Shown here: positions 1 through 29,773 of the stretch, piece after piece | How positions within the stretch are numbered: the first letter of the stretch is position 1 | Layout of the letters: every line of letters begins with the position of its first letter | From: Methanobacteriota archaeon | GTDB taxonomy: Archaea; Thermoplasmatota; Poseidoniia; Poseidoniales; Poseidoniaceae | Assembly: GCA_011525095.1 (NCBI GenBank) | Contig: WTIV01000096.1 | Location: 1-29,773 of the forward strand | Length of the DNA stretch: 29,773 nucleotides | Direction of reading: 5' to 3' | Notes under the pieces: generated by a model | Databases searched by the model: none | What the model was told of the DNA's origin: nothing | What the model saw: the letters and a program-made list of their open reading frames with translations, nothing else | Program-made: the position numbers and the translations under genes

Positions 1-1
1 T

Positions 2-805
2 TTAGATTTAGAGCATCATCAATACATCCTAGAAGAGGATTCTTTCAACTCACGTCTACCTGACTTAGCATGGCATGGTGAAGACCTCGACTTGACGGTC
101 TTGTTTTTCCAGCCACTTTTCGCAAAGATGTCGGAATCCGTAACAGTCGGTCTATGCGGTCAAGGTGCAGACGAACTACACGCAGGATATCCTAGGTACC
201 GTGATTTGTCTGCCCATGCAAATGAAATTCAATCAAGGTTAGATGATTTGAATTGTGACCTAAGCGAACTTACTGGTGAAGAATGGTGGGCTGCAGACCA
301 CTCACCAAAATCTCATTGTGAAAGTTTGCAAGACTTTTTGCAGTTTGAATTAGATCACGGGCAATTGTCTAACTTCCAATTAAGGTTAGTCGACAGGCAT
401 TCAATGGCACATGGTCTGGAGGTTAGGGTTCCTTTCTTGGGTTACCGGCATAGAGATGCTTCAAACAAGTTGCCAATCGACTGGAGGCTACCTAGCAGTT
501 TGGAAGAAAAAGCAGCACTGAGAAAGGCTGCGGATTTGACAGACTTGCCCGCAGAAATTGTGCGTAGGCCAAAATTGCCAGCAGGAAGAGCAACTTCCCC
601 ACGTATGATCGATGCCATAGTTGAAGAATTACAGCCGCGAGTAGAAGATATCGCTGCACGCCACCCGACTATGGAAAAGGCCCTCTTGAAACAACCAGAT
701 ATTGCAATAGGGCTAGGTCTGTTTGAAGCGATGCACATTCTTGATGGCGGCAGAAGCAGGAAAACCGGAGACGCTGCATCATTACTCGATGAGGTGATTG
801 GATGA
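2..805 (+). CDS. asnB: Asparagine synthase (glutamine-hydrolysing) family protein, C-terminal part; 5'-truncated by the window edge
   Basis: The frame is open from position 2 (LDLEHHQY...), so the ORF-track start at 92 is internal. GQGADELHAGY matches the SGEGADElFgGY motif and DRHSMAHGLEVRVPFL matches DRmSMAhglEvRvPFL. True substrate unknown. Confidence 0.85.
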   Translation, partial: LDLEHHQYILEEDSFNSRLPDLAWHGEDLDLTVLFFQPLFAKMSESVTVGLCGQGADELHAGYPRYRDLSAHANEIQSRLDDLNCDLSELTGEEWWAADHSPKSHCESLQDFLQFELDHGQLSNFQLRLVDRHSMAHGLEVRVPFLGYRHRDASNKLPIDWRLPSSLEEKAALRKAADLTDLPAEIVRRPKLPAGRATSPRMIDAIVEELQPRVEDIAARHPTMEKALLKQPDIAIGLGLFEAMHILDGGRSRKTGDAASLLDEVIG

Positions 806-2007
806 CATTTGTGCACGACCTAACTCAAAAATTAGAAGATAATAGAGAACTGATTAGTGAATGGATGGCAAAGAAACGCAGTGAAGTTCCAATACCAATT
901 TATGGAAGCGTGGACATTAGAGACGCAGGTTGGAAAGTTGCAGTTGTGGATGCTAACCACTTCCCAGCAGGTTTCAACAATACTTCACCAGAGGATGAAC
1001 CACATCTTTCTGCACTGCTTAGAAATCACATTAAGCGTAAGCACGAAGGATGTACTTGGGTCCATCTTTATCCTGAGTCTCATACAAGAAATCCGGGGTA
1101 TGTAGAGAATGTTGCAACAATTAAGCGTTTGATTGAAGCAGCAGGATTCAGATGTACGGTTGGCTCGCCCGAACTAGAAGAGCATGGTTCTCTGGATGGA
1201 ATTACGGGTCCTTTGAAATTAGATGCTGTTGAAATTGAAGGAGATAATCTGCTAATTGATGGAGAGAATCCATGTCTTGTACTGTTGAATAACGACCTAA
1301 CAGAAGGCATGGTCGGTGGACTTGGCGCACACCAAGTTTCACCACCACCTCACATGGGCTGGCAGAGGAGAAGAAAAAGCGAGCACTATGAGTGTCTACA
1401 ATCATACGTCAATGAAATAGCTGAAATTCTTGAAATCGATCCATGGCACCTCCTATCCAGTTGGTTCGTTTCTGAAGATAAGTGCCTCGAGAAAGAATCA
1501 TGCCGCCAAATGCTAGCGGCTGAAGTCGATGAATTCCTAGCAAGAATCGAGGCCAAATATCAGACATTAGGAATTGATAGAGAGCCTGTTGCATTTATCA
1601 AAAACGACCGTGGCACCTACGGTCTAGGAATAATGGCTGTAAAAAGTGGGAGCGAATTGTTGAATCTCTCTAATAGAAAATTCAAGCGACTAATGTACTC
1701 TAAAGGCGGAGTAGATGTAGAAAATTTCCTAATTCAAGAGGGTGTTCCAACCGCAATTAATACCGATGAGGGAGCACCAGTAGAACCAGTAGTTTACCTT
1801 GTAGATGGAGAAGCTGCATCTTGGTTTTACCGAATAAATGCAAAGAAGGGAGAGATGGAAAACCTAAATTCGCCCTCGGCTGAGTTCAAACCATACAGCG
1901 AGGTAGGCATACAGTTTGGTGAGCATGCACATGGTTGGCACGCACTTGTGTCAGAATTGTCAATGCTTGCTATGGGCGCTGAATCTCAAAAACAGATGGA
2001 GGGTTGA
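802..2007 (+). CDS. gshA: Glutamate-cysteine ligase, ATP-grasp GshA family (PF08886-like)
   Basis: PIYGSVDIRDAGWKVAVVDANHFPAGFNN, IKNDRGTYGLGIM, LIQEGV, EPVVY and ENLNSP all match this family. ATGA overlap with the upstream stop. Confidence 0.8.
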   Translation: MTFVHDLTQKLEDNRELISEWMAKKRSEVPIPIYGSVDIRDAGWKVAVVDANHFPAGFNNTSPEDEPHLSALLRNHIKRKHEGCTWVHLYPESHTRNPGYVENVATIKRLIEAAGFRCTVGSPELEEHGSLDGITGPLKLDAVEIEGDNLLIDGENPCLVLLNNDLTEGMVGGLGAHQVSPPPHMGWQRRRKSEHYECLQSYVNEIAEILEIDPWHLLSSWFVSEDKCLEKESCRQMLAAEVDEFLARIEAKYQTLGIDREPVAFIKNDRGTYGLGIMAVKSGSELLNLSNRKFKRLMYSKGGVDVENFLIQEGVPTAINTDEGAPVEPVVYLVDGEAASWFYRINAKKGEMENLNSPSAEFKPYSEVGIQFGEHAHGWHALVSELSMLAMGAESQKQMEG

Positions 2008-2008
2008 T

Positions 2009-2992
2009 TTGCGAATTCACTGCTTGGGAGGGGGTTTAGTTGGCTCCTTCGTGACCAGAAAGTTGGTCGAAGCGGGTTTCGACGTACATCTGTACGACGT
2101 AACTGAAAGACAGACAACTGCAACTTTTCATCTCGAGGATGCCTTGCAGGCAAACCATGATTTGGCAGATTTTGTTGTCAACATGCTACCGGGTTCCCTT
2201 GGTAATCAGATGACATCCATCCTCAAAGATTCTAGTCTGAAAATAGTAGATCTATCATTCAGTGAAACAACACCAGATACGCTAACTGATGTCAGTAGTT
2301 CGATTCTTTGGGATGTAGGAATTGCTCCTGGTTTATCGAATATGCTAGTCTCAATGGCAGTCAGAGAATTCGGAACTCTTGATGAAGTCACAATCAAAGT
2401 TGGCGGTAATCCTGCTCAACCAGACGGCGAATGGTCGTACATGGCTCCGTTTTCACCTCATGATGTCATCGCTGAATACACAAGACCTGCAAGGATAATC
2501 TCGAATGGCGAAAAAGTAAGCGTACCAGCAATCAGTGAACTACATTCAATCGATGCAAATGGCAGGCAAATGGATGCATTCCTAACCGATGGTTTACGCT
2601 CACTACTAGACCTCCCTGTCAAGAATATGGGGGAATATACGGTTAGGTGGCCGGGTCATATTCAGAAATATCAGGAGAGTGAGTTAAACCCTGATGAATT
2701 GATTGAGGCTTGGAAAATGGACCTCGCAAAGGCTGAGTTCACTTGGATGGAAGTTTTCATCAAGTCGGGCGAGAATACACAGAGATGGATTGTCGAAGAT
2801 AATGGAAAAGAAAACGATTCCAGTATGGCAAGAACCACAGGTCTAGTCACTGCAAGTTGTGTCATCGCTTGGGTTGACCGACCTGAAATGCTTGGTAGTG
2901 GAGTTTTTGCCCCAGAGGATCTGCCCAGCGAAGTTATTGAACTAGTAATCGAAGTAATGCGTTCAGAAGGCGTTTCAATAGAACTACACTGA
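2009..2992 (+). CDS. Saccharopine dehydrogenase / lysine 6-dehydrogenase family NAD(P)-dependent oxidoreductase
   Basis: Rossmann start RIHCLGGGLVG; VVNMLPG; DVGIAPGLSN; YMAPFSPHDVIAEYTRPA; SMARTTG. Probable TTG start at 2009 after GGAGGG, 1 nt past the gshA stop; the ORF-track start at 1916 is too far upstream. Confidence 0.8.
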   Translation: MRIHCLGGGLVGSFVTRKLVEAGFDVHLYDVTERQTTATFHLEDALQANHDLADFVVNMLPGSLGNQMTSILKDSSLKIVDLSFSETTPDTLTDVSSSILWDVGIAPGLSNMLVSMAVREFGTLDEVTIKVGGNPAQPDGEWSYMAPFSPHDVIAEYTRPARIISNGEKVSVPAISELHSIDANGRQMDAFLTDGLRSLLDLPVKNMGEYTVRWPGHIQKYQESELNPDELIEAWKMDLAKAEFTWMEVFIKSGENTQRWIVEDNGKENDSSMARTTGLVTASCVIAWVDRPEMLGSGVFAPEDLPSEVIELVIEVMRSEGVSIELH

Positions 2993-3002
2993 TGGTGATT
3001 TG

Positions 3003-3650
3003 ATGCGCAGGGTTGCAGTTTACGCATTAACAATCGGCATTGGTTTGTATGTTAGTGCAAAGTATGCTGAATGGCCTGTAAATATCTGGTGCTTGGGTCT
3101 ATTTGCTTGGTTATTCAAAGAGGCTGAAAGAAAAGAGCGGATTGAGATGTTGACCGTGTTAGCATTTGCGACTCCAATGGAACTGTTTTTCTCAGAGGTT
3201 TGGTTAATTTACGAATATCAACGTGGATTAATGCCTCTATTCGTACCGGTTGGCCACTGGTTCTTATTTGATGCAGGTCGAAGGCTGAGTCAATATCTTG
3301 CAGCAGATAAAGCGATGTTGAGTTTGCTGCCGTTTGTGCCTTTAGTCGCTTACGGGGTATGGACTGGCGGAGATACCTCTGCAGTATTTTTGCTAGTCTT
3401 GGTTCTTGTTTTCACCAGATGGGGCCCACAGCCAGCACTCTATGCAACAATGGCTTGGGCTGCTCTTCTGATGGAGTTATGGGGGACATATCTTACAAAT
3501 TGGACATGGGCAAATGAAGTTCCATGGACGGGACTCACGGCATGGAATCCTCCTCTTCTTGTTGGAGCATTCTATTGCCTTGGAGACTGGTTGGTGAATA
3601 TTTCAGTAGAGAGGTTTGAAAGTAAGCACCCAGTGGAGGTAGATGTATGA
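3003..3650 (+). CDS. Hypothetical multi-pass membrane protein (~7 hydrophobic segments)
   Basis: 216-aa ORF, GGTGA RBS at 2994-2998, hydrophobic and Trp-rich, ATGA overlap with the next gene. Confidence 0.75.
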   Translation: MRRVAVYALTIGIGLYVSAKYAEWPVNIWCLGLFAWLFKEAERKERIEMLTVLAFATPMELFFSEVWLIYEYQRGLMPLFVPVGHWFLFDAGRRLSQYLAADKAMLSLLPFVPLVAYGVWTGGDTSAVFLLVLVLVFTRWGPQPALYATMAWAALLMELWGTYLTNWTWANEVPWTGLTAWNPPLLVGAFYCLGDWLVNISVERFESKHPVEVDV

Positions 3651-3979
3651 CCTCGCGTGATGATTTGGCCAAGCGTCGCGAAGCTGAGGCTGAGCGAATC
3701 GCTATCTCTCTTGCTAGGCAAAAAGGAGAGAGAAGGTCCACTATCAAAGGTGGCGAGGGAACTGTTGCTTGGGTTACAGAGAACTTGTGTATTGGTTGTG
3801 ACCAATGCACGATAGTTTGCGATGATGATGCTATTGAACTGTACTTCAAGGACATGGCTTCTCCACTGCTTCAAGTCCCAAGTAACAGAAAAGCGAGAAT
3901 TATTCGAGATGCTTGCACAGGGTGCCGGTTGTGTGTGCTAGCATGTCCAACAGACGCAATTACGATGATTGATAGGTGA
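3647..3979 (+). CDS. 2x[4Fe-4S] dicluster ferredoxin-like protein with charged N-terminal extension
   Basis: CIGCDQCTIVC and CTGCRLCVLACP motifs (CxxCxxCxxxC twice). Confidence 0.85.
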   Translation: MTSRDDLAKRREAEAERIAISLARQKGERRSTIKGGEGTVAWVTENLCIGCDQCTIVCDDDAIELYFKDMASPLLQVPSNRKARIIRDACTGCRLCVLACPTDAITMIDR

Positions 3980-3983
3980 TAAT

Positions 3984-4256
3984 ATGTCAAAACAACCAGA
4001 ACATGAAGGCGCACAAAGATTCGGGGGAGAATTCGGTCCAAAGAGGGGATCAAATACTACAGGCGTTTCTCTATCGACATTCAAGACTCTAGTTTGGGTG
4101 TCAAACATTGGTGGGCTGCTACTAGTTGTATTCGCACTAGAATTCCTGTTTGTTCAGCAAGAATTTGGTATGGGTCTTGGGTTCCTAATTGCAGGTGTTA
4201 TAGTCGCTCTATTCCCCTCAAATTACGAAATTAGAGGAATGGAAGAGGAACCCTGA
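3984..4256 (+). CDS. Small hypothetical membrane protein (2 TM)
   Basis: ATG at 3984 behind AGGTGA; two hydrophobic stretches; in line with the operon. Confidence 0.65.
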   Translation: MSKQPEHEGAQRFGGEFGPKRGSNTTGVSLSTFKTLVWVSNIGGLLLVVFALEFLFVQQEFGMGLGFLIAGVIVALFPSNYEIRGMEEEP

Positions 4257-4258
4257 AA

Positions 4259-5050
4259 TCATTCGATTTCGAATCTTTCTTCACACGTTGGACACTTTAC
4301 TTTGCCCTTGTAGTCACTCGGTACTTTCAGTGGAGAATCACAATGTGCACAATTGATGACAATCTTGGTTTCAACATCATTTCTGTTGCCCCACATCAAT
4401 GGTATCGGTGAGAACCAATCTGCTGTATCGATTAGCGACCTGAGATATTTTGGCGAACCATCTCTGAAATTTGATGGATCTGCAGTTAGCAGTGGTAGTG
4501 CTACAATTAGCATACAGAATCCTGAACAGAATAATGAGAAACCAACCGATCCTTCACCCGTTCCTTGTCCTACTGACAAGAAGCTGCCTTGTTTGTCAAT
4601 ATAGATGAGTGAAAGCAACCCTGAAATTACTAAGGTAATCAAGGCAAAATACAGTCCAACTCGATACCCCTGCACAGACAGTATCCCACTGAAAACGAAC
4701 GCTGTTCCGATAAATAAGACAAAGAAGTATTCCTCATCATCAGCAAACATCCCCCAAAAGAGCCTAAACAAACCGTACAAGATTATTAGGAATCCAGTAA
4801 TTTGAACAACACTGGTTGTGTTATTTGTGATGAAGATTTGTTGAGGCTGCCCACCATACATCTGTTGCCCATACATTTGCTGCTGTGCAAAATTGACCTG
4901 TTGTTGCGGGATTGATACAGACTGTGGTTGCTTAGACTCATCATCTTCCATTAGTCTGATTACGACTTCAGCCTTGTTACCACTAACTTTGAGGCCTCTG
5001 TCTTTACACATCGTCTTGAGTTCAAGAAGAGTAAGACTGTCGTAATCCAT
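4259..5050 (-). CDS. SAP-domain / 4-TM / C-terminal zinc-ribbon protein
   Basis: N-terminus YDSLTLLELKTMCKDRGLKVSGNKAEVVIRL fits the SAP consensus. It is followed by a Gln-rich linker, four hydrophobic helices and a C-terminal CAHC-x15-CPTC. Confidence 0.75.
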   Translation of the reverse strand: MDYDSLTLLELKTMCKDRGLKVSGNKAEVVIRLMEDDESKQPQSVSIPQQQVNFAQQQMYGQQMYGGQPQQIFITNNTTSVVQITGFLIILYGLFRLFWGMFADDEEYFFVLFIGTAFVFSGILSVQGYRVGLYFALITLVISGLLSLIYIDKQGSFLSVGQGTGEGSVGFSLFCSGFCMLIVALPLLTADPSNFRDGSPKYLRSLIDTADWFSPIPLMWGNRNDVETKIVINCAHCDSPLKVPSDYKGKVKCPTCEERFEIE

Positions 5051-5116
5051 GAGATGAACTTGTCAATCTCACTAATCAAGTTTAACCCGATTTTTGTTAT
5101 CGAGTGCTTGGTTTGT

Positions 5117-7921
5117 TTATGCTTCAACAGAAACTCTCGACGTACTTGCTTCTTCAGCAAGTGACTTCTTTGCTTCAACCTGGCGTGCTAGGAATGATAC
5201 AACATCGAGAATCTCGATGTCATGCCTTTCATCGCCTTCGAACTTGAGACACTCAAAGTGAGAAACACACTTTGGACAGGATGTAATCATCATGTCTGCG
5301 CCAGTGTTGCGGATTTCCTCCATTCTGGATACTCTCAGTGCACGAGCGTTCTCATTACAAGACATCATGCTTGAGACACCACAGCACATTGCATCTTCGC
5401 CATGGTGCTCCATCTCTACGAGTTCAACTCCTTCGACTCCAGCAACTAGTTCACGTGGTTCATCATAGATACCCATCTGTCTACCTAGTCTACATGGGTC
5501 GTGATAGGTAACTGTCAATTCATCTTCTGCCTTCATCTGCATGTCGAATCCATTTTCGATTAGGAATTCTGTTGTATGCATGACTTTGACGCCTTCTAAT
5601 TCGTAATCACGAGCGAATGTTCTGAAACATTCAGCGCATGAGGAAACTAGTGTGTCAATTCCGGATGCTTCGATCTTCTTCTGGTTGTATGCCTTGAGTT
5701 TGTCAAACACCTCATCAAGACCTTGCCACTTCTGGTCGTGTCCACAACACTTCAGGAAGTCACGTCCGAGATATGAGACATCTGTTCCCATCTCTTCGAA
5801 TAGTGTGAATGCTGCAGTTGTTGTTTCTCCTAGGTCCATCGAGCCTTCGTTTAGGTGGCTGAACACCATCTCTTGGTCTAGGTAGTCTACACATCCTGGA
5901 TAGTAGCCGATGTTTGAATCGATTGGGTAATCTTCGACTGAAACGAAATCAGCGTCACTCTCTTCCTCCGCTTCTGCAGCTAGTACTGCTTGCAGGACAG
6001 TGTGAGGGATTTCAGCAGCTGGACCACCGACGATCAACGAGCGGCGAATGTCAACATATGAATCGTAGTTGACCAATTGTGGACATGCGTTTGTACATGC
6101 AGTACATGTTAAACACGAATACAGCGGTACACCATCGTCTTCGTTATTCCATGAGTTGTAAATGATGTTCAACTTGTCACCAGCGTTGAAGAGTCTGACA
6201 GGACATGCATCGTCACATAGGTCACAGCCGTAACACTTGTTCATCTCGAACTCATATCCACGAGCCATGTTTCTCAATACCACGAATGTGATTGCACCTG
6301 CGGTAATACAAGGGATGAACATAGCATAAGTCAACTTAGCATCCAATGCTAGAGGGTTAGTGTGGTAAGTTGGGTTTACGATAACTCCCATGTTCTCACC
6401 TTCTAACTCCATGTTCAGGGAGTTAGATAGGTCGACAGTCATTCCAGCAAGACCGTTTCCAGCATCGTCATCATAGAGAAGAAGTGGCTGGAATGCTTGA
6501 ATTGTGAATAAGGTTTCAACAGTAACTGAATTGTTTGCTCTTAGGCCATCTGTTGATTCTACCTTAAACTCATAGTCGTATGTACCTGAAGCAAGTTCAA
6601 TTCCTAACTCACCTGTGTTACAATCGGTATTGACTACAACGTCGCCACTGTCTCTCTGTGTGATAACTAGGCTTGATTGAATCATTCCAGAGGTGGAGTC
6701 TCCACCATCAATTAGAACTTCACTCGCTCTTGTAGCACACGTAGCGTCTAGAGGTACTGTAGTGAAGTCGTTGTCTTCAGGCCAGTAATCATCGGTGATG
6801 ATGAACGAACCTGTTGCCCATACAGTTTCATCAGCAGAATAATTCTGTAGTCCAGATTTACCATTTACACCAGAATCTAAATCTTGGTGTCCGTTATTGT
6901 CTGAGAAATCAATGAGATAATACCGCGTTGGTTGGTATATGTTCCAATCCATCCATGCAGCTGCCGGAACTATGTCTCCATCGAATCCTTGCAGGTCCAT
7001 GAATTCGGTTCTCTCATTTACTTGAACATCGGTTGGTTGTGACCTCATCTCTTCCAATTTCTCATAATCGGAGATTGTTAGCAGTCCCTTTGCATCCCAG
7101 AATCCGTTATCGTAAACCGGGTATGTGACAACGCTTGCAGCAGTTGCAACGATGAAAGCACCAACGATGAGTTTCTTGCCGTGTGCTGGAGTGAATCTTG
7201 CACCCCATGCGTTGTTGAATAGCCACTTGGCGATGAAGTAGATCATTATCCAAAGAAGAATACCTGTCATTACCCAGGGTATCATGTTGAATAAATCAGC
7301 AATCCACGGGTCTCTCACACCACAGAGTAAATCACCATGGCTGTCTAACTTACAGAAGTCGCTTCTATTCTTCCCATACAATTCAAGGAAGATGTTGATT
7401 GAGAACACTGAGATAAACCAAATGTGAGCTAAGTAAACTACACCTGCACTAGCAAACCATGGGTCTTCAACAGGCCTCTTCTCACGACCGCCTAGGAATG
7501 GAGGTAGTGCTAGGATACCGACTGGGATTCCAGTGAGGAAAGCACCCCACCATGCAGCGTTCCATGGGAAAGATGGCTGCCCAAAGAAATCACCAATTGG
7601 TCCTAAAGGTACGTCAAACTGAGGTAGATATTCTCCCCATCGTAGGTATCCGTAAGAAAACAGCACATACCAATCAGGGAAAACGAATCCTGCTTGAGCG
7701 AATGGGTCCGCTGCACTGTGAAGTGGTGGTGGAATTAACCACGCGTAGAATAGAAGTGTGCATATCATGAAACCGAAGATAAGGCTGTCACGTAGAACTT
7801 CGTGAGGCCAGAAGCCGTGTCCTTCACGAGTACGCTTACGCTTTTCTTCAGCAGACTGCAACTGCTCTTTTTGATCCATGTATGAGGATGCTACTGCTCC
7901 AAAATTGTCTATAATTCCCAA
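5117..7921 (-). CDS. Fusion: cytochrome b6 subunit IV (PetD-like) + extra TMs + extracellular domain + 2x[4Fe-4S] + two CCG domains (HdrD/GlpC-like)
   Basis: FWPHEVL...PDWY (Qo motif at 7667-7678); CYGCDLCDDACP and CLTCTACTNACP; YYPGC..CCGH..SSCAEC and YHDPCRLGR..CCG..TSCPKC. One uninterrupted 934-aa ORF with TTG start behind AGGAGG. Confidence 0.85.
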   Translation of the reverse strand: MGIIDNFGAVASSYMDQKEQLQSAEEKRKRTREGHGFWPHEVLRDSLIFGFMICTLLFYAWLIPPPLHSAADPFAQAGFVFPDWYVLFSYGYLRWGEYLPQFDVPLGPIGDFFGQPSFPWNAAWWGAFLTGIPVGILALPPFLGGREKRPVEDPWFASAGVVYLAHIWFISVFSINIFLELYGKNRSDFCKLDSHGDLLCGVRDPWIADLFNMIPWVMTGILLWIMIYFIAKWLFNNAWGARFTPAHGKKLIVGAFIVATAASVVTYPVYDNGFWDAKGLLTISDYEKLEEMRSQPTDVQVNERTEFMDLQGFDGDIVPAAAWMDWNIYQPTRYYLIDFSDNNGHQDLDSGVNGKSGLQNYSADETVWATGSFIITDDYWPEDNDFTTVPLDATCATRASEVLIDGGDSTSGMIQSSLVITQRDSGDVVVNTDCNTGELGIELASGTYDYEFKVESTDGLRANNSVTVETLFTIQAFQPLLLYDDDAGNGLAGMTVDLSNSLNMELEGENMGVIVNPTYHTNPLALDAKLTYAMFIPCITAGAITFVVLRNMARGYEFEMNKCYGCDLCDDACPVRLFNAGDKLNIIYNSWNNEDDGVPLYSCLTCTACTNACPQLVNYDSYVDIRRSLIVGGPAAEIPHTVLQAVLAAEAEEESDADFVSVEDYPIDSNIGYYPGCVDYLDQEMVFSHLNEGSMDLGETTTAAFTLFEEMGTDVSYLGRDFLKCCGHDQKWQGLDEVFDKLKAYNQKKIEASGIDTLVSSCAECFRTFARDYELEGVKVMHTTEFLIENGFDMQMKAEDELTVTYHDPCRLGRQMGIYDEPRELVAGVEGVELVEMEHHGEDAMCCGVSSMMSCNENARALRVSRMEEIRNTGADMMITSCPKCVSHFECLKFEGDERHDIEILDVVSFLARQVEAKKSLAEEASTSRVSVEA

Positions 7922-7937
7922 ACTTTTCCCTCCTGTA

Positions 7938-8804
7938 TCAATGCGGCTCCGCTATTCCTTGAACCCATACAATGAACAAATGTATGATGATTAGAGTTGT
8001 AACGATAACTGGTAGAATGAATACGTGAATGAAGTACATTCGTGTTACAGTTCTGTGTGAGAGGGAGGAACCAGAGAATAGTAACGTAGCGATGTACTTT
8101 CCAATCAATGGTGTAGCGTTTGCTAGGTTAATTCCGATAACAGCAGCTCCGTATGCCAGTGTATCCCATGGAAGTAGATATCCTGAGTAGCCGAAGACAA
8201 TTGTTAGTGCCATTAGAGCAACACCGATTAGCCAGTTTAACTCACGTGGATTGCGGTATGCACCAGTAAAGTATACTCTGCACATGTGTAAGAATACTGA
8301 TGCTACCATGAAGTGTGTACCCCAGTGGTGTACCGCACGGATGATGTAACCGAATGGAAGTTGTGTCATGATGAATTGCATACTCGCATATGCAGGGGAT
8401 GGATCACCCTCTCCACCTGGGACATAGTAGATTCCGAGAACGGTTCCAGTTAGTACTAGAATGATGAATGATAGGAATGAAATTCCACCCAAGCAATACA
8501 ATGGGTACCAATACCAAATGATACGGAGCTTGTATTTCTCTGCGTGTGTTAGAGGCATCTGTCTGTGCATGTTGTAGTATGCACCCTTGGACATATTCCA
8601 GTAGTCTTGAATCCTAAATCTAGTATCCAAGAATGAGAATACCCACAAGAACGCACGCTCAGCGAATCCCATCTTGCCGCTGGATTCAACAGCACGCAGA
8701 ATTTCTCTGCGAGGAATCTCTTCGTTTTCTTTGCGTAGAGTAAACGCAATCAAGACAATAATGAATGCTATGAAGAACCAAAGTACCCAGAAAATCGTGC
8801 TCAA
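7938..8804 (-). CDS. petB: Split cytochrome b (cytochrome b6 / PetB type) with N-terminal TM extension
   Basis: YCLGGISF, RAVHHW, FLHMCRVYFTGAY, RELNW, GYLLPWD, FIHVFILP...IIHLF, C-terminal QGIAEPH. All four heme-b His ligands are present. TTG start behind GAGGTGA. Confidence 0.92.
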   Translation of the reverse strand: MSTIFWVLWFFIAFIIVLIAFTLRKENEEIPRREILRAVESSGKMGFAERAFLWVFSFLDTRFRIQDYWNMSKGAYYNMHRQMPLTHAEKYKLRIIWYWYPLYCLGGISFLSFIILVLTGTVLGIYYVPGGEGDPSPAYASMQFIMTQLPFGYIIRAVHHWGTHFMVASVFLHMCRVYFTGAYRNPRELNWLIGVALMALTIVFGYSGYLLPWDTLAYGAAVIGINLANATPLIGKYIATLLFSGSSLSHRTVTRMYFIHVFILPVIVTTLIIIHLFIVWVQGIAEPH

Positions 8805-8813
8805 ATTATCACC

Positions 8814-9662
8814 TCAGTCGCAGTAGGTCAACCAGCCCGTGTAATCAGAAGACGCTTCGATAGTGTCTCCGTTCATAATGATTGGAATGATTGGTAGTCC
8901 AAGAGGCGCAGGACCACCAGCTCTTCTGATACCTAGGTATTCGAAAGAAGCACCAGTTGACCTGTTTGCGTTTCTGTTGACCTCGATCGCAGTTGGGTCG
9001 AATCTGCTGGAGTGGCAGATGCAGAACATTTTGCTTCCACCATCGTCTCCACCACCTGGGGTCCAGTTGTCATCTGTCTGAGTGTTTGATACAAGTTGCC
9101 AACCTGGGATACAGCACAGGTGTGTGCATCTTGCAAAGCTCATGACGAGGTTGTTGTTTGGGTCGAAGACTTCCGAGTTTCCGAGCAAGAATTCAGTTGC
9201 GTGGCCAACGTAGTTGCCACCGATGTCGTAACCTGCCATTTCTTGGAATCTTGGTAGGTTGTCTGCTACAGGCTTACCTGAGTTTTCAGCGTGAGGTACG
9301 TAGTTGACGATTACCGGTAGTCCATTCCAAACACCTTGTGCACCAGCCATGCCAACGTTTGAGTTGGCGGCTTCAGATTCGAAGTCTGACTTCATCATCG
9401 GTTGAAGGTGCTTAGCTCCATACCATGCTTCTTCTTCACGACCCTTTGCCCAGTAAAGAACTGAAGAGTCTCCTCCTCCACCACCGGATGGTGGCATCAG
9501 GATCGCAGCGAAACCTAATGCTCCGAGCGTTGCTGCTAGCACACCGCCAGCAGCGTTGAATCCGTATCGCATGAATTGCCTACGGTTAACCGAGACTTCA
9601 CCGAGTGAACCTAGAACTGAGTCTTCAAGTGATGGTGCTGGTCTTAATCTCCTGTCGTCCAT
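8814..9662 (-). CDS. petC: Rieske [2Fe-2S] protein with Tat signal-anchor
   Basis: VNRRQFMR twin-arginine motif plus TM helix and Gly-rich hinge; box 1 CTHLCC (9111-9128) and box 2 CICHSSRF (9012-9023). ATG at 9662 behind GGTGA is preferred over the ORF-track start at 9734, which overlaps the upstream gene. Confidence 0.9.
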   Translation of the reverse strand: MDDRRLRPAPSLEDSVLGSLGEVSVNRRQFMRYGFNAAGGVLAATLGALGFAAILMPPSGGGGGDSSVLYWAKGREEEAWYGAKHLQPMMKSDFESEAANSNVGMAGAQGVWNGLPVIVNYVPHAENSGKPVADNLPRFQEMAGYDIGGNYVGHATEFLLGNSEVFDPNNNLVMSFARCTHLCCIPGWQLVSNTQTDDNWTPGGGDDGGSKMFCICHSSRFDPTAIEVNRNANRSTGASFEYLGIRRAGGPAPLGLPIIPIIMNGDTIEASSDYTGWLTYCD

Positions 9663-9666
9663 AATA

Positions 9667-10119
9667 TCACCACTTGTATTCTCTCCAATCCTTCTGATGT
9701 TCAGGGATGTACTTGTTCTGGCTATGCTTGACAATGATTGTGTCAGGCAACACGAATTTCAGATAGATGATTCCCATCATAATCAGGGTTGTAATGCCCA
9801 TGGCCATGTGATAGGATAGTTGCTGTTGGTCCCAACTAGAGCCGTTGAGCAGCCCGTATAGCATAGTTCCAAACCAGTACAAGGCCCAGAAAATTCCCCA
9901 TGAGAAGAAGAATATCGTAAGGGCAGATTTACCCGATGGTGCCAAAGATGCTGAGATTACTGTACCTGGTTCTGCTGGATTGAATACTCCGTGATTAATC
10001 GCAGCATCCATCTGTTCTTCAGTGAGTGATGCATCTTCTAGTGCTGTGCGAGCATCCTTGACGCTCACCTTACCTGCAGCGACCTTCTCAAGCAGTTGTG
10101 TGATCGTGTCTTTAGCCAT
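9667..10119 (-). CDS. Hypothetical 2-TM protein, translationally coupled within the Rieske/cytb operon
   Basis: TGATG overlap with the upstream gene; its stop overlaps the Rieske RBS; short helical N-terminal domain followed by two TM helices. Confidence 0.7.
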   Translation of the reverse strand: MAKDTITQLLEKVAAGKVSVKDARTALEDASLTEEQMDAAINHGVFNPAEPGTVISASLAPSGKSALTIFFFSWGIFWALYWFGTMLYGLLNGSSWDQQQLSYHMAMGITTLIMMGIIYLKFVLPDTIIVKHSQNKYIPEHQKDWREYKW

Positions 10120-10922
10120 CACTGGTCACCTCTTCTGTTAATCTTGTATCTCAGTCTCAGCAAGTTGCTGCGGCCTTTGTAAGATGTTGAGAACCCGTAT
10201 CTTAGGAGGAGTCCACAGAATACAATCACTGCGATTACTGCGCCAAATCCTAGTAGTCCAAGCCAGTGTGCTCTGAAACCAGCACCAAGTGTCGAGATGT
10301 CGATTTCCCCGGCTTTACTTTCTGGTGCTTGTGGAGTTCCGCTTCCTGCGATTAGGGTTCTATCTCCTCTCTTATCATCTGCTGGCGCTTCTATTAGATT
10401 GAATACAATCTGGTTCCAATAATCTCCAGCGGGTCCGTCTGCTCCATTGACAGCGTTTCCGCTAATCCAGAAGTCGACAGTTGTTCCGCTAGAATTGTCA
10501 GCAGGTGCGGTCCATGTAAGTTCAAAGATTCTTGAGTTGGGCGATTGGTGTGTTCTGGTTGCTGCATCATCTTCCCATGCTTCGCCATCACCGGACCATT
10601 CTCCTGCGCTGACTCTAGCAGAGAATCCACCCATGTTAGTGTCCGGGCCACCGATGACTTCCAATCTCATGTCATACTCTGTATCTGCGACCCATGTGTA
10701 TGGGACACCGACAAGGAGGACCATGACATCGTTACTTGGCTGTTCTCCATGGCATAAACAACCCTCTTTGGCTACGTCATCGATTGTTTCTCCATTGTGA
10801 GAATGACCGCCAGCTCCGATGCCGTCTGGGTATGCGTTGGTGATGCCCGGCAAGAGCATCAAAGTTACAAGCACCATAGGCAGGAGACTTCGTTGGAAAA
10901 CCTTCGACATTAGCATCGCCAA
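10119..10922 (-). CDS. Exported Reeler-like (choice-of-anchor V-like) protein with CLCH motif and C-terminal membrane anchor
   Basis: Signal peptide ending ...GITNA; GHSH and GCLCHG; LTWTAPA..VDFWISGNAVNG..GDYW matches Reeler-like domains from memory; TM HWLGLLGFGAVIAVIVFCGLLL. Start could be 10922, 10916 or 10910. Confidence 0.7.
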   Translation of the reverse strand: MAMLMSKVFQRSLLPMVLVTLMLLPGITNAYPDGIGAGGHSHNGETIDDVAKEGCLCHGEQPSNDVMVLLVGVPYTWVADTEYDMRLEVIGGPDTNMGGFSARVSAGEWSGDGEAWEDDAATRTHQSPNSRIFELTWTAPADNSSGTTVDFWISGNAVNGADGPAGDYWNQIVFNLIEAPADDKRGDRTLIAGSGTPQAPESKAGEIDISTLGAGFRAHWLGLLGFGAVIAVIVFCGLLLRYGFSTSYKGRSNLLRLRYKINRRGDQ

Positions 10923-11070
10923 CCCCAGTGTTTAATCGGACTTGGATTGCGCCTATAATCGTTCCCTGCAGTTTCATCTAAGGGTTGCCGAGCAGTGTAA
11001 CATTTTGGCCCGTTTTTTTGCCTAAACATCCAAAGGCAAATCCTATGTTGATTTCCCCCTTGGTGTGACT

Positions 11071-11376
11071 ATGTCAGACCATCCTTTTGAGAACACCTAT
11101 GACCTCTCAAATGAACAACTTATCAAACTTGAGGAAGCAGAAGAGGAAATGCTTCGAAACAATCTTGGAAAATCTGAGGAAATTCTTCTCGAAATGTTAG
11201 AAGATGATGATGAATGCATACCGGTTTTGAACAATTTAGCGCATTTGTACGGAAGGCATTTTTCTGATTTTGAAAAAGCTGTAGAACTTTACGACAAAGT
11301 TTTGAGGCTTGAACCTGATAATGCTTGGGCTAGGGATGCTAGACGTCGCTATCAGAGATATGTGGGCAGAGATTGA
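11071..11376 (+). CDS. Small TPR-repeat protein
   Basis: VLNNLAHLYGRHFSDFEKAVELYDKVLRLEPDNAWA fits the TPR consensus. Confidence 0.8.
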   Translation: MSDHPFENTYDLSNEQLIKLEEAEEEMLRNNLGKSEEILLEMLEDDDECIPVLNNLAHLYGRHFSDFEKAVELYDKVLRLEPDNAWARDARRRYQRYVGRD

Positions 11377-11401
11377 ATAACCTCCTTGACGAGGGTTGGA
11401 T

Positions 11402-12331
11402 ATGGATGGCGCCCAAATCCTGATTGCAGGCGTCGGTGGATTGGGCTGCTCATGGGCAAAACGTGCCCACTCAAGAACAGGGCACGGCATTGACTTGGTA
11501 TTAATTGACGCAGATGAGTCTTCATTTGACTATCCAGAAGCTCACGTTATTCGCTTGGGTAAGGACTTGGATTCAACTGGCTGCGCAGCCCTTCCACCAC
11601 TAGGTGAGCAGAGGATGAGGCAGGCCTCTTCTGTATCTAGAACCCTTCTGAATGAAGTAGAGTTGGTGGTCCTGCTTACAGGTTTAGGCGGTGGGACAGG
11701 AACTGGTGCCTCGTCGGAATTTGCTAGACAAGCAAGGTTATCAGGTGCGATTGTGATATCGATTGCAGCAATACCTTTCGAGGCACAAGAAGCAAGATTG
11801 AAAGTGAGCAACGAGGGACTTGCAAGGTTGGAATCCAACTCAGATGTTTGTGTAAGATTGAGTCTAGATAGATTGGCTTGGCAAGCAAGGGAAAGAGGAA
11901 CAGATTGGAGGGTCGGAGCATCCTGGGTTGAAGAATTCGTTGAAGGATTGGTTAGGACTTTGATGAGACTTGGCCTGATTAATCTCGATATGATGGATCT
12001 AAAAACAATTGTTGGTCACTCCGGGGGTTCTACTCTTATGGTTGGCCAAGGGGATCCAGATGATGCAATTGGACTTCTTGAGGATGCTCTTAGTGCCCCA
12101 CTTGCAGATTTGTCTATGGATGGTGCTAAGGCCTGTTTACTCCAAATTGAGGGAGGCCCGGGCATGACTGTTGGACAAGTCGGTTTGATCGCAGACGCTT
12201 TCACTGCACGGTTTGATGAAGATGCTCAAGTTATCCTAGGTGCTCGTGTAAGTGATGACTTACAAGGCAGAATCAGGGTGGTTGCGGTGGTATCAGGTCT
12301 AGAAGAAAAATCCAATCTTAGTTTAGTCTGA
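11402..12331 (+). CDS. Divergent FtsZ/tubulin-family GTPase
   Basis: IAGVGGLG, signature GLGGGTGTG, PFEAQ, T7-loop GLINLDMMD and C-terminal GARV...RVVAVVSGL. Short, with no C-terminal tail. An alternative TTG start lies at 11396. Confidence 0.85.
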   Translation: MDGAQILIAGVGGLGCSWAKRAHSRTGHGIDLVLIDADESSFDYPEAHVIRLGKDLDSTGCAALPPLGEQRMRQASSVSRTLLNEVELVVLLTGLGGGTGTGASSEFARQARLSGAIVISIAAIPFEAQEARLKVSNEGLARLESNSDVCVRLSLDRLAWQARERGTDWRVGASWVEEFVEGLVRTLMRLGLINLDMMDLKTIVGHSGGSTLMVGQGDPDDAIGLLEDALSAPLADLSMDGAKACLLQIEGGPGMTVGQVGLIADAFTARFDEDAQVILGARVSDDLQGRIRVVAVVSGLEEKSNLSLV

Positions 12332-13645
12332 GTCTTCTTCTTGTTCGGAATCTTCCCCATCCCAGTCGGTTCCCTCTGAGATATCAATACCTTTTTGCCA
12401 ATCGATTTCTCCGTCTTCTTGCCATTCTTCATCAACAGTTTCTTTTTCTGTTTCTGAGTTGCTATCTTCTGTATCTTCGTCCTCTTCGGACTCAACCTCT
12501 TCTATTTCTTCTGACCTTGTAATGTCGACATTCTTTGCGTTGAGAAACATCTCAGAAGTCATTCTGCTAGTTCTGAGGGTAGGTCTCAACAATAGCATCA
12601 TTGCACAAATCGACAATACGTGTCCAAAAATCATGACTTCCTTTAGATTATCAAAAGTTCCAGTCAACATTGCCACTGATCCGGCATATGCATATCCAAA
12701 TGATATCCCTAGAGGTAATGAAGCGTGTTCAGATATCAGTCGCTTGCCATCCCTAACTGTGTATGTTGTGAGTGACCAAACTGCGAATATTACCGTGAAT
12801 GCCATTAGAAGACCTTCCTCGATGATTGTAGAGATATCAGAAGGACTCATAGCCGTACGGCGGTATATGCTAAAAGCGTGCCATGTGATGAATAATTGTG
12901 CTACTATCATCCACTTGAATGAAAATGCAGCCATTCCTTTTTCGTTCCCTGAGGCCTCTCTCTCACTCCTGGTTAGCCAAAGCGTGGTAGCTTGTAGGAT
13001 TATGCTGACAATGATGAAAGCGAATCCGCCTAGTAGCGCATCCTGAAGCGTCATCTTCTCTGCCTGGCTGATTATTTGGCCAAGCCACAATATTACCAAG
13101 GCGAAAACTTGGACAACTACAACCTGTGAAGCAGTTGATATCTTCTCTTGGTAAGTGTGAAGTTTAGCATCACCGAGTCCATTCGCCAACCACTCCACCA
13201 TTCCTGTTCTAAACGAAGCGGCTTGGGCAATCGACCAGACAATGAACAATGACGCTAGAGCAGGAGAAATCCAACCGTTATCATTTCCTCCAGTGAAACT
13301 CCACAACAGACCAACAATTACCGCAGCTATCAGTATTGGTACTATCGTTATACGAAAACTGAATAAAAAGCGCACTATCCACTGCGAATCTCCTTTTTCT
13401 TCAGGTAATTTTGTGAGGCTTTGTATCATTGAATTATTGGAAAGCATTGATACTAATATATACGAAATTGACAAAGATATGAAAGACATTGCAACGAGTA
13501 CTTCTTGCGTACTTACCAAAAATAGCAGAATAGATGAAATAACTGCTATCATGATAATGTGTGGTAATGTCCTGGGAGATAGCATATTACGGATTAATTG
13601 GAGGAATCCAATCTGCTTGAATTCCTGTTGAGAATCCTCTTCCAT
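12323..13645 (-). CDS. Hypothetical polytopic membrane protein (~10 TM) with very acidic C-terminal tail
   Basis: 440-aa ORF, GAGGGG RBS, alternating hydrophobic segments, last ~65 aa rich in D/E. Confidence 0.75.
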   Translation of the reverse strand: MEEDSQQEFKQIGFLQLIRNMLSPRTLPHIIMIAVISSILLFLVSTQEVLVAMSFISLSISYILVSMLSNNSMIQSLTKLPEEKGDSQWIVRFLFSFRITIVPILIAAVIVGLLWSFTGGNDNGWISPALASLFIVWSIAQAASFRTGMVEWLANGLGDAKLHTYQEKISTASQVVVVQVFALVILWLGQIISQAEKMTLQDALLGGFAFIIVSIILQATTLWLTRSEREASGNEKGMAAFSFKWMIVAQLFITWHAFSIYRRTAMSPSDISTIIEEGLLMAFTVIFAVWSLTTYTVRDGKRLISEHASLPLGISFGYAYAGSVAMLTGTFDNLKEVMIFGHVLSICAMMLLLRPTLRTSRMTSEMFLNAKNVDITRSEEIEEVESEEDEDTEDSNSETEKETVDEEWQEDGEIDWQKGIDISEGTDWDGEDSEQEEDSD

Positions 13646-13652
13646 AATGTCC

Positions 13653-13704
13653 CCTCACTAAGGGCAGCGTTGGCATTATGTTAAGATAAATGCCCTTGAC
13701 GAGG
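13653..13704. promoter_or_regulatory. Imperfect inverted repeat spanning a divergent promoter region
   Basis: Arms cctcactaagggca (13653-13666) and tgcccttgacgagg (13691-13704) match at 11/14 and enclose a 24-nt core with an AT-rich stretch. Function is inferred. Confidence 0.4.
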
Positions 13705-13708
13705 TTGC

Positions 13709-13993
13709 ATGGCCAAGAAATTGACGAAGGCTCTCCGAGGCAAGCGTCGATGGATTGGTTGTGAAGTGGGAAGTTTTCAAAGTCGGTCTGAACTTTCAGA
13801 GTATGCATCAAATTATCCACTAAAATTATACGATTTTGAAGAAGGCAAATGCATCTTCATGGTCCGGTTAGAAGATTATGAATCAATCAAGGAAGAGCTG
13901 TCAAACAGTAGAATCAAAACTTTAACCTCCAGCGGGAAAATTAGACTTGTTCGAGAGAGAATGAATTTTACTCGCAAGCCTAGAAAGCGTTGA
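13709..13993 (+). CDS. rnp2: RNase P protein component Pop5/Rpp14-like (short)
   Basis: LTKALRGKRRWIG resembles the LpptLRekkRYi start of archaeal Pop5; IFMVRLEDY and TLTSSGKIRLVR resemble the C-terminal SGTik motif. Confidence 0.65.
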   Translation: MAKKLTKALRGKRRWIGCEVGSFQSRSELSEYASNYPLKLYDFEEGKCIFMVRLEDYESIKEELSNSRIKTLTSSGKIRLVRERMNFTRKPRKR

Positions 13994-14063
13994 AGAGCCC
14001 TCTCTCCTCCGGAGGGTCATGGGAGCAGGAGGGGCAGCACCGCCTGTAAAAAGTGAGGATGTT

Positions 14064-14495
14064 ATGATTCTCATTGGTTCAACCATACTACTTACTCTCT
14101 TAGTACTTCAAGCATGGTCGACGCCAATCGCAGTAGATTGTGATGAAGAAGAGTGCGAAACTTTCGAGATAAAGTATGATTTATCGGCGGGTGATACTTT
14201 CAGTCTCGATGTAATAGAAGGGGAAATAAGGCCAACAATCATTCTTCCTGATGGTTCCTCTGACTTTGATGACAATCAAAAAGGAAATTGGGAATACGAA
14301 GCAAAATCTGATGGTGTCCATACTTTCCAAATTTTGGGTCTAGAAGATTCAAGCATTGATTACTCTGTCAGTCGAGGCATAGTATTCGATTACGGACTAT
14401 ACCCGGTTGGCGCATTGGTACTAGCTTTTGGAATTTTGAAGAGAATTACAAAAGATGTTGAGGAAGAAGCATTAGAGGCACTGCTCGAGGATTAG
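14064..14495 (+). CDS. Hypothetical exported protein with acidic beta-rich domain and C-terminal TM anchor
   Basis: Signal-like MILIGSTILLTLLVLQAWS begins at ATG 14064 behind GAGGA (alternative start 14019); C-terminal hydrophobic helix. Confidence 0.7.
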   Translation: MILIGSTILLTLLVLQAWSTPIAVDCDEEECETFEIKYDLSAGDTFSLDVIEGEIRPTIILPDGSSDFDDNQKGNWEYEAKSDGVHTFQILGLEDSSIDYSVSRGIVFDYGLYPVGALVLAFGILKRITKDVEEEALEALLED

Positions 14496-15874
14496 ACCCA
14501 AGAAACGTCTTCTCCGTCATCAATGACATTGTGTCCCAATACTAGTTCACCTCTCTCATTAAGTCCAAAATTCTCGTACACTAACTCGCAATATCTGGGC
14601 CTGCCTAGTGATTTCATATGGGTCAATATTTCTGCTCGTATTGAGTCGAAATTTACAGGTGGTATGTCATCACGTTCTTCGATTAGTGAAGATAACTCAG
14701 AATTCAGCCTTCGATCAAGTAGTTTGAAATCCAGTTTTTCAATCTCGTCGAGTGTACTAATTTCTTTTCCGTCAATTACCTTGTTGGATGCTTGTAAATT
14801 AATACCAATTCCAAGAACAACTTTGGTTGAATCTTGAGAGGATTTACCTTCTACGAGTACTCCACATAATTTCCGCTCATCGATTAGAATATCGTTAGGC
14901 CATTTGAGTTTTAGGCGGTCACTTTGTATTGATTTGATTACTGCCAAACCACCTGACAATTGTAGCAGGCCAGGGTTAACTTCCGTGTCTTCTGCGACAA
15001 TCCATGAGCCTGCATAACACTTTTCTATAGAATTCCATTTCCTATCTCTTCGGCCTCTACCAGATGTTTGCAAAGCAGTTGAAATGTGGGTTCCAACTCC
15101 AGATTTGTGAAACAGATCATCGTTGGTTGAACCGGTGCTTTGAACGAATACATTTTCAGCGTTCTCCCATGGTTTCCACAAGCAAAAAACCGTCAATGAT
15201 TCACCATCATCAAACTCTAGTATGTCCCAGCTTCTTATTGCAAAGTTCTCACACGCTCCAATACTTCCAGTCCTACCTAGTAACAGCATTCTTCCGTTTG
15301 TTGCAAGAAGATTATTTTTCCCAACTAATGATAAGAACCTGCTTTGTAATCCCTGTGTGTCTGTATCAATAAGACCGGCCTCTTCCATCGGGCCAAGTAA
15401 TTCATTCACCTCATGTGCAGGGATGTAGGGCAGATTCCAGATAATCAAATCGAACTTTTCCTCAAACGGGAAACCATCGGGACCAATTCCGCCTTCCTTG
15501 ATGGTTCCGGCTTGCAAATTCTTTTCCATATTTCCTCTTGTTGCAGCTACAGCAAACGGATTTATGTCACAAGCATGAACATCCCATCCAAGTGATGATG
15601 CGAGAATACTCAGGGCGCCTGAACCACACCCAATCTCCAAGAATTTCCTTCCTTTTCCAGGTCCCAATTGTATTAGCCTGTTGGCTATTAGGTCAGTGTC
15701 TTCCCTTGGAGGATAAACGGTAGGAGGAATGATCAATTCAATACACTGTGTTGGGTTTGGCCTCCATTCTATGGTGCGAGGAGGTCTTTTTTGCAGATCA
15801 ACTTCAGATTGGGCATCTTCAGGAGTGAATATACCACGTTCTCCAGATGCCATTGTATTGCTCTGACAGAACAT
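14492..15874 (-). CDS. Fusion of HemK/PrmC-type (Mtq2-like) SAM methyltransferase and biotin-protein ligase (BirA catalytic domain)
   Basis: N-half: VYPPREDT, LEIGCGSG, DINPFAV, IWNLPY. C-half: STGSTN, QTSGRGR, KWPNDI, KLCGVLVE, GIGINL. Continuous ORF; start could be 15853. Confidence 0.85.
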   Translation of the reverse strand: MFCQSNTMASGERGIFTPEDAQSEVDLQKRPPRTIEWRPNPTQCIELIIPPTVYPPREDTDLIANRLIQLGPGKGRKFLEIGCGSGALSILASSLGWDVHACDINPFAVAATRGNMEKNLQAGTIKEGGIGPDGFPFEEKFDLIIWNLPYIPAHEVNELLGPMEEAGLIDTDTQGLQSRFLSLVGKNNLLATNGRMLLLGRTGSIGACENFAIRSWDILEFDDGESLTVFCLWKPWENAENVFVQSTGSTNDDLFHKSGVGTHISTALQTSGRGRRDRKWNSIEKCYAGSWIVAEDTEVNPGLLQLSGGLAVIKSIQSDRLKLKWPNDILIDERKLCGVLVEGKSSQDSTKVVLGIGINLQASNKVIDGKEISTLDEIEKLDFKLLDRRLNSELSSLIEERDDIPPVNFDSIRAEILTHMKSLGRPRYCELVYENFGLNERGELVLGHNVIDDGEDVSWV

Positions 15875-16058
15875 GATTTATGCTTCTTGTTATAGCAGGT
15901 GTTGACCGTGGTTGATTAACAAGAGACGCCATCGCTCGTTTTTCACAAATTTTGTGCCGAAGACTTTATTTCTTAACGGGAAAAAGACGCATCAGAAGGT
16001 ACCATCCTTCAGATACATACCTGTCCTGCTTTCTCCGGCTAAAATTGGTGGCAAAGGA

Positions 16059-16066
16059 TTTAAAAA
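16059..16066 (+). promoter_or_regulatory. Archaeal TATA box (TTTAAAAA) with purine-rich BRE-like sequence, for tRNA-Lys and probably the RNAP operon
   Basis: gcaaagga-TTTAAAAA lies about 40 nt upstream of the tRNA 5' end. Confidence 0.6.
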
Positions 16067-16105
16067 CCCCATACAGGTCGGCCAAGAAGCCCAACACATA
16101 CATTT

Positions 16106-16179
16106 GGGCCTGTAGCTTAGTCAGGTAGAGCGTCCGGCTTTTAACCGGACGGTCGCGGGTTCGAACCCCGTCAGGCCCG
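16106..16179 (+). tRNA. tRNA-Lys (anticodon UUU), intron-less, CCA not fully encoded
   Basis: Acceptor stem GGGCCTG/CAGGCCC, D arm gcttagtcaggtagagc, anticodon arm TCCGG-CT-TTT-AA-CCGGA, T loop GGTTCGAACC, discriminator G. Confidence 0.97.
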
Positions 16180-16229
16180 CCTGACAAGATACCGGCCAAG
16201 TGTATCAGGGCTCAGCGGGGTGTGTTTTT

Positions 16230-16850
16230 TTGGTAGTAAAGTCGGCAACTAAGAAGCGTTTGATGGAAATGGGCATAGCAGAAGAATATGCTCACAAACT
16301 TGCGACAGATCGAAACATGACAGATATCAAGGCCATGCCGGCCGACGAAATTGCGTCAGTTCTAGGTGTCTCAAAAGACGATGAAATTTTCACCGGCGCA
16401 ATGAATGCCCTCGCAGAATTAGGCCAGCGCAGACAGAAACGCAGAAGCCGAAAAATCACTATTTCAAGAAAAGCACTCGATGACGATGACATGGACTTGG
16501 CAGGTACCAAGTTCAACGTTCTAAACCACGTTCTTGTACCACACCAGGAACTAGTCCCTGTTGAGAGTGAGGAAGAAGAACTTGCTCCATGGGGTCTTTT
16601 GACAACCGATTCAGAAACCGGTGAGTCAAGACTTGCTAAGGAACTTCTCCCAAAGATTCTGATTACCGATCCAGTTGTTCAAGTGATTAAGGAAACCACT
16701 GAAAGAGCACATGACGCAGCGTCAACAGATGACGAAGAGCACGTCCCTCTACCCGCAGGATGGCTCGCAGACCGTGTTCTAAAGGTAGTAAGGCCTTCAC
16801 CATCCGCTGGTGTTTCGGTTGCTTACAGACTAATCGTGGAGGGCAGCTGA
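16230..16850 (+). CDS. rpoH: RNA polymerase subunit Rpo5 (H) with ~93-aa N-terminal extension
   Basis: Core FNVLNHVLVP..LPKILITDP..KVVRPSPSAG.SVAYRLIV. TTG start at 16230 behind GGGGTG; this start aligns with the RpoA'' start MVVKSATKK. Confidence 0.9.
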   Translation: MVVKSATKKRLMEMGIAEEYAHKLATDRNMTDIKAMPADEIASVLGVSKDDEIFTGAMNALAELGQRRQKRRSRKITISRKALDDDDMDLAGTKFNVLNHVLVPHQELVPVESEEEELAPWGLLTTDSETGESRLAKELLPKILITDPVVQVIKETTERAHDAASTDDEEHVPLPAGWLADRVLKVVRPSPSAGVSVAYRLIVEGS

Positions 16851-16864
16851 GCTGAGGTGATACC

Positions 16865-19800
16865 ATGAAGGAGATTATTGAATCATTTTTCCGAGAAAGA
16901 AGCCTAGTTAACCATCAACTAGCATCATACGATGACTGTATCCCATCCGGTGACAATTCCTTGTCTCGTATGGAGAAGATCGTAAGAAGTATCAGAGTCG
17001 GTACCGATGAAGAAGTCGAAGATGACAAGGGCGGTTTAATCAAACTCGACGTAATCGACCAAGACATCATCATTCGCGTTAAGAACATTCAACTGGGCGA
17101 GCCTACAATCCGTGAAGCGGACGGTAGCGACCACCCTTCGCAGCCAATGGAATGCCGACTACGCAAGTTGACATACATGTCACCTGTTAAGATGGATTTC
17201 ACAATTTTCAGAAACGGTGTGCCAACACAACCAGAAAAAGGAGTTCAGGTTGGTAACATGCCAATCATGGTTCGCAGCCGCAGGTGTAACCTGCACGCAA
17301 ACCACATCGCAGGTGACCGTGTTTTGCACCCAACAACCTCCGATGAAGACAGAAAGATGTGGGAAGAGTTGCTTCGTCAAAAGGGCGAAGACCCACTAGA
17401 TCCTGGAGGCTACTTCATCATCAACGGTACTGAGAGAGTACTAATCTCCATGGAAGACCTTGCTCCAAACCGTGTTACTGTTGAAATTAACAAGAGATAC
17501 GCAAAGAAGACAGAGGTTGCAAAGATCTTCTCACAAAAGGACGGTATGAGGAAGCCGCTTACAGTAGAGAAGCGCCGTGACGGTATGCTGATGGTCAAGA
17601 TCAGTACTGCTGGTACAACTGCAATTCCTGTAGTATTACTAATGCGCGCACTTGGCATCGAGAATGACCAAGAATTGTTCCAAGCGATTGCAGGTCCGAC
17701 AGAGACCTTCAAGTTCATCGTTGCCAACATTAACGAAGTAAAAGATAACGAAGAATACGCTGTCGATTCTATGGAGGAAGCACACGGCTGGTTAGAGAAG
17801 AAATTCGCTGCAGGTCAGCAGAAAGAATACCGTGAGGCTAGAGTTAACCAACTTCTAGACCGTGAACTTCTACCTCACTTGGGCGATCAAGTCGAGGATC
17901 GAAAGAAGAAAGCAATCTTCCTTGGAAGGATCGTACGTCAAGTATTGGAAATGGCAATCACAAGCAGAAAGCCAAACGACAAGGACCACTACGCAAACAA
18001 GCGTGTCCGCCTTGCTGGCGACCTTGTGGAAGATCTATTCCGTGTATCCATGGGACAACTTGCACGTGACCTGAAGTACCAACTTGAGAGGCACCACAAC
18101 AGAAAGCGTGAACTTAAGATCACATCTTGTTTGAGACCCGACGTTTTGACAAGCAAAATCATGCACGCTCTTGCTACTGGTAACTGGGTCGGTGGACGAT
18201 CTGGTGTAAGCCAGTTGTTGGATAGGACAACCTTCCTTTCCGCACTTTCCCACATGCGCCGTGTAACAAGTCCGCTTGTTCGCAGCCAACCTCACTTCGA
18301 AGCGCGTGACCTGCACCCAACTCAATGGGGCCGTCTATGTCCAAACGAGACCCCTGAAGGTCAGAACTGTGGTCTAGTAAAGAACGCTGCACAGATGATT
18401 GACATATCAGAAGCTGTTCCTGAAGAGGAAATCAGAACTCGCCTTGACGAAATGGATGTATTCCAACCAGATGACTGGACAGATGGTGACAGGATTCACG
18501 TGAATGGTGACATCTATGGTGTACACAAGCGTGGGAAGAATTTGGTTACTCAGTTCAAGAATGCTCGCCGTCGCGGTGCAATCAGACCTGAAGTATCTAT
18601 CAGATACGACAATGTCAACAAAGACATATTCATCAACACTGACAAGGGAAGAATCCTACGTCCAGTATTGATTCTATACGATGGTGCACCAAGATTAACT
18701 CAGAAGCACTTGGAGATGGTAAGTTCAGGAGAACTGACGTTCAATGACTTGGTCAACGAAGGTGTTGTCGAGTGGATCGATGCTGAAGAAGAAGAAGACC
18801 TTTACATCGCACCAAGGCCATTCGTACTCCCTGAAGTAGTTCCAGAAGGAAACGAATACGCTGGCAGACCAGTAAGTCACTCCGCAGTAACATGGCTAAA
18901 CCTCGGTGAGCCAGGTGCAGAGGATGCTAACCTGCAAGCAAGAGTTACAATGCCAAATGGAGAAAAGGCTGATGCAATCTTCAGTGTACCGCTATTGTAT
19001 ACTCAAGAACACACTCATTGTGAGATTGACCCGCAACTCGTCCTTGGTGTATGCGCTTCATTGATTCCATACCCCGAGCACAACTCAACACCACGTGTTA
19101 CCGGTGGTACTGCAATGGTAAAGCAATCACTTGGTTTGCCAAGTTCAAACTACAGGCTAAGACCAGATACGAGATTACACATCTTGCACTACCCACAGCG
19201 CTCTATCACCTACACACAGGCTATGGACACCACAAAGTTCGACAGCAGGCCTGGTGGACAGAACTTCATCGTTGCAGTCATGAGTCTTCACGGCTACAAC
19301 ATGCAGGACGCCGTTATCATGAACCGCTCCAGCGTACAGCGTGCACTTGGACGCTCTACTTTCAACAGAACTTACAACGCAGAGCGCAGAAGATTCCCTG
19401 GTGGACAGGTAGAAGAAATCGAAATTCCAGGCACAGGTCTGGAAGAAGTAAAGGGATTGAAGCCTGTTGGAGCATATGATCACTTAGAAGCCGACGGTCT
19501 ACCTCATCCTGAGAAGTACCTCGAGGGTGGAGACGTACTGGTTGGTAAGACCAGCCCTCCAAGATTCTTGGAAGAAACTGGTGCAGGTGCTTTCTTGCAA
19601 GCACAAGAACGCCGTGAATCATCCATGCCTATTCGACATGGAGAGAAGGGATGGGTCGACAATGTCTATGTCACAGAATCACTAGATTCGGGAAGACTGG
19701 TCAGGTGTATGGTTAGATCACACAAGGTCCCTGAAGTTGGAGACAAATTCGCATCTCGTCACGGACAGAAAGGAGTCATCGGACGCCTTGTGGATGCTGA

Positions 19801-20472
19801 AGATATGCCTTTCACTCGTGATGGTGTAGTTCCTGACCTAATCATCAACCCGCACGCTATTCCATCGAGAATGACAGTTGCTCACGTTCTAGAGATGATT
19901 GGAGGAAAGGTCGGTTCTCTCGAAGGACGAAGAATCGACGGTACTGCCTTCAGAGGAGAAAAGGAAGGAAGCCTACGTGACAGCTTAGTCCGCAATGGAT
20001 ATGCACACACTGGTAGAGAAGTAATGGTTAATGGAGAAACTGGAGAAACATACCCTGCAGAAATCTTCGTCGGATGTATCTACTACCAGAAGTTACACCA
20101 CATGGTATCTGGAAAGATTCACGCAAGAAGCCGTGGTCGTGTACAGATTCTAACTCGTCAGCCTACCGAAGGACGTGCTCGTCAAGGTGGTCTAAGATTC
20201 GGAGAAATGGAGCGTGATTGTCTGATCGCACACGGTGCTTCGATGGTTATCAAGGACAGACTCCTAGACGAATCTGACGGAATTGACTTATTCGTTTGTG
20301 CTCAATCTGGACACATTGCATGGTACGATCCGAAACGAAGAACATACGTGTCGCCGATACACGGTGACGGAGCGGAGGTGTACAAGGTACAAACCTCATA
20401 CGCATTCAAGTTGCTACTTGACGAGATGAAGAGTCTCGGAGTGGCAATGCGCCTAGAACTGGAGGACCGCAG

Positions 20473-20476
<4 letters not shown>
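16865..20476 (+). CDS. rpoB: RNA polymerase subunit Rpo2 (B), unsplit
   Basis: GGYFIINGTERV, LHPTQWGRLCPNETPEG, GDKFASRHGQKG, RQPTEGRARQGGLRFGEMERD. Confidence 0.99.
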
Positions 20477-25241
<4,765 letters not shown>

Positions 25242-25280
25242 AATTCAACATTGAGAAGCAAAAATGTGGAGGAATGAAAA

Positions 25281-25580
25281 TTGGACATAAGTAGACAACT
25301 AAAGATTGCAAGTACATCTGGGAAGCTATTGTTTGGTCAACGCCAAGCGATCGATGCATGTGCAAGGGGAGAAGCAAAGTGCGTAATTCTGGCGGCAAAC
25401 TGCCCTCAAGATTACATTGACGACTTGGCAGCAAAACACCCTGAAGTAACAATGCATCGCACCATTTTGGTCAACAGAGACCTTGGTGTTGCATCTGGAA
25501 AGCCATTCAGCATCTCGACTATTACAGTCATCGATGCAGGCGAATCCGACTTGCTAACATTGAGTGGAAACATAGAGTGA
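25281..25580 (+). CDS. rpl30e: Ribosomal protein eL30
   Basis: GKLLFGQRQAI..AKCVILAANCP..DLGVASGKPFSISTITVIDAGESD; canonical position after rpoA2; TTG start behind GGAGGA. Confidence 0.95.
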   Translation: MDISRQLKIASTSGKLLFGQRQAIDACARGEAKCVILAANCPQDYIDDLAAKHPEVTMHRTILVNRDLGVASGKPFSISTITVIDAGESDLLTLSGNIE

Positions 25581-25609
25581 ATTAAAGACGGCTTCAATCT
25601 AGTCGGGCT

Positions 25610-26494
25610 GTGGGCCTCGATTTAGTCGCTGTTCTGAGACGCTTGGGCGTCAGCATTGACTCAGGCTCACCCCCGGTTACGGAACCAGGTGTGATTACTT
25701 GGCTTGGAAGAGTCTATGACGTCTCGCCCGAACAGTATAACCTAGGACTCAGCGAAGGCATGGAATTGTGGACCACTGGTCAGGGATTTGCACCCCTTGA
25801 CATAGCAGGAGTGGAATCATGGCTATTCGACGCTCCAAGAGGAAGCCATCTTGTAATTGCTGAAAGAAAGGTCAACTTTGACATCATTGATTTACCATCA
25901 AGAACCGGTAGGTTGCTGAAATTATGGCAGTTGGACGATTTCGCTGCATTCATTGGTCATGCCGTAATTGACGGGAGACTGAGCATAATCGAAGAAGAAG
26001 CAGAGGTTGGTGATGAGGAAGAAATCGACATGTTCGCAGGTCCTGGTCCGTTTGTCTTGAAGCCGAAGAATGATTTTTCACCCCTTGAATCAAGGGGACT
26101 TGATATTTCAATGGCAAAACCGGTTCTGGTACCTGCGAGGCTACACAATGTCAGAGGTTTGTTGATAGGGCCGGCAGTAGAAGAAATAGAAAGTTGGTTA
26201 TTGAACTGCGGAGGTTTCCATATTCTAGAATCAGTAGAGATATTGGAAAGCCCACCTATGCTAAATCAGGAAATCTTGGAAATTGTTGAAGATCCAGATT
26301 TCTCAGAAATCCTTTCACAAAGAAGACCACACTCTGAAGGAATGGGTGACTTACTGCATTGGTGGAAATTTGATTCTAAATCACAAAAAATCGATACTTT
26401 TGACGTGCTAATTCCTGCACACAAAGGCCAAGACATAAGCGGTAATTACTGGATTTTTGACGGAGTTTCATCGACCCTTCATTTGAACCGATAA
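25610..26494 (+). CDS. Hypothetical cytoplasmic protein
   Basis: 294-aa ORF with GTG start and no recognised motif; the N-half loosely resembles a degenerate Mrr-type fold (weak). Confidence 0.7.
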   Translation: MGLDLVAVLRRLGVSIDSGSPPVTEPGVITWLGRVYDVSPEQYNLGLSEGMELWTTGQGFAPLDIAGVESWLFDAPRGSHLVIAERKVNFDIIDLPSRTGRLLKLWQLDDFAAFIGHAVIDGRLSIIEEEAEVGDEEEIDMFAGPGPFVLKPKNDFSPLESRGLDISMAKPVLVPARLHNVRGLLIGPAVEEIESWLLNCGGFHILESVEILESPPMLNQEILEIVEDPDFSEILSQRRPHSEGMGDLLHWWKFDSKSQKIDTFDVLIPAHKGQDISGNYWIFDGVSSTLHLNR

Positions 26495-26531
26495 GCAAAG
26501 CATTCATCACCTTTAGAGATGAGGGTAAACC

Positions 26532-29500
26532 ATGGGCAAGCGTGGCTTCATATCCGTGATGATAGTAGCAATTTTCCTAAGTAGCATATTTGCGGTTTCC
26601 GATTACAGTGAACTTTCTGATTATAAGAAAGTGCTCTTTGCTGATTCTGAACCAGAGTTACTTATCTCTGCGGGTTCCGCTACAGGCCACGTTAATGGGT
26701 CAGAGATTGAATGGACTCCACAGGGTATAGTTGTTGCAGGTGATACTAGAAACAATCTAGATTTTGGTGGAATTCAGTTACAAGCTACATCTGGTTACAA
26801 CCCGTATTTGGATGCGGATTCCTATGTCGCTATGGTTGATGAGCAAGGAAATTGGCAATGGGCAGTAATGCCTTCTGCGACTCAAGGCCTAACCTTGATC
26901 AATGACATGACAACCGACTTGGCGGGGGATATCTACATTGGTGGATTGGTATTTGGTCAGGTAGTCTTCGGCTCATCATCAAATTCACCAGTTTTACAAT
27001 CGCAAAATTTTGATGGTTTCGTAGCAAAACTCGACGCTAGTGGCCAATGGTTGTGGGCAACTTCATTCAGTACTGCAACCAATAATGATTCAAACCAGAG
27101 TAGTGTTACAGGTATTGAATTTGACCCATATTCAGGAAATCTAATCGTAGTTGGGACACATCAAGGGCCAACAGATTTTGGTGGGACCACTCATACAAGT
27201 TCAGACAATGATGTGTTTATGGGAAGTTTCAATACAAACTCTGGAGCACTAAATGCAGTCTTTACTGCAGGAGGAATTGGCGATGATCGATCATCTGGAG
27301 TTGTAGTTGATTCATACGGTAACATATGGCAGACAGGAACAACATCTGGCACATTTTCAGGAAATGGAAAGACACACCAAGCTCTCAGTCAGGCGGACAC
27401 AATCCTAGTGAAGTGGAGTCAGGGCGGAGTTGTTCAAAGTGTCAAAGGATTTGTTAGTGCTGCAGGTGATATCAACCTCCCTGAAGATCTCACTATCGAC
27501 TCTAATGACGATATAATCGTGGGAGGAGTATTCCTTGGTTCGATGGATGCAGGCAATCAAAACACACTAACAGATAAGGGCAATGGCGATGCTTATGTTG
27601 TTAAAATTGCAAATAACGGTCAAACAGACTGGGCTGTAAGCGCAGGTAGTAGCGCCTCTACAGAAAGGGCATATGCCGTTGAAGTAACTTCAAATGATGA
27701 CATAATGGTCGGAGGATTAATTTCAGGTTCTGCTGATTTCGGTGTTCACTATGCAACATCTAATGGTGGACTTGACCTCTACATGGCTAAATTAACTGCA
27801 AATGGTGACTGGGATTGGGTAGAAAATCTAGGAAGCACAACAGATGACTTGTTTGCTGACTTGACGGTCAACGATACAGACATTCCGTATGCGTTTGGTT
27901 CATTCCAATCCACAATAAACAAAGGAACACAATCAGTGACAAGCAGCGCAGGCTTAGACTTGGTAATCTGGTCCCTTGATCCAATCAACAACGCAGATTC
28001 AGATAATGACGGTGTCATAGACTTAGAAGACAATTGTCCTAACACCAATAATCCGCTTCAAACCGATTCAGATTTGGATGGGGCGGGAGATGAGTGTGAC
28101 AATGACGATGACAACGACGGAATCACTGACAACTCAGGTGATGATTGCCCTAGAGGAGGTGCGTGGAATTGGACTAGCGATTCTACCACCGATTTCGATA
28201 ATGATGGTTGCAGAGATTCTACCGAAGATACAGACGACGACAATGATGGAGTTGAAGATGAGGATGACGGTTGCCTAAGTTCGTACACCCCTCCAAGAAA
28301 TTGGTGGACTTCAGATTCATCAAATGATCTCGATGGTGATGGTTGCAGAGATGCTGACGAAGATTCAGATGATGATGGAGATGGATTTAACGATGCAGAA
28401 GACGATTGTAACAAGGTGTCTGGTACTTCCGACCTAGGTTCCTACACAGGTTGTGTTGATTCAGATAGTGATGGATATGCTGACCTAGAGGACTCTTGCC
28501 CACAAGAGGAAGGTAACTCAACACTTGGTGGTCTATTGGCATGTCCGGATAGCGATGGTGACGGCTGGGCCAATTCCATAGATGACCTTCCTAGCGATGC
28601 TACTCAATGGAGTGATGCAGACGGTGATGGCTATGGCGACAACCCTAACGGAAACACTCCTGATGACTGTATCTCTACTCCAGGAACTTCTGTTTTGGAC
28701 AGGTATGGCTGCCCAGATACCGATAATGATGGATATTCAGCTGCGGATGATGACTGGACGATAGAAGACGGTGCAGACGCTTTCCCAACAGATAATACGC
28801 AATGGTCAGACTGGGATGAAGACGGATTTGGTGACAACTATGGTAACCTCTCTTGGATTGATAGAAGTGAAAACTGGCCGGGTGAATACTACCAGTATGC
28901 TAGAGACCAAGATGCCTGTCCCACATTAGCAGGCGATTCATGGCAAGAAGATATCCTCGGATGCCCAGATAGTGACAGCGACGGTTGGGCAGACTTCATG
29001 GATGCATTCCCAGCGGATCCTGATGAATATCTTGACTCAGATAATGATGGAGTAGCGGATGGAAATGATGACTGTCCTCTTGTGAATGGAAACTCAACAA
29101 TCGACGTTATAGGCTGCCCAGACTATGATGGAGATGGTTGGGGTGACCCAGAAAAAGGTACAGATTGGAAACCGATTGACCCAACTCAGTGGGCAGACTC
29201 TGACAGCGATGGCTATGGTGACAATCCAGCTGGAACAAGTCCAGACTCATGCACTAATGAAACAGGATTCTCATTCAAAGGCGATGTTCTTGGTTGTATA
29301 GACACAGACAACGATGGTTGGGCTGATATTATTGATGCATTCCCTGAAGAATCGAGTCAATGGAATGATACAGATGAGGATGGATTTGGAGATAACCCAG
29401 CTGGTAAGAATGCTGATGAATGTCCCGAGATTGCTGGGGTTGCAAAAGAAAACGGTTGTGAAGCAATAGTCGAAGAATCTAGTGGAAGTATTCTGAAGTA

Positions 29501-29773
29501 CGGCGGTATTTCTGTCGGTGTTATTCTAGCATTGATTGTTCTGGTTCTAGTTATCTCAAGGGTGAGAGGAAAGGGAGAGGACAAGGATTGGGACGCTGGT
29601 ATCAACTTGGCAGGAGCAGTATCTCAACCTGCTATGCCTAACATGAATGCCCAACCTGCTATGCCAAACATGTACGCCCAACCTGCTATGCCAAACATGA
29701 ATGCTCAGCCTGATTATTCACAATATCAGCAACCTAGTGTTCAACCGGTCGTACAAGCTGCTTCTCCAGATCC
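26532..29773 (+). CDS. Large cell-surface protein: signal peptide + beta-propeller + thrombospondin type-3 Ca-binding repeats + TM + Q/P-rich tail; 3'-truncated
   Basis: Absent from the ORF track because there is no stop before the window end. Manual translation gives [18 protein letters not shown]..., repeated D-x-[YF]-V-x-K-L-D-x2-G-x-W-x-WA blades, 18 DxDxDG motifs and [21 protein letters not shown] at ~29499-29560. Confidence 0.92.
27996..29384 (+). repeat. Intragenic TSP3-like repeat array (18 DxDxDG motifs with paired Cys)
   Basis: Counted by manual translation from DSDNDG (27996) to DTDEDG (ending 29384). Confidence 0.85.
29625..29705 (+). repeat. 3 x 27-nt coding tandem repeat (QPAMPNM[N/Y]A)
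   Basis: caacctgctatgcctaacatgaatgcc / caacctgctatgccaaacatgtacgcc / caacctgctatgccaaacatgaatgct. Confidence 0.95.

Follow-up and report, generated by a model that had tools for sequence, protein, structure and literature searches.

The window, a 29,773-nt stretch of a Poseidoniaceae genome (contig WTIV01000096.1), carries a minus-strand operon for a Rieske/cytochrome b6 complex in which the cytochrome b6 gene is followed by a gene that fuses a PetD-like (subunit IV) domain to an HdrD-like iron-sulfur module (Table 1). The TTG start of the fusion gene, at 7921, lies 6 nt past a GGAGGG and 16 nt past the cytochrome b6 stop. The encoded protein has four parts: a five-helix domain of the subunit-IV/PetD type, a beta-sandwich of 260 aa outside the membrane, a sixth transmembrane (TM) helix, and a cytoplasmic part with 2x[4Fe-4S] and two CCG domains. 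Cytochrome b occurs once per genome, and the copy in the window is the only one of its genome. The adjoining genes for the split cytochrome b6 and the Rieske protein keep the same order in all related loci inspected, and DUF7318 genes stand upstream of Rieske in all related operons inspected. The locus resembles b6f and Firmicute/heliobacterial b6-type complexes with haem ci/cn, in which cytochrome b is likewise split, b6 has Hx13H, Hx14H and CxGG, subunit IV has P(E/D)WY, and the Rieske gene is located upstream. It differs from b6f in that subunit IV is fused to an iron-sulfur module with 18 cysteines and that no cytochrome f/c1 gene accompanies it.

Table 1. Features of the fusion locus and its neighbourhood (positions in the window)
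Feature	Position	Strand	Evidence or remark
RnfB-like 2x[4Fe-4S] ferredoxin, 110 aa	3647..3979	+	proposed redox partner
Membrane protein, 95 aa, travelling with the ferredoxin gene	3969..4256	+	orthologue L013 5916-6230
Fusion gene, 934 aa: PetD-like domain, ectodomain, TM6, HdrD-like module	5117..7921	-	
CCG domain 2: C810, C846-C847-G, C882-P-K-C885, with subfamily-specific C855, H888, C891	5249..5494	-	
CCG domain 1: C677, C725-C726-G, C762-A-E-C765	5627..5893	-	
Two CxxCxxCxxxCP, C563-P574 and C603-P614, for 2x[4Fe-4S]	6080..6235	-	all 8 Cys invariant
Sixth TM helix, residues 530-548, bringing the chain back to the cytoplasm	6278..6334	-	hydropathy, AF2
Outside (p-side) beta-sandwich, residues 271-529, acidic, conserved Cys pair C395/C434	6335..7111	-	Poseidoniales-specific
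Homologue of subunit IV/cytochrome b C-half, residues 1-270, five TM helices (E, F, G, H equivalents and one more)	7112..7921	-	PDB profile search, hydropathy, AF2 helices
PDWY Qo-site motif, residues 82-85	7667..7678	-	family-invariant
Shine-Dalgarno-like GGAGGG ahead of the TTG start	7928..7933	-	
Cytochrome b6, 288 aa, extra N-terminal helix, Hx13H and Hx14H haem ligands, YCLGG	7938..8804	-	
Divergent Rieske protein, CTHLCC and CICHSS boxes, twin-arginine-like RRQF	8814..9734	-	
Small membrane protein	9667..10122	-	weak DUF7318 match
Exported, C-terminally anchored 'choice-of-anchor V' protein	10119..10922	-	first gene of the operon

Integrity and membrane topology of the fusion protein

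A preliminary description of this DNA had read a single 934-aa frame that joins PetD, Fe-S and CCG parts, with six hydrophobic helices and a cytoplasmic Fe-S/CCG module, and had raised the questions of chimerism and of conservation in Poseidoniales. The frame is open throughout and intact. Two independent DNA runs, and likewise two RNA runs (metatranscriptomes), show no joints or indels within it, full-length homologues number in the hundreds from independent assemblies, and 39 of 41 related genomes contain the fusion, which together rule out a chimera or misassembly and establish conservation across Poseidoniales. The two CxxCxxCxxxCP motifs lie where that description placed them, and its two CCG domains are recognised by Pfam, with cysteines from C677 to C885 (about nt 5266-5893). 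Its prediction of haem ci on the adjacent cytochrome b6 agrees with the presence there of the CxGG cysteine (Cys104 in YCLGG, nt 8493-8495); CxGG is found in the fusion-adjacent cytochrome b6 at nine of ten loci. The ESM Atlas yielded nothing beyond clusters of the family itself and bacterial CCG proteins of a generic kind.

Homology of the membrane part to PetD is carried by the family profile (A3) and not by the window protein alone, whose own PetD part falls below every Pfam threshold and reached only E about 0.1 against b6f subunit IV in the PDB search, which is not significant. The family N-terminal profile, with the window protein included, matches cytochrome b C-terminal halves at E 4e-12 and b6f subunit IV at E 2e-10 over nearly its full length, and shorter relatives pass PF00032 (33.9 and 39.3 bits, cut-off 20.7). 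PDWY, which conforms to the P(E/D)WY Qo motif of subunit IV, does not vary among 62 family members. Subunit IV normally has three helices, ~160 aa and a C-terminus on the p side, whereas the fusion protein has six helices, 934 aa and a C-terminal module on the n side; relative to b6f subunit IV, the family adds helix H, and Poseidoniales add two more helices and the ectodomain.

Hydropathy and the AF2 model agree on six helices, as had been proposed (residues 46-64, 126-144, 161-179, 213-231, 251-269 and 530-548). K/R are enriched in the predicted inside loops, and the outside loop 270-529 is acidic (46 D/E) with a conserved Cys pair; loop 180-212 also has a conserved Cys pair. Short relatives, such as a 598-aa protein (L015), have four TM helices and no ectodomain. 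Because the TM counts are six in the fusion and four in the short forms, the Fe-S module falls on the N-terminal (n) side in every form, and its cytoplasmic placement is upheld by the even count and by the charge of the loops. The ectodomain was considered as a cupredoxin- or cytochrome-like acceptor in place of cytochrome f/c1, a role that was rejected because its confidently modelled fold is a simple beta-sandwich, which matches GOLD, P-domain and jelly-roll structures only weakly, and because no conserved metal-ligand pattern was found in it beyond one Cys pair.

The iron-sulfur module and its closest relatives

Pfam recognises a single 4Fe-4S dicluster domain at residues 559-615 as well as two CCG domains (87 bits, cut-off 20.6), and the arrangement, in which two CCG domains of five cysteines each come after two CxxCxxCxxxCP motifs, is the HdrD signature. 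The eight dicluster and ten canonical CCG cysteines are (near-)invariant in 62 fused proteins that share 33-88% identity. The fold is of the HdrB/LutA/EtfD type (Foldseek E 3e-14 to EtfD; TM-score 0.6-0.76 to HdrB and LutA), although the AF2 model is poor at the dicluster domain (pLDDT below 50 for residues 567-642).

Mycobacterial EtfD (PDB 9ojn) is the best PDB match of the module in both sequence (91 bits, phmmer) and fold, and it likewise arranges membrane domain, dicluster and two CCG domains in one polypeptide. Its structure contains a wire that leads from CCG clusters by way of cubane clusters to haem b and on to menaquinone across 7-9 Å gaps, with a linear [3Fe-4S] and a His-ligated noncubane cluster (PMC13083937). 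This likeness, together with EtfAB in five of five genomes and an ETF-QO/FixX domain in none of the five, raises the prospect that the fused module takes electrons from EtfAB in beta-oxidation and amino-acid catabolism as an ETF:quinone oxidoreductase. A separate 679-aa paralog, present in every Poseidoniales genome examined (in L027 at 4984-7023), makes such a role very improbable because it is the true orthologue of EtfD, with a score of 358 bits across membrane and soluble parts, the EtfD-specific CSG and CPHC, and a NarI-like 5-TM haem-b domain N-terminal to its Fe-S module. EtfD has a mono-haem domain of that kind, a linear [3Fe-4S] (CTG) and a His ligand (CPHC), where the fusion has a PetD-like domain, CCG in domain 1 and CAEC. 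The fused module is also far from the 679-aa protein in the tree, and the ETF role was set aside once this better orthologue had been found in the same genomes.

Quinone-linked dehydrogenases have membrane-associated Fe-S subunits with CCG domains, among them GlpC and GlcF, and the module has weak NCBIfam matches to GlpC/GlcF-type families. The PetD part could accordingly be a mere membrane anchor for an HdrD-like module that reduces quinone or serves a docked dehydrogenase independently of the b haems, like GlpC or SdhE. We consider this very unlikely: in every lineage, and over long evolutionary time, the module is joined to subunit IV of the only complex III, linked dehydrogenase genes are absent, and the same module in EtfD passes electrons to a haem.

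The module was placed by NCBIfam score ranking and by a tree against uncharacterised stand-alone relatives. None of the curated Hdr, TfrB, GlpC, GlcF and DsrK models in NCBIfam was matched at cut-off. In HdrDE of Methanosarcina, too, a b-type cytochrome linked to a quinone-like membrane carrier bears 2x[4Fe-4S] and two CCG domains at its cytoplasmic face, and by analogy with the use there of methanophenazine the CCG clusters might reduce a disulfide or oxidise thiols, of a small molecule or a protein, and exchange electrons with quinone through cytochrome b6. This chemistry would fit the complete set of 10 Cys of the HdrB type, with CCG in both domains where EtfD has CSG/CTG and a His. Among NCBIfam models the C-half of the thiol-oxidising TfrB matches best (116 bits), the nearest stand-alone relatives lie within Hdr gene clusters, and a glutamate-cysteine ligase (GshA) gene is located 3 kb from the fusion locus, a linkage considered among close relatives only. 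Disulfide chemistry is nonetheless distinctly unlikely. The TfrB score falls short of its equivalog cut-off of 385, no substrate is evident, and enzymes of the LutA, GlcF and GlpC types have complete CCG motifs as well, without carrying out disulfide chemistry. In addition, open noncubane clusters are expected to be oxygen-sensitive (PMC13083937), and the hosts are surface-ocean aerobes. Differences from HdrDE extend to the membrane partner, which is a NarI-type dihaem cytochrome b (HdrE) there and a PetD fusion within a Rieske/cytochrome b6 Q-cycle complex here, and to the host, an aerobic heterotroph and not a methanogen.

Linked genes and the proposed electron route

The range of the fusion exceeds Poseidoniales. 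Other Thermoplasmatota have shorter four-helix forms without the outside domain as well as split forms, always after Rieske-cytochrome b6 and with HdrA-like/MvhD or polyferredoxin genes downstream; in further lineages HdrA-like, FlpD/MvhD and HdrC/HdrB genes follow the fusion, some with overlapping start and stop codons. In Poseidoniales the RnfB-like 2x[4Fe-4S] ferredoxin is the sole remaining linked partner. This 110-aa protein gave a single match in each of 61 genomes of the order and is 39-40% identical to one unit of the polyferredoxins downstream of the fusion gene in two other families. Its gene immediately follows the fusion gene, in the same orientation, in 17 of 17 f3/f2 (MGIIb/f2) genomes, is convergent to it at 0.3-3.7 kb in 17 f1 genomes (the window, also f1, has the convergent order), and lies ~14 kb away in seven g12 genomes, although synteny among related genomes is non-independent evidence. 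By its sequence the protein is RnfB-like only and not RnfB proper, as it scores 48.6 bits against an RnfB cut-off of 68.7 and matches in the dicluster part alone. Tully 2019 reports no further Rnf subunits in MGII.

We favour, at slightly better than even confidence, the interpretation that the fusion is an n-side Fe-S wire between the RnfB-like ferredoxin and the Qi/haem-ci site, with net flow to quinone. Subunit IV of the organism's sole Rieske/cytochrome b6 complex would carry two cubane [4Fe-4S] and two CCG-type clusters on the n side. Because the module starts 14 residues past the last TM helix, the dicluster domain is predicted to sit on the n-side membrane surface of the complex, at haem bH, haem ci and the Qi pocket, from where the Fe-S chain could connect haem ci/Qi to the dedicated soluble ferredoxin. 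Reduced ferredoxin would be supplied in aerobic Poseidoniales by 2-oxoacid:ferredoxin oxidoreductases (POR in four of four high-quality genomes), and a NuoF-type NADH input module was found in none of five genomes. Electrons would thus probably run from ferredoxin through the Fe-S wire and haem ci/Qi to quinone, giving ferredoxin:quinone reductase activity within complex III, comparable to the role long disputed for b6f in cyclic electron flow. Of the donors suggested in the preliminary description, ferredoxin is favoured because the RnfB-like gene is linked, and the organic-substrate or ETF route is disfavoured by the separate EtfD orthologue. Several points count against the wire: a plain ferredoxin port needs no CCG clusters, though these are strictly conserved; the 11-subunit complex I could already oxidise ferredoxin; and in the window (f1) the ferredoxin gene is convergent and outside the fusion operon.

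Poseidoniales (Marine Group II) rank with the most abundant archaea in surface ocean waters. The complex is their sole complex III, and its wiring therefore sets energy conservation for a large share of marine heterotrophic respiration. They are described as aerobic photoheterotrophs with an 'MGII-specific complex III' and an orphan 'RnfB' treated as unexplained (PMC6336850), and the fusion gives both terms a concrete, testable meaning. The preliminary description knew of no published account of this architecture. Our searches found no paper that describes a PetD-HdrD-like fusion, but the neighbouring genes had received one passing mention: for Ca. Angelarchaeales a single sentence notes hdrD-like and rnfB-like genes beside complex III, arranged in a different order, and suggests a ferredoxin entry point (Diamond et al. 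2022, PMC9038741). That locus, compared here by its description only, shares phylum, gene neighbourhood and functional guess with ours; the PetD fusion, its topology, its Poseidoniales spread and the HdrA/MvhD partners do not figure in that report. The conserved design has barely been described, and it probably connects a dedicated ferredoxin straight to the quinone cycle.

Ferredoxin input at haem ci has also been proposed for b6f, where it would be transient and not hard-wired, and a permanent n-side Fe-S arm near haem ci would make a natural model for that disputed ferredoxin-to-Qi route. A more far-reaching version, which we regard as possible but doubtful, is that the Q-cycle enzyme is a hard-wired ferredoxin:quinone reductase in which each Qo turnover is completed by a cytoplasmic electron, and that Qo and flavin bifurcation are physically coupled in the relatives with HdrA/MvhD. 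If true, the former would be the activity debated for decades for chloroplast b6f, and the latter would unite Qo and HdrA bifurcation in one complex, a combination unknown in characterised enzymes. Relatives with HdrA/MvhD point to an evolutionary connection between the Hdr and Q-cycle types of electron-splitting machinery.

Electron exit would rest on the architecture and partners already described. The low-potential electron of quinol bifurcation at Qo would pass through bL, bH and ci to the Fe-S wire and on to ferredoxin, or in the relatives to an HdrA-type flavoprotein, as quinol-driven reverse electron transport. HdrA-like/MvhD partners are typical of bifurcating systems, and a parallel comes from anammox Rieske/cytochrome b complexes with extra FAD/NAD(P) and haem subunits: in PMC12954380, their core is likewise thought to exchange electrons with n-side cytoplasmic carriers and an NAD(P)H-generating role is proposed, although these complexes are bacterial and the added subunits described there are unrelated to the fusion, with no CCG module. 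Electron exit is nevertheless unlikely. HdrA and MvhD were not found in five Poseidoniales genomes. In aerobic heterotrophs that possess 2-oxoacid:ferredoxin oxidoreductases, reduced ferredoxin is in excess and not in short supply, and exit would require driving the electron to a very low-potential carrier in opposition to the membrane potential.

Architecture of the fused subunit

The fusion gene of Poseidoniales represents a conserved, new form of Rieske/cytochrome b complex, the mechanism of which is inferred. Its operon has the order exported anchor protein, DUF7318-like membrane protein, Rieske protein, cytochrome b6 and fusion. The start codon is TTG, located 6 nt 3' of GGAGGG and 16 nt past the cytochrome b6 stop codon, and sequence searches place the start of homologues at the same site. 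Five genomes have a single cytochrome b each, in every case next to the fusion gene. Cytochrome b6 carries Hx13H, Hx14H and YCLGG, the cysteine of which is the haem ci-binding residue in b6f-type enzymes. This motif occurs in nine of ten loci with fused PetD, in keeping with the earlier prediction of haem ci on PetB.

The 934-aa reading frame had been described as containing PetD, two CxxCxxCxxxCP motifs and two CCG domains; Pfam and sequence agree on the Fe-S part. The 4Fe-4S dicluster domain covers residues 559–615 (Pfam), the cubane motifs are C563xxCxxCxxxCP and C603xxCxxCxxxCP, and the CCG domains score 87 bits against a Pfam cut-off of 20.6. Both CCG signatures are complete (C677...C725-C726-G...C762-A-E-C765 and C810...C846-C847-G...C882-P-K-C885). 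Beyond these ten canonical cysteines, C855, H888 and C891 are invariant across fused proteins, as are H728/D729 and E764, and all six are also kept in about 45 stand-alone HdrD-like relatives. C855/H888/C891 are absent from an EtfD-like paralog and none was seen in aligned HdrB chains. They form a subfamily signature, possibly an extra ligand set or redox-active pair.

The N-terminal part alone passes no Pfam threshold, and it reaches b6f subunit IV at E about 0.1 only, in an alignment that spans the PEWY region. With the same region of 22 family members combined into a profile, matches extend to cytochrome b C-terminal halves (E 4e-12), to nearly all of the 160-aa b6f subunit IV chain (E 2e-10) and through a fourth helix of actinobacterial QcrB. 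Shorter relatives reach PF00032 directly (33.9 and 39.3 bits; cut-off 20.7). At sequence level, the family profile settles the identity of the N-terminal part as the PetD homologue first proposed. PDWY, E41, R44 and D45 vary little or not at all in the family. It is very unlikely that the PetD part serves as an anchor only.

Hydropathy gives six helices (46–64, 126–144, 161–179, 213–231, 251–269 and 530–548), and an AlphaFold2 model based on 62 homologues has the same six (mean pLDDT 76.6). In bc1 and b6f complexes, the subunit IV N-terminus and the start of helix E lie on the n (cytoplasmic) side and the PDWY loop lies on the p (outer) side. The charge pattern agrees with the topology placed by this homology: predicted inside parts have seven K/R in the N-terminal segment, three in loop 145–160 and three in loop 239–250, which has zero acidic residues; the PDWY loop has one K/R, and 46 D/E lie in the 260-residue segment 270–529. 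A conserved cysteine pair occurs in each of the two segments predicted to be outside (C190/C200 and C395/C434), and all 18 cluster cysteines are in the part predicted to be inside. In short relatives, the Fe-S module follows four helices, so parity is equal in every form. The preliminary description had counted six helices and predicted a cytoplasmic Fe-S/CCG module; helix count, charges and the four-helix short forms all point the same way.

Coordinates of the fusion gene, its neighbours and related genes (L-numbers are loci of relatives)
Feature	Sequence	Position	Strand	Remark
GshA, archaeal-type glutamate-cysteine ligase	window	802–2007	+	E 2e-102
RnfB-like ferredoxin	window	3647–3979	+	convergent with fusion gene
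Small membrane protein after ferredoxin	window	3969–4256	+	95–104 aa
Small membrane protein after ferredoxin	L013	5916–6230	-	95–104 aa
SAP-domain, 4-TM, zinc-ribbon protein	window	4259–5050	-	between fusion and ferredoxin genes
Fusion gene	window	5117–7921	-	one open frame, 934 codons
C855, H888, C891 of fusion protein	window	about 5249–5359	-	
Rieske protein	window	8814–9734	-	
'Choice-of-anchor V' protein	window	10119–10922	-	first operon gene
Extended cytochrome b6	L010	7564–10020	-	
Extended cytochrome b6	L011	3003–5618	+	
Extended cytochrome b6	L015	7343–9973	+	
Split form	L012	6854–9863	+	sister family of same class
Split form	L033	6001–7834	+	PetD+dicluster, then CCG-CCG
EtfD orthologue	L027	4984–7023	-	MGIIb genome G039

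Distribution and descent

A word-indexed search with the fusion protein returned 640 matches. The best 120 come from Poseidoniaceae and Thermoplasmatota MAGs, are nearly all 900–970 aa long with 98–100% coverage (a few are shorter fragments), and are named at source only as 'Fe-S oxidoreductase', 'HdrD' or '4Fe-4S dicluster protein'. Of 41 related genomes, 39 have the fusion gene, among them all 16 high-quality ones, and it is spread over three families of the order. Near-identical sequence is present in metatranscriptomes and in metagenomes of five or more studies. Each domain boundary is crossed by contigs of two independent DNA runs and two RNA runs, which cover the gene free of joints and indels. 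These genome counts and uninterrupted contigs rule out a chimera or misassembly, which the preliminary description had raised together with the question of conservation in Poseidoniales.

Outside the order, short forms of 540–790 aa (4-TM PetD, dicluster and two CCG domains, without ectodomain) are present in three or more further families of the phylum as well as on several unbinned contigs. In split forms, a PetD+dicluster gene adjoins a CCG-CCG gene, a division into two genes that resembles HdrC/HdrB. The fused family makes up about ten clusters at 50% identity. A tree built on the HdrD-type module groups all fused and split forms with a single 394-aa protein for which no fusion is known (SH-aLRT 93). 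It shows the long forms of Poseidoniales as a monophyletic group (support 100) and nests the fused/split group among stand-alone HdrD-like proteins (support 97). This topology fits a single origin of the fusion followed by a 'helix-ectodomain-helix' insertion in Poseidoniales, an order of events that is a reading and not proof because the tree search was quick and was rooted on one long branch.

Tully 2019 reported that MGII (Poseidoniales) have cytochrome b and Rieske proteins without canonical bc1, listed 'MGII specific (complex III)' proteins and noted an orphan RnfB (PMC6336850). Reviews of cytochrome bc evolution that were searched mention no such fusion (PMC5600118), and our literature search found no paper linking Poseidoniales with HdrD. 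The architecture has thus been mentioned in passing, as hdrD-like and rnfB-like genes beside Angelarchaeales complex III, at which ferredoxin electrons were suggested to enter (Diamond et al. 2022, PMC9038741); as a fusion it is undescribed and uncharacterised. The initial impression of novelty holds for the fusion, but not for its gene neighbourhood.

Candidate electron partners and probable direction of flow

The best PDB match of the fused module is mycobacterial EtfD, and Poseidoniales genomes searched have EtfAB and no ETF-QO/FixX domain, so an ETF role was tested. A 679-aa Poseidoniales paralog, which combines a NarI-like membrane domain, a dicluster domain and two CCG domains, matches both halves of EtfD (9ojn) with 358 bits and bears the EtfD-specific CSG and CPHC. 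In EtfD, such signatures correspond to a linear [3Fe-4S] cluster and a His ligand (PMC13083937); the fused module carries CCG and CAEC instead. Most relatives have a match of about 680 aa; none was found in genome G000, which is 72% complete. Given this better EtfD orthologue, the differing signatures and the remoteness of the fused module from it in the module tree, the ETF job most likely belongs to the paralog and is disfavoured for the fused module. With EtfAB present and ETF-QO/FixX not found, EtfD-type ETF:quinone coupling may be the ETF route in these archaea.

In other Thermoplasmatota, a partner gene lies directly 3' of the fusion, with overlapping stop and start codons in some. In L010, L011, L015, L030 and L033 it encodes an HdrA-like flavoprotein that also contains ferredoxin and FlpD/MvhD domains and scores 145–160 bits against HdrA2 models. 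In L016 and L028, HdrC-like, HdrB-like and HdrA-like proteins are encoded, and in L009 and L012 a polyferredoxin. The L012 polyferredoxin, which follows the split form, has 321 aa and includes a zinc-ferredoxin-like unit. The nearest stand-alone relatives of the module occur in soluble HdrD-HdrC-HdrB-HdrA-FlpD or HdrD-polyferredoxin-FlpD-HdrA clusters.

FlpD and HdrA-like genes were found in none of five Poseidoniales genomes searched. The order retains one 110–135-aa 2x[4Fe-4S] ferredoxin, single-copy in 61 of 61 genomes, that is 39–40% identical to one polyferredoxin unit of L009 and of L012; its best family match, under the cut-off, is the dicluster part of RnfB. Gene coordinates compared across genomes place it about 0–650 nt downstream of the fusion on the same strand in all 16 MGIIb (f3) genomes and the one f2 genome, convergent at 0.3–3.7 kb in 17 MGIIa (f1) genomes, window included, and at about 14–16 kb in seven genomes that belong to a single genus; these counts are not independent because gene order is inherited among relatives. 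The weight of the linkage comes from the operon-like layout in MGIIb and the equivalent gene in distant families. A small membrane protein with one or two hydrophobic helices and no family match always trails the ferredoxin gene and may tether the ferredoxin to the membrane or complex. In a close relative (L017/L018), the SAP-domain gene that separates the fusion and ferredoxin genes of the window is missing from this position.

The EtfD wire runs through CCG cluster D1, D2, cubane D3, D4, haem b and menaquinone in 7–9 Å steps (PMC13083937), and the fused module has the same domain order. The first cubane motif is 14 residues past the last helix here and about 20 in short forms, a short spacing that would place the dicluster domain on the n-side face of the cytochrome b6/subunit IV core, at haem bH, haem ci and Qi. 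By analogy with EtfD, the most economical reading is an Fe-S wire that would join the n-side haem ci/Qi site to the linked ferredoxin. 2-oxoacid:ferredoxin oxidoreductases occur in four of four high-quality genomes and NuoF in none of five searched, which favours net flow from ferredoxin to quinone; reverse flow, with electrons leaving through the wire, is unlikely. A pure ferredoxin port would leave strict conservation of the CCG clusters and of the C855/H888/C891 triad unexplained. True disulfide chemistry at the CCG sites would draw on their full conservation and on the GshA gene 3 kb from the fusion gene, which suggests gamma-glutamylcysteine as a cellular thiol; we consider it rather improbable.

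Components on the p side

The operon has no cytochrome c1/f. Its exported, C-terminally anchored 'choice-of-anchor V' protein (76 bits, CLCH motif) is a candidate p-side partner. The ectodomain of the fusion protein is a beta-sandwich without redox signature, which rules it out as a cytochrome f or c1 substitute. The Rieske protein of the window has diverged strongly. It carries a long insertion along with its CTHLCC and CICHSS boxes, reaches 36 bits against a proteobacterial Rieske model and does not match PF00355, which Rieske proteins of short-form operons match normally. Cytochrome b6 of these operons in other Thermoplasmatota has long N-terminal outside extensions. One extended protein of 818 aa has two cupredoxin/plastocyanin-like domains and Ig-like domains, in which case the likely electron acceptor is part of cytochrome b6 itself; others have four Big_5 domains.

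Follow-up and report, generated by a model that had tools for sequence, protein, structure and literature searches.

A Reeler-like CxCH protein as the probable electron-accepting subunit of the Rieske/cytochrome b complex in MGII archaea

Introduction

Cytochrome f (PetA), which is found in cyanobacteria and plastids, is made with a cleavable signal peptide and carries a Cys-His pair about 25 residues into its mature chain, within a CxxCH motif (residues 21-25). Its mature N-terminus is Tyr-Pro, its β-sandwich ectodomain of about 250 residues, small domain included, is held by a single C-terminal membrane helix, and its gene is linked to those of a Rieske protein and a split cytochrome b. The protein described here, from an aerobic heterotrophic archaeon, resembles cytochrome f in its signal peptide, the place of its Cys-His pair, its topology, its gene linkage and, as predicted, its Tyr-Pro start, but it has CxCH instead of CxxCH and an ectodomain of about 155 residues without the small domain. 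Cytochrome c1 of the bc1 complex and the cytochrome c domain of caa3 oxidases would be its functional analogues, as an anchored haem on complex III and an oxidase-fused carrier, respectively. Both are all-α class I proteins with CxxCH and a Met ligand, in contrast to the all-β ectodomain of the CxCH protein, and caa3 has its cytochrome c domain on subunit II, whereas the CxCH domain is found fused to subunit I.

Among archaea, Reeler-fold monohaem cytochromes c were predicted in Ignicoccus hospitalis by Kletzin et al. (2015; PMC4429474), with CxxCH at residues 28-32 and His111 conserved; the authors also argued for a possible non-standard haem-c linkage in haloarchaeal bc complexes. These Ignicoccus proteins (cluster 38 of PMC4429474, comprising Igni_1052 and one locus printed there as both Igni_0579 and Igni_0759) were modelled on the reelin-N domain of F-spondin and share with the protein described here an N-terminal signal or membrane helix, a Cys-...-Cys-His segment close to the N-terminus, a conserved His some 80 residues further on as candidate distal ligand and, in part of the members, a membrane helix at the C-terminus. 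They differ from it in their canonical CxxCH and in that no link to Rieske/cytochrome b or to an oxidase was reported, and they too are predictions (PMC4429474). Animal Reeler domains have no GCxCH segment and bind heparin or matrix. The choice-of-anchor V family (NF041895) is a database family without assigned function or cofactor; here we find it built into respiratory complexes.

Few microbes of the surface ocean are as abundant as the Marine Group II (MGII) archaea, which are still uncultured. They possess a Rieske protein and cytochrome b, while canonical bc1 is absent (PMC6336850). The CxCH protein is a testable candidate for this gap at complex III, stated in MGII genome studies (PMC6336850). 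In haloarchaea, a halocyanin-Rieske/cytb gene cluster has been described (Baymann et al. 2012, PMC3509893).

Results

The CxCH protein belongs to the choice-of-anchor V/Reeler-like family

The gene under study heads an operon on the minus strand of the window, that is, of the whole stretch of 29,773 nucleotides that was analysed (Table 1). It encodes 267 amino acids plus a stop and is annotated with a TTG start. Orthologues begin at Met3 or Met5, so that the true start is probably at 10916 or 10910, and the Atlas entry for the protein starts at residue 3. A first-pass annotation had compared its layout to that of cytochromes c1 and f, and this comparison held: a signal peptide, an N-terminal motif, a β-rich ectodomain and a single C-terminal membrane helix follow one another. 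Direct reading of the sequence revealed neither a twin-arginine nor a lipobox Cys in the hydrophobic signal peptide, and placed the C-terminal hydrophobic helix at about 219-242. In alignment columns, the -1 residue of the predicted cleavage site is Ala, Ser or Gly family-wide, and the predicted mature N-terminus lies exactly 3 residues ahead of the invariant G34, a distance that is fixed throughout the family. At the other end, the basic cytoplasmic tail is very conserved (RYGFSTSYKGRSNxLRLRYKxxRRGDQ) and terminates in RRGDQ.

Table 1 Features of the Rieske/cytochrome b operon and of its first gene product (window positions; residue numbers are those of the 267-residue protein)
Feature	Position	Strand	Basis
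Whole ORF, first gene of the operon, choice-of-anchor V/Reeler-like	10119..10922	-	NF041895, 76.2 bits (cut-off 42)
Sec-type signal peptide, residues 1-30, predicted cut after A30 (...ITNA/YPDG)	10833..10922	-	Sequence and alignment
Extracytoplasmic β-sandwich, residues 31-185	10368..10832	-	AF2 model (pLDDT 83), fold searches
C55-L56-C57-H58, proposed haem-c attachment site and axial His	10749..10760	-	Family alignment
H125, candidate distal ligand	10548..10550	-	Alignment; analogous to His111 of the Ignicoccus model (PMC4429474)
Second family hallmark, G-N-A-V-N-G ... G-D-x-W-N, residues 156-170	10413..10457	-	Alignment
Membrane anchor (helix about 216-242) and cytoplasmic tail	10122..10277	-	Orthologue alignments, anchor searches
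Second gene, 151 aa: soluble N-terminal part and two membrane helices	9667..10122	-	Weak DUF7318; translationally coupled to the first gene
Rieske iron-sulfur protein: TAT signal, CTHLCC ... CICH	8814..9734	-	Likely start Met25 at 9662
Cytochrome b, N-terminal (b6-like) half	7938..8804	-	PF00033, 147 bits
Fifth gene, 934 aa	5117..7921	-	Profile matches and comparison with other Thermoplasmatota

The assignment to the choice-of-anchor V/Reeler-like family, already made in that annotation, was borne out by several searches. Residues 22-171 match positions 3-146 of the 150-position NF041895 profile, and Foldseek placed the Reeler domains of F-spondin (2ZOT and 3COO) at the top (E 5e-5, TM 0.6). 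The Reeler profile PF02014 gave no match at E≤0.1 for the protein itself in a Pfam search, and 17.9 and 22.4 bits for paralogues (cut-off 21); the family profile compared with spondin chains yielded E values of 0.12-0.2. The same Pfam search found no cytochrome c and no cupredoxin match in the protein. A homologue search returned 445 proteins at E≤1e-3, with at least 120 at ≥48% identity among the matches listed, and an orthologue was found in 151/151 Poseidoniales genomes; this ORF is therefore not a chance feature.

A Cys-His pair is invariant while the first cysteine varies

Three landmarks of the sequence are GHSH (residues 39-42), G-C-L-C-H-G (54-59) and N-M-G-G (96-99). GCLCH is invariant in orthologue alignments and, in the wider family alignment, all 97 rows share C57 and H58 and 95 have C55. 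H125 is found in 93 of the 97 rows and replaced by Gln in the four others, and the residues of the second hallmark are similarly constant (N156 93/97, D167 97/97, W169 95/97). The two other landmarks, initially put forward as sources of ligands, fell away: most orthologues have GEQSNA in place of GHSH, and N-M-G-G is mostly T-A-G-F, G99-F100 being the conserved part. Because they are unconserved, neither the GHSH histidines nor the Met can serve as ligands, and the orthologue alignment contains no conserved Met at all. H219, where the membrane helix begins, was dismissed as a haem ligand as well: all Poseidoniales orthologues share this His, but 4 of the 5 other Thermoplasmatota anchors that were read have Tyr there.

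The spacing between the first Cys and the Cys-His pair was one residue in 120 of 131 family representatives and two in 4 of them, so that the frequent CxxCH ascribed to this family in the first-pass annotation was wrong in proportion. Spacings of 4, 6 or 8 residues occur in one representative each, a Cx3CH is present in the neighbour of a paralogue (genome G027), and in three representatives the first Cys is replaced by Ala (G-A-x-C-H) with retention of Cys-His. This pattern, an invariant Cys-His with a first Cys that shifts or is lost, matches in sequence the behaviour of haem-c sites.

The modelled ectodomain resembles cytochrome f

The AF2 model shows the ectodomain as an all-β sandwich (Table 1). 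When this model was searched against solved structures, the best 15 entries were all cytochrome f (Z 9.4-10.5; rmsd about 3.1 Å, range 2.9-3.5), making the comparison with cytochrome f a real structural match at the level of the model. The alignments started from the predicted mature N-terminus, with residue 31 (in one entry 33) placed on residue 1 of cytochrome f. Three Reeler-domain entries followed (Z 8.8-9.2 over 115-118 residues, VIA-align), and generic sandwiches had Z values of 8.3 or less. A Z of about 10 exceeds the background of 7-8 by a moderate margin only, and the fold of the cytochrome f large domain is a common β-sandwich class. Since 130-142 residues were aligned and yet spanned cytochrome f 1-250, the small domain of cytochrome f has no counterpart in the CxCH protein.

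Sequence homology to cytochrome f was not demonstrable. Comparison by hhalign of the family profile with 24 cyanobacterial cytochromes f gave a probability of 6.6%, and with their N-terminal 54 residues 6%, neither being significant, the latter alignment placing C57-H58 on C24-H25. In the predicted mature chain, C-L-C-H occupies positions 25-28, so that Cys-His stands at 27-28, as compared with C24-H25 of cytochrome f. The cleavage site predicted at a fixed 3 residues before G34, together with the Tyr-Pro start, is suggestive only of a cytochrome f-like ligation by the N-terminal amino group. A literature search for a link between Reeler domains and cytochrome f found nothing relevant.

The gene heads a conserved Rieske/cytochrome b operon

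The operon consists of five co-directional genes, which encode the CxCH protein, a 151-residue protein, the Rieske protein, the N-terminal half of cytochrome b and a 934-residue protein. The stop codon of the first gene overlaps the start of the second. The 934-residue protein starts with a membrane part that aligns with the ORFs found behind cytochrome b in other Thermoplasmatota; beyond it lie a large insertion, a 4Fe-4S dicluster and two CCG domains (HdrD/TfrB-like). The association with the Rieske gene is not peculiar to this contig: gene order was identical in 16/16 sampled genomes from three Poseidoniales families, and a GCxCH protein also heads a Rieske/cytochrome b cluster at three other Thermoplasmatota loci (L083, L085 and L086). 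Co-folding of the anchor (residues 196-267) with the cytochrome b half and the 151-residue protein gave a score of 0.01, which is uninformative on binding.

Metatranscriptome contigs from three studies, 90-95% identical to the operon, span parts of it including the CxCH gene. At this identity they come from relatives, and they provide a weak hint that these relatives express the operon, as contigs cannot prove transcription.

The domain is fused to an oxidase subunit and replaced by a cupredoxin in a relative

This genome encodes four copies of the domain. Neighbourhoods were examined for two of them and for several relatives. In one copy, the domain is fused in frame, via one extra membrane helix, to subunit I of a haem-copper oxidase (C116; PF00115, 295 bits), with CoxII upstream. 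The same CoxI fusion is present in 37 of 39 high-quality Poseidoniales genomes, as frames of 770-800 codons without stops. A search for longer, fused forms retrieved two proteins only, one of them a COX1 fusion. Elsewhere, the domain comes after NrfC-NrfD or between a multicopper oxidase and a cupredoxin. The two other copies of this genome lie beside tatC/pntB or unrelated genes, and the distant representatives P0126, P0141, P0256 and P0185 sit on contigs of 2-3 kb, too short to be informative on gene context.

In another member of the Thermoplasmatota (G210, locus L082), a cupredoxin (PF00127, 38 bits) takes the same operon position on a homologous anchor. Its anchor aligns to residues 197-243 of the CxCH protein with 40% identity and its tail differs; a counterpart of the 151-residue gene is present in this cluster too. 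The case surfaced in a genome search, a protein search with the anchor alone having returned just orthologues among the best 120 matches. Other anchor-sharing fragments (P0129, P0142 and others) were set aside, as they have the appearance of chimeric or truncated gene calls. The G210 replacement parallels the haloarchaeal halocyanin-Rieske/cytb cluster (PMC3509893): both copper proteins are encoded beside a split cytochrome b and a Rieske protein, and the latter is the proposed source of their electrons. Unlike the Reeler-like sandwich with its GCxCH, they hold type 1 copper by an H...C-x2-H-x4-M pattern. The earlier proposal that the CxCH protein accepts electrons from the Rieske protein is backed by both the CoxI fusion and the cupredoxin on the same anchor, and an electron-carrier role is well supported.

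A haem c maturation system is present without canonical substrates

This genome encodes CcmC, CcmA/B, CcmE (with the archaeal C-P-S-K-Y motif) and CcmF. CcmE was found in 115 of 151 Poseidoniales genomes, and CcmF with CcmC in five where the CcmE model missed. No canonical cytochrome c was found in Poseidoniales by Pfam and a motif census, by which an unconventional cytochrome could be missed; none of 59 high-quality genomes had a match to the cytochrome c profile PF13442 above the cut-off. In a closed genome, of which 98.9% was read, exported proteins with CXnCH near the N-terminus were confined to six CxCH-family members or neighbours, and all CxxCH ORFs were thioredoxin-like, Zn ribbon, Fe-S or repeat proteins or, in one case, an unassigned SAP-domain ORF.

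Outside Poseidoniales, Ccm and the CxCH family are not strictly coupled, since G210 has Ccm without a clear family member and G168 has a canonical multihaem protein alongside the family.

Discussion

These findings suggest that the CxCH protein is probably the missing electron-accepting, cytochrome c1/f-like subunit. As to its chemistry, we see slightly better than an even chance that it is a haem-c analogue of cytochromes f and c1, forming the outward-facing electron-accepting subunit of the MGII Rieske/cytochrome b complex. The protein would be exported unfolded via Sec, its signal peptide being cut before Y31, and the archaeal CcmABCEF would then attach one haem covalently at the contracted C55-x-C57-H58. 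Thioether bonding would involve C57 and usually C55 as well, with H58 as axial ligand and, as sixth ligand, either H125 or, in the manner of cytochrome f, the amino group of the newly formed N-terminus. The C-terminal helix and the conserved tail would keep the β-sandwich on the complex, where it would accept electrons from the Rieske cluster. From there, electrons might pass, directly or via anchored paralogues or blue-copper proteins, to the CxCH domain fused to subunit I of the oxidase.

We considered the possibility that the protein has this same electron-accepting role with copper or non-haem iron, held by C55, C57, H58 and H125, as its redox centre. Cys and His are classical copper ligands, archaea generally use copper carriers (PMC4122944; PMC3509893), and a relative does have a cupredoxin in place of the domain on this anchor. 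Furthermore, the thioredoxin-like TlpA/CcdA of this genome could also serve copper sites, and haem binding at CxCH is without experimental precedent: a full-text literature search for CxCH as a haem motif returned no protein shown to bind haem in this way, so that the motif would be a new one. Yet a two-Cys metal site is ill suited to a first Cys that lies 1-8 residues from an invariant Cys-His or is replaced by Ala in three representatives, and the protein has neither a Pfam cupredoxin signal nor a conserved Met. A metal centre would also leave the order-wide CcmABCEF without a substrate, and the best structural match is a haem protein with its Cys-His at a similar distance from the N-terminus. 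We therefore judge a copper or iron centre unlikely; as read from the sequences, the evidence favours haem over copper, and CxCH probably carries a covalently bound haem.

The protein might also have no redox function and serve as a structural or assembly subunit, a Reeler-like binding domain with a C55-C57 disulfide, whose task would be to stabilise the complex, to tether it or to bind some ligand outside. The names of NF041895 and NF041894 indeed reflect surface proteins with interchangeable anchors, the family includes many large surface proteins that bear PKD, TSP3 or fn3 domains, solved Reeler domains are without cofactor, and both animal Reeler domains and bacterial surface members bind outside ligands. 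However, a structural disulfide cannot explain the three G-A-x-C-H representatives, in which a lone Cys is retained, nor does this role fit the invariance of H58 beside C57. All neighbourhoods that were examined, i.e. Rieske/cytochrome b, the CoxI fusion, NrfCD and multicopper oxidase with cupredoxin, belong to electron transfer, and it is an electron carrier that stands in on the same anchor; a purely structural subunit thus appears distinctly improbable. Cys-x-Cys motifs occur in copper chaperones, and the domain could accordingly be imagined to deliver metal or handle haem while the oxidase and the Rieske/cytochrome b complex are being assembled, instead of carrying electrons in turnover. 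CoxI, its fusion partner, needs insertion of CuB and haem, and one paralogue adjoins tatC. Against such a delivery role, which we hold to be very improbable indeed, the Rieske/cytochrome b complex requires no copper, the translationally coupled first gene and the extremely conserved anchor and tail of its product have the look of a permanent subunit, and the blue-copper electron carrier that takes its place in a relative speaks for electron transfer.

If the CxCH protein does bind haem, cytochrome c censuses based on CxxCH miss a whole class. Such a haem may also bear on the 'haloarchaea paradox' of bc subunits that stain for haem although a corresponding CxxCH gene is missing (PMC4429474). 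As to the origin of cytochrome f, its structural resemblance to the CxCH protein and the split cytochrome b jointly provide a lead. A broader and rather doubtful reading, which we offer tentatively, is that the CxCH choice-of-anchor V/Reeler-like proteins are widespread β-sandwich c-type cytochromes, true relatives of cytochrome f, that replace classical cytochromes c throughout MGII respiration. If so, they would act there as complex III subunit, as oxidase-fused entry domain and as free carriers, and the so far orphan cytochrome f would gain a family and a likely origin. Copper-based carriers coexist with the CxCH family, as this genome also encodes three blue-copper domains.

A conserved operon headed by an exported CxCH protein

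The first-pass annotation had described the leading gene of the Rieske/cytochrome b operon as encoding an exported, anchored CxCH protein, and this was confirmed. Orthologues start at a Met aligned with residue 3 or 5 of the ORF, and the Sec-type signal peptide, devoid of twin-arginine and lipobox, is predicted to be cleaved between ITNA and YPDG. A Pfam search assigned no family to the protein; the NCBIfam choice-of-anchor V model (NF041895) recognized it with 76 bits (cut-off 42), and HMMER, run in full on 1.8 billion representatives, retrieved 370 relatives. Alignments of Poseidoniales orthologues show little or no variation in GCLCH, H125, the helix and the tail RYGFSTSYKGRSNxLRLRYKxxRRGDQ. 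In an alignment of 97 diverse family members, G34, C57, H58, G99 and D167 are invariant, and C55, H125, N156 and W169 are each present in at least 93 rows; the residue at -1 of the predicted signal-peptidase site is small in every case, and the predicted mature N-terminus lies exactly three residues upstream of G34. The analogy with cytochromes c1 and f and the carrier role proposed initially both stand, but GHSH and the Met of NMGG, which vary among Poseidoniales orthologues, were abandoned as ligands.

Coordinates of the features discussed (forward-strand positions of the window unless a genome, contig or residue range is given)
Feature	Position	Strand	Description
Leading ORF	10922..10119	-	267 residues counted from a TTG
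GHSH	residues 39-42		
GCLCHG	residues 54-59		
NMGG	residues 96-99		
Hydrophobic helix	residues about 219-242		followed by basic tail
151-aa protein	9667-10122	-	conserved soluble N-part, two membrane helices
934-aa protein	5117-7921	-	fifth operon gene, four joined parts
TPR-like and FtsZ/tubulin-family genes	11065-12331	+	103 aa (small) and 311 aa (divergent)
Multi-pass membrane protein	12323-13645	-	440 aa, acidic tail
Terminal ORF	26532-29771	+	at least 1080 aa, runs off the window end
CoxI fusion	G000:C116:909-2479 (L056)		N-terminal exported choice-of-anchor V domain, GCGCH
Copper domains, G000	C191:10770-11021; C91:260-517; C3:400-672		plastocyanin/halocyanin type
Two domain copies with adjacent genes, G168	G168:C3, 7785-11049 and 210-3444 (L088)		
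Surface protein and its exported neighbour, G027	G027:C1, 9095-12921 (L167)	-	884 aa, N-terminal choice-of-anchor V domain, GCTCH; neighbour 392 aa

An orthologue was found in all 151 Poseidoniales genomes, and the five-gene order was unchanged in 16/16 genomes from three families. The stop codon of the leading gene overlaps the start of the 151-aa gene. Next come genes for a Rieske protein exported by TAT, for the N-terminal half of cytochrome b (PF00033, 147 bits) and for the 934-aa protein. Cytochrome b and Rieske proteins without a canonical bc1 complex have been reported in MGII (Tully 2019, PMC6336850). In three metatranscriptome studies, contigs with 90-95% identity span parts of the operon, the leading gene included, which is only a weak hint of its expression in relatives.

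The 151-aa protein matches only DUF7318, weakly, and has invariant W75-G76, W97, Q99-Q100 and P126-D127. As its gene is always second and recurs in the cupredoxin-headed cluster of genome G210, it is likely a further subunit. Four parts are joined in the 934-aa protein. Its membrane part is alignable with ORFs that in other Thermoplasmatota follow cytochrome b; the others are an insert (about 280 residues) that matched no family, a 4Fe-4S dicluster, and two CCG domains (HdrD/TfrB/GlpC-like; NF004898, E 2e-33). It is unusual for a Rieske/cytochrome b complex to have an HdrD-like cytoplasmic module built in. The fifth gene was kept in 16/16 genomes, in one of them (L037) with about 1.3 kb inserted in addition.

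Genes for archaeal RNA polymerase, an FtsZ-like protein and others neighbour the operon in the window; taken with the names borne by database homologues, they assign the window to a Poseidoniales (Marine Group II, MGII) archaeon. The TPR-like and FtsZ/tubulin-family genes are transcribed divergently from the operon, a neighbourhood kept in 16/16 sampled genomes. The multi-pass membrane protein and the terminal ORF had no Pfam family at E<=1e-5.

The first operon slot

Related arrangements were located by a phylum-wide search with the anchor alone. A GCxCH protein heads the Rieske/cytochrome b cluster in other Thermoplasmatota (L083, L085, L086). In G210, that position belongs to a cupredoxin (PF00127, 38 bits; ligands in the pattern H...C-E-I-H-x4-M) borne by a homologous anchor; genes for the 151-aa homologue, Rieske and cytochrome b come next, in parallel with the haloarchaeal halocyanin-Rieske/cytochrome b cluster (PMC3509893). 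The replacement shows that an electron carrier belongs in the first slot. We consider it quite probable that the leading protein is a subunit of the complex and its electron carrier.

Structural likeness to cytochrome f

The AlphaFold2 model, computed from the 97-row alignment, had a pLDDT of 83. Foldseek returned the F-spondin Reeler domain as top match (E 5e-5) and, with E about 1e-3, entries for cytochrome f, while in an independent search of 48,161 representative chains cytochrome f took ranks 1 and 2 (Z 10.3 and 9.5). A second structural comparison gave 15 cytochrome f entries with Z of 9.4-10.5 over 130-142 residues (rmsd about 3.1 Å), Z about 10 being a moderate score given how common the sandwich fold is; three Reeler entries came next (8.8-9.2), and generic sandwiches reached at most 8.3. 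In the cytochrome f alignments, cytochrome f residue 1 was paired with the predicted mature N-terminus, residue 31 of the model, except in one entry that began at model residue 33. From these searches, the domain is predicted to be a Reeler-like sandwich whose nearest solved structure is a heme protein of the same general layout; this consistent top match to cytochrome f is new here. At the sequence level, the link of the family profile with 24 cyanobacterial cytochromes f was not significant (hhalign probability 6.6%); against the first 54 residues of spinach cytochrome f, a verified sequence, it was 6%, though C57-H58 aligned with C24-H25. Common descent with cytochrome f is a possibility. 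Paralogues scored 17.9 and 22.4 bits on the Pfam Reeler model (cut-off 21).

Possible heme or metal binding at the CxCH site

Heme-c sites vary by keeping the Cys-His core fixed while the first Cys is movable or dispensable (CXnCH, AXXCH). Our motif-spacing census, also new and including A-x-C-H forms, covered 131 family representatives with the motif region: 120 have C-x-C-H, four C-x-x-C-H, one each a 4-, 6- or 8-residue gap between the cysteines, and three G-A-x-C-H, the first Cys being lost. All variants occupy identical alignment columns. A full-text literature search found no protein demonstrated to bind heme through CxCH. The main rival reading is a Cys/His metal site instead of heme. 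Blue-copper proteins are also encoded in the genome of the window: three copper domains, one within a 3486-aa open frame, are candidate mobile or surface electron carriers. An invariant Cys-His next to a first Cys that shifts or is lost fits poorly with either a two-Cys metal site or a disulfide. We lean slightly towards a covalent heme at CxCH.

Cytochrome c maturation genes in the genome of the window are those for CcmC, a fused CcmA/B, CcmE (with its archaeal C-x3-Y motif) and the start of CcmF; TlpA- and CcdA-like thioredoxins are encoded as well. CcmE was detected in 115/151 Poseidoniales genomes, and five examined genomes in which the CcmE model gave no hit all proved to have CcmF and CcmC. 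Of 59 high-quality genomes, none scored above the cut-off for PF13442, the general class I cytochrome c family. A whole-genome CXnCH census, likewise new, covered 98.9% of G027, a closed genome of 1.6 Mb. CxxCH occurs there in 11 ORFs: three thioredoxin-like proteins, four Zn ribbons or fingers, two Fe-S proteins, a protein with ELWxxDGT repeats and a 482-aa SAP-domain ORF without assignment. Exported proteins carrying CXnCH near the N-terminus number six in this genome, five of them CxCH family members and one a Cx3CH neighbour. Ccm being present and canonical cytochrome c absent from the censuses, the choice-of-anchor V family is the only evident Ccm substrate; outside Poseidoniales the two are not strictly coupled. 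For Ignicoccus, Kletzin et al. (2015, PMC4429474) predicted monoheme cytochromes c of Reeler fold that carry CxxCH; for haloarchaeal bc complexes they suggested a non-standard heme-c linkage.

Paralogues and other contexts of the domain

The genome of the window encodes three paralogues. In one of them the domain shares a single reading frame with oxidase subunit I (PF00115, 295 bits), an additional membrane helix joining the two; CoxII (PF00116) lies immediately upstream, stop and start overlapping. This helix makes the topology correct, leaving the domain outside and the CoxI N-terminus inside. The fusion occurs in 37 of 39 high-quality genomes of the order as frames of 770-800 aa without stops. 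Another paralogue (316 aa, three helices) adjoins tatC, and the third (212 aa) has a single anchor.

Genome G168, from another member of the Thermoplasmatota, has two copies of the domain, one placed third behind genes for NrfC-like and NrfD proteins, with ccmC, ccmF and a multiheme cytochrome 5-12 kb downstream, and another between a multicopper oxidase and a cupredoxin (plastocyanin-like protein). In G027, the 884-aa surface protein is directly followed by an exported 392-aa protein, without a match among family models, that carries C-G-G-S-C-H (Cx3CH) at an equal distance from its N-terminus.

Follow-up and report, generated by a model that had tools for sequence, protein, structure and literature searches.

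A predicted helix-hairpin-helix-like module heads two RNA polymerase subunits of Poseidoniales and unrelated proteins of virus-like elements

Marine Group II archaea (Poseidoniales) are very abundant in the ocean. RpoH is the RNA polymerase (RNAP) subunit that makes up the lower jaw, next to the DNA entering the enzyme, and lineage-specific additions to this jaw are known at the N-terminus of Rpo5/Rpb5 near the downstream DNA, namely Rpo13 of the Sulfolobales/Desulfurococcales and the N-terminal jaw of Rpb5. Bacterial RNAP carries the alpha-CTD, a small helical domain of the helix-hairpin-helix (HhH) type, two copies of which are attached to each enzyme by flexible linkers and serve as contact points. 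Domains of the (HhH)2 or SAM-like architecture occur at the C-termini of XPF-ERCC1 and FANCM-FAAP24, in the Topo V repeats, in domain II of RuvA, in the acidic repeats of NusA and in eukaryotic SAM proteins. Rpo13 has basic tails and contacts double-stranded DNA (PMC13257274). Here we describe a small N-terminal module that is common to RpoH and RpoA'' of Poseidoniales and to many proteins of large virus-like elements.

The window analysed here is a stretch of 29,773 nucleotides (contig WTIV01000096.1, assembly GCA_011525095.1) in which the gene order rpoH-rpoB-rpoA'-rpoA'' is that of the standard archaeal operon (Table 1). The names of close RpoH and RpoA'' homologues in the source databases were those of Poseidoniales, alias Marine Group II. 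In the Pfam scan, Rpb5_C (PF01191) matched residues 95-202 of RpoH with 38.6 bits (cut-off 23.5), spanning model positions 1-73 with insertions, and Rpb1 domain 5 (PF04998) matched residues 142-468 of RpoA'' with 172.8 bits, above the curated cut-off. Since the recognized domains begin only at residues 95 and 142, respectively, the N-terminal parts of both proteins were left unassigned by Pfam.

Table 1 Features of the rpo locus in the window and the basis of their assignment
Feature	Position	Strand	Basis
tRNA-Lys (UUU), directly 5' of rpoH, context only	16106..16181	+	ARAGORN
rpoH (Rpo5), 206 aa, TTG start	16230..16850	+	ORF list; Pfam Rpb5_C
RpoH copy of the module, residues 1-66: basic N-terminal strand and five predicted helices	16230..16427	+	AF2; paralogy with RpoA''
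RpoH tether, residues 67-99: Arg/Lys patch (67-81), then acidic run	16428..16526	+	pLDDT ~50 in both models; charge
RpoH canonical Rpb5-type C-terminal domain with insertions	16527..16847	+	PF01191; AF2 pLDDT 78-91; aligns with the 80-93 aa RpoH of the sister order
rpoB, unsplit, 1203 aa, between both module-bearing genes	16865..20476	+	ORF list
rpoA', 1067 aa	20473..23676	+	Pfam Rpb1 domains 1-5
rpoA'' (Rpo1C), 521 aa	23676..25241	+	ORF list; Pfam Rpb1_5
RpoA'' copy of the module, residues 1-62	23676..23861	+	BLASTP against RpoH; profile match to residues 1-59, E 5e-35
RpoA'' tether, residues 63-130: Ser/Thr linker, Arg run 80-92 (23913-23951), acidic segment	23862..24065	+	translation

A first-pass annotation made from the DNA letters had reported that the same extra domain heads RpoH and RpoA'', and the translations contain it in both places, each copy being followed by the Arg-rich patch described there. 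A recount gave the reported 26 identities over 41 residues without gaps for residues 2-42 of RpoH (16233-16355) and their counterpart in RpoA'' (23679-23801), and BLASTP of the two N-termini found 28/50 identities with an E value of 1e-13. When the RpoH N-terminus was searched in the window's own genome (72% complete), the RpoH and RpoA'' sites were the only matches. The size given for the module had to be revised: the domain exists, but it comprises about 66 residues in five predicted helices instead of 41-45 aa. The extensive synonymous differences between the two copies were also seen in our counts, as 27 of the first 50 codons specify the same residue in both genes but 13 of these 27 differ in the codon used, and third positions agree in 20/50 codons. 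For codons 2-45 of the two genes we obtained a dN of 0.43 and a dS of 2.57 (NG86). Since dS is saturated at this dN, the duplication is old and has been kept by selection, as proposed earlier. Furthermore, paralogue-specific signatures (..NM.DIK in RpoH, ..KWDDVK in RpoA'') are the same in both Poseidoniales families, and the RpoH modules form one clade in a module tree of 46 columns; therefore, the duplication is older than the split of the families. A recent duplication or gene conversion was ruled out by the saturated dS and by the retention of these signatures in both families.

Most of the 965 long RpoH homologues begin with MVVKSATKK at the position of TTG 16230, where relatives from most other genera have ATG. 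Met1 is near-invariant in all module carriers, and no conservation was found upstream of the RpoH start. Comparison of homologues thus best supports TTG at 16230 as the probable start of rpoH; in-frame GTG codons at 16221 and 16200 are further candidates. The ATG of RpoA'' (23676) overlaps the stop codon of rpoA' (TGATG), and the N-terminal region is shared by 683 RpoA'' homologues. Metatranscriptome contigs from four libraries cover 16153-16321 and onward and run from the 3' end of tRNA-Lys into rpoH; they are compatible with transcription of the module region and are no proof of the start site.

The use of TTG instead of ATG in rpoH and the position of the module always at the very N-terminus might suggest that the segment is no protein feature of the mature enzyme, because translation starts downstream or because the 5' end serves as an RNA-level signal or as an N-terminal sorting or turnover signal. 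We regard this as extremely improbable. The reading frame, Met1 and the paralogue-specific residues are kept across 250 genomes, most genera use ATG, dN/dS is far below 1, the segment folds confidently in AF2, and the RNA-library contigs cover the region. Moreover, synonymous sites in codons 1-12 vary freely among the module carriers, and it follows that the conservation of the first residues of the module acts on the protein.

The distribution of the module was followed with a profile of 60 columns in two whole-genome samples, one of the class and one of the phylum (301 genomes each). In the class sample, the module was present in 140/141, 111/113 and 1/1 genomes of the Poseidoniales families f1, f2 and f3, respectively, and both copies were found in 252 of the 255 sampled Poseidoniales genomes. 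The phylum sample gave 47/47 genomes for f1 and 23/23 for f2, and none of the 230 genomes of 46 other Thermoplasmatota families had a match to the profile. In the two families of the sister order, one genome out of 43 had a borderline match (E 0.009) in the first family and neither of the two genomes had one in the second. Nearly every positive genome had two matches and no more, one match each in an open frame of ~210-250 aa and in one of ~520 aa. Three matches in two genomes were explained by duplicate contigs of the same rpo genes and not by extra chromosomal copies. The RpoH of the sister order has ~80-93 aa, in line with the statement of the first-pass annotation that archaeal Rpo5 is normally short, and alignments of sister-order and other A'' proteins with the window RpoA'' begin no earlier than its residues 103-160. 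The possible absence of the extension from related genomes, which that annotation had raised as an argument against its proposal, was not observed within Poseidoniales, where the extension is kept order-wide. Judging from these searches and those described below, the module appears to occur in a single archaeal order and its virus-like elements only.

In the AF2 model of RpoH residues 1-93, helices were predicted at 6-13, 18-25, 30-35, 38-45 and 52-66 with a pLDDT of ~85, followed by a low-confidence tail. These five helices correspond to two HhH units and a connector helix (residues 5-67), so that the HhH-like character suggested earlier agrees with a predicted SAM-like/(HhH)2 fold. In the full-length RpoH model (pTM 0.46), linker residues 68-99 had a pLDDT of ~50, and the linker is therefore probably a flexible tether. 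Foldseek against the PDB and Swiss-Prot models returned weak matches (E > 0.7) with one common theme: N-terminal domains of RAD51/RadA, UvrC, EndoIII, NusA, FANCM-FAAP24, RuvA and SAM domains. In VIA-align (48,161 chains), SAM domains were the best matches (Z 7-7.9, rmsd 1.6-2.0 Å over 60-64 residues), and the (HhH)2 domains of XPF, ERCC1, Topo V, NusA-AR1, DisA and LigA had Z-scores of 5.5-7.2; all structural matches lie below what either tool regards as clear, and VIA-align itself warns that Z < 8 may be generic. For this reason we claim only the fold class, SAM-like/(HhH)2 as predicted from the models, and not membership of a single family.

At the sequence level, the first hairpin reads L-G-V-S/P, followed by A at +4 and L at +7, and fits the HhH pattern. 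Compared with the HhH signature h-x-x-h-x-G-h-G-x-x-x-A-x-x-h, Gly15 (86-100%), A21 and L24 are conserved and the second Gly is S/P/A. Apart from chance low-complexity hits, no Pfam family, HhH and SAM included, matched the module at E values up to 10, and no PDB chain matched its profile up to the same limit. The N-terminal jaw of Rpb5 (RNA_pol_Rpb5_N) had no Pfam match in full RpoH or in residues 1-93. The alpha-CTD (RNA_pol_A_CTD, PF03118) likewise had no Pfam match and was absent from the top 50 structural matches.

The structural matches bear on the question of self-association. SAM domains form hetero- and homo-oligomers, XPF-ERCC1 and FANCM-FAAP24 are (HhH)2 heterodimers, and the module has a bipolar charge, with a basic head and an acidic body, and occurs twice per enzyme. 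The RpoH copy might accordingly pair with the RpoA'' copy within one enzyme, or copies might pair between enzymes and cluster polymerases, with viral carriers joining or breaking the pairing. However, the Z-scores of these matches are in the range that may be generic, and folding RpoH 1-72 together with RpoA'' 1-72, with alignments of our own, gave a score of 0.00, which is no answer and counts neither for nor against binding; positive evidence for the pairing was not obtained. We consider self-association improbable.

When the module profile was searched against 1.84 billion protein representatives (E ≤ 1e-3), only 201 proteins matched. About 60 of the best 150 of these 201 matches are not RNAP subunits: they have the same module, followed by unrelated sequence. 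The non-RNAP carriers among these best 150 matches fall into at least 12 C-terminal families plus singletons, range from 120 to 1292 aa and bear the module at their very N-terminus. The strand at the start of the module is near-invariant (MVVKSATKK[KR]LM[DE]), residues 1-13 being conserved to 60-100% in RpoH, 86-100% in RpoA'' and 70-100% in the other carriers, with a net charge of +3 in all three groups. The part that follows is acidic (residues 14-45: -2.9 in RpoH and RpoA'' alike, -1.9 in the other carriers) and includes E18 and E19 after the first hairpin. The groups differ further downstream. Gly46, in the second hairpin, is retained at 0.73 in RpoH and 0.57 in RpoA'' vs 0.15 in the other carriers, and the net charge of residues 67-100, the tether, is +4.9 and +5.7 in the two RNAP subunits vs +0.2 in the others. 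Judged by these residues, the second hairpin appears degenerate and the basic tether absent in the non-RNAP carriers. The module tree with its 46 columns is too weak to polarise the viral copies relative to an origin from RpoA'' or RpoH, in either direction.

Ten non-RNAP carriers and their neighbours were compared with PHROGs and Pfam, and almost nothing matched. Residues 60-1292 of protein P0315 had no match in the window's genome (72% complete), and P0405 had no usable match in a look-alike search of the ESM Atlas. In protein P0313, a host-side ATPase (AAA_15/AAA_21), an RpoH-type copy of the module lies internally, together with C2H2 zinc fingers.

The genes of the non-RNAP carriers are located in tight, co-directional, ORFan-dense gene arrays on contigs of 42-169 kb with a GC content of 39-53%. 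The large ones, of 90-169 kb, include JGI Ga0208793_1000040, UEXN01000026.1 and ENA ctg136785. Neighbouring genes encode a class II ribonucleotide reductase (RNR), DNA methyltransferases, ERCC4 and Endo VII nucleases, a 5'-3' exonuclease, UvdE, dCMP deaminase and nucleoside deoxyribosyltransferase, and one neighbour protein matched a PHROG family annotated as 'virion structural protein'. On a 90-kb JGI contig, of which 40.6 kb were read, we found a complete two-repeat TBP (Pfam E 3e-53) together with a PolD-DP1-like (small-subunit) protein, PCNA, an ATP-dependent DNA ligase, RNR-II and nucleases. Since TBP, a PolD-DP1-like protein, PCNA and an ATP-dependent ligase are encoded on it, this contig represents an archaeal-type element. 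The two repeats of its TBP are 49-51% and 54-58% identical to those of Poseidoniales TBPs, compared with 37-47% for the TBPs of 68 other Thermoplasmatota (37% for the sister order). This likeness modestly supports a Poseidoniales host of the 90-kb element.

Magroviruses, the viruses of Marine Group II, have genomes of ~100 kb and encode a sliding clamp, ligases and nucleases, with RNR in group B and a homologue of the PolD exonuclease in group C (PMC5434244). The gene set of the 90-kb contig fits this published description. Magroviruses are also characterised by head-tail morphogenesis genes in addition to archaeal-type replication genes; we saw neither capsid nor portal nor terminase genes in the 40.6 kb read. 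A copy of IMG/VR contained no carriers by module profile, by an exact DNA pattern for MVVKSATKK[KR]L or by C-terminal queries, tblastn with carrier proteins or their neighbours found none among the INPHARED phages, where the RNR query recovered unrelated phages only, and one scan of GTDB representative genomes revealed no non-RNAP carriers. Since neither capsid and terminase genes nor matches in IMG/VR, INPHARED or the GTDB representatives were seen, we infer rather than conclude that the non-RNAP carriers belong to viruses of Poseidoniales.

The explanation that we tentatively favour as the best one is that of a tethered docking handle. A module of ~66 residues would hang twice per enzyme on an Arg/Lys-rich flexible tether, from the N-termini of RpoH and RpoA''. 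The MVVKSATKK[KR]LM[DE] strand and the first HhH would together be the specific epitope recognised by one common, putative partner, and the basic tether, specific to the RNAP copies, would add an unspecific contact to nucleic acid. Large virus-like elements would have fused this handle, though not its tether, to the N-termini of many unrelated proteins, which it would presumably lead to that partner or into contact with the transcription machinery. This explanation fits the near-invariance of the short epitope, which holds between paralogues whose dS is saturated as well as among unrelated virus-like families, the strict N-terminal position, the acidic body and the existence of carriers without second hairpin and basic tail. 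On the other hand, the (HhH)2 fold, the invariant Gly15, the Lys-rich N-terminus, the Arg patch and the position of RpoH fit DNA binding equally well.

The first-pass annotation had proposed a grip on downstream DNA or a pseudo-dimer. The two copies could indeed be DNA-gripping arms in which the (HhH)2 module and the Arg-rich tail bind the backbone of duplex DNA, downstream or upstream, without sequence preference. They would then stabilise initiation or elongation complexes, as has been proposed for Rpo13, for the Rpb5 jaw and for the alpha-CTD on UP elements, and viral proteins would reuse the DNA-binding head. The structural matches include DNA-binding domains of XPF, Topo V, RuvA, UvrC and LigA, the first hairpin with its conserved Gly15 fits the HhH pattern, and the positive charge of residues 1-13 is followed by a further +5 to +6 in the tether. 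RpoH lies near the downstream DNA (PMC2847245), and Rpo13 binds DNA next to the N-terminal part of Rpo5 (PMC13257274). However, unspecific backbone binders normally drift, whereas residues 1-13 of the module are almost invariant across paralogues and unrelated viral families. E18 and E19 follow the hairpin, and the globular part is net acidic; acidic residues after the hairpin are also found in the protein-binding acidic repeats of NusA. In addition, the non-RNAP carriers do without the second conserved hairpin and the basic tail, and Pfam reported no HhH match even at E 10. We therefore hold the DNA-gripping arms, including the proposed stabilisation of transcription complexes, to be somewhat unlikely.

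Because at least 12 unrelated families carry the module at their head and lack the basic tail, a specific docking epitope is favoured over a generic DNA clamp, and we infer that the module has a protein as its binding partner and is exploited by the virus-like elements. Going further, the docking handle could be the address label of a Poseidoniales-specific transcription hub, displayed twice per RNAP. Viruses with their own TBP would use a dozen or more labelled effector families that attach to the hub or to RNAP and redirect host transcription, and P0313 could be a decoy sensor of such effectors. We consider this extended scheme unlikely.

To our knowledge, the RNAP of Poseidoniales differs from every studied archaeal enzyme in having two tethered domain copies at the DNA-entry side. 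Moreover, among the proteins of large virus-like elements with an apparent tie to Poseidoniales, no other head is as widely shared as this module. It thus offers a testable entry point to the takeover of host transcription by archaeal viruses, of which we know of very few cases. MVVKSATKK... can be used as a sequence marker that ties uncharacterised marine contigs to Poseidoniales hosts. Furthermore, the small size of the module should make it easy to express, so that a search for its partner is possible without culturing the organism.

We found no published description of the module in the searchable literature, and its nearest counterparts differ from it in several respects. The (HhH)2/SAM-like domains share its predicted architecture and size (rmsd 1.6-3 Å over ~60 residues), and the acidic repeats of NusA also share its acidic body. 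Nevertheless, no sequence or profile relation connects the module to these domains, the second Gly of its hairpin signature is replaced, and the Lys-rich strand with which the protein begins is strictly conserved. The analogy with the alpha-CTD lies in the small helical HhH-type domain that is carried twice on a flexible linker; however, the module is attached to the N-termini of two different subunits, H and A'', instead of the C-termini of two identical ones, and, unlike for the alpha-CTD, we know of no activator or UP-element contact for it. Rpo13 is a separate subunit with a helix-turn-helix, and the Rpb5 jaw has a different, larger fold; neither has a Pfam match in RpoH or the module. Unlike the module, neither is duplicated on Rpo1C, and we know of no case in which Rpo13 or the Rpb5 jaw occurs on viral proteins. 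The fold class and lineage-specific RNAP appendages as such were already known. What is new is a single domain on two different RNAP subunits that is also common to many proteins of virus-like elements.

Among the handle proteins, which carry outside the RNA polymerase the module that heads RpoH and RpoA'' in Poseidoniales, the P0391/P0405 family (~215 aa) had a constant gene neighbourhood across contigs of 13-169 kb (L048, L049, L054, L055). The handle gene lies within a short cassette on the plus strand that comprises 3-4 ORFans and is flanked by an ERCC4 nuclease gene on one side and by a 5'-3' exonuclease gene on the other. One member, P0391 (215 aa), is encoded by a 90-kb virus-like archaeal element that itself encodes a complete TBP (Pfam E 3e-53), together with a PolD-DP1-like protein, PCNA, an ATP-dependent ligase, RNR-II, ERCC4, Endo VII, UvdE and GIY-YIG. 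The element TBP shares 49-58% identity with Poseidoniales TBPs, whereas its identity to those of other Thermoplasmatota is 37-47%.

When the element TBP was used as the query, the host TBP (L059/L060) was matched in two pieces, separated by ~23 codons in the host protein but by only 3 in the query. The same two-piece match was found in all of the Poseidoniales genomes listed (13/13). In Poseidoniales TBPs, therefore, the two repeats seem to be set apart by ~20 inserted residues.

The module also occurs internally in P0313 (851 aa), in an RpoH-type copy at residues 92-144. The N-terminal part of this protein contains C2H2-type zinc fingers, its ATPase is of the AAA_15/AAA_21 type (OLD/AbiEii-like), and its gene is surrounded by ORFans on an 8-kb contig. 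P0313 may act in defence or as a decoy, or may be chimeric.

Coordinates of the features discussed
Feature	Position	Details
Virus-like archaeal element, own TBP	L057:4655-5203	JGI contig Ga0208793_1000040; also L054, L058
Handle gene, P0391/P0405 family	10001-10650	L048, L049, L054, L055
Host TBP	G000:C62:392-964	
P0313	L056:1012-3567	zinc fingers, internal module, ATPase
tRNA-Lys(UUU)	window 16106-16181	same strand as rpoH, 48 nt upstream of it
RpoH Rpb5-type domain	window 16527-16847	

The Rpb5-type domain of the window RpoH comprises 108 residues, compared with 73 positions in the Pfam model, and contains two insertions relative to the 80-aa RpoH of the sister order, the order next to Poseidoniales in its class. 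In one of them (~residues 148-181), a long helix leads into an acidic loop that is predicted poorly. Single metatranscriptome contigs extend from the 3' end of tRNA-Lys(UUU) into rpoH; word depth in metatranscriptome contigs reached ~377 for the tRNA, far above the ~20 for rpoH.

Open frames with RpoA'' homologues were 762-860 aa long in the sister-order genomes G003, G001, G005 and G031 (L061, L063, L064, L065) and 402 aa in another Thermoplasmatota genome. In the long frames, either A'' is fused to an adjoining gene or the frame is merely open upstream.

Among the magroviruses, which infect Marine Group II, a 'DNA-dependent RNA polymerase A' gene whose most similar homologues are archaeal has been described for the contigs of group D (PMC5434244). 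This 'RNA polymerase A' could be a handle-bearing protein that matches RpoA'' through the shared module only.
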